Assembly (NCBI RefSeq): GCF_963921235.1 | Contig: NC_086097.1 | Coordinates: 79,114,001 to 79,178,000 of the forward strand | Reading direction: 5' to 3' | Length of the DNA stretch: 64,000 nt | Origin: Mobula hypostoma | Taxonomy: Eukaryota | Part shown: in pieces, positions 1-64,000 of the stretch | Layout: the number at the start of each line of letters is the position of its first letter | How positions within the stretch are numbered: position 1 is the stretch's first letter | The notes under the pieces: generated by a model | Databases searched by the model: none | What the model was told of the DNA's origin: nothing | Seen by the model: only the letters and a program-made list of their open reading frames with translations | Translations under genes and position numbers: made by a program

Positions 1-1144
1 AATTCCTTTCCAACCAAATCTGACATACAAGTTTTAACTGAGTTTCAACACCATGTACAACATCCTGCAGATTTACAGATGCTTCAACAACATGAACACA
101 GGCAATTGGGCCTGCTTCCTCTTCCTCGCTTTCATCACTAGTCCCAGTTTCAAATTCCAATTTACCCTGATCATCCCAGCTACTCTCTTGGAAGCTCTCA
201 TTCAGGATAAATTTAACCTTGTAGGTTAAATCATACTCATCTGCCAGTCTAGCAGACTCCTGCAAAGTAGTAGCATCCTTTTCATCTAGGTACATCCTTA
301 CTTCATCAGGGACACAACTTTTAATTTCTTCAATCAAAATCAACTCCTTTAAGATGTTAATATCCTCATTCGCCCCTTTTGAGGTACACCAACGATTGAA
401 GTACTCATGTTTCTCATAGGCAAACTCCACATATGTTTGGTTCCCAGACTTCCTCAAATCTCTAAACTTTTGTCTGTACGCCTCCGGAACTAACTCGTAA
501 ATCTTAAGCACAGCTTCTTTCATTGTGTTATAATCAGCTGCCTCTTCAAGTGTCAGAGCAGAATACACTTGCTGGGCTTTCCCTTTAATTACACATTGTA
601 ACAAAACAGCCCACTGGTCCCTCGGCCACTGCCGATTCTGGGCCACTTTTTCAAAATGCAGGAAGTACTTATCAACTTCTGCTTCATCAAATGGAGGTAC
701 CAACTTAATTTCTCGACTGACACTAAACCTATCACCAAGGTCTGGCACTTGACCTCTTTGCTGCCATCTCTCCCCCTCGAACTCTGTCTGTTTTTCTGCC
801 TCTCTAGCATCATACTGCCTCTTCCTTTCTGCTTTGTCAACCTCAAGCTGTTTTAGTTGCAACTCATGCTGTCTTCGCCTATCCTCAGCCTCCATCTTGA
901 ATTTTTTTAGCTGAAGCTCAGCCTCAGTAGGTTTACCTTCAGCAAGCATTTCCAACACATCTTCATTAAACTCTCCCTTGGTTATAAAATGCTGTGCTAT
1001 TAACATCTGCATCTGTGCCTTCCTCATTTTAATGTTCGCCTTAAGCTTTAACTTTTGAGCAATTTCCCACAGCACAACCCTCTTAGCATCATCCAATACT
1101 TCAGAGGTTAGTTCTGCCAGAAACCTACAAACCTCAACCTCCAT
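1..1144 (-). CDS. Gypsy (Gmr1-like) gag with SCAN-like capsid region, partial (runs off window edge)
   Basis: ATG at 1144-1142, then 381 codons with no stop to position 1 (absent from the ORF track because it has no stop). Reads MEVEVCRFL...LVPPFDEAEVDKYFLHFEKVAQNRQWPRDQWAVLLQCVIKGKAQQVYSAL...YELVPEAYRQKFRDLRK...LILIEEIKSCVPDEVRMYLDEK...SARLADEY, typical of Gmr1-like/SCAN-related gag. Confidence 0.88.
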   Translation of the reverse strand, partial: MEVEVCRFLAELTSEVLDDAKRVVLWEIAQKLKLKANIKMRKAQMQMLIAQHFITKGEFNEDVLEMLAEGKPTEAELQLKKFKMEAEDRRRQHELQLKQLEVDKAERKRQYDAREAEKQTEFEGERWQQRGQVPDLGDRFSVSREIKLVPPFDEAEVDKYFLHFEKVAQNRQWPRDQWAVLLQCVIKGKAQQVYSALTLEEAADYNTMKEAVLKIYELVPEAYRQKFRDLRKSGNQTYVEFAYEKHEYFNRWCTSKGANEDINILKELILIEEIKSCVPDEVRMYLDEKDATTLQESARLADEYDLTYKVKFILNESFQESSWDDQGKLEFETGTSDESEEEEAGPIACVHVVEASVNLQDVVHGVETQLKLVCQIWLERN

Positions 1145-1260
1145 TGCTGCTGATTTCCCACTCAAGCAAATCAAAAGGGATTTTCCCAAATCAGATCGAC
1201 CATTAATCAATCAATTAAGCCCCCAAACAATTTTAAAATGGCTCCAAACAACTTGTTCAT

Positions 1261-1278
1261 ACCCCAGACGAGCTCCCA
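1261..1278 (-). promoter_or_regulatory. Primer-binding site, tRNA-Pro type
   Basis: Minus strand TGGGAGCTCGTCTGGGGT matches the canonical Pro PBS TGGGGGCTCGTCCGGGAT at 15/18 (all mismatches transitions), 6 nt inside the LTR end. Confidence 0.8.
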
Positions 1279-1284
1279 ATTAAA

Positions 1285-2562
1285 TGTTATACACGCAACC
1301 CTGTAGAAGTATCAGCAGCAATAGAACACACCTGGAGTCTGGTTCTGCTGTTAACAAAACACTATTTTAATAGTAACTATGTCATGTAGTAACTTAAACC
1401 AGGTAAATCAAGAGTTAATGGTGTTATGCAGATGTAGTTGAATATATATAAATCCCCAAACTTCTTCAAGCTTAGGTGGTAAGTGATACAGTCTCACGAT
1501 GGTGTGGTAAGAAAGTTCAGTTCAATCCTCAGGTTAATTAATGCGAGATATTTGTAATCCAAAGGCAAATATTGTGAGAAGGCAATTACGTCAATATTCC
1601 ACAGATTCCACGACAGCAATACAAAGTAACAATAGCAGTAGGTTTTATCTCCAGAGTTGTTCCACTCCACACATGAAGTATCACCAACAGTGATCTGCAA
1701 TAAATATCCTTTCAACACAAGTGGTACCACACCCGAATTCAGCTACGGGACATCCCAAAGTGGTGACCACAGGATACTCAAATCGAATCCACGTATGGAT
1801 TATCACCAACAGTAGCTTATCACAAAGGGGACCATCTTCAAGGGAACCACCACCCAGGCAAGGGTTGACACACCGGTAGGTTCCACACAGTTACTCCAAA
1901 CACACAACGTGACAGCCACTTATCCAGTTCCACGACATATGAAAATCAACAGTGATTTGCCACAGGGATGGCTCCTTCAGTGAACTACCAATGGGCAAAC
2001 AAACACGTGGTATTCACAAAAGTTTCCCCCACACCAGAGAACCCACTCCTGTGGATTAACTATGAGACAATCACACTTTCGTATTCAAATGGAATCAAAC
2101 TCACCCTAAGGGCTACTTGGAGAGAGTCCAAACAGTGACCTCTTTGTCACTAGGTTTCTTCTGTTTCAAACCTTCCTCTCCCCTCTTTCTCTGCCAACTT
2201 CTTCTAGTTACGGCACTTATGACAGTCAATTATCAATACTCTGGATCGATCTCAACTCACCCCTTTGGGCTACTGAAAGTTTAAACCAGCCACCGACTCA
2301 CTGGTGTCTTTCATTGACCGAATCCATCTTGACTCTGAACTGTGTGTGTCTGTAAGAGGACCATCTGACCCTGCTAATTCAATACAAGCTGCGAGAAACC
2401 ATAAATATTCATTGTCCATCAAATATCTCCATCTCTCTCTCCATAGGATCCAAGCAATTTTACAGTCAACAGAAATCCAACAGTGTCCAAAAGTCAGTTT
2501 CATTCTCTTGGCATTTTAAAGTGACAGTACACAGAAACAATGAACTCTAGGGGTACATAACA
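1285..2562 (-). mobile_element. 5' LTR (~1.28 kb) of the Gypsy element
   Basis: Inverted termini TGTTAT (1285) and ATAACA (2557-2562), followed on the minus strand by the PBS and gag; internal degenerate direct repeats. Confidence 0.75.
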
Positions 2563-2859
2563 ATTTGCACAACAAATTTAATATATAACAATGTCCCAGG
2601 ATACTTAATCAAGTAAAAACTGCACTCATATTATGTCACATAACCAAAAATCAGGTCATAAAAAGCAGATTTAAGGAAAAACTCAAAGAGCCTGTGAGAA
2701 AGAAATGTCCAATAGAGAAGATATAAGCAGCTGAATACATGGTTAGTATCCAAATAGTGATTTATTAGGAGATGATAAAGAACTGAGAAATCTGGGACTG
2801 GATCTGTTACAGAAATAAATACACTATGATTGTAACAAATTTTATTAAGATACATGTGG

Positions 2860-4825
2860 ACAAATATGTCCCAACAAAATCATTCCATCTTCCCAAGCAG
2901 AAGCCTTGGCAAACCAAGCGATTTGCAATCTGCTGAGGGCTGGATCGGTGGCACTCAGGACTGGTGATCTAGGAAAGTACAAGAGGTCCAGATATAACCT
3001 CCAGAAGGCCACTTCACATGGAAAGTCTCCATTTTAGACTAAACTTGAATCAGTAACAACTATGGCAGGGGTTAAATGCCATCACCTCCTACAAAGAAAA
3101 CCAAGCAACAGAAATGGCAACAAGATTTCACTTCCATGCTCCCTTTGACTAGTAGACCATGAAGACACCTTCACGAACTCCCACACCCCCCCCCCCCAAC
3201 ATCTCTGAGGCTGGCATGAGAGCATCCTTCAAGAGGGTGAATCCATGGAAAGCCTGTGGCCCAGACAGTGTACATGACCAAGTACAGAAGATCTGTGTTA
3301 ATTAACTGGATGGGGTATGTAAGGACATCTTCAAACTTTCACTTCAGCAGTCTGAGGTACCCATGTGCTTCAGACAGGTATCAATCATACCGACGCCCAA
3401 GAAGAACATGGTAACCTGCCTCAATAACTATTGTGCTGTGGCACTTACATCCACTCTGATGAAGAGCTTCGAGAGGTTGTTCATGAAGAATATCAACTCC
3501 TGCCTGAGGAGTGAACTAGATCTGCTCCAATTTGCCTATCATTACAACAGGTCAACAGCAGATGTCATTGTATTTCCCTTTACTCATCTTTGGAACTCCT
3601 AAAGAATAAAGATGCTCTTTATTGGGTACAGCTCAGCATTCAACACTAAGATCCCCTCAAAACTTATCACTAAGCTCCAAGACCTGGGCCTCGGTATCTC
3701 TCTGTGCAATGGGATCCTCAATTTCCTGACTAGTAGACCCCAGATAGTACAGATTGGCAACAACATCTCCTCCACGCTCATCGGTACACTACACTGCACT
3801 CTGCTCCACTCACTTCATGCTGATTAGATTGTGATATTAGATAGATTGTGTGGGTAAGTACAGTTCCAATCCTGTATTTAGGTTGGTTGATGATACCACT
3901 GTTATTTGCCAAATGTGGTGATGAATCAACATTTAGGAGGAGATTGCAGATCGGGCTGAGTGATGTCTTCACAACAACTTCATACTTAATGTCAGCAAAA
4001 TCAGAGAGCTGGTTATTGACTACAGGAGGAAGAAGCCGGAGCCAGTCCTCATCAGGGGAAAGGAGGTGGAGAGGATCTGTAGCATTACATTCCTTTGCAT
4101 TAACATTTCAGAGGATTTGTCCAGGAACCAGCACATAATTGTCATCACAAAGGAGGCACAACAGCCTTCTTTGTGATGACACTTATTCACCTCTATGAGT
4201 TTGCATGAATTTGCAATGTCACCAAACACTTTGACAAACTTCTATAGATGCACAGTGGAGTGTATCCTAGCTGGTTACATCATGGACTGTAATGGAAACA
4301 CCAATGCCCAAGAACAGAATAGGGTACAGAAAGTGGTAGATGCAGACCAGTCCATCACAGGAAAAACTCACCCCACCATTGAGTGTATTTACATGGAGCA
4401 CTGCCACAAGAAAGAAACGTCCATCATCAAAGACCCTCACCACCCAAGTCATGCCCTCTTCTTGCCACCACCATCAGGAAGAGGGTACAAAGATCTTGGG
4501 TCCCACACCACCAGGTTCAGAAACAACTATTACCCTACAACCATCAGGCTCCCCAACTGGCACGGATAACTTCATTCACCACTACTCTGAACTGCTATTA
4601 TGACCTACAGACTCACTTTGAAGGACTCTGTACAACCCATGCTCTCAGTATCATTTTTATTTGCACAGTTTGTCCTTTGCATATTGGTTGTCTGTCAGTC
4701 TGTGTTTATCATAAAATAGTACTGTATTTCCTTTTTCCTATAAGTTCCTGCAAGAAAATGAATCTCATGGTAGTATGTGGTAACATATACATACTTTGAT
4801 AATAAATTTACTTTGAACTTTGAAT
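2860..4825 (+). mobile_element. Rex1/Babar-like LINE, degraded RT and 3' end
   Basis: Frame-shifted RT pieces ([58 protein letters not shown]); 3' end AATAAA followed by TTTGAACTTTGAA. Confidence 0.85.
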
Positions 4826-5189
4826 AATGAGTGTCAAAGTCATGGAGGGATTTGAAAAAAAGAGTGAAAATTTTAAAATCAACATGTTATCTACTCAGGA
4901 GAAAATGTTAATTTGCAAGTGCAGTGGCATAGAACCTGGTGTGAGTTGGAATATGGGCTTTGGAATAACCTGGATTTATTGAACATAGGCCAAGGGAATC
5001 TAACCACTCCAATATTCCAGTCAAGAAATAACAAGAGCATTTTAGCATTTAAGAAATTGAGCTACAATTGGCTGGACAATGTCACACAAGTTTTCGTGAT
5101 CTTCTCAGCTCATCTCAGGATACAATGGAACACCAAGGTTGTAAACAAAATGTTGAAAGCATGAAGATGCACAGTTTGGAAAAACTGAA

Positions 5190-5367
5190 ATGAAAACAGA
5201 AAATGCAAGGAATACTTAGCAGATTGGCAACACTTGTGGAGAGAGAAATAGTGTTAAATCCTTATGTTGAAGATCTTTTTCTGATGAGTTCAGTTGAATG
5301 GTCATTGACCTGAAACATTAGTTCTGTTTCTCTGGCCTGCATAGTACTTCCAGAATGTTCTGTTTCA
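5190..5367. repeat. Imperfect palindromic (foldback) repeat related to Penelope termini
   Basis: AAAACAGAAAATGCAAGGAATACTTAGCAG at the left and CTGCATAGTACTTCCAGAATGTTCTGTTTC at the right form an inverted pair; decayed CTGATGA...CCTGAAAC core inside. Confidence 0.55.
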
Positions 5368-7734
5368 ATATGTATAAGATGAGATCCTGAAGGAAATTAT
5401 TGTTGCAAGGTTGCTCAGTCAGAAATATATACTTCAAAATACAAAATGTAAGCATTGAGGTACGAAAAAATTATAAAGAATGCATTAAAAAGTCATAGTG
5501 CAATGAAACCATATACTTACATACTTAAGGAGGAGGAGTTGTAGAGTCTTATAGCCACAGGAGGATAGAAGAAAGAAAGGAGGAATCAACAGCTAGGAGA
5601 CAGAGTTTATGGTAAGGATTTTTCTGATATTTAGTTGGATAAAATCTGCTGGAAAAGTTTTTACATTTGACCTTATTGGAGATTGAATCATTTAGCTTTG
5701 AAGAAAGCCTATTAAAATATATGACAGATTATATACAGTTCAATAGACCTTTTTTAATTAAATATTAAATATTGCTTTTCTCTTCTGACTCTGAATAAAT
5801 AAACCATACATATTTTACATAAGGTCAGTCATACAACTCAGAGTGGCCTTTGAATTAATCACTGAACTAAGAACTGATAACAGACGTGATCAAAGTCAGG
5901 ATTCAGCATTTACTCATGATGTCACCATTTTTCTCCTTTAGCTTTTATGAAATGTTTATATGTTTAACATATTTAAACCATTGCTCCATTACAAACCATT
6001 TTAACTGTCAAGTTCGAAAGTTTTAAAAATTTATCGGTAATTAATTAAGTTTTCCAAAACAGTTGAGTCACTATTTCTATGAGTGTAAATTGATGTTATC
6101 CAATTTGAGTACTTCTGCACTACAATTGCTATTTCAGACCCACTACAATGTGATCTGCATGTGGAGATGATTCACGTGTTTTGACCATTTATCAACCAAG
6201 TAATTATGTCAGATTTTAAACACCTAGGGACTAATTTCCAGTTAAAGCAAAACAAATGTTTCACTTTATCTTCAGCAATGCTGCTAACTTAAAGTGAAAT
6301 GGTCTTATTAGTATCAGTATGAAAGAAGAATCTTATAAATCTAATATATCAGAATCTGTTGTTAATATTCATGCAGACATAGCTCCAAATGGAAATATCC
6401 TCTTTATCAAGGTTATTACTTTTACAACAACAAGAGGTGGAAAAGTATCTCCTTTCTTCTTGGAAAAATTAGCAGCTATTGAATCAACATGAAAAAGAAG
6501 AATGAAGAACAATTTTGTAGACAGAGGTATAGAAGGAATGGCCAGTGCAAGAATAAAAGGAGCTGTTGGCATTTCTTTTAAAGTTATTAATAGTGAATCA
6601 ATGAGAGTTTCAAGCACAAGTAAAATTGGTTAAGGTACACCTAAGTACATCAGAATGATCGAAACAATGCAACTGTCCATGCAGGTAAAGATAACACTGG
6701 GAAAATTATATCATAAAACAGAGCAGTTGAACTTAAGAAAGAAAGATGGTAAATGTCACACTCTTCAGCAGCTGGGTGACACATGCAGCCAAATGTAATT
6801 GAAGAAATTTGGTATTATAGCCTGCAGAAGATGATTTGGCATTTGATATAAAGAGCCCAGTAATGAACAACCAGACAAAACATTGATTTCAAGTTCAGGT
6901 TTTTCAAAAAGGTCAAGATTTAGCTACTGTACAATAAGTTTTCATTTGTTGTTTGTCTGGATAAAGGAGTTTGTCTGGATAAAGGATTTGTGTCAGAAAT
7001 ACATCCATCTTCGCTCATGTCAAATGCTGACCAGGACTTTGAACCTTCATTTTTTTAAACTTTCTGTTCATTTTCTGTCATTAATTTTGCTTTAACATTA
7101 GATTCATAATTTTACATGATGAGTTTAACAAAAACATGAATTGCATTAGAAAACAGGAAAATAGAGAGGCTAGGAAATCAGAATTGCGTGTTGTACTACT
7201 GAAATGCATTAAAAAGTTTTTGAGTTGCCTTAAGTATTTTCCAGAACTCAAAAACACCCATTCTATTTTTTAGATGTTTAATTCACCCATGCTAATAAAT
7301 TTACACCATCTGTAAGGCCAATTTGATTTTTACATTTTTAGTAATGTCTCATTTTCATTTTATTGGAATTTTTAAAATAGTGTACTGAACAGAACCATTT
7401 AACCCATGGCACTTTCAGTTTTCCAATTATCTTGTCTATCATTATCAATGAAAAAGAACATTGATAGATATGACAGTTAAAGGACTTCATGAATCACCGT
7501 TTGCATAAAAAAATCTTAGATATATCCTTAATAATAAATTACACAGAATTTAAAAGCTAATTTGACTCAAAACAATAATCTGCATTTATGTAGAGCATCT
7601 ACAATAGATCTCACAGGATAATTAATAGACAGATTTGAAGCACAGAGGAGATATTAAAACAGGCAACAAAGTGAAAATATTTAAGTTAATAAGTTAACAA
7701 ATTCATAATTCCCCGTGTGTAAACCGCAATTCCC

Positions 7735-8010
7735 TCATCCCTGAGTCAGAAGCAGGGTAGTTTAGGAGTAGGAGTGGATATCAAACACCACTGAAGAAAC
7801 CCTGAGCTGACATTGAGAGACAGTAGAAGTGAGATTAAACTGAGTCCCAATCAGCTCTTTCAAGAGGATGTAAAAAAAGTATCATTTTGAAGAGCATAGG
7901 AGATAATCCCATTTCCCGCCAAATGTTTTTTTTCTCTCAGTCAACATCACCAAAATTGATTAATAACAGGTTATCAGTATACTAACATTGGTGGATGCTT
8001 GCTCTGAATC
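7735..8010 (+). mobile_element. Old DeuSINE-like SINE remnant
   Basis: GAGATTAAACTGAGTCCC...GGATGTAAAA...TTTGAAGAGCA...CTCAGTCAACATCACCAAA resembles the Deu central domain as recalled; not aligned. Confidence 0.5.
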
Positions 8011-9124
8011 ATAAATTACATCATTAGCTTCATTCAGTGACAGTATTTAATTGTACATAATGTTCTTTAAGGCATCATTGGGAGACATAACCTCAAATTT
8101 CCCTTCATTTTTTAATCTCTTGAGTATAGATACGACATGGGTTATCATACAATAACCTCAGCATTTCTGAAAATACTAAAATATATTTTCTCACTCATTT
8201 CCTTTAAGGATTTCACTGTTATCCCATCTGTCCGAGTGCTCTGTAAATACTTAGCTGCTCTCAGGTGACTTCTCTTATTTTCTCCTCAGTATTTAATGGT
8301 TCCTGCATGAGGGTTTAACTGGATGTAGAATTTTACAGTAAAATTAATTTAATACATCTGTGATTTCCTGATGTTCTCCCACATTATTTTTTAACCTGAG
8401 TTCTCCCTTACAAGAACTTACTGGTATTTTGCATCTATATAATTCATAGAAATGCTAACCCTTTAATTGTGTCAGTTTTATTTAAGACTCTTCATAACTT
8501 GTCTCAACAGCAATGTGGGAAGGCACTCAGTTACCCAGTTACACAGAATGGTAAGGAAGTATCCATCCTCAAGAATAGATTTCTAATGTCCATGACGTGC
8601 TCATAAATGTTGCATTGAAACTTAGGGATTGATGGGATAAGAGTTGTCACGGAACAAAAAGAGTTGTCGCTGTTCATGGCTGTCTACCATTGTGCCTCAA
8701 ACCTCTGTGACGGAGACAGATTTGTGTTTTCTTCTGAAACAAAGAGGATAAAACCAACAAATAAAACGCTGAATACACTTTTACAATACCATTCTATGTT
8801 CACATGTTGTACCATGTGCTTACAATAATGCTATGTTTGTCAGCCTAGTTGAAGGACTTTACATTTTCAGTTCTATATTAACATTTGTATTGAAAATCAA
8901 GGGAAAGTAAAAAAAAAGGCAGCAGAGTGCATTGCCCAATAGAATTAAAAACAAGGAAGTTTTAAAATATTTAAACTGATTGATCTGAAAAAGTTGTTGT
9001 ATTTGAATCACAAAATTAATTCTCACTTATAAAAAATTAATTACTGGAAGTGATTACATGATGAAAACTGATGCTTAATAAATCCAGGTTTGAGTCGGTT
9101 TACACAAACACAAATAATTTATTA

Positions 9125-9400
9125 TTTACTTATTGAGATAAAGCTTGGAGTAGGCCCTTCTGGCCCCTTGAAGCCACGCCACACAGCAACCCACCAAGGT
9201 AACCCTGACCTAATCACGGGACAATTTACAATGACCAACCGTTACGTCTTTGGAATGTGGGAGGAAACCAGAGCACTGGAGGAAACCCACACAGTCACTG
9301 GGAGAACATACAAACTGCTCTCCGTCAGCGGAGGGAGTTGAACCCGGGTCGCCTGTACTGTAAAGTGTTGTGCTAACCACTGCACCACTGTACCACCCAT
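9125..9400 (-). mobile_element. tRNA-derived SINE
   Basis: Minus strand head GGTGCAGTGGTTAGCAC...CCCGGGTTCAACTCC (A and B boxes), body GGGTTTCCTCCAGTGCTCTGGTTTCCTCCCACATTCCAAAGACG, CR1-like tail. Confidence 0.85.
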
Positions 9401-10342
9401 TGAGAGGCAAAAATTAAATATTGAAATGACAGCAACTACTCCCACCACATATTCTGTTTCCATAGCCACCAGATCTCAGTGCGTTGTAAGTCTGTGTGCA
9501 TTCTTGAACACTGGGCTGAGCTTTGGATCACATAGCCATTCACTAGCTGAGAAAAACAACTTGCGTGTATGCAGCACCACCCGATTTCACCTCTGCCTCA
9601 ACTCGTCTGGCACCGGAACTCTCCATATTTCTTCTGTTCACATATGAGAAGATGGAGACCATCCACCATGGTGGCTACAGTCCTTAGCAGGAAGTCAAGA
9701 ATTTTAACCCATTACTGATCAAGGAACAGAAAATCAGTACAAAATAACATTACATGTGACTTGGAAGACAATCTGCTGAAGGTAGTAAAATGCAAAAATT
9801 TTTGTTTTTGGTGATAGAGATCGATGATATGGTAGGTGGTGTTGATGACATTTTTGTCTTTGGTGATAGAGATCAATGATACAATAGGCAGTTTTGACGA
9901 ATTGCTGCCGCTGTGGATATTGAGGATGCTACATTTTATTTTCACAACTGGCTGGTAATAATAGTAATGAATGCTTATAATTGTCAGACAACTGTGTTCC
10001 TTTGTCCTGGATCATTGAATGGATCTCAAGTGTCATTGGAACAATGCCATCCAGAAAAATTGAGCATATTCCATCATTCTCCTGGATAGTGCTTGGATGG
10101 AAAGGCTTTTGGAATCAAGAATCGCAGCATGGCACATGATGCTGAGTGTCAGATCAGTTCTTAATGGTTGCTGTAGTTAGATAGCTTAACCAGTTAAGTT
10201 TCTTGTCAAGGTTGGCTCCCAACATGTTGGTGATGGAGGACTCAATTATGATATTGTCATACGAAGTCAATGGTAAGTTGTTAGATTCTCCCTTTATTCT
10301 TGTATATAATTATACATAGGGCCCCACAGATCATAAGATATA

Positions 10343-12080
10343 AAGTTCAAAGTTCAAAAAATTCATAGTCATAAGTAAATATATCATCAAAGTATGTCTA
10401 TGTTATGAGATACTGCAGTGAGATTCATCTTCTTGCAGATGTTTACAGATAAAAGAGAAACACTTACATTTTACTGCAAGCAAAGACTAACAAACACCAA
10501 TGTGCAAAAAGAAAACAACCCATGCAAATAAAGGTAATACTGAGAACCAAAATTGTAAAGAGTCCTTGGAAGTGAGTTTGTAGGTTACAGAATCAGTTCA
10601 GAGTAGTGGTGGTAGATGAAGTTATCCATACGGGTTCAGGAACCTGATGATTATAGGGTAACAAGGTTGACTATTCCTCAACCTGGTGGTGTGGGTCCTA
10701 AGCTACTGTAACTCCTACCTGATGGTAGTAGTGAGAAAAAGGCATGGCCCTTTTGGAATGCTGAGCCTACTGGGCCTGAACATCTCCCTCTGCAACTGGA
10801 TCCTAGACTTCCTGACTGGGAGACCTCAGTCAGTCCAGATTGGAAGCAGCATCTCCAACACCATCACACTGAGCATGGGGGCCCCCCAGGGCTGTGTGCT
10901 CAGTCCACTGCTGTCACTCTGCTGACCCACGACTGTGCTGCAACACACAGCTCGAACCACATCATCAAGTTCGCCGCTGACACGACCGTGGTGGGTCTCA
11001 TCGGCAAGAACAATGAGTCAACATACGGAGAGGAGGTGCAGCGGCTAACGGACTGGTGCAGAGCCAACAACCTGTCTCTGAATGTGAACAAAACAAAAGA
11101 GATGGTTGTTGACTTCAGGAGGACACGGAACGACCACTCTCCGCTGAACATCGACGACTCCTCCGTAGAGATCGTTAAGAGCACCAAATTTCTTGGTGTT
11201 CACCTGGCGGAGAATCTCACCTGGTCCCTCAACACTATCTCCATAGCAGAGAAGGCCCAGCAGCGTTTCTACTTTCTGCGAAGGCTGAGAAAAGTCCATC
11301 TCCCACCCCCCCCATCCTCGCCACATTCTACAGAGGTTGTATTGAGAGCATCCTGAGCAGCTGCATGACTGCTTGCTTCGGAAATTGCACCATCTTGGAT
11401 CACAAGACCCTGCAACGGATAGTGAGGTCAGCTGAGAAGATCATCGGGGTCTCTCTTCCCGCCATTACAGACATTTACACCACACGCTGCATCCGTAAAG
11501 CAAAAAAAAATTTATGAAGGACCCCACGCACCCCTCATACAAACTCTTCTCCCTCCTGCCATCTGGCAAAAGGCACCGAAGTATTCGGGATCTCACGACC
11601 AGACTATGTAACAGTTTCTTCCCCCAAGCCATCAGACTCCTCAATACCCAGAACCTGGACTGACACCAACCTACTGCCCTCTACTGTGCCTATTGTCTTG
11701 TTTATTATTTATTGTAATGCCTGTATTGTTTTGTGCACTTTATGCAGTCCTGGGTAGGTCTGCAGTCCAGTGTCATTTTGTGTTGTTTTTTACGTAGTTC
11801 AGTGTAGTTTTTGTATTGTTCATGTAACACCATAGTCCTGAAAAATGTTGTCTTGTTTTTACTGTATACTGTACCAGCAGTTATGGTCAAAATGACAATA
11901 AAAAGTGACTTGACTTGACTTGGCCTAGATGGTGGGGCTCTTTGATGATGGATGTTGTTTTTCGTGGCAGTGCTCCATATTAATGTATTCAATGGTGGGG
12001 ATGATGGTCTGGGGTGTATCCACCACTTTCTGTAGTCTTTTCTGTTCCTGGGCATTATTTTTTGTTCATAACAGGTCATG
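10343..12080 (-). mobile_element. Rex1-like LINE 3' end (host), interrupted by a younger LINE
   Basis: Tail AAAGTTCAAAGTTCAAA at ~10343. The host sequence GAGAAAAAGGCATGGCC (10733-10749) resumes as TAGATGGTGGGGCTCTTTGATGATG after 11925. Confidence 0.7.
10750..11921 (+). mobile_element. 5'-truncated Rex1/Babar-like LINE
   Basis: RT motifs [32 protein letters not shown] (catalytic DD mutated), KFLGVHL; tail AATAAAAAGT(GACTT)n; TGGCC flanks both ends. Confidence 0.9.
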
Positions 12081-12084
12081 ATGC

Positions 12085-13485
12085 AACCAGTTACCAACAT
12101 AACTCCACTATTTAAGAAGAGTAAGAGAAGGAAGACAGGCTCACACCAGTTAAGATCATAAGCAATAGAAACAGAAATATGACATCTGGCCCGTCCAGCC
12201 TGCTCCACCATTCAAAAAGTTCATGGCTGATCTGGCCATTGGTTCAACTCCACCTACCTGCCGTTTCCTCATAACCCTTAATTCCCATCGTATGCAAAAA
12301 TCTACCTAACTGTGTCTTAAATATATTTAATGAGGTAGCCTCTACTGATTCCCTGGGCAAAGAATTCCACAGATTCACTACTCTCTGGGAAAAGCAGTTT
12401 TTCCTCATCTCTGTCCTAAATCTATTCTCCCGAATCTTGACACTTTCTTAGTTTGAGTCTCACTTACCAATGGAAACCACTTTCCTGTCTTTATCATATT
12501 TAACCCTTTCATAATGTTGTAAGATCCTCTCCCATTCTTCTGAATTCCAGCAAGTATAATCCCAGGTGACTCAATTTCTCCTGATAGGCTAACCCCTCGT
12601 CTCCAGAATCAGACTAGTGAACCCCTCCTTGTGGGAAAATTGCTGAAATCTATTTACGTCAATGTGGGAACAGGACGTTAGGAAACTAGCGACAGGACTG
12701 AGCAGTCAACGTGAATTTATAAAATTGAAATCATGTCTGATAAATCAATAGGAAAGTTTTTCTGTAGTTGTAACTAGTAAAATTGATCAGGGCAAACCAA
12801 TTGATAATGTATTTGGACTTCCAGTAGACCATCAACAAGGTTCCACACAAGATGTTCTTCTTAAAATTTGACCATGTCAGATTTTAAATGATGTACTCAT
12901 ATGTATTAAAGATTGATTAGTGGACTGAAATAGAAGGAACAAAGATATGGGAGTCATTACTAGTGGGTACCATAGAGATCAATACTGTAGTCCTGGTTTT
13001 TCACAATTCTCATCGATGATGGATTTGGGTCAGACCCAACATCATATACAGCTTCGCTGCTTGTATACTGCCAAGTGGCAGTGTGGGTGATGAGGAAGAT
13101 GCAGAGTGACTTCAGCAGATAGGCGCAGGCTAAGCAAATGGGTGAGGACATAGCAGATAGAACAAGATATTAAATAAAAGTGTAAAGTCATTCACTTTAG
13201 TGAAAAATGGAAAGTGGAGCATTTTTGTAAAAGTTGATAGTTGAATGGTGCTGGTGTTTAGAGGGACCTGAGTGAGCTTGTACATGAATCTCTGAAAGTT
13301 AACATGCAAGGCTGGAACCAGCTGGGATGGTAACTGGCATTTTCAATGAATTTTTAAATATTAAAGCAAACAAGCGACATGGGGCTAGTGCACTGACTGA
13401 CACTGAGGTAAATGATCAGCCTCAATTTAGTAGATCGGCAGTGCAGGCCCAAGGAACTGAATAGTCTACACCTGCCTCTTCCATT
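12085..13485. mobile_element. Degraded CR1 (+) interrupted by a CR1 3' end on the minus strand (~12155-12625)
   Basis: Plus strand ITPLFKK-like start, with RT remnants after 12630. The intervening block is the reverse complement of a CR1 3' end (AGAATTCCACAGATTCACTACTCTCTG). Confidence 0.7.
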
Positions 13486-14503
13486 CTGGTAGCAGACATT
13501 CTGGTGGTTCTACTATAATGTGGTACTGCAGTTATTTTACAGAAAGTCATATTATAGCAGAACAGACTGTAGTTTCCTTCAAAGCAGATTTAAACAGCAT
13601 TAACTGATCACAATCATGTTATAACCAGTACAGATGTGTAATATAATGAATTAGCCATGATTGAATGGTGGAGCTGATCAATGGGCCAAATGGCATAATT
13701 CTGCTCCTATGTTTTATGGTCTTATGGTTAATTAGTGTTCTCTGATCCATCAGTTGTGTTCTAACCAGTTCATGTTACAGAAAAACACATTATATAGCAA
13801 AGCTACCTGTATATAAAGGTGCAAGTTTAAACAGTGTCTTGTCCAGAGCTTGCAATGAACAGGTATGAGCTGCTTTATTGTCTGAGAATTTCCAAACAGA
13901 TTTGAAGACTAACTGTTCATTAGTGAACATCTTACCTGATGATGGAGGTATTTAGTAAACTGTAAAATGTGAATCTATATGTATGATTATGTTCAGGTTG
14001 CTTTTTAAGTGGTGTCTGGGAAAGCTTCTATTTGGCATGTTGCAACTTGTCAGTGAGGATTTTCCAGTGTTAATTGGGGAAGCTTTGGCTTTGTCATGTT
14101 TAAAATCAGTGCTTGGTCAAAGAGAAATGGGCCATCCAGTTTTATTTTCTGCTTTATTCTCTATTTTACTGTAGTTGCTTGGTATTACTGACTGGGTTGC
14201 TAGATTATTTCAGAGTCAGTCTACCTTGACTTCCTTCTTCTAAAGAATAAGAAAACGAGGTGGTATCTATGCAATAATTTTAAGATTACCATTCCTGTTA
14301 TTTATTATCTGATTTAAATTCCTCAGATCCAATTGAGGGATTTGAACTTGCCTTACCCCGTGGATTGTTAGTACAGTCACTTAATCACTATGTCAGTGGT
14401 ATTCTTGTACCCTGCAGACATGATTGGTCCATCATTACATATTTAATTATGCTTTCAAATACATGACACCCAAGCTGTGGAAATCCTGCATTAAATCACT
14501 CCT

Positions 14504-14916
14504 GCAACATACATCAAAGTTGCTGGTGAACGCAGCAGGCCAAGCAGCATCTATAGGAAGAGGCGCAGTCGACGTTTCAGGCCGAGACCCTTCGTCAGGA
14601 CTAACTGAAGGAAGAGTGAGTAAGGGATTTGAAAGCTGGAGGGGGAGGGGGAGATGCAAAATGATAGGAGAAGACAGGAGGGGGAGGGATAGAGCCGAGA
14701 GCTGGACAAGTGAGAGGCAAAAGGGGATACGAGAGGATCATGGGACAGGAGGCCTAGGGAGAAAGACGGGGGGGGGGTTGACCCAGAGGATGGGCAAGAG
14801 GTATATTTAGAGGGACAGAGGGAGAAAAAGGAGAGTGAGAGAAAGAATGTGTGCATAAAAATGAGTAACAGCTGGGGTACGAGGGGGAGGTGGGGCCTAG
14901 CGGAAGTTAGAGAAGT
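14504..14916 (-). mobile_element. Penelope-like element 3' fragment with 9-bp target-site duplication
   Basis: ATCACTCCT duplicated at 14495-14503 and 14917-14925. Minus strand begins FSNFR-stop (TAG at 14899-14897), followed by a pyrimidine-rich UTR and a hammerhead core. Confidence 0.8.
14566..14603 (-). ncRNA. Minimal type I hammerhead ribozyme (Penelope-associated, stem III reduced to an ACGU palindrome)
   Basis: Minus strand UAGUC-CUGACGA-AGGGUCUCGGCCU-GAAAC-GUC-GACUG: both core boxes intact, stem I UAGUC/GACUG, stem II AGG/CCU, GUC cleavage triplet. Confidence 0.75.
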
Positions 14917-15247
14917 ATCACTCCTTCTTGCTTTCAGGCATTTGTTAAGGTAATTTGTTAGGTCCAAGGATCTGTTGAGTTAGAAATTATGTTACCATTT
15001 GATAATTTTAGGAAAAATATCTGGTAAATGCAGAACCCAGTGAGAGTAATGAAGGTATGATGTTCACCATGCTTCCAATTTCCTCAACAGAGGCAAGCAC
15101 ATGAATGAGCAACTGGTCCCTTATTTTAAATAATTAGGTTCATGATTTTTTAAGGTCCAAGGAAAAGAGTGGACTATCAATATGTTTTATTAAAAGTTGC
15201 CTTTCAGTGGATTAGAGATACTTGATCACAGCCTAAAATCAAATTTA

Positions 15248-16519
15248 CGAAGGGGAAATCATGCTTGACTAATCTTCTGGAATTTTTTGAGAATGTAACT
15301 ATGAAAATGGACATGGGAAAGCCAGTGGATGTAGTGTACCTGGACTTTCAGGAAGGCTTTGATAAGGTCCCATATAGGAGGTTAGTGGGCAAAATTAGAG
15401 CAAATGGTATTGGGGGTAGGGTACTGACATGGATAGAAAATTGTTTGGCAGACAGGAAACAAACAGTAGAGATTAATGGGTCCTTTTCAGAATTGCAGGC
15501 AGTGACTAGTGGGGTACCGCAAAGCTCGGTGCTGGGACCACAGCTATTTACAATATGCATTAATGATTTAGATGAAGGGATTAAAAGTAACATTAGCAAA
15601 TTTGCAGATGACACAAAGCTGGGTGGCAGTGTGAAATGTGAGGAGGATGTTATGAGAACGCAGGGTGACTTGGACAGGTTGGGTGAGTGGGCAGATGCTT
15701 GCCAGATGCAGTTTAATGTGGATAAATGTGAGGTTATCCACTTTGGTGGCAAGAACAGGAAGGCAGATTACTATTTGAATGGTGTCAAGTTAGGAAAAGG
15801 GGAAGTACAACGAGAGCTAGGTGTCCTTGTTCATCAGTCTCCGAAAGTAAGCATGCAGGTACAGCAGGCAGTGAAGAAAGCTAATGGCATGTTGGCCTTC
15901 ATAACAAGGGGAGTTGAGTATAGGAGCAAAGAGGTCCTTCAGCAGTTGTACAGGGTGCCGGTGAGACCACACCTGGAGTATTGTGTACAGTTTTGGTCTC
16001 CAAATTTGAGGAAGGACATTCTAGCTATTGAGGGAGTGCAACGTAGGTTCACGGGGTTAATTCCTGGGATGGCGGGACTGTCATATGTTGAAAGATTGGA
16101 GCGACTGGGGTTGTATACATTGGAATTTAGAAGGATGAGAGGGGATCTGATTGAAACATATAAGATTATTAAGGGATTGGACATGCTAGAGGCAGGAAAC
16201 ATGTTGGGGGAGTCCAGAACCAGAGGCCACAGTTTAAGAATAAGGGGTAGACCATTTAGAACGGAGTTGAGGAAAAACTTTTTCACACGGAGGGTTGTGG
16301 TTCTGTGGAATGCTCTGCCTCAGAAGGTAGTGGAGGCCAATTCTATGGATTCTTTCAAGAAAGAGTTAGATAGAGCTCTTAAAGATAGCAGAGTCAAGGG
16401 ATATGGGGAGAAGGCAGGAAAAGGGTACTGATTGTGGATGATCAGCCATGATTACAGTGAATGGTGGTGCTGGCTCAAAGGCCTGAATGGCCTACTCCTG
16501 TACCTATTGTCTATTGTCT
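15248..16519 (+). mobile_element. CR1 LINE, 5'-truncated, with open 388-aa RT C-terminal ORF (15265-16431)
   Basis: VYLDFQEGFDKVP, SGVPQSSVLGP, KFADDTKL, RPHLEYCVQFWSP; CTATTGT repeat tail. Confidence 0.95.
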
Positions 16520-16599
16520 TGAGACCATAAAATAATCAAGAAAAATAAACAAGCACATTGCTTAAAGGGAGTCAGACTGCAGAGTCTTGAGGTACAAAG

Positions 16600-16840
16600 T
16601 GGGCAATGTGGTAGCATAACATAATGTTAATTACATTAATGTTATTTCAGCATCAGTTACCTGGGTTCCTTCCCCACCACTGTTAGTGAGGAGTTTGTAT
16701 GTTCTATTTGTGACTAGGTGGGTTTCCTCCAGGTGCTCTGGTTTCCTCCCACATGCCAAAGGCGTATGGGTTAGAAGGTTAATTGGTCACATGGGTGTAA
16801 TTGAGCGCTGTTACAGTGCTGTATCTCTAAATCAAAAATA
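16600..16840 (+). mobile_element. tRNA-derived SINE (decayed)
   Basis: GGGTTTCCTCCAGGTGCTCTGGTTTCCTCCCACATGCCAAAGG body shared with the 9125-9400 copy. Confidence 0.75.
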
Positions 16841-16884
16841 AAGGAATATAGATGATTTTTCATAAATTATTGTGAATGCTCAAA

Positions 16885-17450
16885 AAATGTTGTTTATTGC
16901 TAAGGTAAATTGAATACCACGGGAGGAAATGTTTCAGATTTATAGAACATCAGTGAATCCACATACAGTAATGGTCTTCTTAGTTAAAGGAAGCTGTTAA
17001 TTTATTGGAAGTAGGTCAGAAAAGGTTTGCTGGACTTATACCTGACATGGGCAGGTTGATTTAAAACTAAAGGTTGGGCAGATACCTGCTGGAATTTGAG
17101 AATGAGGTGTGACTTGACTGAAGCATGAAATTTCCTGAGGAATCTTAGCAGAGTGGATAATTTTCTGTTGTCAGAGAATCTACAACTAGGGAGTCACCTT
17201 TGAAAATCCATGATTACCCTTTTAAGATAAAGAGGTGACTCTTTTTTTCTAGCAGACATGAGTCTTTGGTCCTTTGGACAGTGGATGGAGAGTCTTTGAA
17301 GATTTTTAGCACAGAAGACACTAAGGGATAAAAGGTTGCTGAAAGTAGACAGGAGTGCAAACTTAAAGTTACAATCAGATCAGGCATGATCTTATTAAAT
17401 GATAAAACATGGTTGAGGGGCAAGTGACCAACTCCTTCCTCCATTCCATA
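16885..17450 (+). mobile_element. Degraded CR1 3' portion
   Basis: Recognisable CR1 3' ORF2/UTR remnants (AACTAGGGAGTCAC, AGATCAGGCATGATCTTATTAAAT, CCAACTCCT). Confidence 0.65.
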
Positions 17451-18019
17451 TACTGGTATCTCCTGACAAAGGTGCCACATTGCTTGGGTTTAAACTGGTG
17501 GTCTACTGATCATTATCTGTCACATTTCAACTCCATTTGATTTGAGCTGAAAATAGGAACATATAGGAAAATAGCAACCTAAAGCAGAGACCCAAAAATG
17601 GGTTAGAAAAATACGTATTCCTGTTTTAAAATAATGTTCTAGAAATAACAGGAAGAAAAAATTACTGTAATGCAGTATTAGCAATACAGTCAGTGACAAT
17701 GACTGTTGGGATAAAAGCGAATGAAGGCTTAACCAAACGTTGTTCCTTTACTGTTTTAATATGCTGCATGAAGCGGAAGTTATTTTAGTTTTCGGCCCTG
17801 ATAAGTATTTTATGTGACCAGTGTTTTGTACGTTTTAATGATACATTTATTCTTGGTCTTGAATTTTCTTAACTCGGAATTACACAGCATTGTTTCCTAA
17901 ACGAACTTGTTTAGTCAAGAGTCGTGAACACATTTGTGGTCACAATTTACCAATTTAGTAGGTTAACTGTGTTTTTATACAATGAATGAACCGATCAATA
18001 GAGAAATTGACCCAGCAGC

Positions 18020-18850
18020 TTTGGCGGGAGTTTTCTGCTTGAATCATTGAAGTGTGCATTTTGCTGCCATGTGCTCCTGCGAGATTACTTTATCTGCGCT
18101 AAAAAGTCGCGTTGTAGACTTGAAGGAGGGTAGTCCAAACAATTAGGGCGGGGATGCGTGGAATACCCACCCTGCTGGAGTTGTCATGGCAAGCTGCGCG
18201 GCTGGAATTGCTTGTGGTCAAAGAGGATGGAGGCAGGCGCGGTGCGGGTTGGAAAGAAGATAACGCACCCCCACTCTTGCTTCTGCATTCACTGATCTGA
18301 TCCTGGCAATCTATTCGCTCAAAAGAAGGCGAAAATGGCGGATAATGACAGTTCAACACCTGTAAGTCTTCTGTCGAAAGTTATTTTTATGTTAAATTTG
18401 ATGGCGTTTTTTCGAAAGGGTTAATTTTGGTATGAATATAGCGCCCCCATATCCAATATGCGCACACTTTACCTGGGAACTTAAAACATGGTAGTTCGAG
18501 CACCCAATTGTTTAAAGCGTGGAAAGCAATTTCGGTATATTATTGATTCTGTAACAACGTTCGGCAAGTGAGCGTTCGTAGTAGATTCGGGGATCACTGC
18601 TGTGCATTAGATTCGGTCTATCTATTTTCTAATACGTTTCTAGCGTAACATAATTTCGGTGGTACTTAACTCTTTGCAAACTTAGCACGTGTCCGATCAA
18701 TTGTGAGACGTTTTGTTCATTGTTGCTGGTCGAAAACTTAATTTATAATCGAATATAATTAAGATAATTGGAGTGCCTATGCAATGAGTCAGCGTAAAGT
18801 TTAAATCCCTGTTGCAGTGAGGCGGATGTCCCTACGTTGTACACGTTGCA
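18020..18850 (+). promoter_or_regulatory. CpG-enriched promoter/first-exon region of the galectin-related gene
   Basis: Visibly elevated CpG density against a CpG-poor background, GC box GGGCGGGG near 18146, spanning the ATG exon. Confidence 0.6.
18335..18361 (+). CDS. Galectin-related protein (LGALSL-like) coding exon 1: MADNDSSTP
   Basis: Strong Kozak context AAAATGG, 27 nt, then GTAAGT donor; phase 0 matches exon 2. Confidence 0.75.
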
Positions 18851-18997
18851 GGTTCTTTTTATAAAAATGCGTGTTAATATTTTAACTAAAGTGCAGTGTA
18901 AACTTTGCAGCCGAGCACTATGACAGATGGCTCATTCAAATACACAGAAATTATGTCTTTCAAATCTGCAGTGACGCCAACAATATTAATTTTACAG

Positions 18998-19086
18998 GTG
19001 AAGCCCTTTGTCGGTGAGATCAAAAGCGGGCTGAAGCCATCGATGAAGATGACCATAATGGGGATAGTTCATTCAAAGCCCAACAG
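18998..19086 (+). CDS. LGALSL-like coding exon 2: VKPFVGEIKSGLKPSMKMTIMGIVHSKPN(S)
   Basis: TTTACAG acceptor, 89 nt, GTAT donor, phase 2; aligns with human GRP [29 protein letters not shown]. Confidence 0.9.
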
Positions 19087-20244
19087 GTATAGCGAACACT
19101 TTGGTGCTTGTCTTTAGATTCGGGAGTGATTCTTCATATTCCTGTCCTGCATCTCATTCCCAATAACTTCATTCTACTTGTCAAAACGTTTTTCGTTTTT
19201 AAGCTAGTACTAAAGTGAGGTAGAAAGTTTCTACGATGGCTTGATGGAATCGGTAATACATTACACACCTGTGCTGCTTTGGCTGTTGCCTTGAGAAAAT
19301 AATAACTTTAGTTGAACTCTTAATAGATTTTATGTTTGGCTTCAAAGGTTATTACAGTTGCATATTGTGCACCTCAAGTGGAGTTCAACAATATGCTGTG
19401 AAAGCCAGAGAATTAGGTTGAAATGTTTTCTGGATGATGAGCTTTGAAGTACATCCAAATCTCCTCAGATCACTGGTCATCAATTGTGGAGTTCAGTATT
19501 TTAAAACAGCAATATAACATCTCACTAACTGTAGATTAACACAGATATATTGAAGCATAATATAGAAATGAATTATATTTCTATCAGAGACCATGAAAAA
19601 CAATATTTCACTCTTACCAGATACTCATTTTGATGCACATGTTATTTCAGACCTTTAGGAGAATTTGCCTCTGATTCTGCAGAGGAGCAAAATTTAATCT
19701 TTTAAATTCCACAATTTCTTGGAATGAAACATGCCAGAAAGAATAAAATGTATGCATTATTCAGAAATTGTGACAACACCAGAGATTAGTGGGCCACCAA
19801 ATGTTGTGCTATTTTTAGTAGAATGTTTAGCTTGTTATGTTTGGGATGGATAAACAGAAATAAGGAATAAAGGCAGGTCATCTGCTGAAGATGAAAGGAA
19901 GAAGAACTAGTGCTGAGGATTCTGTCCAGTCTACTCCTTTGGAAACATGTTCTATTAATACCCCCAGTTCAGAAGCCAAATTGGCTTATCTTAACAACTT
20001 AATCAAAACAAACTGACTCAGTTTAAATAAGTGGTACAGCTATTCACTAAACTACTTGAGAGAACCATTTTAAATATATGCTGCAAGAGAAAATAAGTGA
20101 AATGAAAGCAATTGGAAAGTAACTAGACAACTTCAAATCAGAAAAAGAGCTCTTAGCAGATTAGCTGAACTTGATATTTCCAGTTTATAACAAGATTTCT
20201 AATATTTGATTAGAAAATTAATTGGAGTGTTTGGAAATATAGAG

Positions 20245-20410
20245 CACCACAATGCTGCCTAACCTACTGGAGGAACTCAGATCAGGCAGTAACTCTGGTA
20301 AGGAATAAATAGTTGATGTTTTGGGCCAAGACCCTTCATCAGGACGGAAAAGGAAGGGGGAAGACGCAGAATAAGAAGGTGGGGAAAGAGGAGTACAAGC
20401 TAGAAGGAAA
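20245..20410 (-). mobile_element. Penelope-like 3' terminal remnant with decayed hammerhead core
   Basis: Minus strand GTCCTGATGAAGGGTCTTGGCCCAAAACATCAACT, a CpG-decayed version of the 14.5-kb motif. Confidence 0.65.
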
Positions 20411-22919
20411 TAAAACACATCTTACCAACTAATTTTATTATCCCTTTAGAACCATGAAAACTGACAAGGGGGAGAAAAATGTAACAAAATAGAGTTCACA
20501 TTTTTGGCACGGGAAGAATTAGCATTCCCTATTCTTTAGTAAACATACTGTGTAAATCGTCATTACTTTCTCATGCCCTTGGGGAAGAGGGTAGTTCACA
20601 GCAAGTAAGTGCAACATTCCCAAGGCTTGATCAGTAACTATTTATGTACTGGTGAGTCATCTTTAGCCAAAATTATATTTATCCTACCGACCTCCTTGCC
20701 ACAAATGATCAAGCATACTATTTTAAAAGAGCAATGCAACATCTTGCAAACTTCCGATTAATGCAGACTATAATTAAGCATGTTCTAGAAATGAATTACC
20801 TTGATAGTTGAAACAGTCAAACTCAAAGTCAGCACAATGCCTTTTTAAACTCATGATGTGATAGTATGTGCTTGGCTTCTAAAATGAATCAATGGATCTC
20901 TGTTTCCAAAGCAAAAGCTGCCAATTTACTGCACATTTAATGTAAGTGACCAGGTATCAACTTAGTACAAGATTGATCATAAGCACTCATGTTTCTTGAT
21001 TCCTTGAAAGCTGCACAACATTAATAAGGTAAGTTAATATTTCATCAACAAGCATATGCAATTCTAGATTGTTGAGGAGCAGAAGGAGCAGTCAGTTTTG
21101 CTTTCTATGTTGTTCCAGCATTTGAACATAACCTCATAACGTTTTAGAGTGAAGACGCTTTGCCATCTGGAAAAATGCCAGCTGAGAAATTAAGCCAAAG
21201 CATTTCTTTCCTAAGTAGTTTTCCACATTTCTCCTTGCTCCCTCCACCCCTCACAATTTTTATAGTCCTCATCTACCTAGGTACTCCACTCTTCATATCT
21301 ACTCACAGAGGGTTACAAGTCAGCTGTATATCTTAAACCTAGGAATGAGGGATTTTTCTTAACCAAAGGTGTGTGGGGTAAAGGCAGTTAGATGAATTTG
21401 AGTCATATATCACTTTTTGTCAAAGTGGATAACTGAACAAGACTTGAGGAACTAAATGTTCCGATGATAATCTTCGCTCTGGTATAGTTCCAAATCTGCC
21501 TTCTGGTAATTTGTTTAGGTATCCATTGTTTAAACGTTAACCTGTCAAAAATGACCAGCTTAAGTGAATAAGATTCAGTTGTTAGGTGACACCCAATATG
21601 TGGTTATGTGGTTCTTCCAGCGGGAGTACCTTCTAGGAGTAGGAGCTTTGGTTTTTTCGTATTTACTTCAATATTTATTGTTATAGCATTAAAACCAACC
21701 TGGTTAAATAAGATTCCCCTGATTAATTCTCAAGTCACTGGATAAATCACTGAAGAAGTTCCCATTGAGAAAGTGAAATGAGTTTAGAAGTTAAGTCCTG
21801 GTTCCAGGGTAGTTTATTGTACGCAGAAGGCAGATTGGCCCCTATTGTGAATTTGTACTCTACAGGAAGTTCTTTACTTTTTTAAATTTAAAGGATATAA
21901 ATTTTCAGAGAAAAAAGCAACAAATTTTTAAAATACTTCAAGGAGGAAAGAGCAGACACTTGCTAAAAGCTGGCTGAAATCAGTTACTCTGTCGGCAAAT
22001 TCCAAATGTTACAAAACTTTCCCAGGAATCCTGAAGTAGTTACGGCTTTGCTACAGGAACCAGTCATTCACCCATAAATTCCATTTCGAAACAGGACAGG
22101 ATGAAGAATTTAATGGTGACAGGAGGAAATCTGCCTCAGGCAGAATTGTGATGTTTAAAGTCGAGATGTCGAGATATTAGTAATTTGTTGACCCTATGAC
22201 AAAATCCTTCAACTTTTGGGGGGAAAACTAGAGCTCTTCATTTTAAAAAAAAAACTAATGCAAGAGTGGAATTATTTTATAACAGCATGTAACTAATTAT
22301 TCCAACATGTGACAGCCTTTCCACTTAGAGTGCTACTTTGTTGTAATGGCGACACTCCACACATCACTCCAAAGGCTTGTTTTCATTCATCTCCCACTTC
22401 TACATGTTTTGCATTAAAAGCGACCTAGTAATTTTCTCATTTCTTTTATCTAAAGCAATGACCTTTGTGCAGCCCAGCTACAGTAATCACAGGGTTTCTG
22501 AATGTTATGAAATGTTCAGTTTATCATTTCGAGTGGGTTGCAGAGGTTTAAAGTCTACTTCTTAAGTATGTGAGGAAAACTTAAACTTCCATCCCAAAGC
22601 ATAACTTGAAGAAAAGCTTCGTTGTATCTGATGCTCTCAGACACTTCAGGTTGAGTGAATCAAATCAACTGAAGACTGACTTAAGTGATGGCAGAGAACA
22701 CAGAAGGAGACTGTGATAGATCATCTGCTTGTCACTTTTAGATAAAGGTTATTGAAATACTTCACCCTTGTCTTTGGCACTCACAGACTGGCCATTGTTG
22801 ATGGTGAGGCTGTTTAATTGTCTACCACCATTCACATTAGGCAGGATGGCAGACTTTTCATTTAATCCATTAGCTGGGGGATCACTCTACTCCCTACTGT
22901 ATGTTGCTTTCACCATTTA

Positions 22920-23405
22920 GCATACATTTTACAAGGATTTTGCCGGGATTCCCCATTTACGAGGATCCTCATTTATGAAGACGTTCCCAGGACTTGAGGG
23001 ACTGAGTTATGGAGAGAAGTTGCAGCTGTTTTCAGTGTAGGAGAATGAAGGACGAAATGGAGGTGTCTAAAATCATGAGGTGCATAGATGGGATCAAATT
23101 TCTCCCAGGATTGGGGAATCAAAAGCTAGACAGCATAGGTTTAAGGTGGGGGGGGGGAGGGGATAATAAATAGGAACTTGAAGGGCAAATCTTCCACCCA
23201 GAGGGTGTTCAGTATATAGGATGAGTTCCCAGAGAAAGTGGTTGATGCAGGCACATTAACAATATTTTAAAGCCATTTGGAAGAGTACATGATAGAAAAG
23301 GTTTAGAAGGATGTGGGCAAATGGGGCAAGTAGATAGGAGTCTTGGCTGGCATGAACAATATAGGCCAAAGGGTCTGTTTCTCTGCTACAGTATGTGACA
23401 CTATC
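22920..23405 (+). mobile_element. Degraded CR1 3' end
   Basis: GGACTTGAGGGACTGAGTTAT...GCATAGGTTTAAGGT...CACCCAGAGGGTG...GGCCAAAGGGTCTGTTTC. Confidence 0.7.
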
Positions 23406-24604
23406 ACTCCATGCAAACCCAGGCTGTAACTTGCCTTATTTCTGTAGGCACATTCACGTGCTCCACTGCACACATTGTTGAACTTGTGCACTGATGGTGA
23501 TAGCCAGGCCACGTGTTTACAGATTCTTGGTGTATATGTTTCTGTTGCTGTTGTTGGTTCATAAAGCTTCATACATATCCAGGTTTTAGCTGCCCAACAG
23601 AACTCCATAAAGGCTATTACTGTCAGGGATTGATGTACTTGGATTGATATTCAAGAATGGCCTGTTGGTCATGCTTCCAAGTCAATCCTGAGGATGGCCA
23701 TTAAAGTTCTCCATCCAAATACCTTCTATGCTCTTCGTTCTGAAGAACAAGTAGGCATAAAGCATATTTTGTTGGGGGAATTTCAATGCCTATCACCAGA
23801 AATTAGATATCTGGTTCAAAATGTTAACTAAAGATCTTATTTATCTTCTTGGCTCTTCATTATGAAGTCTATCTATATTCATTCATCTTGCTTATGTCAT
23901 TCTTCTCTCTATTCTTCCTTTGTGTGTTGTTCAGCACGGATAAGCAATGATTCTGTGGACAACCAAAGGTGTTTTTGTCTTTTGTAAATGTCCTTTTAAT
24001 GATCATAAGCCAATGCTAGATTTTAAGAATTTCGCATGCTGCAGGTCAGTGTGGTGCTTGTTGGAGGAGAAACTGGACTTGGTGCAGACCATGTTGCTGC
24101 TTGTTACAGGAAAGCATTGAAGGCATTGGAGTTGGTACACGAAGGTAATGGTGGGAGATTGTCATGGATGTTTCTCTTGCAATCGCACAACGCTGATGGA
24201 TATTGATGATGTAAGATGCCACAGGTCTTTTCCCCTTGTTTATTGGTGTGACAGATAGCGGGGGAGCTGCATGGTCTTTGTTTAGCAAGGGCTAGGCCTC
24301 AAGCCATGGGCTTGCCTGCTGCTGCAGTCCAGGAGAGGAGATGCCAGAAATGAAGCGGGGCTACCCTCCAGTTTTCAATCCGTGGAATGATGTGCTGGAT
24401 TGCGTGTGTGTGTTCATCAGCAGACTACTGGGAACTGCACCTTCAATTGAATTAACAGTGGGTATTGATCAGGAGGAGGTGTTGTTGACCATGTTCTACC
24501 TGGCACTGTGAGCCTTTGTGGATCACTGAAATAACATTGAGGACTTCCTCGCTAACTTTAACACTTTTCCTTTGTACTACTTCAATGTACAGATGTGATG
24601 AAAT

Positions 24605-24745
24605 TACCTCAAACACAAGAAAGTCTGCCGATGTTGCCTTGGATTTTCCGCACACACAAAATGCTGGAGGAACTCAGCAGGTCAGGCAGCATCTATGGAC
24701 AGGAATAAACAGCTGACATTTCGGGCCAAGACCCTTCCTTGGGAC
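24605..24745 (-). mobile_element. Penelope-like 3' terminal remnant
   Basis: CACACAAAATGCTGGAGGAACTCAGCAGGTCAGGCAGCATCTATGG then TTTCGGGCCAAGACCCTTC (decayed hammerhead on the minus strand). Confidence 0.65.
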
Positions 24746-25759
24746 ATAAGTTATGGATGAAGTTATTTATGTGGATTGGATACAAAACAATGTTTTTCCA
24801 CTGTACCTCAGTGCATCTGACAATAATAATCAACTTTACCATTTTGTTTGACAAGTCAAGGGTGTCATTCAACCATATATTTCCAAATGGAATTAGATGT
24901 ATTTGAAGAGGGAGTAGGGGAAGAAGCTGCTATATGGAGGAAGTCTGGAGAAAATGTAATTTACCAACTGGGTAACTCTGTGAGAATTTTGTCAACCCTG
25001 GCCTCTCTTTACTGTTATCTGACACCAAGAACCAGCTAAACCAGCTGCTTGAAATAAAAACAGGAACCGGTGAAAGTACTTGGTAATTTTGGTTTCAGAA
25101 ACAGAGCTGATATTTCAGATTAATGATCTTACAGCATTTTTTTTTTACTTCAAGTTTCTAGCAACCGTATTTTTTATTTAGCTCTTTGGTTTTTTTAAAG
25201 CATTTTTAGCATTTTTTTTTGGTTGGTTTGTCAGCAGCCTACCTCGGCTAGCCTGCTTGTACGGACACCCGAAGGATGGTCAGCTAAGTTCCCTATAGGC
25301 TAAATGACATCCCCATCTGTAGAGGAGAGGGCACTCCAGATCATTCTAGCTGAAGAATTGCCCATAATCAAAAGAAATGTAATTTATTTTACATTAATCA
25401 AGCATGAGGTCTAATAGAGAGGTTTGTGGCAGATTGAGCGTACTGCAGTGACGTGACTGACTTGATCAAAGTTTATTTGCATGGTAGGCCAAATGGCTCA
25501 TCATCAAACATGCTCTATTTGGCTTAACCTCATAGTATTGTGGAGTATTTGAGCATACATATTCTTGCCTTGATCTGTGCCCAGTGTTTGCTTGACTGAG
25601 ATACCTAAGAATAGATGTTGTTTGTGGGCTAGTAATCTGGTATTAGTTACAATTTAAAAGATGAATACTGGAGAACAGAAATGCAAAGCAAAATGAAATG
25701 AAAGCTCTTATTTTTTTTATGATCACTCATGTGATGTTTGCGCATGCGATTATCTGCAG

Positions 25760-25934
25760 CTTTGTAATAAGTCTCATCAGCAACCCCTTGGAAACAGAGA
25801 CAGACGTTGGCCTCGAAGTGACAGTCAGCTTTCGGGATCGCACAGTTGTACGAAATGCCAAAGTTTCAGGCAAATGGGGAAAAGAAGAGAAAAATATACC
25901 TTATTTCCCTTTCGCACCTATGCAGCACTTCAAG
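25760..25934 (+). CDS. LGALSL-like coding exon 3: FVISLISNPLETETDVGLEVTVSFRDRTVVRNAKVSGKWGKEEKNIPYFPFAPMQHFK
   Basis: CTGCAG acceptor, 175 nt, GTGAGT donor; IPYFPF motif characteristic of GRP/LGALSL. Confidence 0.93.
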
Positions 25935-26809
25935 GTGAGTGTCAGTTATCTTGTGGAAAAAGTACACTTAAGTTGCTCTATCTTTAGATGGTATCCCAGT
26001 GAAATATGTAAAATACAGTGTAGATATGCTATTAAAAGAAAATGTGCTGCAAATGCTTTCCTGGTCAGGTAGCATCTATGGAAAAAGAAAAAGTGAATTT
26101 TTAGGTCAGCTTCCTGTGAAAAATTATCAGCCTGAAATTTCAAAACAGTTAGTCTCTTCGCATATAGTGCTTCATGTCCTGAGAATTTCCAGGATCTTCT
26201 GTGTTGTTTCAGATTTTCACCATCAGCAGCTGTTTGGTTCAAAATCGTTTCACTCCTGTGCTTTAGAATCCTTTCAGAGTTCACATATGCAGTGAATGGC
26301 TGAGGCGTGTTCAGGATTCAAAACTCATCGTCCATTTGTGCTGGGGTAACTGATGTCATTCAGAGCAAAACAGTAAGAACAAAATATTATCAGAGCACTC
26401 GGTGTAACAAAGGACTAAAAGAAATGATCACATTTGATTGTTAATCCTCTGACTGTTCTGGCTAGGGATTGCTTAGTGGTATAGATTAAACATGCCTTAA
26501 GACACTATGTCTTGGATTCAATCTAAACCAGACCAATGGAGCTGCAAGTTTTCTGTATGTGGTGTAAGAGGAGGAAAGCGACTCATTATTTACTTAGCGA
26601 GCCAACAGTGGGCAGATTAGTATCTTTTCATGCTCTGTGTCTCTATGAACTGCATGTTGAATGTGCAGGATAGATAAGGGCAGACTTTGCAAGTATTTAT
26701 TGATATACTTGTATGTCAATTAAAAACAAGGCATATGGAAAAACGTAAAATTTAACTGATATTGGATGATCTGGTGAAAGACCATAAAGGTCTCAGAAAG
26801 GCACTGTTG

Positions 26810-27138
26810 ATTATTAATGCCTTCCAGCACCCAGGGCATGCCCTTTTCTCACTGTTACCATCAGGTAGCAGATACAGAAGCCTGAAGGCACACACTCAGC
26901 GATGCAGGAACAGCTTCTTCCCCTCTACCATCCAATTCCTAAATGGACATTGACTACCTCATTTGTTTTTCATATACAGTATTTCTGTTTTTGCACACAT
27001 TTTAGATTTGTTTATTATGTTTTATTTTTTATTATTTTTTTCCTCTCTCTCTGCTAGGTTATGTATTGCATTGAACTGCTGCTGCTAAGTTAACAAAATT
27101 TCATGTCACATGCCGGTGATAATGAACCTGATTCTGAT
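26810..27138 (+). mobile_element. Rex1-like LINE 3' end
   Basis: QHPGHALFSLLPSGSRYRSLKAHTQRCRNSFFP; tail CCTGATTCTGAT. Confidence 0.8.
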
Positions 27139-27684
27139 ATGTTTGCTCTATGATGATCCATACTAACTAGAAGTTACTGGAAATCTAGTTAGTCTGAAAG
27201 AAACACAGTCCTGCAAGGTTAAGACTGACTAGTTTCACAGATGGTTCCAATGATTCTGATACAGGCCCTCAGAAATTCACTGTGTGAATTTATTTTCTGA
27301 TGATGCACGTTACCTTCACAAAGATGTAGGACAAAATTAACCTTGGAGCATTTCATTATTCACTGAAAGAATGGTAATCCTCTATTCGCTGCTTTCCACC
27401 TGCATCCAAACAGGAATTCGGGCTCAGTCAGACCTAGGTGAATGGATAAACACACTCTCAAGTGATTGTTCAGTTAAAAGCTGCAACTTCAGTTTCCAGT
27501 GCTTTGACGAAAAAGAGGGAATGCCTTATTTTGTGCCAGATATCTGGTGTAAAACAGAGATTGTGTTGCTTTGGTATTGTTCATTGAACCCAGAATTTAT
27601 TCAGTTGTACTTGGTTCCAGAGCTACATCCTGACTTCACGGGTGATACATTTTGAAAGAAGGAACGGGGAATAGACAAAATGGT

Positions 27685-28200
27685 GCAATTTTAAGTGGGA
27701 CAGAGGCATGGTGATGCTGGGTTTAAATGTACGAAGCTTTAAAGTTGGCTGGATAAGCTCCATCAAAAGAAACACTTCAGAGCCACAGTTTTACAGATGC
27801 TAAAATGAGGAAGTTATATTAAACATTTACTTAAATATTTAGGCCTCAGATGGATTATTTAGTCCAGTTCTAGGCCGCAAATATGATGAAAAGACAACAA
27901 AGCATTGGCAGGTGGAAAAGAGATTTAGTAACAAGATAGCAAGGATGAGATTTCGTTTATATACTGTACAGAAACAAGGATTTTTCTGCTTTAAAAGAGA
28001 GAAGATTAATAGGAGATGTAGAAATTTTCACAATCTTGAATGACTGTCATTAAGTGAATGAGGAGAAGCTGCAAGTGACAGCAATGTTGCTGTCCAAAAT
28101 ATAAAAAATTAAGATAATAGAAAAACCAGAAGCATGATAAAACAATTTTCAGAAGGCATGCGATTGCTGAACTCCCTGAAAGGTGTCAAAAGTAGCTTCA
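27685..28200 (+). mobile_element. Highly degraded CR1 fragment
   Basis: AGGCCTCAGATGGATTATT...CAGTTCTAG (RPQLEY...QFW remnant) and GAGAAGATTAATAGGAGAT. Confidence 0.5.
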
Positions 28201-28384
28201 TTAAACTGATAACTCATTTAGTCCTCAGGGTACATTGCTAGGAATGAGAGGGCCAATGGTGGAAGATAACAAGAGCATTATCTCGAGAGGGAGGGATGTA
28301 CTACTGACAGCATTGCACTGGAAATGACACTCTAGCACCAATAAATCACCCAGAGCTCAGTTTGGAGAGGGCTGGGGCGAACAT

Positions 28385-28830
28385 TGTGGTTGCTCATCGT
28401 ACCGAGTGTGTTAACCAATGCTGAGGACTGGCAGCTCTGCTTCATGGCAGTCCACTCGGATCCCGTTCGAAGAGAAGGAAGCTGCTGTCAACCCCTCTCT
28501 GTTCAGCTGCAAGCGTTCCCCAGCACAGAGACTTCCTTTTGGTGTGTGCATGCGTGTGTCCGTGCATGCCCCTGTGCATGCGCGCCATGATGTCTTTTTC
28601 ATGCCTTTACAAGGTGCGGAGCGAGAGAGAGAAAGACTGTGTGACACGCCATTCCTCACACAGACATTTTCACAGTATTTTTCCCTTTATTCTACGAGGT
28701 CGAGTTGCGATCTCGACACTCAACCCGGCAGAGATGGAAAGCGTACTCGGGAGCGGACCCGACCAGATTCGAACCTGGAACCTCCGATCCGGGGTCCAGC
28801 ACTGATGTCATTGTGCCACCAGCCGGCCCC
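28385..28830 (-). mobile_element. Young tRNA-derived SINE (second family)
   Basis: Minus strand head GGCCGGCTGGTGGCACAATG...CAGGTTCGAATC with CpGs retained; related copy at ~60605-60800. Confidence 0.75.
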
Positions 28831-29337
28831 AGGACAGAGACTTCTCAGAAAGAGCCTCCATTGAATTTGTCACTTAAACATCTCCTGAGAAAGCTTTATC
28901 TGAGCTTGGGAAATGCTGTGTAGTCAAATAGCAAGGCAGTGACTTCTATCACATCCAGCTGAAGGTGATGACAGAGACCAGGGATCTTTAAGCCCAGGGA
29001 GTACCCACTCAGCCCAACCTGCCCAACAACCATCCTCACAGATAGTCTCTCTGCTCTGGATCATTGGTGAGAACAGCAGCTTGTTCCAAGTTGCCAGCTG
29101 AACAGTGGCTGCTCTAGATTTTTTTTAAGAAGTATAGTGGGTACAAATTAGTGAGTGTTTGGACCGCAAGATCAAATCAGCATTCTGCAGGGCATTGCTA
29201 AGTAGAGTACTGCTATAGTAACTTGCTTGGAAAAAAAAGAATTGTCTACATATTTGCAAGGAAGTACTTGAAGGCAAAGGGGAAAGGGCTGGGTAATGTT
29301 CACCTGGTGCTGACAAGATGGCACAAGCACTATAGTC

Positions 29338-29625
29338 GAAGGTAGCACAGTTAGTAGAGCTGCTGCCTCACAGCACCCTTGGCCCAAGTTCAACGAGAAC
29401 TTCCATTGCTGTCTGTGTGGAGTTTGCAGGTTCTCCCTGAGTCTGTGCGCGCTCCAGTTCCTTCTACACCCTAAGGACATGTGGCTTGATATGTTAATGG
29501 CCACTGTAAATTGACCCCATTGTTTAAGTGTGGTAGAGTCTGAGGAGAGCTGCTGGAAATCTGAATTGAATAAAATGGTGTTGGTATGGGATTCATGTAT
29601 TACACTGCTGAATGGTTGGCATAGA
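29338..29625 (+). mobile_element. tRNA-derived SINE (decayed)
   Basis: GGTAGCACAGTTAGTAGAGCTGCTGCCTCACAGC...GCTGTCTGTGTGGAGTTTGCAGGTTCTCCCTG. Confidence 0.7.
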
Positions 29626-29734
29626 TTCACTGTTTCAGGGGAGCCTTTTCCATTTGTGTGAGTGTATGGACTATTGTGATGTCCAGTTCTATGATTTTTC
29701 AATATAGTGAGACTATTTTAAAATCTGATTTCAG

Positions 29735-29878
29735 ATGGAAATCCTGTGTGAGCACCAGCAGTTCCGGGTTCAAGTCGATGGACAACAACTATTTGATTTC
29801 ACATACCGCTTCCAGCAAATACAAAAACTAACTGCATTAAAAATTATAGGTGACCTTCGACTGACGAAAGTAGTTTAA
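29735..29878 (+). CDS. LGALSL-like last coding exon: MEILCEHQQFRVQVDGQQLFDFTYRFQQIQKLTALKIIGDLRLTKVV*
   Basis: TTTCAG acceptor, 144 nt to TAA; close to human GRP [25 protein letters not shown]. The spliced product is 144 aa. Confidence 0.93.
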   Translation: MEILCEHQQFRVQVDGQQLFDFTYRFQQIQKLTALKIIGDLRLTKVV

Positions 29879-30269
29879 TTTTTGTAATGTGCTCTTTGAA
29901 AACAAAGATATAATTTCAGGAGGTGATTTTTCCCCCGTAAGAATTATTTTAAAAATCTTTCTGCAGTCTAATTGTTGCTCCAATCTTCCAATAATTTCCC
30001 TTCTGAGCAGAGGGAAAAAATGTACCTTTTGGAAAAGTGTTCAGAATTTGTGTTGAGTTTTGTGGACTTGGGTTTTGAAATATAGGATTTGACTTTAAAG
30101 GCAAGCCAGCAAATTGGATTGTTCAGAACCTTCTTTGCTTAATTAAATATTTCTTTATGTTCCAAAGTCTGTCTGCTTCTCCTTTTAATGGCTCACATTA
30201 TTGTAGTCAACCTTTCCTTCACATTACTTAGTCCAATCAGTTAGGGTGTGTCAGAATTATTACAAGTAC

Positions 30270-30275
30270 AATAAA
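30270..30275 (+). terminator. Candidate polyadenylation signal of the LGALSL-like gene
   Basis: AATAAA about 390 nt after the stop, followed by GT-rich sequence. Confidence 0.5.
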
Positions 30276-30514
30276 AGAAGTATGGTTTCCAGTGTTCCTC
30301 CCTGCTTTTCATGGGCACAATCGTTATTAGACATTATCACCTGTTGTCATTTATCATGATTATTCAGTGCATTAAGCCAGATCCGGAAGCTGTTAACACC
30401 TCACACTTGCCCATGTACAAATCTTGAATTCTTGCCCATAAGCTGCCTGTTGAGCTGAACATGCTTCAGTGTTAAATTTTTAGTGGTGTTTCTTCTAATT
30501 TCTAAGATGTAGTT

Positions 30515-31230
30515 CATTCAGTAGCACTATTGCCTTGAAGGCTGTGGGTTCAAGAGTCAAGTTGATCCCTTAATACTCATACTGAGGGTTGCTGTTGAGG
30601 TGATGTCTTTCAGATGAGATAAGACCATAAGACATGAGAGCAGAATTAGGCCATTCAGTTCATCAAGTCCGCTTCACCATTTCATCATGGCTGATCCCAG
30701 ATCCCATTCAACTCCATACCCCTGCCCTCTCACCATATCCCTTGATGCCCTGACCAGTCTGGAATCTATCAGCTTCCGCATTAAATATACCCACTCACTT
30801 GGCCTCCACCACAGTCTGTGGCAGAGCATTCCACAGATTCACCACTCTTTGGCTTAAAAAAAAATCCACCTTACTTCTGTCCTAAAAGGTCACCCTTCAA
30901 ATTTGAGGCTGTGCCCTCTAGTTCTGGATACCCCACCATAGGAAACATCCTCTCCACATCCATATTTATTTAGTCCTTTCAATATTTGGTAAGTTTCAAT
31001 GAGATCCCCACACATTCTCCTAAATGTTAAACATTCTAGATGTTAAACTAAGGCCCTGCCTGGTATCTCAGGTGCTGGTTAAAAGAATTCATGACTCTGT
31101 TTCAATAGCAATGGCATTATCCCCAGTGTCCTTATGAGTATCTAATCCCTCTTTGCACCTCAAAAAAATTCAGATTTGTTCACTTTTTAAACTACTGACC
31201 ATGGTTTTTTCTGTGAAAGGTTGGCTATCA
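30515..31230 (+). mobile_element. DeuSINE-like SINE split by a CR1 3' end on the minus strand (~30618-31022)
   Basis: SINE head GTAGCAC...GTGGGTTCAAG; TCTTTCAGATGAGAT resumes as AGATGTTAAACTAAGGCCCTGCC...CTCAGGTG after the CR1 block (tail ATAAGACCATAAGAC). Confidence 0.65.
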
Positions 31231-31599
31231 CGCTGCTGCATTTGGAGTTGGAGCAATAACATTATCTTCTTTGAGACCCATTTTCACAGAAGTTGATTCT
31301 GTTGTGTGCTCATTGTATCACTTAGTATCACTGTTTCCATGTTGTCACGGAGTAGACATAAGATGGAGACAGATTTCTGTGGACGTCCAGATTTGGCATG
31401 GATATTGGCCTAACCTCCAGTAAATTTCCTATGGGAATGGAACTAATCATCAGAATTCATGGAAAGCTTCAAGGAACCAAGGTCACCCAAACCTAAGTTG
31501 CAGTTCCAAGAAGGCACTTGCATTTGCTCATGTTCAGAGGCAATTGACTCATTCACTGACATTTTCATAATGTGACAGAGATCCTCAATCAATCTACCC

Positions 31600-32340
31600 G
31601 TTTTTCGTCACATTACTCTCCAACAAGATAGACCCTGGAGAATGTGGACCATTTCCCATATCTTTGGAGCACCTTTTCACCAACAGAAAATGGCAGTGAT
31701 GAAATTCACCATTGCCTCTGGTATGTCAACATAGGCTTTGGTCAAGTGAGGAACAGGATATTTGAAGATCAAGACCTGGTATAAAACTCATGGTCCAGCA
31801 GAAAGTAGTGATCCCTGTCCTAAATGCTTATGAGATCCGAACTACATGCAGCAGACAATTAAAGGCACTGGAAACTTTCCATTAATGTTTCTGTTAAACT
31901 TCTCCAAGTTCCTTGGAAGAATAAACTAAGCAACATCAGTGTCCTCTTCAAGGCTAACTTCCCAGTAATATGACATTAATTACTTTGTTGGCTATGTGGG
32001 GTAAGTCACACTTAAATGACCAACACCAGACTCCCAGAACACTAAGTTCTGCCATGGGAAGAAATTACCAAGCCAACAGAAGTTGATCCTAGGACTGTTT
32101 GGAGCTTCCAAGAAGAAATGTATTTCCCTACTGACATCTGACAACTTTGTGACCACTCAAAGTGGAGGAGGGAGCAGTAGGGATCAAAGTCATACACTGG
32201 GAACACACAAAGCTCTGCATTAACAGAGGAAAGAGCATAATACTTCTCAAATTACTCATCTTCCAGCCACTTCTTGCCTTTCCAATGAAGAATCTGCAGG
32301 ATTAGTCACCACGAAAAGAACTAGAAGCTTTGATCCCAAG
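31600..32340 (+). mobile_element. Degraded RTE-like LINE fragment
   Basis: LENVDHFPY..S motif (GAGAATGTGGACCATTTCCCATATC) followed by remnants of an RT C-terminus. Confidence 0.5.
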
Positions 32341-33187
32341 GAACTTTCTAAGGCAGGACATTTGGAGTATCCTTTGGCAGCAGACCACTTTGAGATGTCC
32401 AAGGATCATGAAAACCCCAGCTAAATGTAAGTCTTTTGATACTTTTTATTGATCTTGAATATGGTAACATTTGAAATGTGTTGGGATTACATATTCTGGC
32501 TCTGATTGGGAAAACACCCCAGTCATTATAGTGCAACTTCTGACAGACGTGAAGTTAGTGGTTCCCAAAGTGGGAGTTATCGCCCCCTAAGGTGGCAGGA
32601 GTTTCTAAAAGGTTGCTTGGTAGCAAGGGGGACAGCTGAGGGATTTCAGGATTAATTTAATAAATGAATTACTTATTATAATCATTTCATCCTCAGTGCC
32701 TCATAATTGATTACAATTATCACATAACCACCCCATCTCTTACTAATCCAACATTTTTTTAGACTTTGCTTGAAGCAAGTTACAGTTGTTGAAAAGCAAT
32801 GTGAAACTTAAATAGTTAACATATCATAAGAATTCTGGACCGATGAAGTTGTTATTTCTGAGCATTATTGCCATTCACTACTGTAGTATTGTGTTGGGTA
32901 GCATGATTCCCATACTTTAATCACGTAGTGATGCAATTCCTACAAATTAGAGTATGCTCTTCGATGGGGTAAAGTTCAGAGCATGCCCTTTCAAATGGTC
33001 TTGACCATATTTCTCTAGCCCATTGCCCAGCCGAGGTATTGCTGCCCCACATTACGTACCTTCAGGCAGAGAGTCAGGTTTTGCCTGAGCTATGATAATG
33101 TCATAACTTTCTCCATTATAGCTTGCAGCCCTTGAGGTTGGACTTAAACAATAGGCAATTTACTGTGGTTGCTATTCTAAGATGAAA

Positions 33188-33915
33188 ATGGCAGAAGCAG
33201 AGCAAGCAAAAAAGAAGTGTAAACAGTGTAATGTGGAGTATCTGATACATGGATTTATACCAGCGCCAAGCAACCAATAGCAGGCAATGTGTCTGTTGTG
33301 TGAAAAAAGTTTTTTTTTCCCAAATGAAGCAATGGAACTGTCCAGGCTTCTTGACTATTTGAAGAGAGTACACTCTAATAAAACAAACAAGAACTTGGCT
33401 TGTATTCAGTCACATTATGAAAACTTTCAGAAATGGAAAACACTTCAAAACATGTTTGTCAGCACTTCACAACAAGCAGTGATGCTTTGCATACTTCATA
33501 CAGCATTTCATTGCTCATTGTTAAATCTGGAAAGCCCTATACAATTGGAGAAGAACTGATTATGCCAGCAGTAAGGGAGGTTCTGGGTATGGTTTTCCAT
33601 AAGTTACCAGAAAAAATAACTAAAAAGATTCCACTCAGTGACAACTCTGTTCAAAGATGAAAAGATGAAATGTCTGAGAATGTGGAAGACACATTGTGCT
33701 ACATACTTTGGACAACAGAGTTTGCTTTACAGTTAGATAAGTCAACTTTGCCAGGCAATGAATCTTTGCTTCTTGGTTATGTTCGCTTCATAAATGATCA
33801 AAGCATAGTTCAAGAGTTGTTATTTGAAATGGGCTAGAAACAGATACAAAAGGGGAGTCAATATTTTGGATTGATGTGCAGTTTCTTAAAGAGAAGGACA
33901 TTCTGCTCACCAAAA
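33188..33915 (+). pseudogene. hAT transposase N-terminal part (BED finger to first catalytic Asp region), inactivated
   Basis: MAEAEQAKKKCKQCNVEYLIHGFIP...CLLCEK...NEAMELSRL...H; SGKPYTIGEELIMPA; IPLSDNSVQR; FALQLDKSTLPGNESLLLGYVRFI, with stops and frameshifts. Confidence 0.88.
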
Positions 33916-34676
33916 CCTACTAGAGTGCTGTGCTATATTCTTCACAGAAATATGGCTGGACTATGAGGTACCTGACGCATGTATTGAGTTAACAGGCCAA
34001 ATGGCCTTTAGTGCCAACAAATGCATGATTCTGGCAAGAAATCAGGTGGTGGTTTATGCATTTATGTTAACAATGCCTGGTGTATGAATTCAGTCATTAT
34101 TGAAAGTTACTGTTGTCCCAGCCTGGAATACCTAATGATAAAGTACAGGCCCTTTCATCTACCGAGAGAAATCACTGGTTTATATTATAGCAGTTTATTT
34201 ACCTCTGCAGGCCAATACCAACACTATCTCAAACTGCATGATGCTGTTAAACAACTGGCTGCTCACCCTGATAAGTGCCTTCATCGTAGCTGACGATTTT
34301 AATCGGGCTAACCTTAAAATATATATATCCTAAATTCCATCAGAATATGAATTGTCCTACAAGGGGTAATAACACACTGGGCCAGGTGTACACCAACATC
34401 ACAGGCACATTTTGGGGCTTTCCCATGCCCTCACCTGGGATTGTCCCATCATCTGACTTTGCATCTGATCCCAGTGGTAAGGAAGGAGAAAGCAACCTCC
34501 AGGACAGTGAAGGTGGGGCCTGAGGCAGCCATCTCCAATCTTCAAGATTCTGTTCAGAGTACCGACTAGGCTATGCACGGCTCGGGCATTGATTTAGAGG
34601 AATAATATACAATCACAGTTATGCACTACAACAAATTCTGCGAAGACAATGTCATCACCACCAAAAACATCCGGAT

Positions 34677-35848
34677 GACTTCCGGTCAAGGTGGCGCCAG
34701 ACAACAACGATACTTCAGGCGGCTTCATTCAGATAGCAAATCTCTCCAATTATTTCACTTTCCCTATGACTTCTGCTTGTCCTTTGTCTTGTTTGTGTTG
34801 TGGAAGCTGTGGAAGCCTGTGACGTACAGTTTGGGACTCAATCAAAGGATCCAGCGCTATGCTGTATCCAGAGAGCTGCCTCGTGGAGACTAGAGACTAT
34901 GGGGGAGGGGCCGAAAAGGAGCAAGAACTGACTTGTGGAAAAGACCAGAGATGGGACACGGGGTCATGAATGCACTGAAGAAGAATTGAAGCGGCGAAGT
35001 GAATCCTGAGGGAGTCAGTGATGGCTCCCAACGGAGGTGGTCAGTAGCCAGATTGGCGGCGTTAGGATCTGAGTCAAAGGTCACTCTTTACTAAAGGACT
35101 GAGTTCGTGTGGCTGCTTTCCTTGTATGCAGACAAAAAGGTGTATCTGATATTCTGAGATTTACATGATTATTGGACTGTCTATATTGGATTCCTTCAGT
35201 TTTTCAGTGTTTTCTTTCTTGTGGTCGACTGGCGGGAGAGTGATCTGTTGATTTTTGTGTGTAAGGTGTGGTTGGGGGTTTGGTGCTACTGTTGATGTTC
35301 TTTTCTGGGAGTGAGAGGGTCAGGGATTGTTATTGTTGCTGTTTTTTTTCCTGTGAGTGAGGGTCAGGGATTGTTATTGCTATTTTATCTGTGAGTGAAG
35401 GAGTCGGGGATTGTTATTGTCGCTGTTTTTTTTCGTTGGTGAGTGGGTCAGTGATTGTTATTGTCTCTTCTTTTCAGTGAGTGAGGGGGTCAGTGATCGT
35501 TATTGTCTCTTTTCTGTGAGTGAAGGGGTCAGGGACTGTTATTGTTGCTGTTTTTTTTTGTGAGTGAGGGGGTCAGTGATCGTTATTGTCTCTGTTCTTT
35601 TCTGTGGGTGTAAGGGGTTGAGGGCTGTTATTGTCGCTGGGTTTTTTTCCTATAGGGGATGAGGGGATTTCGGTGTCTGCTAGCTTCATTTCTTTTCTTT
35701 TTCGTGCTGGTTGGGGGGGGGGAGAGTTGATTTCTTTCATCAACACCCTTGGTTTTTCTGTATTTCATGGCTATCTGGAGTAGACAAATATCAGAGTTGT
35801 ATTGTACATGCATACTTTCACAATAAAATAACCCTTTGAACCTTTGAT
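34677..35848 (+). mobile_element. Non-autonomous non-LTR retroposon inserted in the LINE
   Basis: The host frame KNIRI/FPNQNPWMN is split exactly here, with GAT at both junctions. Head GACTTCCGGTCAAGGTGGCG; tail AATAAAATAACCCTTTGAACCTTTGA. Confidence 0.75.
35300..35650. repeat. Minisatellite, ~35-42-bp unit GTGAGTGAGGGTCAGGGATTGTTATTGTTGCTGTTTTTT, about 8 copies
   Basis: Directly visible tandem degenerate repeats. Confidence 0.85.
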
Positions 35849-37573
35849 ATTCCCAAACCAGAATCCATGGATGAACAACGATTGACGATACCTGCTCAAA
35901 GCTCGTGATAATGCTTAAATATCCAGTGATACCAAAGCATACAGTGAGGCTAGATCGAATCTTCAGAGAGGCATCAAGACCACCAAGATTAGACATAAAG
36001 TACAGATTGAGACGTATTTCTATAATGCCATTGATCCCTGACGTGTTCGGGAGGGCATCAGAGCCATCTCAAATTACAAAGGAACGTTCTCCTGCTCAGC
36101 TCATGGTGATGCCAAACTAGCGGAAGAGCTGAACAACTTCTTTGTTCACTTTGATCAGGACAATAAGGAATCTGTGACAAGGGCCTTAACATGGGACAGA
36201 GAATCTGCGCCAACACTGAACGTACACAAGCTGAGGCGTGTACTCTGTAATGTCGATGCTCGCAGAGCAGTGGGACCAGTTGGCGAACCTCGACAGATTT
36301 TCAGGGATTGTGTCGACCAGCTGGCTGAAGTTCTGACAGGTATTTACAACTTTTTGCTGTTCCAGGCTGTAGTTCTGGCATGCTTCAAAGCGGCAAATGT
36401 CATACCAATCCTCAAAACATCAGCTGTAACATGTCTGAATAACTACAGACTGGTGGCACTCACTCCCATAGTTGCCTAATGCTTGGAAAGATTGGTCATG
36501 CCCCACATCAAGGATGTAATCTCGGCTACCTCGGACCAGCACCAGTTTGCCTAAAGTTGAATAGATCAGCTGAAGATGACATTTCTATCATCCTTCATAT
36601 CTTGGAACACCTGGAGCACAAAGACACTTACATAAGGATACTTTTCATTGATTACAGCTCGGCTTTTAACACCGTACTACCAAACGAACTGACTCTCAAG
36701 CTCCACAATCTAGCTCTTGGCACATCAACCTATAATTGGATCTTGGAGTTCTTCACTAATCATATCCAGACAGTGAAACTAGGCAAATGCACATTAACCT
36801 CCTTCCCCACAACCCTCAACACTCATGCCCCACAGGGATGTGTACTGAACTCAATTCTCCATTCTCCCTTCACCTTTGACTGAACTCCTGCTCATACTAC
36901 AAACTTCATCATCAAATTTGCAGACGACCAACCGTGATTGGCCTAATCACAAATAATAATGAATTTGCATATAGAGAGGAGGCCCTGAAATTGTCTGATT
37001 GACACAGGAACCACAACCTATCACTCAACAGCAAGAAGGCAAAAGAAAAGGCTTTGTGGATGAACATCACCAAGGAGCTCTCGTGGGCCATCAGCACAGC
37101 CTCAATAGTAGGAAAGGCACAATAGAGATCCTGCTACCTAAGGTGTTTAAGCAGAGTAATCTGCTTCAAAAATTGCTGTCCAATTTTTATCGATGTGCGG
37201 TAGAGAGCATACTGACATACGGAATGGCTGTGTGGTACCCTAGCTGCAGCAAGACAGATCACAAAGCACTCCAGCAGGTGATGAGAATGGCTCAGCACAT
37301 CACTGGGACTCAACTCCCGGATCTGGAGACCATTCCATTCCATTCCCTGTAGGGAAGGGGGATGGAAATAAAGGCCTGGAGGGGAGAGAAAGGTCTGGTG
37401 AGGAGAGAGGGAGAGAGAGAGAGAGGTGTAGATCAGGGTAAGGGTTAAGATGTAATTATGCGGAGTGTGGGAAGATTATCCCTCTTTTTCTTGATGTCAT
37501 CACAGGAGATTCAGTGTCACTCTACCCCGCCGCTTTGATCTGGCCCACACCCTCATCTAACAATACTTGCCTT

Positions 37574-39204
37574 TAGAAACATAGAAAATAGGTGCAGGAG
37601 TAGGCCATTCAGCCCTTCGTGCCTGCATCACCATTTATTATGATCATGGCTGATCATCCAACTCAGAACCCCGCCCCAGCCTTCCCTCCATACCCCCTGA
37701 CCCCCGTAGCCACAAGGGCCATATCTAACTCCCTCTTAAATATAGCCAATGAACTGGCCTCAACTGTTTCCTGTGGCAGAGAATTCCAGATTCACCACTC
37801 TCTGTGTGAAGAAGTTTTTCCTAATCTCGGTCCTAAAAGGCTTCCCCTCTATCCTCAAACTGTGGCCCCTCGTTCTGGACTTCCCCAACATCGGGAACAT
37901 TCTTCCTGCATCTAGCCTGTCCAATCCCTTTAGGATCTTGTACGTTTCAATCAGATCCCCCTTCAATCTTCTAAATTCCAATGAGTACAAGCCCAGTTCA
38001 TCCAGTCTTTCTTCAGATGAAAGTCCTGCCATCCCAGGAATCAATCTGGTGAACCTTCTTTGTACTCCCTCTATGGCAAGGATGTCTTTCCTCAGATTAG
38101 GGGACCAAAACTGCACACAATACTCCAGGTGTGGTCTCACCAAGGCCTTGTACAACTGCAGTAGTACCTCCCTGCTCCTGTACTCAAATCCTCTCGCTAT
38201 AAATGCCAGCATACCATTCGCCTTTTTCACCGCCTGCTGTACCTGCATGCCCACTTTCAATGACTGGTGTATAATGACACCCAGGTCTCGTTGCACCTCC
38301 CCTTTTCCTAATCGGCCACCATTCAGATAATAATCTGTTTTCCTATTTTTGCCACCAAAGTGGATAACTTCACATTTATCCACATTAAATTGCATCTGCC
38401 ATGAATTTGCCCACTCACCCAACCTATCCAAGTCACCCTGCATCCTCTTAGCATCCTCCTCACAGCTAACACTGCCACCCAGCTTCGTGTCATCCGCAAA
38501 CTTGGAGATGCTGCATTTAATTCCCTCATCCAAGTCATTAATATATATTGTAAACAACTGGGGTCCCAGCACTGAGCCTTGTGGTACCCCACTAGTCACC
38601 GCCTGCCATTCTGAAAAGGTCCCGTTTATTACCACTCTTTGCTTCCTGTCTGCTAACCAATTCTCCACCCACACCAATACCTTACCCCCAATACCGTGTG
38701 CTTTAAGTTTGCACACTAATCTCCTGTGTGGGACCTTGTCAAAAGCCTTTTGAAAATCCAAATATACCACATCCACTGGTTCTCCTCTATCCACTCTACT
38801 AGTTACATCCTCAAAAAATTCTATGAGATTCATCAGACATGATTTTCCTTTCACAAATCCATGCTGACTTTGTCCGATCATTTCACCGCTTTCCAAATGT
38901 GCTGTTATCCCATCCTTGATAACTGACTCCAGCAGTTTCCCCACCACCGACGTTAGGCTAACCGGTCTATAATTCCCCGGTTTCTCTCTCCCTCCTTTTT
39001 TAAAAAGTGGAGTTACATTAGCCACCCTCCAATCCTCAGGAACTAGTCCAGAATCTAACGAGTTTTGAAAAATTATCACTAATGCATCCACTATTTCTTG
39101 GGTTACTTCCTTAAGCACTCTCGGATGCAGACCATCTGGCCCTGGGGATTTACCTGCCTTCAATCCCTTCAATTTACCTAACACCACTTTCCTACTAACA
39201 TGTA
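37574..39204 (-). mobile_element. Young CR1 LINE, 5'-truncated, 475-aa RT ORF (39187-37760)
   Basis: KSPGPDG, NYRPVSLTS, YLDFQKAFDKVPH, SGVPQGSVLGP, FADD; tail TTTCTATGTTTCTA on the minus strand. Confidence 0.96.
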
Positions 39205-39334
39205 CTGGGATCTTGCTCCTTCTTACATCGGTGTTAAGGTTTAGGGTTCTGAATATGGTAGTGTTTGTTAGGGTGCTGGTGTTTTGTTTATTTATGGTGT
39301 TTGGGGGGGTGGATTGTAAGGAGTGAGTGCTCAG

Positions 39335-39890
39335 GTTTGTGGGTGGGTGTGGGGGCCAGAATTTTTGGGAGTATGTAGGGCAGGTTTTGTTGGGGTGTGG
39401 GGGCCAGGGTTTGTGGGGCTGTGGGGGCCAGGGTTTGTGGGGGTGTGTGGAGGTCAGGGTTTGTGGGGGTGTGGGGGCCAGGGTTTGTTAGGGTGTGGGG
39501 GCCAGGGTTTGTGTGGGCCAGGGTTTGTGGGGGTGTGTGGGGGCCAGAGTTTGTGGGGGTGTGTGGGGGCCAGGGTTTGTGGGGGTGTGGGTGAGGGTTT
39601 GTGGGGGTCAGGGTTTGTGGGGATCAGGGTTTGTGGGCGTGTGGGGGCCAGGGTTTGTAGGGGTGTGTGGAGGTCAGGCTTTGTGGGGGTGAGGGTTTGT
39701 GGGGGTGTGGGGATCAGGGTTTGTGGGGGTGTGTGAAGGTCAGGGTTTGTGGGGGTGTGGGGGCCAGGGTATGTGGGGATGAGGGGGCCAGGGTTTGTGG
39801 GGGTGTGGGTGAGGGTGTGTGGGGGTCAGGGTTTGTGGGGGTGTGGGGACCAGGTTTATTAGGGTGTGGGGGCCAGAGTTTGAGGGGGGG
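39335..39890. repeat. G-rich minisatellite, ~24-26-bp unit CAGGGTTTGTGGGGGTGTGGGGGC
   Basis: Roughly 20 or more degenerate tandem copies. Confidence 0.92.
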
Positions 39891-40045
39891 TGTTGTAGTT
39901 AGAGATAGGGACAGTGTGAAGGGATTCAGTTGAGAGGCCAGAGGGGTGAGGCAAGTAGAGCAAAAGTTTGGGGGAATGGAGGTAGTGGCCCTGGACTGGA
40001 GAGGGAGGTTGGTGGGGCAAGGCCAGGGCTTCTTCGGATGGGACC

Positions 40046-40276
40046 TGATGCACTATCAATTACTCAAAAAGACTGGAAGTAGACTAAGTACTGAAAGGCT
40101 TTTATTAGCAGTAAAATGTGACCTCCACCATGCTGAGTATCTGCCCCGGACTGAGAGGAGGAGCAATGGCGCAATCACCTTTATTCAGGGATCTGTGGGA
40201 GGAGCCACAGGAGCAGTCAGCAGAGGGGCATGTCCAGACAGGTAACTCAGTTACAACATGTATATAGTTTACCACA
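40046..40276 (-). mobile_element. Solo LTR (231 bp) with perfect 5-bp TSD GGACC
   Basis: TG...CA termini, GGACC at 40041-40045 and 40277-40281, AATAAA on the minus strand. Confidence 0.8.
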
Positions 40277-41037
40277 GGACCTGAGTTTGCGTGGCTGTGG
40301 ATGTTAAGGTTAGTGATGGAGGTAGGGGTGGGGGTAGACGGGGGGGGCTTGCTGGGAGAGGGAAATGGATTGTTTGTTGGGGTGGAGGGGTTATTGCTTA
40401 TAGTTGGTTTTGGGACAGAGGGTAGATTGTAGGGAATGAGTTCACAGGTTTGTGGGAGTGTGGATGGTATAATTTTGGATCGGGTTGTGGAATGTTGGTA
40501 AGGGCTGGAGGGTAGAGGGTGGCCTGGCGGGGGAGAGAGGGGGTCATGACATCACGGGGACATGGTGGGGGCGACTTGGTCGGTACCCATTTCTCTCCCT
40601 GCCAGGTCCAGCACCACCCCCCCCACCGCTCCCTGTCTCTCCCCCTCCCTCTCGTCATCTCCCCCTCCCTCTGCCTGTTAGGTTCCTCCCTCTCCCCGCC
40701 AGATCCAGTCCCCCTCCCTCTCCCTCCCCGCCAGGTCTCTCCCCAAACCTACTCCTTTCCCTTATCCTAATCTTCATATTCCCACAAACGCTAGCATATT
40801 CATAACCCTAAACCTTAACATAGATGTAAGAAGGAGCAAGATCCCAATAAAGGCAAGAAATGCTAGATAAGGGTGTGTGCCAGATCAAAGTGGCAGGGTA
40901 GAGTGGCAACGAATCTCCGTGATGACATCAAGAAAAAGAAGAGGGATAATTTTCCCATTGCCCACATAATTACACCCTAACCCTAACCCTAACCCTGGCC
41001 CAGCCAGGCTTCCATTCCCCTCCGGGCCCTCACCTGA

Positions 41038-41632
41038 AATCCATTCCTGAACACTTGAAATGAGGAACTAACGGAAAGGATAGAGGAAGAACTGATCCTG
41101 CTACACAATGACTTTGAGCTGAAGCCAAAGTTCAAAAACTCAACTCAAATCTTGTAGAAAGAAACCTCTGAATGTGCGGTAGCATAGTGGTTAGCACAGT
41201 GCTTTACAGTACCAGCAACTCGAGTTCAATTCCTGGTACTGCCTGTAAAGAGTCAATCGCAAAAAGAAGACCACGTGGGTTTCTTCCGGGTGCTCCAGTT
41301 TTCTCCCACAGTCCAAAGACGTACCGGTTGGTAGGTTAATTGGCCACTGTAAATTGTCCCGTGATTGGCTAGGTTTAAATCGAGGGACTGCTGGGTGGTA
41401 TGGCTTGAAGGGCCAGAAAGGCCTGTTCCACAGTATCTCAAAAGATAAATACATGTTCTTTATTTCCTTTCCAACAGCATTTTTAGTGGTGCCTAGTTTC
41501 AGTGCAGTCAGCCAACTCCTTTCAAAGCAATGAAACAGACTGCAAATTACTAAACTGAGACTCAATCTGAGTGGCATTCAGCCTAACGTTGAGAAGGTGA
41601 TGTCACTGCACCAAGCCCATCCATCTCATTGA
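41038..41632 (+). pseudogene. hAT transposase C-terminal part (dimerisation domain), interrupted by a SINE
   Basis: NPFLN...EEELILLHNDFELKPKFK and FFISFPTAFLVVPSFSAVSQLLSKQ*NRLQIT...LRLNLSGIQPNVEKVMSLHQAHPSH*; the HPSH-stop ending is typical of Buster/Charlie transposases. Confidence 0.85.
41177..41445 (+). mobile_element. tRNA-derived SINE inserted in the transposase
   Basis: GGTAGCATAGTGGTTAGCAC...GAGTTCAATTCC; same family as 9125-9400. Confidence 0.85.
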
Positions 41633-41792
41633 AAGACGTAAAAGCAATGAAGTAATAAATAGTTGTACTACTGATGTACACTCTAAAATTGCTGATAAAA
41701 ATTGTGGGGTTTTCATCTGGGAGCCAAGAAGGCGGTAACCCATGAAAAGTTTGCTAACCACTGCATTTGAATGGTTCCAAAGCTCCATAAGG

Positions 41793-42255
41793 TTGAATTG
41801 AATTGACTTTATTTCTTACATCCTTCACATACATGAGGAGAAAAAATCTTTACGTTACATCTCCATCTAAATGTACAATCGTAGTAATTAATAATAAATA
41901 AAACAGTCAATGTAGCATAGAATACACTCAAATCAACGTGAGTTAATCAGTCTGATGGCCTGGTGGAAGAAGCTGTCCCAGAGCCTGTTGGTCCTGGCTT
42001 TTATGCTGCGGTCTGCTTCCCGGATGGTAGCAGCTGGAAGAGATTGTGGTTGGGGTGGCTCAGGTCCCCAGTGATCCTTTGGGCCCTTTTTATACATCTG
42101 CTTTTGTAAATATCCTGAATCATGGGAAGTTCACAACTGCGGATGCGCTGGGCCGTCCACACCACTCTCTGCAGAATCCTGCGATTAAGGGAGGTACAGT
42201 TCCCATACCAGGCAGTGATGCAGCCTGTCAGGATGCTCTCAATTGTGCCCCTTTA
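41793..42255 (-). mobile_element. Rex1-like LINE 3' end
   Basis: Tail TTGAATTGAATTGACTTTATT; CTGATGGCCTGGTGGAAGAAGCTG is the reverse complement of SFFHQAIR. Confidence 0.8.
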
Positions 42256-43889
42256 GAAATATCATTGGTTATGGCCACAGATGTTCACGTTATGTGGATT
42301 GTAATAGAATTAGAGCTGTTTTCTCCTCTCCTGTTCCTCACACCATTTATTTGTTATTCTGTCCGTCACATAGCAGGTACTATTTGTTGTCATGAATATT
42401 GCAGCTAGGAGTGAAAAGGACTGATAATTATAACTGAGAGTACATTCACAGCTGAACTACAAAGTCAGTGTCAACATAAACAATCTAACCACAACAAAAC
42501 ACTGGAGAACTAAAAGTTGCTGAGTTTTATGAGTGTGAACGTGGAAATGATCATTGCCAGTAAGTATGATGGAGATGAGGAAAATTTGCATATCAAGTTA
42601 AATAATTTATAAAAACAAAGTTGATCACACTGCATTGTATTAGCTAAGGTTTAAGACCGAACTACAAATAAGGGTGTCAAATGTTAAATATTAGAGTCAC
42701 AGCAGATTCCAAAACTCCTGTCAATGTATTGTGTTTTGGAAAAGAAATTTTGCTTATCAAGCCAGCATTTAGACAACAAAGTACAATAATTATTTTCCCT
42801 CTTCTTGAGCCTCTGTGCAACCCAACAAGAAGTATTTTTAAGACAGAGCAGCTAGCAGGTAGAACAAGCAAAGGTGCTGGAAATGGATACAGTTGATGAA
42901 TCACAGCAGCTCTTGTGTGGCCTCAGCTGCATATATTTACTGCACATAAGGAAATTGTCCAATCCATTGTCAGTGCTGGATCTCAGATGAACAATCCAAA
43001 TGAAGTTCCATTACCCAAACATGTAAATCCATCTACTTCAAATATTCACTAAGTCTCACTATTTTTCAGTGAAAAAAATAGGTCATGTAGCATTTCGTCT
43101 GCATGAAGACCTATATCTTTTCACTTGTCATTTGAATGAGACCTATCTTAAATTTCACAAGAATGCCATTGTTACAATAATACATACTGTAAGTGGCTTT
43201 CTGTATTAAGTATTCAATTGAAGGCCATTTTAACACCACTTACAGTGACTAACTAAAACAAGTCTGGTTACCAGATCAAGTTAACATTTTAAACTTAATA
43301 TACTCATTCAATTAAATTCTACCATCTCCTGGCCACTTTCTCACTGATCATGATTCCTGGTTTTCCACTGCATTTTACAGTTTTATACAATAATCACAAT
43401 TGTCATTCAAACAATTTACTCACCTCTGAACTAATTGACTAAATGATTTCCAGTCAATACCTGCAGCTATTACTGAGTAGCCAAAACAACACCCCCAATT
43501 AATTAAATAAATAATTAGAATTCTGCATAGTTAACAATCATTTTTAACATATCTGCTACAGTATCTCCTTTTTTTGCAGGTTTAGACTCATTCAGTTCAA
43601 GTTTACACTGTCATTGTACACTTGGTACATGACAGAAACAATTATCTCACTGATTCATGGAGTGTGGCAAGTTTAGTGATCACCATTGAAGATTTATTAG
43701 AAATAGAGGCATAAGCATCAAACAAAATGTGTAGAAAGCTAAGGAAAAGTTCAAGGCATTTCTATTTAATGGATATTGTATTGATGCATAGCTTAAGGAA
43801 GTTTAAATATGTGGAAGTGGGATGTGAACTAATACAACAATTGTGGGCCTTTGTAGAATAGGAGTTGAAGTCAAAGGAAATAACGAGCA

Positions 43890-44310
43890 AACGTAGAACA
43901 GGACTTCCCAGTACGGTACAAGCCCTTCAGCACACAATGTTGTGACCACATTTTAACCTAATCCGACATCAATCTAACCATCCTCTCTCATGTAGCCCTG
44001 CATTTTTTCTTTCCTAGATAGATGTGCCTATCTAAGAGTCTCATAAACATTCCAAATATATTTGCCTCTACTACCATCTCTGGCAGTGCATTCCATCACT
44101 CTATGTGTAAAAAAAATACTACCTCTGACAGACCTCCCTATGCTTTCTTTCAGTCACCTTAACAGTTTGTTATCTCATATTTCCCATTGCCACCCTGGGG
44201 AAAAAGGTGCTGGGTGTCATTCTGTGCCACTTATCATCTTACACATCTCTTTCAAGTCTCCTCTCATCCTTCTTTGCTCCACAGAGAAAAGCCCTGTCTT
44301 GCTCAACAAT
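43890..44310 (-). mobile_element. Degraded CR1 3' end
   Basis: AGCCCTTCAGCACACAATGTTGTG...GGCAGTGCATTCCA...TCAAGTCTCCTCTCATCCTTCT. Confidence 0.7.
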
Positions 44311-45199
44311 TCCTCAGAAGGTCTGAACCCAGTAAAAACATCAATTATGTATTGTATCTACTTTACATAACTAGTGTTCTTCAATTTGTTCAACACAAAT
44401 AGATAGCAAATTTGCTTTGCCTCTATACTGTTAATCTGTGTTAGCTGTGGACCCATTGGTGATCCTGTGCTTTGAAGAGGTAGGGCTTAAAGAACCAGAC
44501 AAACACTTTGATCCATGTATCTTGGTTACCTAATCTCAGACCAGTCAACAAGCATGTGCAGCTATACTCTTTGAATTCCTTCACCAAGGCCCATAACACT
44601 TTCCATATTTATAACAAAATATCCAGCCACGAGTAAACTTTTAAATAACTGAATTATTTTATTGTTAATGGAATTTTATTTTTTACTTACAAACCTTACA
44701 TCCAGCTGTTTAAAACAAGAAAAGTCTATACAATAAATGCTGAAGAATTCATGTAACCTTTTTTCATAGATGTTACAGCTTGAACTCATTCAAAAACACT
44801 TTCAACAGTCCATATTTCTGATGCCTACCCATGCAAGCCTGAAGCACCTCGATAAGTAAACAGTTGCAGGAAGTGGAGACTGCGGCGTAGAGCTGCAAGT
44901 AAACAAGGTCATTCCAGAGTAGACATGGAATTCTATCTTAAGTAGTGAACAAAGCTTGTGGTCACCACTCCACAATATTGTAAACAGAAAAAAGAGGCAA
45001 GTAAAATTATAATGTCAATGCACAGTGAACTGGGAAGACAGAACAGCAGAGAACGACAGTAAATGGGGCTGGTGAAAGAATTCACTAATAAAAATCAGAG
45101 TTTTTAGAATATTGAAGCATGATATTACATTGCTTTTTTTAAATGAGTGCTCACGGCTTTTCATTGTTTAGGAAGGTTCCTATATTGGTTTTAGTTAAC

Positions 45200-46875
45200 A
45201 CTCTGACGTGACTATCGTTAGCCTCATCTCTAACAATGATGTGACCTGCTCCTAAAGAGAGGAGGTAGACCGTCTTGCAGCATGGTGAGCTCGTATCAAC
45301 TTGGAGCTTAATGCTATCGAGATAGTGGAAATGAGGATTGACTTCTGCTAACAACACCCTACTTGCTAACCCCCCCCCCTTGGAAATTAATGGTCAGGCT
45401 GTGTCTGTGGTTGAGTCATTCAAATTCCTGGGGATTACAATTACCATTGAAGTGGAACAAGCATGTTACATTCATCACTAGAAAAAACCAGCAGAGATTG
45501 TTCTTTGGAAACTTAACATCTCAGGGTGTATCCGGATGAATTTTTAATCTGCCATCATTGAGAGTATTGTGACCACCTCTTATCTCCACTTGGTTGCCCT
45601 CTGCCACCTCCTTCTTCAAGTCCAGGTTCCACTGAGTGCTCCACCCGGTAGAGAAGATCATTGACTGTCAGCAATTGACATTAAAATACCTGTTCATTGC
45701 CACAGGTGAAAAAATTACTGCTGACTCCACCCATGCTAGCAGCCACCTAGTCACCAAATTGCCATCAAGGAGACGCTACAAATCCATCATCACCAGGATT
45801 GCATTTCATCTCCAAAGCTTCTTTCCTGTAGCTGTCCAGCTTCTCAACAAAACTCACTCAGGTGTAATATCCTAACTGTTCCTGCACAACATACATTAAA
45901 TGGTCTTTCCTGTTGCTAATTATTGAGTCTGTTCATATATTCACATTTATTTAAGTTTGATTATTGACATTTGTGCATGTGACCATTCTGCAATTTGTTG
46001 ATTTGTCATTGATGTTTGCACTATTGCCTTGTAAATTGTCGGTTGCTACTCTTCAAAGTTCAAAGTACATCTATTGTCAAAGTTCAAAGTACATTTATTA
46101 TCAAAGTATGTACACATAATACAACCTTGAGATTAGCCTCCTTACAGAGAGCACCAAAACAAAGAAACCCCAAAAGAACCCATTATAAAAAAAGACCGAC
46201 CAACACCCAATGCACAGAAACAAAATAAAATGGTGCAAACTATAAAGTAAGCAAACATCATTCAGATCTGAAGCTTTATGGAAAACACAAAGCCAGACAT
46301 CACTGCAGCTGGAGTAGGGCATAGGTCAATTCATTGCAGAGCTGAGTAAAGATCGCAGGACCACTGACGCGAAGCCAGTTATCACTGCAGCCGCAGCAAA
46401 CTACAGCCTCAGTGAGGCGCAGGGCTGATTAAACGTCACAGAAGAGCAAGCAGAACTGGCTCATCCCTTCCCTCTGGTCCCAACACCCTGACCTTTTCAA
46501 TCTGGCCCGGTGCTTAAGTCATCCAAACATCGGGCCGTTCCTCGTTCTGGGACAGCTCTGGGGCCTGAACTCCACCGAAACAATTCAGCCTGTACCCAAC
46601 CTTTCCAATTCAGCCCAGTGCTTAAATCGATCAGACATCAGGACTTTCCTTGTTCCCACCTCCACTCACCTAGCCTCACCTCTGCATACCTCTCCATTGT
46701 TGGCATTGTTATTTTGTAGTTTTCTTTGTTTTATATTTTACCACCTGTAAGGCGTCACTGGGCATCACCAGTGCCATCTTAAACCATTTCTGTTATGGTA
46801 TTGTTCCATGTTTTATGCTTGGCACTGAACCACAATCAATTCACATACTGGCAATAAAGTGATTCCGATTCTGAA
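45200..46875 (+). mobile_element. Degraded Rex1-like LINE 3' part, carrying a nested insertion
   Basis: VESFKFLGITI, LPSRRRYKSI...SFFPVAV; tail AATAAAGTGATTCCGATTCTGA. Confidence 0.7.
46052..46787 (-). mobile_element. Non-autonomous retroposon (apparent relative of 34677-35848)
   Basis: Minus strand head GGTTTAAGATGGCAC; tail TTCAAAGTTCAAAGTACATTTATT on the plus strand; no coding capacity. Confidence 0.6.
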
Positions 46876-49800
46876 ATAAGTGACACCTCAGTTAGAGTTT
46901 TTAGTGAGATTTCATTAATATTTCCATGGTTCTAAACAAAAATTCTAATTTTCAGGGAAATCTGGAGTTCTTCTGAGAAAGTTAAAGATGATATTCCTTC
47001 ACCACAATCCTGGGGTCAAATCTGGAACATTACACTATAAAGCTATATTAGTCATTGTGGTGCAGGAAGTTCACCCTCAACATCTTCGAGATTAACAGGA
47101 CTCTGCAGTGATCTGTATCTCATCTTCATCTGGTTTTATACAAGATCCAAAACTTACATTTTTGTTTGTTTGGTACATTTTCAGAAAATACATTTTCATG
47201 TTTTGGGATCCACATTTGTGAGAGATACATGTCATTTTAATTTTAAATCTGTTATTTTCTCTCTATTTTTTTCATGCCCTGTTTCTGAATATTTTTGTTG
47301 CAATTTTTATAATCAACTATGAAGACCACATTTGGCCTTTAATTTTCCCATTTCCTCCTGACATTTTTTTACCATTAAGGGTTATTAATCAGGTAGTTAG
47401 GAATTCCTCTCCCCATAATTTCTCTCAACTTTTGACCTTCTTTAAAATTATCCCAAATGAAAGAAGTATGCAGGAAGACTATAGTTTCTCCAATGTTTGT
47501 CTTTTTATGAGTCAGAAGAAATTATCTCCATCGTATGCAATGTGCGGTTGAAAAGTGCCTTCACTGTTTCAAAAAGCCGCCTTGAAGTGATAAGGAGGAG
47601 AACCAGCTGTGAACAGTGAAAGTTAACAAGGACAAAAATGACCAATAGATCAAAGATAATCACTTCTGAAAATGAGAAAAAAAAGAACTGTGAACCATGC
47701 CTTTGTGACAATTACAGAAAAAAATGGTGAAAGACTATTAGACTGGGCAGATTAGAAATGAAGAAATAGGAATTGGGAAAAACAAGGCAATGTCAACTTA
47801 ATTTTTGTCCAGTTTTTTTTCTTGTCAAAACCCAGATCACTTGCATAGTGGTCAGCGGGCATGAGTCAGAATGAAGGATTATAGAATAGAGTAAGGCTAG
47901 GAAACACTTTGAACTTCATCTGTGGATGTATAGAAATTCAGTGAAAGTCTGTGAGAAAGGACAAAGATAAACAAGGTTATAAATGGTTTAGTGTGTATGC
48001 AGCAGAATCTAGAGCAAGCTGCAGTTTCTGCAGGATGGTGATTGAAGCTTTTGGGAAGCCAAGCGAACGGATGGCAGGAGGTAACAGGTGTTAAGAATGG
48101 GCATTGTGTTGATGGTTCAGCTGACAGATTCTGTGAGGTGGAAATGGATGATCATGGAATTGAGATGTTTAAAGCTGAGATCATAACATGTTGAGTTTTA
48201 CATCTCATGTTCATCCTTTAAATACTAATGGCTGAAGTCCATGCTTCCGTCTGCAACTTATTGCAGATTGTAGCTACAATTTATCTCAGCATGCACTCAT
48301 CAAATTATGTTTTTGTTTCCTTCAAAACTCATTCTTCTATGGACTGAAAAAGAGGCAAGGAATGCCCCGGTAAAGTTTTTGCTGGTTAATGACTAAAGAA
48401 CATAAATTCCTGGGTTCACAATTCTTACATGATTTTTTCTCTAAAATGTCAGCTATCTTTGTTGAGAAAACTGAGCAGTGTTCCACATCTTTCCATTTCA
48501 TCTGTTCGCCTTCTAATCTCAAATGCTTCCCTTTCCATCTTCAAATCTTCCTCTTCTTAGCTCTACTCTTTAGTCCTTCCTTCCAATCCTTTTTTTTCCC
48601 CTCCCAAATGCCTTGACAGAAATGTTTTTGTTTAAAGTTCTGTTGAATTCCATTTAGTGTCACATTTATAGTCACTTTATTTATAAAAAGTTGTAGCATG
48701 TCCTATACCTTGTATTTTGTCTGCACTTTCATTTAAGGTTACAATGAATAGGGAAAACAGGTTGGAGGATCTTTTGGTCTGCCCCGGGACAAGGTAAGTC
48801 AGGTCATTGTAAATACAGAATTCATAAGGTATCTTCAAAGGATCTCTAGCCCTTTGCCCCTGGAATTATTGAACCCACACATACCTGCAACCACTAGGCA
48901 TCAAATTGTGAAAGCATTTGCAATATATTCATCTACTTCTTAGTACTTTCAATCAATCCCATGTATTGTCAATGCAAGACAATATGTTTATTTTCATATG
49001 CATTTAATAATAGTTTCTGTTTCCTCTATTTGTGAATCTTTTGGCTGCAGACTAAGAGAAAGTATCAAACTGGCTTCGCAGTCCTTCTCACTATCCAGTT
49101 GCACTTGTAGAAACCACATTTGTAAGCTGATTGGATGAGGACAAGTGTGGTTCTGATGAGCATCTTGCATTGTTACCAGCAGCCTCCTCCAGTGAGAAGA
49201 CCTGTGTAAACATTGGTTAGTAACAGAATTAAACTTGACTCTCACACTTCCACAGTTGAGGAGACTGAAAATACTTACTGGACAAGCCACCAGGCAGGTA
49301 TTAATAGCTGTGCCTATTTTTATTTTTTTTTCAACAAATCATATTTCCCAACTGTTGCCACTAATTTTTTTCACGAGTCTTCTATTAAATATTGACACCT
49401 GCTGCGGTAAGGTCTTTGACCTGAAACACTAACTCTGTCTGTCCTGCTAAATATCTCCAACATGTTGATTTTATTTCCAGCATCTGCAATTTTTCTTTTG
49501 CTTTTGGATACCTGAATTGGAATGCTCATGCGTCTCACCCAAGTGGTTATAGTTTATCTAGAAGCTGCAATAGATCATTCCCAAAAATTGAGAGGGTGGT
49601 GGGCATTGGGGCCATCAATGACAAACATGATCTTTAATTTAAGTGCAATTTGAACTAGTTTCAGGAAGGCAATAAAAAGTGGGAATCCTGGCTAATAATT
49701 CCTCATGAAATTAAGAGCATTGAAACCACCAATTTCAAACTCCCCACCTCATCACTTGTGCACATGGACAACATGGTATAGTCAAGGGATTGAATGCGGG

Positions 49801-50796
49801 ATCATTCAGATTTGTACTGCTTTTACTATTTAAGGCAAGGAGAAGCAAATTCCAGCAAGGATTCCTGCAGCATCTTTGTTTTCTGCTCCAACTAATCCTA
49901 TCTTGATACCAGTGGAATCAAGCAGAAGACACTGCTCTGGAGTAATGTATATTTTCTGCTCAATTCCAGTGCTATCAAGAATATAAGCAAAGTTTTTGCT
50001 AATAGTAAAAATGCACCCACCTGCCAAGTTTATTCTGCTGATTATCATTTCAGGTGAACAACTTAAAAGAGAACCCAGCTAATATTCCCAACTCCCTACT
50101 CTGCTTGCTGCAAGTCTCAATGGCAACATCAGTTGAGTGAAGATAGGCCAGAGATGAGAGATAAGCCAGCTGCCCCCTTTAATTATTATAATGCTCCTTT
50201 AATTACACTCAAAATTGCAGGCCAACTTTAACTTGCACTGAGTAACAATTAGAGGAAAGCAAGTCCGAATGCATCAGTTATTTGCATTTGATATTTACAT
50301 GCAGAATACACATTAAAGTGGTAATAATAAAAACTCAAAACAATACTTAGAAGAATAAAGTGCATTAACAATAATTTGGAAAAATAAATAGTGACGTAAG
50401 GGTCAGGCTTTCTCTCTTGTCTGAGATTGCACTGAAAGGCATTATTGATGTGAGTATAGATGTTAGAGACTTTAGATTGTTGTCAGATACATCTTCATAG
50501 AAGAGTTACAGGCAGAGAAGATTACAACCTGGTATCCATCCCACTTTTGTATCCAAAGTCCATCATATTCACTCATTCTTCCAGTGACACACCTGAAAGT
50601 CAGTGGATGTATTTCTCTTAATGTGCCAGTCAGAAAAGTAACACACAGGAAATGTTTACATATTCAAGACCATCTTTTCTGTTGACGTAGAACTACTTAG
50701 AGAAGACCAACTATGATGAGACTGAAGATCATTGAAATAGTTTCCCAGTTCATTGCTTGTGTTCTACTGTCCAACTGAGGGTGTTTGGACAGACTT

Positions 50797-50924
50797 TTAT
50801 GATACTTGCTTGATTGCCCGAATCCACTCTGATCTTTCAGCGTGGGAGCCAGCTTGTATATAATAATGCACATCATTTGTCGTTATGATCTTGAAGAGAT
50901 TGCCCTGAACGTTCCCCTTTATTC
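50797..50924 (-). CDS. PLEK2: Pleckstrin-2 last coding exon: (G)IKGNVQGNLFKIITTNDVHYYIQAGSHAERSEWIRAIKQVS*
   Basis: TTTCAG acceptor, 128 nt to TAA; matches the PLEK2 C-terminal PH domain (KGNVQGNLFK). Confidence 0.95.
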
Positions 50925-51014
50925 CTGAAATATTAACAAAGGTAAATATTTATATCTACTACATAGAAAAACATTTCATTGTGTGGCCCAAGTTCTCGAA
51001 TTTAAAAATATTTA

Positions 51015-51225
51015 AGGGTAGCACTGTGGGACGGTTAATAAAGTTGACTTGCAGTCCTAGTGACCCAACTTCACTCCTGACTTCTGGTGACCACTATGAA
51101 TTGTCCCTAGTGTGTGAAGGGGTTGGGGATGAGAATATGGGTGGAATAAATGGGACTGGGGTAGGATCTGTGTAAATCAGTGTTTGATGATAACTGTAGA
51201 CCTGGTTTCTGTGTTGTAGTACTCT
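51015..51225 (+). mobile_element. Decayed tRNA-derived SINE
   Basis: GGGTAGCACTGTGG...GCAGTCCTAGTGACCC...TCCTGAC...AATTGTCCCTAGTGTG. Confidence 0.5.
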
Positions 51226-52769
51226 AAATCTACTTACATTAGTCATAATCAACATTCATTAATTTTTGGATTCCATGGGGATTTGAAAGATATCTAAATA
51301 ATGCAATATATTGGAAATACTCAGCTGGTAAGCCAGTACCTACGGGCAAAGAGGTGAAGATTTCAGATCAATGATCTTGCATCAGAACTAGGAAAATTAG
51401 AAGTTGAACACGTTTTAGATTAGTGAGTCGAAGAGAAATCAGGGAAAGTCTATGATTCAAGTACTTTGATTCATCTTTGTTGTTAGAGTGCACTTCTCCC
51501 TTAATACTTTGGCTGAAACCAGTCCCTGCACTAGCATAGTTACCACAGTCACAATGATAAAGTTCATAAACTTTTAAAGTACATTTATTGTTCCTTATGA
51601 AATATTTAAATTTTGCATTTTGCAATAATGCTTTCGTGTAGTTATATTGAGATTGATGGAAGTCAACATAACCTTTGGACACTAAATGCTACTAGCAACT
51701 ATTGTTTGTTGTATTGACTCTTAGTTTAATATTTGTTTTTTTTATTTGTTCTTTGGGCATACATGCCTCCAGCAAGGTTACAAATAATTTCTTTAGATGC
51801 TTTAAGAAAGAAAGTCATGGTGAAGTGGGAATTCATCTCGCATCATGACACAACACATATTTTTGATGGGTCGGCTGAGAACCTCTGGAGGGGTTCCTGC
51901 CCCGCTATGTGCTCGTGCATTGTAGCAAGGTAATACAGAATGTGTTGGAGGGCAAGTGGTGCATCAGACCTCTCATTCTCTCTCTGGAATCACTTGCATA
52001 CATTGTTGGTTTCTGATGAACCCAAGCCAAGAGGCTAAATATAAAGATGTAGAACAGAATAAGGCCATTTGGCCCATTGAGTTGGTTCTGCTTTATGCTC
52101 TGTATCTATTTCCCTGCTTTTAAAAACCCAGGACCGGTGTGTCTAACTCAGTACTATTCTTTCCAATGGATTCATGTCTGAATGCAAAAAGATGAACAGG
52201 CAAGTGCTTTTTTTGTTTTTTTTTAATCTTGTATACCTTTTCATTGTAGTTCTTTAACATTATTTAAATATTTTAATTCTTTTTAAACTTCCTCTGATTA
52301 TCAAGGTCATCAGAAATTGTGCAGCTACAACAGACAAGTACAGGTCAGCCAATAACCCAGGGAGTAATAGCCATTGTGAAGTCTGGATCATGCACGATCT
52401 GGCCCCAATAATTTTCTTAACAAATGAATGGCTTGCAAGGAAGTTATTAAGATTCAGTGAACCTGCAGTCACCCCCTCCAAGCCAGCCTGGGGAGATGTT
52501 CTGGAATGCATTTCTCTAATGAAAGCAATTGAACTTTAATGATAAACTAAAACAATTCATAATCATTTTTCTTTCTAGTGGCTACTCATAAATTACCATG
52601 ATCTTTGTAGTTGAATTGGAACTTGATTAAATGTAGTCCAGCATTTTAACCACTGGAGTACTATATTCTTTGAAGCAATTCATAATGGTTGCTCAAAATA
52701 TCCATGCCCAGTTTGCAGAATTTTAACTCTATCATAACCTGTTTCTAATACCAAGAAGACAAACCTCAC

Positions 52770-52851
52770 CTGGTGGAATTCCATTGTCTTCCAATGCAGA
52801 TACCAAGCAACCTCGAAGTGACATACCTCCAACTGGTTCATTATTTTTTTC
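52770..52851 (-). CDS. PLEK2: PLEK2 exon: EKNNEPVGGMSLRGCLVSALEDNGIPP(G)
   Basis: AATAG acceptor, 82 nt, GTGAG donor; human equivalent EENRPVGGFSLRGSLVSALEDNGVPTG. Confidence 0.94.
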
Positions 52852-53330
52852 CTATTGATGCAAAACAGTTATTGCAAGTCAGTGGGTGGCAAAAACTTAA
52901 AGTAATTAGGTAGACACATTAAAAGTGCCAGGAACAAATGTTGGGTCTGAATTATACTTTAACTTCCTTTGCACACGTTATATTTTCTCCACTACAATAA
53001 TTGTTTCAGGTTTCCTTGTGAAGTTACTGTGACTGAGTTAAATTTTCACATGTTCTTTCTTTACCATTGATGAATCTCCTCATCTAGCCATCCAACATCA
53101 ATAATCAGTATTAAATAAAGATCTAAAGTGATGCAGCACAGAAACCTCAATTCATGATTGAAGCATCAAATAATTTGTCCCCATCTAGATTTGGATAGAG
53201 ATCTGGATTTGGCTGTCAATGTAAAGAGGGAAATGTAGAGATGTGTAGGCACAACTCCCTTCTCCTGATCCTGAGGTGGCATGATAGAAGCAGAAAGCTA
53301 TTCTCACTGTAAACAGCAGATAGCACATAC

Positions 53331-53414
53331 CTTGCAGGGATCATAGTAATGTAGATGTGAAGGATCTTCCCTCAGAACAAATCTTCTCACTTTCCAGTTC
53401 TTTCTTTTGTGTCC
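53331..53414 (-). CDS. PLEK2: PLEK2 exon: GHKRKNWKVRRFVLREDPSHLHYYDPCK
   Basis: CTTAG acceptor, 84 nt, GTATGT donor. Confidence 0.96.
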
Positions 53415-54705
53415 CTAAGCACCACACACAAAAATCATGTTTAGGAATTTGAAAAATGTGCCGGTAAAGAACAACAATATTTAACAGATATTATTTTCTT
53501 CAAGGTTTATTGTTGGTCAATGATGTTCTGTGACACCCAAGCTTGCTAGGTTTGTCTAAGAAATTTTTACAGGTTATAGTATTCAGAACTTATACACATA
53601 TTACAAGTAAAAGCTAAGCAGATTTAGGAATGTAACACCATGCACTCTGACAAACACTAAATCAGTTCCCACACTGACCCTTCTAACAACATTAGGAATA
53701 ACCTTGTCTTTGAGCAACAGTCTACAGAAGTTTTATGACTGGTCAATTTTTTAGGCCAAACACTCTTTAGGAATATGTGGTCCCCTAGATTGGAGCTATC
53801 TCGACACTCTCGGAACCTACATTTAGGTCCCCACATACTCCATCTTTAGTGATCCCCTAATCTTTCTCTTGTAGGTATTGTCTTCCTTGCCAAGGATGTT
53901 GGCCTCATGCTCATGTAGACCAAGGTTTGGCCTATATAAAAAAAACACAATCAAAACAAGGCCAATTCAAACTAACCAATCAGGAATATACAATTCAGAT
54001 CCAGCCAATCAGGATCGAGCATTATGCTCTGTCCATGCCCTGCTCACTGGAGAGGGTATATAAGGTGTCTGTAGGTGGACTTGTCATTTGATGAGCTTGT
54101 ATTTGAGGAAGATGGTTGGGTTCACTGGTGAAATGGGCAATTAGTTTCTGTAAGTATGTGACTGTTAAGGCCAAAAGATAGTATGGCTAGATTTGAGCAA
54201 CAGTGTGACATTAACAATACCATTAAACATTTCCTTCAATTATTGTTCCATTGAAAGGGCAGAACTGGAACTACATACTAAACTAACCATTACTACCACT
54301 CCACTACTTCCTGAGATGTGATGACAGATAATTAGCAGAACTCTTCCAAGGTACACCTCAAAGTAGTCATCCTTTATATAGAAACAGGCTGTCCAATGAG
54401 TTCCCACCATTTCCTTATCTGATACATGCGTGTTTTCACTTTGTACCCAGTGATCACTGGTCACTGGTTAACATTTCCCATGACCTGGTAGATCAGCACT
54501 GACTGGGAATTGCACCATAATGTTTCAGGTCTGGATTACTGAATTAGTTTAAAACTAAAGCAGTTAACATATCAATTCAAACACTTGCACTCATGTATCA
54601 GGAGGAGGTAATTAAAAAATGATAATCTTAGATTTTCCATTTATTTCACAATATTCACACATCAAGCCAAATGAACTATGTAAACCTGAAACCTAACTAC
54701 CTTAC

Positions 54706-54807
54706 CTGTTTCATCAAAAACCCCTGCTTAACAATCTTGCCACTGAGATCCATGTGAGGTATTTCAATGTTATCGCTTGAATTATCTGTCTTCTTCAAAC
54801 TTTTTGC
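54706..54807 (-). CDS. PLEK2: PLEK2 exon: AKSLKKTDNSSDNIEIPHMDLSGKIVKQGFLMKQ
   Basis: TGTAG acceptor, 102 nt, GTAAG donor; start of the C-terminal PH domain. Confidence 0.93.
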
Positions 54808-54919
54808 CTACAGGAAATGCAAAATACTATAGTTTCAAAATTCGAACCAAGCGACCTACACATATTTCACAAAGAGTTAATAGAGTAATGAGTTTGCACT
54901 TCAGACACAGCATGGAGAC

Positions 54920-57111
54920 TGTTTATGTTTTGTATCTCTAGAAACTAATCGGAAAAAAAACACAGGACCCAGGATCTTGCCTACTTTGTCTTTCTTTAGT
55001 GAGCTGCCCATATATGATGCGGCAGCATAATGATGTACACCATTCAGGTTCTTACATCTAACCAAGAATGAATTGTGTGAACAAAGAATGTTTAATTAAT
55101 TTATTTACAATATTACTCATATTATTGAGATATTGAATACACTACAATGCACCCTGCTTAGCTATAAATTCCAACTCAATATAGAATGCATCTCAACTCA
55201 TATGTAATATATTGCTCTTTAGTCTCACACACACACAACACTACTATACAGACATCCATAGCATAGTTCAGCATAGTAAATTTTAGATTGTCCCATTCAA
55301 GCCTCATGATTTAAATCACTGAGGAGGATTTTGTACCCTTGTTGGGGTGGCGGGGCTGGGGTTACTCTGTTTGGAGATGAGACTTGAGCTGTGAAACGAT
55401 CTCAGGTTCTGGGGCCTCCTCCATGGTGATTGTAGGAGTAAACTCTGGGACGACAGGCAGTGGTTCTGACAGCTCTGGACCTCTTTCTTCTCTAACAATT
55501 GACTCTGCAGTCCTCAACTAATCGATGTGTCATCTCCAGATGACATTACAATCTCCACTGTGTAGGAGGGTGGTCCAGTTCTGTCCTTAATCTTGCCAAG
55601 TACACACTTTTGATCACCTCTGCAGTTCGTCGCTGGACTGCTTGTCCAGGAGTGAAACATCGAACCTCCCCGCCTGAGGAGCCCTCAGTTTGTCTCAGTC
55701 CTGCAAACTCCTTCTGAGACTGGGTTTGAGCAGATCCAAGTGTGATTGCAAGGGATGACTCAGGAACAGCATAGCTGGTGAGTGTGAGTGTGCTGCATTG
55801 CGAAATGCAAAGAGGAAATTGGTGAGCTTCTGATTCAGTATAGTGTGTTCTGCCGACATTGCTCACAGTGTATTCATCAGACTCCGAACAAACCCTTCCG
55901 TCAAACCATTTGTAGCTGGGTGGCATGGTGCAGAGGTAATAGGTCTTATTCCATTCATTTTCATTTTCAGGTATGACTGAAACTGTTCTGCCACAAACCA
56001 GTGTAAGTTCTTTGCTGGATATCTGCAGGCTTCAGCTCAGTATCTTAGAAATGCCATTCAAACTCATTTTGTGGAATGACTGAAACAGCCGAGCCAGTGT
56101 CCAAATCCATTTTAATTAATTTGCCATTTACTTCTGCTGTAAGCCATATTGCTCGTCTCCTGTTAGTTTTCACATTATAAATCTTAAAGCTGCGCAGTCC
56201 TGTGTCACTGTCATCATTATCTGATTTTTTTTATTAAATGAACAGCATGCAGATAAGTGCTCTTTTTGAAACTGCAACTTGACTTTTTTAATCTTTTCCT
56301 CTTCCCTGTGAAATCCATTTGTTTTCGTCTGCCCAAAATGGTTTTTATATATGTCCTATTTTGTGGCATGTTCTGCAAGTTTCACCTTTAAATCTGCATT
56401 GATCTGGTGAATGTCAGCCCCTGAAGAAAGGTAAAACAATTCGTTCGGCCAGGCAACTTCCTGTTGCAATGTTGTCATTTTATTATGCTCACTTTCATTC
56501 CCAACTGCAACTCAGTTGTGTCCTTCTCTAGCTGCTGTTTCCACCCATTGCACTCAGCAATACGGGCACTCATTATTCATTGGCTTTTTCATTCTCTTCA
56601 AAATATTGCTCAATTCATTCAGTATAAATCATCCAGCTATCTGTTGTGCAAATGAACACGATATCTTTCCAATGTAGTCAGCCAATTTCTGTTTTTATAG
56701 AATTTACTGCTATCATCCAGTACACATTGTTTATCAATCCATGGTCGTACTTGTGGCTTATTGGTTTCATTCATTTTCTGGCTTTTTAAAAAAACTTGAA
56801 CGGCTCTCTCCCTTTCCGAAGAAAAATGTGCTGTGCTTTAACAGGCAGGTAGTCAACTAGAGTTTGTTTTAAAAATTCCTCATTGTGACTGTAATGTTTC
56901 CGAACTTTCAGAAACCAATCAAAAGAAAAGCATAGGAGCCAGGATCCTGTCTACTTAGTTTTTCCTTAGTGGGGCGCCCACATATGACATACGCCATTCA
57001 CATACTTCTTACATATAAACCCCAAAATGAATTATGTAAACAAAGAAAGCTCAATCAAACAATATATTCACAGTATTACTCAAATATTACTGAGATATTG
57101 AATACACTACA
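54920..57111 (-). mobile_element. Internally deleted Gypsy LTR retrotransposon with both LTRs (54920-55146 and 56890-57111)
   Basis: Two diverged ~225-bp TGT...ACA direct repeats ending GAGATATTGAATACACTACA; flanks GAGAC/AAGAC. Minus strand remnants CRTCHKIGH (zinc knuckle), MDLDTGSAVSVIP (protease) and SAPCHPATNGL (integrase); no RT. Confidence 0.85.
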
Positions 57112-58624
57112 AAGACAATGCCCATTGAAGCTAATCTGGCATGTAATGAGTGTAAAGGACTGTTAATAGTAACCAATACAAGTAGAATCATTAATGACCC
57201 TTCTTTATTTCACCTATCCACTGATGATCCTACCAGTTTTTCCACTTTATAATACAAAATCAATTGTGTGTTTTAATAGTAGCAGGATCAGCCATGCTGC
57301 CACTAAGACTAAATATTTAAACAAAATGATAAAGGAAGCAAAGAGAAGATGAGTTATTTATTTCACATGAGGTTACGTTCTCATGTGTGCCATTTGAACT
57401 TGAAATTTGCAGGGTAACGGATAAGGATTAAGGTGTAGAAGTCAGCACAGGCAAGAGAGCCTGAATGGCCTCCTTTATACTCTTTGAAACTATGATCTCC
57501 ACCCCACAAATATAACTGATGTACACATTGGATATTTCCATTCACTGACTTGCCCACCAGATGAAATAATTAACACGAGTTGTACGAATTACAATTTTTC
57601 AACCTCAGCAACAACAAAAAATTCTTTAGAACATGCAAGGGAAAACAAAGCAACAAGAAAAGACGTGACTTTAGAACTGAGAGAAGATAGTGTTTGGAAT
57701 CTAACTGTATTAGTCATGCCTCATCTGACACGACCAAATATTCTAACTCCCCACCAATAGTTACCTTCTCAACAATGCCTGTGGAATAAATAGATTGCAG
57801 CCAACAAATGTTCCTGGATCGAGGATCAATTACATCAATCTGCACCATCAACTTCGATTCCCTTCTCACACAGATGCCCCCTGACCTAATGAGCATCATT
57901 TTTAATTCATGCAGTACATTTACAGCAACTACTGTGTTCTGTGTCCCGCAGTTCAACATTATTTACTTCCACCCAAACTGCATCCCTACCTTTCCTGCCT
58001 GTCCTCATTCATTTCTTTCTACTTGCATTCCCAGCATACTGATCAGATGTAAAGAACAAGCCTTCCCCACCCTCGTATCGCTCACATTCGAGTCAAGTGG
58101 TCTCCACCCAATCACAAATATTCCTGGTTTTCCCTCTATTCATTTCCCTTCTCTGCAACTTAAAACATGTTCAATTTCTATAATTTTCCTTTTTTGAACG
58201 ATATTCATTCTGTTTGCCCCTCCACAATTGTTTCCCTGCTCCCAATTCAAACAGAATCTGTTAGGTGACAACCATTAGTAGCCACAACAGCCAGTTCCGT
58301 AGCCAGTCAGTCAATGAGTTGGATCCCAATTGCAAGGGTGAAGATGGAATGTAATTATGTCACTAAACCTGTGGTTGTTCTGCAGGGACAGTCACTGATA
58401 TAATGGAGCAGGGGCTCAAGGTGTTACTCAAATTGTAAAACACAGTATTCTCTCTGGCTGCTGCCTGCAGTGCCTGATAGACTTGCACCTTATCTGGGGC
58501 AATTCAGGTGGGCTGGCATCCTGAACTATGCAAGGGACACCACAGCAGTAGCAAAACCACTGTGGAAGAGAAAATGAATGCACAAAACCAGAAAAACCAC
58601 TGCTGTGCAGTGCAGGAAACTTAC

Positions 58625-58812
58625 AAAACAATACAGTGCTGTGGAATCATCAAGGAACTGCTCTGTGCTGACGACATTCAATCTGGCCTTTGTGCTTTTA
58701 TCTCCAACTGGTTTGATGAGATCATCTTCGATTAGAAGGGAAGCTATAGTAACGGCATTTGAACGGGAATGGGCTATGTTTCTGGATACCAACCAGTCAA
58801 TCACTGTTGAAC
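58625..58812 (-). CDS. PLEK2: PLEK2 exon (DEP domain): (G)STVIDWLVSRNIAHSRSNAVTIASLLIEDDLIKPVGDKSTKARLNVVSTEQFLDDSTALYCF
   Basis: TGTAG acceptor, 188 nt, GTAAGT donor; EQFLDDSTALY is diagnostic for PLEK2. Confidence 0.95.
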
Positions 58813-60604
58813 CTACAGACAGGAAAAAAAATACGATATGAAATGATTAGTTCCTCTCACTAGAATGAGTCCAGAGACTTGCAAAGAGAACATTGCATTC
58901 AATAAAGAATCAAAGCTGTCCAACTTCATTGATTGAAGAGCGTGAGATTGTTTCCCAAGTAATTTGTAAAACCAGATTGGTAGAAAAACTGCACCTCCAA
59001 AGTAAATAACGTTTAGGAAAGGTCCCTGTATGAACAAGGTGAAAAACCAATGAGAAACCTCTCCCTGCTCCTTCACCTCCAACAAATGTTTGAGGCTTCC
59101 CTCAATGTTTGCAAGAAAGTTCTATCCAAATGTTTACAGATGCCGTCTACTCTCATTCCCTCCACTGCTTTAATCAAAATGATTATTATTGTGATCAAAG
59201 TGTAGAAAATATATTAAAAGCTAAATTAATATGCATCTTCTTATTCCATGATAGGGACATGGTTTGATCCTGACCTCAGATATTATGGGTTAACATTCAC
59301 ACATTCTCTCCTGCACCATCCGAGCTCCCCTCAGATGCTTGGTTTCCTGACATATTTCAGAACACATGTTGTTGGGTTAATCAGCTTCTTTAAATTAACC
59401 ATTGACCTACTGTAATGGGTAAAGAAAGGAATCGAGTGGGAATTGATGGGCATGTGCAAGAGGGAACATGTTGCAGCAATACTGGGAAATGAGGCGTGGG
59501 AAGGGAATGGAACTGATAACTTTCCTAGAAGTTGGCATGGACACAAAGAGCCAAATAATTATAGAAATAAGAAAAACTATAACACAACTAAGTTTTAATA
59601 ACAAATTCCTGCAAAATGCCTAAAATTCAGATCTTACATTTAAGCAAAATAACATTAATTTGAATTGGAAAATTACCAAAACAGTTTTATGCTCCTGTTC
59701 TTTCTTGTAGTGTTACCTTACTAAATCCTTATTTACATGGATTGGAGTATTGCGTCACTGGAGTGAACCAGGATGCAGATGTTTGTGGAAATCTGTCAGA
59801 CTCCAGCTGCATGCTGAACTTTTGTCTGGGCAAGTCTAGTGCTGGTCTTTTCAAGCATTTGTTCTCTCCCCACCCCCAAAAAAAGAAGTTCTCAGAACTG
59901 GCAGGGAGCAGTGAATCTAGACCAAATGCCTGGCAGCACTGCAGAGACAACAGGAGAAATTCAAAGCTGGCTGCTAGTTGAAGGACATGCAGACATTAAC
60001 AGTCATTCACTAGTGAAGATCATGCTAAGTGACTGGGTGTAAGGATTCTGAACCCACGCAGGTGAAAGAGAAAGAAGGTCCACCAAGAGGGACCCTGTCA
60101 ATCTTGTTCCAAGTTGCAATTAAATCATACCCCCTCCTCCAACATTTAGTAAGAGCTTTCCACCAACAATGAAATCCAGTTCTACATCCTGCCCTCCCAC
60201 TTACAATCACACTCACTTATCTGAGCAGTTTCTTGATTGGCTTTGTTTTGTTTTATCCCCAAAAAGCCATTCATTCAATCCCTCTTTATTCTGGTTTCTG
60301 GACTGCAATACCTAGTTAAGCCTTTAAACACCAAAATCAACTGAACTGCAAGAACTTGCTCATTTGTGTCATTTTTAAAATACAAATCGAATAGATGAAG
60401 CTAGGAAAATTACCATAAAGATTATCAATGGTAAAAATTTACATTTCAGTCTTTGATCATTCTGTTTCCTTCCAAGAATGGGGGTCACAGGAAAATATGT
60501 GGGCCAGTGGGATTGTTCTGAATGCTGGAATAGATTCTATGGCCTCCCTCTCTCTTTAAAGAAATATTAAAAATGTCGGATGGCTCATTTTGTGAAACCA
60601 TAGG

Positions 60605-60800
60605 CTGTTTGTTGTTCCCTTCCATGCCTTGTGCCGCAAGGGGGGGGGCAACCTTGCTGTTGCTGTAGCATTTTGTCTGTCGTTTTTTTTTGACAAGGTT
60701 GAGTTGCTAGCTCATTGCTCAACCCATCACGGATGGAAAGTGTGAAAGGAGCTGGCCGGATTCAAACCCAGGACCACTCGCCTCAAAGTCCTTTGCAAGT
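60605..60800 (-). mobile_element. tRNA-derived SINE related to 28385-28830
   Basis: Shared GAGTTGC...CTCAACCC..CAC/GGATGGAAAG block and CCTGGGTTTGAATCC B-box on the minus strand. Confidence 0.7.
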
Positions 60801-61484
60801 GCTTCCCACACCACCGGTCATCTAAACCATAGGTTGTAAAAACAATTTTTAAATTTTAAAGTAGTTAGTATTCTTTAAATAGGGTTATTTCTTAGCATAG
60901 ATAGAAGATATAATAAAGTGCAATTTTCATTCTATAAAAAAAAACTTAAATAGAACCACAGCTAAAGTATTCTGAGCAGCTTTGGATTCCACATAATAGG
61001 ACAGATGCCTAAAGGCTGAATCTGAGCTGAAAGTGGCTGCCTGGTATGAGAAATTCCAAAATTTTAAAAAAGACATGAGAATCAGAGCTATCACTTCCAA
61101 AGCAGAAGAGATTAAAAGGTAGCTTGATGAAGTTGTTTATCATTATCTGTAGATGAGACACAGTGGATGACAACTGATTGTTTCCTGTGATTGGGTAGCT
61201 AGAATGAAGTGCACACAGATTGTAAAATAAATGTCAGAGGATTGCATTAGTGTACAGGATAAACATTTTACAGATGCTGAGAGTCTGAGGAATACTCTTA
61301 ACGACTGAGGCAGAGAGCAGACCAACATATCAAGATTCTTGGACTGATGACTGAAGGGAAGGAAGAAAGAGATATGGGAGAAGAATAGGCAGCAGGTATC
61401 AGACCTTAGCGTCATATCCAAAGATTTTGTATCCCTTCCATGAGTAAGGTATCACTATTCAAGTAAACTTGAATTCAGATAATA

Positions 61485-61777
61485 AGGCAGTGCCTCAAGA
61501 AGGTGGCATTCATCATTAAGGACCCTCACCATATGAAACATGCCCTCTTCTCATTACCTCCACCAGGGAGCAAGTACAAGAGCCTGAAGACCTGCACTCA
61601 ATATTTCAGCAACAGCTCCCTCTCCTCTGCCATCAGATTTCTGAACGGCCCATGAACACTGCCACACTAATCCTCTTTACACTGTTTTTAACTGTAACTT
61701 GTGGTATTTTGTTAATGTATTACACTGTACAAGAACAAATTTCACAACATGTCCATGGTAACAAATCTGATTCTGAC
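61485..61777 (+). mobile_element. Rex1-like LINE 3' end
   Basis: CATCATTAAGGACCCTCACCAT...GCCCTCTTCTC...TACAAGAGCCTGAAG; tail TCTGATTCTGA. Confidence 0.75.
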
Positions 61778-62148
61778 TGCCTCTCAAAATGGCTGACAAC
61801 TGGTAATTATGTATGACATAGGGATTACAGGGATATCCATGATTCAAACAGTCTTCCTGAGGGAAACGTCATGCTGCCTTTGATGGTTTGTCAGTCGAGG
61901 TAACAGCAAGCTTTGCAGCTGTGGGATATTGGGAGAGTAAAGCATTGGGCTTGGTCGTGTTGAAACACTCAGTGCCAAAAGCTAATCCATGTGAAAAAAT
62001 GAACATTTTGATGTGCTACCCAAGGAATGCTGCTAAACTGGAGCAAGCCTTATTCATCTCCATCAGATCAGGAGGGAAAGAAATTCTTTAAAAAAAGTAG
62101 TAAATCAAGATTTGATTATTCCATAGGTTCCCACATTCTTTTCCTTAC

Positions 62149-62240
62149 CGGCAAAGCATTGTTTGTAAGTGTTCCCATATTCTCCATTTGTCATCTCCTT
62201 GATCCCACTGTTGCTTTCTTTCATTTCCCTGATTAAGTGA
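62149..62240 (-). CDS. PLEK2: PLEK2 exon (DEP start): HLIREMKESNSGIKEMTNGEYGNTYKQCFA(G)
   Basis: TTTACAG acceptor, 92 nt, GTAAG donor; ends in phase 1, matching the 188-nt exon; aligns to human RIVDKMHDSNTGIRSSPNMEQGSTYKKTFLG. Confidence 0.88.
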
Positions 62241-62859
62241 CTGTAAATTAAATAAATTGCGTTATTTTTTGCATATTTCCCAATGCAGTTATTTCAGGTA
62301 AAGCATTAATTGCCCTTTCCTACATGTTCAGAAGAGCTGACAAGTTTAGCAATACATTGCAGGAGAAGATATGGAGCCTCATACAGGCCAGCACTTTGAG
62401 TTGAACAGAAGATCAATGGTCGTTTTACTGACAATAATATTTTAAATAAAGTAACTTCTCAAAGGGCATTAGTGAGAATTGAACTCAGGATCTTAGGGTT
62501 ATTCATCTAGCTCTCAGCATTCGAGTTCATTATTTTTCATCTCCAAATTGTTAATCCAGTAGCATCTGCATACCTAACCACCCAGAGGACAGAGTCAAGT
62601 TAGACTAACTTGAACTACAACTTTCTTTCTGTTTTTATGGTTAAAACAGTACTGAAATTATATTGATAAAACAGAATCATATCAAAAGAATCCAGTTTCG
62701 TTTATTTCCTCCTCATTGCACCAAAAGGGGATTACATTGAATAAATGTGTTATTTAGTAACAGTAATTAAAATACTGGAGTAATTAGAAATCTTGGAGAA
62801 GTTAACGGGAATAAGATTAAACAAATCCCATGGATGTGATGGCCTAACATGCAGTTCCA

Positions 62860-63640
62860 AACAAAGTGGCTGCAGAGTCAGTGGGTGCATGGGTGGTGAA
62901 CTTTCAGACTTCCCCTCGTACCTGGAATAGCTGAAGTAGACTGGAAGGTAGCAACTGTAATCCTGCAGTTCAAGAAGTGCAGACAAGAAAGAAAATAGGC
63001 AAAACAGGCAATTTAAAATCATAAAAGGGTTAGCAGAGTCAGTCCACAGTTGTATGAAAAGAATCTGATGCTTGACCAATCTAACATATTTTTGAGGATG
63101 TCAGCAGGTAGATAGATAGGAGGAAGCGATGAATATAGCATTTCTGGATTTTCAAAAGCCCTTCATTAATTAGGGTCTCATTAGATTAGAGGTAATGCAT
63201 TACTATGGATAAAGGATTGGTTAAAGTTGAATTAATACCTTTGAGATCTTGTTTCATTACTCCCTATGCTCACTGCGCAGGGTCTCTCCGCCACCCCCTC
63301 CCCCACTGTCATTGGTTCCAATGTGCACCACAACCTCAGGCTGCTCACCCTCCCCCTTCAGAATGTTCTGTAGCCTTTCTAGTGAGAGATGAATATCTAC
63401 GTGTATTTGTGGTTATCTACATGAATAGTATCACACTTCTCCACATTGCTCACCCTTTTTATGTGCCCATATTCCAATGCAAAACGGTTGTCCCTTCATC
63501 GCAGTTCACTTTCCCACCTAGCTGTGTGCTCTCAGTAAAAGTGGATAAAAATATAGAGTCATTGATATAGACTGTCAGCTGCAGTGCCCCAATGCTGATC
63601 TTTATGACAACTTCAAAGTGATCCCCATACTCTTGATTTG
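62860..63640. mobile_element. Degraded CR1 RT fragments (+ to ~63235, - at ~63350-63620)
   Basis: DWKVATV, KSCLTNL-like and FLDFQKA remnants on the plus strand; reverse-complement RT remnants after them. Confidence 0.6.
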
Positions 63641-63659
63641 GGTTACTTCTGGTGCTTCA

Positions 63660-64000
63660 TGCTTACCTGGACACAAAGAGAAATATACAGCATGTCTGGC
63701 TCAGGAACTGGAGCAGAAGGAAAGGTTTCAGGTTCTTGGATCATTAAAACCATTCTGGAGTGGCAGTGACAAGAGTAATGGGTTGTACCTTAACTAGAGA
63801 GAAACCAGTGTCCTGTCTGGGAAGTTTGCGAATGCTGCTCAGGGGAGTTTAAACTAGTTTGGCATGAGAATGGAACCAAAGCACGAGGTCAGAAAGCAGA
63901 GGGATCAGGAGGAAGATAGATGCCAGGACTAGTAAGAACAGGCATAAGCAATGTCATCAATATCATGAGACAGGCGTGTTGAAGTGTGTATATTTAACGC
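63660..64000 (+). mobile_element. CR1 ORF1 end (esterase-like) and ORF2 start, degraded, runs off window
   Basis: GFRFLDH...GLYLN...FANAAQGSLN* followed by LKCVYLNA at the window end. Confidence 0.65.

Follow-up and report, generated by a model that had tools for sequence, protein, structure and literature searches.

A minimal type I hammerhead motif in a young copy of a very abundant, likely Penelope-like repeat

On its minus strand, the window (the whole 64-kb stretch of DNA that was analysed) carries a complete minimal type I hammerhead at 14566-14603. By every sequence feature that could be tested, this motif is a minimal hammerhead ribozyme (min-HHR) of the kind described in 2014, that is, a new example of a known motif class in a locus that is itself an ordinary copy. 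The motif lies within a 413-bp insertion which, together with its 9-bp target-site duplication (TSD), is proven by the empty site that two relatives have; it belongs to a very abundant repeat. The carrier is likely a Penelope-like element (PLE). We consider it very probable that any role of the motif is confined to tandem transcripts of source elements and needs the help of protein, and that the lone copy described here is inert.

Results

The minus strand, read directly, gives the parts listed in Table 1. As the original prediction had claimed, both catalytic boxes, a 5-bp stem I, a short stem II and a GUC triplet are present, stem III is collapsed to the palindrome ACGU at 14575-14572, and the cut, predicted to fall between 14571 and 14570, is rightly placed in hammerhead numbering. 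Stem I consists of four Watson-Crick pairs and a terminal U.G, and stem II of the pairs G.U, G-C, G-C and U.G, with two G.U among its 4 bp. The core had also been called intact. This holds in that all core letters are there, but the pair closing stem II (10.1-11.1) is the minority form G.U, a wobble by a CpG-type change, and the strict G-C form is absent from the insertion copy; the term therefore describes the sequence and not an activity.

Table 1 Features of the hammerhead-bearing insertion and of the neighbouring galectin-related gene (window coordinates)
Feature	Position	Strand	Basis
Stem I, 5' strand	14603-14599	-	Sequence reading and folding
Catalytic box C3-U4-G5-A6-C7-G8-A9	14598-14592	-	Sequence and descriptor
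Extra A after A9	14591	-	CUGANGA box plus one extra nucleotide before 10.1
Stem II, 4 bp	14590-14587 paired with 14582-14579	-	CUCG loop, 4 nt
G12-A13-A14-A15.1 (GAAA box)	14578-14575	-	Sequence and descriptor
C15.2-G16.2-U16.1-C17	14574-14571	-	Sequence
Loop-less palindromic stem III, ACGU	14575-14572	-	Descriptor
GUC triplet	14573-14571	-	NUH criterion satisfied
Stem I, 3' strand	14570-14566	-	Sequence reading and folding
Predicted cut	3' of 14571, between 14571 and 14570	-	Position in hammerhead numbering
TSD, left copy, 9 bp, ATCACTCCT	14495-14503		Exact repeat; empty-site joint
TSD, right copy, 9 bp, ATCACTCCT	14917-14925		Exact repeat; empty-site joint
413-bp 5'-truncated repeat copy, read as PLE 3' end (pLTR region)	14504-14916	-	Depth rise
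Last codons and stop of presumed ORF (FSNFR, stop)	14897-14916	-	Frame reading; upstream family frame in phase
Galectin-related exon	about 18998-19086	+	Pfam PF00337 positions 1-30, weak, E 0.14
Galectin-related exon	about 25760-25934	+	PF00337 positions 28-85
Galectin-related exon	about 29735-29875	+	PF00337 positions 84-130; best match galectin-related protein

A relaxed min-HHR descriptor found this one site on both strands of the 64-kb window, and hence no second intact motif there. Dinucleotide shuffles yielded any site in 4 of 600 cases and a palindromic one in 1 of 600; as the descriptor was composed after the motif was seen, these figures are somewhat favourable. Rfam 15 returned no hammerhead family at E ≤ 1 over the 64 kb, nor at E ≤ 10 over 501 bases, which is expected for a motif without stem III, and the fold energy of the 38-mer was not above that of shuffles (z = -1.24). 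The late composition of the descriptor, the missing Rfam match and the ordinary fold energy are what one would see if the likeness to a hammerhead had arisen by chance. This explanation is nevertheless largely refuted, and we leave it next to no probability, given the rarity of the site in shuffles, the fit of the extra nucleotide after A9 and of the ACGU palindrome to the published consensus, and a location at the 3' end of a retro-insertion, the known place of min-HHRs.

The history of the insertion was read from four (X2, X5, X13 and X11) of 24 listed sequencing runs, all of them aligned as contigs, which cannot show the ends of RNAs or molecules. Both of the other organisms aligned (B, run X5, and D, run X13) have the empty site: in each, one contig joins 14494 to 14917, skipping 422 bases, and 9 letters fit either side of the joint. 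The perfect 9-bp TSD and the 413-bp length that had been predicted are thus borne out by an exact repeat and by the empty site. Compared with the window, the flanks carry another letter at 7 of 623 positions (1.1%) in B and at 29 of 628 (4.6%) in D, and an empty site in relatives this close indicates that the copy is young, again as predicted. It also implies that the insertion took place after the split from B, or that it was an unsorted polymorphism. Contigs of X2 cross both insertion junctions without a difference, and no empty-site joint is among the joints listed for that run; X2 may, however, be the window's own source and thus not independent, contigs drop rare variants, and a number of joints are missing from the count.

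The insertion has no poly(A) tail and holds 11 CpGs, in agreement with the predicted CpG retention (observed/expected 0.51; the window as a whole has 0.26 and the 1 kb to the left 0.06). It is not a brand-new copy, about 1% of its letters being private changes: among the places listed for X2, 86-100% of the depth carries another letter at 14709, 14714, 14778 and 14872, and the majority letter differs from the insertion copy at 12 of the 20 tabulated places (among the variant rows listed). The left flank contains a short low-copy repeat of its own at about 14294-14365, with a depth of ~7x the single-copy level in X2, X5 and X13.

The abundance of the repeat is evident from the 90,848 (X2), 82,083 (X5), 14,265 (X13) and 6,796 (X11) contigs that aligned to the stretch, nearly all of those from X2 on the insertion. 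Over the insertion only, depth reached 10^5-10^6 times the single-copy level, with insertion-to-flank ratios of ~1,000,000 (X2), 390,000 (X5) and 277,000 (X13), which are not to be equated with copy numbers. Contigs of the family are short over the repeat and continue past both insertion ends. Run X11, which is RNA only by guess, covers the repeat and hardly the flanks, and says nothing on expression of the locus.

Within the family, relatives differ in the letters they favour. Another letter than that of the insertion copy accounts for 43% (organism A, run X2), 97% (B) and 98% (D) of the depth at 14697, and for 22% (A), 68% (B) and 98% (D) at 14637. Letters of the insertion copy are thus common in A and rarer in B or D, as would be expected had one subfamily expanded in A, although any alignment to the insertion copy is biased towards the subfamily of that copy. 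Together with the empty site in B and D, this pattern upholds the prediction of a recently active family. Position 11.1 of the hammerhead (14579) is C in 21% (X2), 31% (X5), 20% (X11) and 76% (X13) of the depth, so that U predominates in organisms A and B, and C in organism D. Decay of the insertion copy, considered as the origin of U11.1, was rejected because of this predominance of U in A and B. Among the variant rows listed, this exchange of G-C for G.U at 14579 is the form that stem variation takes, one-sided only and with no two-sided compensatory change, and the catalytic boxes show no variant.

Loose contig ends pile up at 14566 and 14602 in all four runs, and their letters resemble those of motif relics at 20.3 and 24.7 kb of the window. 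This points to a sister family that shares the module from stem I to stem I and not its immediate flanks, and that two families hold the module in common while their flanks differ suggests that the motif is under selection. Both relics are decayed hammerheads of the sister family on the minus strand. The one at 20311-20345 has G12, G16.2 and G1.1 changed to A (CpG-type), and the one at 24710-24745 lacks U4 and G5. G10.1-C11.1 is retained in each of them, and both sit, antisense to the galectin-related gene, in the intron between the first two of its exons found. As a separate observation, two of the 6 X5 joints listed land on 14571, which is C17 and the predicted cut site, and one of the two may be an alignment artefact of CpG decay.

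In the isolated 38-mer the core would be trapped in a 4-bp helix of G5-A6-C7-G8 with C15.2-G16.2-U16.1-C17 (probability 0.98-0.99), and within the whole insert stems I and II have probabilities near 0. Nearest-neighbour folding placed the active dimer at -11.5 kcal/mol as against -30.3 kcal/mol for the best dimer, which counts against the reading that we favour. Since such energies ignore tertiary contacts and lack a positive control, they are weak evidence; taken as a model, the folds agree with an off state of the motif. An upstream hairpin (14617-14587) hiding the CUGA box was also considered as a designed off-switch and rejected, as stem I was suppressed just as strongly in 211 of 1000 cases when the upstream 37 nt were shuffled.

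The core-trapping helix bears on the idea that the motif is catalytically dead even in its source elements, the G.U at 10.1-11.1 and the helix having switched it off, and that the family spread without cleavage. Such a history would suit the U majority in organisms A and B, as well as the excerpted results on a Penelope-like element of an anole, in which catalytic mutants had no effect on insertion in vitro and RNA-seq reads did not end at the cut site (PMC11167929). It is harder to reconcile with the sharing of the module by two families of different flanks, with catalytic boxes devoid of variants among the variant rows listed, and with the published representatives, 8 of 56 of which have G.U at 10.1-11.1 and 4 of 56 of which combine CUGACGA with CGUC in the alignment available from PMC4209133. 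We regard a dead motif as unlikely, although it deserves serious weight, and favour one that may act in the source elements.

The assignment of the carrier to PLEs draws on its architecture and on a short coding stub. The insertion retains only about six codons of an ORF, with the stop at 14899-14897. Past 14916 the family continues in an open frame reading LQPDGMNI, in phase with the FSNFR and stop of the copy, so the frame in which the copy starts is carried on upstream by the family, and the copy is 5'-truncated within the end of the ORF. This frame end is a putative C-terminus of a Penelope GIY-YIG domain; EN+ PLEs encode a telomerase-like RT with a GIY-YIG endonuclease, and their full copies are built as pLTR-ORF-pLTR, in tandem or partial tandem. 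C3 of the hammerhead lies about 300 nt downstream of the stop, in keeping with PLE hammerheads, which sit in the terminal repeat after the ORF, and beyond 14504 part of the family runs a little further, which may represent an optional PLE tail. The copy thereby combines 5' truncation, a short TSD and the lack of poly(A), all of them PLE traits. In the accessible parts of the literature, PLEs are described with TSDs of 8-10 bp (PMC3846280), with 5' truncation and solo pLTRs (PMC3846280, PMC8557442) and with an optional 3' tail (PMC8557442).

Searches for the remainder of such an element were negative within their scope. A Pfam scan of 300 of the 322 stop-to-stop frames of at least 55 aa in the window gave no GIY-YIG family, and none of 743 homologue candidates passed for the frame overlapping the insert, in a weak test that considered longer proteins only. 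The upstream coding stub had no match in the window. Pattern scans for relatives returned no loci in metagenome contigs or in prokaryote genomes; in viral contigs the core pattern gave none and a shorter downstream pattern gave 9, presumably by chance. The literature search brought up no paper on the C-terminal endonuclease motif. Because no reverse transcriptase (RT) or GIY-YIG sequence of the family was recovered, PLE membership is likely but not proven. The predicted Penelope fragment thus stands as far as architecture and coding stub carry it, and the RT/GIY-YIG ORF that was not recovered counts against our main reading.

The lack of a recovered ORF would also be expected if the insertion were not the truncation of an autonomous element but a monomer from a non-autonomous derivative, of the non-LTR retrozyme or SINE-like type, that uses Penelope machinery. 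Its 413 bp are near the 363 bp given, in the portion of that report available, as the mean retrozyme consensus of one chondrichthyan (10.64898/2026.07.22.740005), the repeat is present in enormous numbers, and its depth peaks near the ribozyme. A depth falling towards the 5' end is, however, also produced by 5' truncation, the copy starts inside a frame that the family extends upstream, and it forms a single unit with a TSD and not a tandem array. We therefore hold a retrozyme monomer to be improbable and retain a truncated PLE as the likely carrier.

With respect to genes, the first galectin-related exon found (Table 1) follows the insertion at a distance of about 4 kb. The insertion is located either within one of the early introns or ahead of the gene, and the ribozyme strand is antisense to the gene in either placement. 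This neighbourhood, along with core letters that are all intact, could be taken as signs of a functional ribozyme that matters to the host by cleaving RNA transcribed from the locus. Its antisense orientation, its lineage-specific presence (it is absent in B and D), the lack of an intact partner in the window and the reported absence of cleavage by monomeric min-HHRs, in the portion of PMC4209133 that is accessible, make this very improbable.

A further reading, which we find quite improbable, extends from the locus to the family: given copies on the order of 10^5, lone motifs in different transcripts would pair in trans via ACGU and cut host pre-mRNAs, and selection would deplete intact sense intronic cores and favour a weakened subfamily. 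Were it true, the G.U form (majority in A and B, minority in D) would be an attenuated variant. The three motif copies of the window all lie antisense to the galectin-related gene; this agrees with such trans-cleavage, but three copies are far too few to count.

The window contains several other elements. Two long RT frames, at 15226-16431 (+) and 37760-39487 (-), are 80% alike over about 1.3 kb and belong to a non-LTR element, presumably CR1-like, and further RT fragments occur at 10.7-11.4 kb and 36.4-36.9 kb. A 403-aa open frame at 2-1210 (-), running to the window edge, has a SCAN domain (Pfam PF02023, E 4.8e-11), and a DEP-domain exon at 58529-58846 (-; Pfam PF00610, E 1.2e-10) marks a minus-strand gene.

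Discussion

A lone min-HHR cannot close stem III, and two copies can, by pairing of their palindromes. We propose that target-primed reverse transcription at a staggered nick gave rise to the insertion, a 5'-truncated copy of the 3' end of a Penelope-like retroelement, with duplication of the 9 bp, and that this happened after the lineage split from the close relative B or left an unsorted polymorphism. The insertion would have brought with it the minimal type I hammerhead of the element. Where a source element is transcribed as a tandem, the ACGU palindromes of two such motifs would pair with each other and so form the missing stem III. The motifs would swap stem I strands, and cleavage after GUC by the resulting double hammerhead would probably be slow and aided by an element protein. 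With one motif, no ORF and no intact partner at the locus, the copy at 14566-14603 is most likely a passive relic. Its inertness is further supported by the loss of core letters in the two other relics of the window and by the position of the motif on the strand opposite the galectin-related exons.

In published assays, as far as the available excerpts go, min-HHRs showed no cleavage as monomers and low cleavage as dimers or trimers (PMC4209133), and a review likewise describes dimer cleavage, citing Lunse et al. (PMC6765202). The anole element needed protein for cleavage (PMC11167929).

By itself, a single copy matters little, as one relic within a motif class already known; it is of use as a well-dated example, bounded by the empty site in two relatives. 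The family to which it belongs shows subfamily turnover between relatives at a conserved ribozyme pair (G-C versus G.U). The family is so large and the species are so close that they could be used to test whether Penelope-like spread needs the ribozyme, a question left open by work in vitro; presence/absence dating among close relatives would make the in vivo role of hammerhead cleavage in Penelope transposition testable at scale.

The closest known systems are the min-HHRs in pLTRs of metazoan PLEs (Cervera and De la Pena 2014, PMC4209133; counts in its 56-row alignment, as far as that is available, were made by hand). The motif shares with them the type I topology, the CUGANGA box with one extra nucleotide, GAAA, an NUH triplet, a loop-less palindromic stem III, a short stem I and an occurrence mostly as single dispersed copies in truncated elements, and the ACGU arrangement of 14575-14572 is found in 29 of the 56 published representatives. 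It differs in its 4-bp stem II with two G.U pairs: G10.1-C11.1 is called highly conserved in that work, and G.U is found there in 8 of the 56 rows. None of the 56 is from a cartilaginous fish, and 4 of the 56 have the combination of CUGACGA and CGUC seen here. In abundance, the family appears to be far above the 4,000-9,000 copies given for coelacanth and Xenopus, although the depth ratios given above do not translate into copy numbers. A literature search that reached few subscription journals found no paper dedicated to PLE hammerheads in cartilaginous fishes.

Non-LTR retrozymes, which the accessible part of Li, Clavereau and Pollet (2026; 10.64898/2026.07.22.740005) reports from one chondrichthyan along with PLEs, are alike in their type I hammerhead, their relation to pLTRs and their similar length. 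They are defined, however, as tandem arrays of two or more units in which every unit has a complete hammerhead, whereas the insertion described here is a single TSD-flanked unit.

PAc (Poseidon) of Anolis carolinensis (Frangieh et al. 2024, PMC11167929) is, in the excerpts available, a PLE of a vertebrate that likewise has its hammerhead in the pLTR and may bear a 3' tail. PAc is full length and has been assayed, whereas the present insertion has no ORF. PAc nevertheless provides the likely mode of action for the source elements of this family, namely protein-assisted cleavage that is not needed for insertion in vitro.
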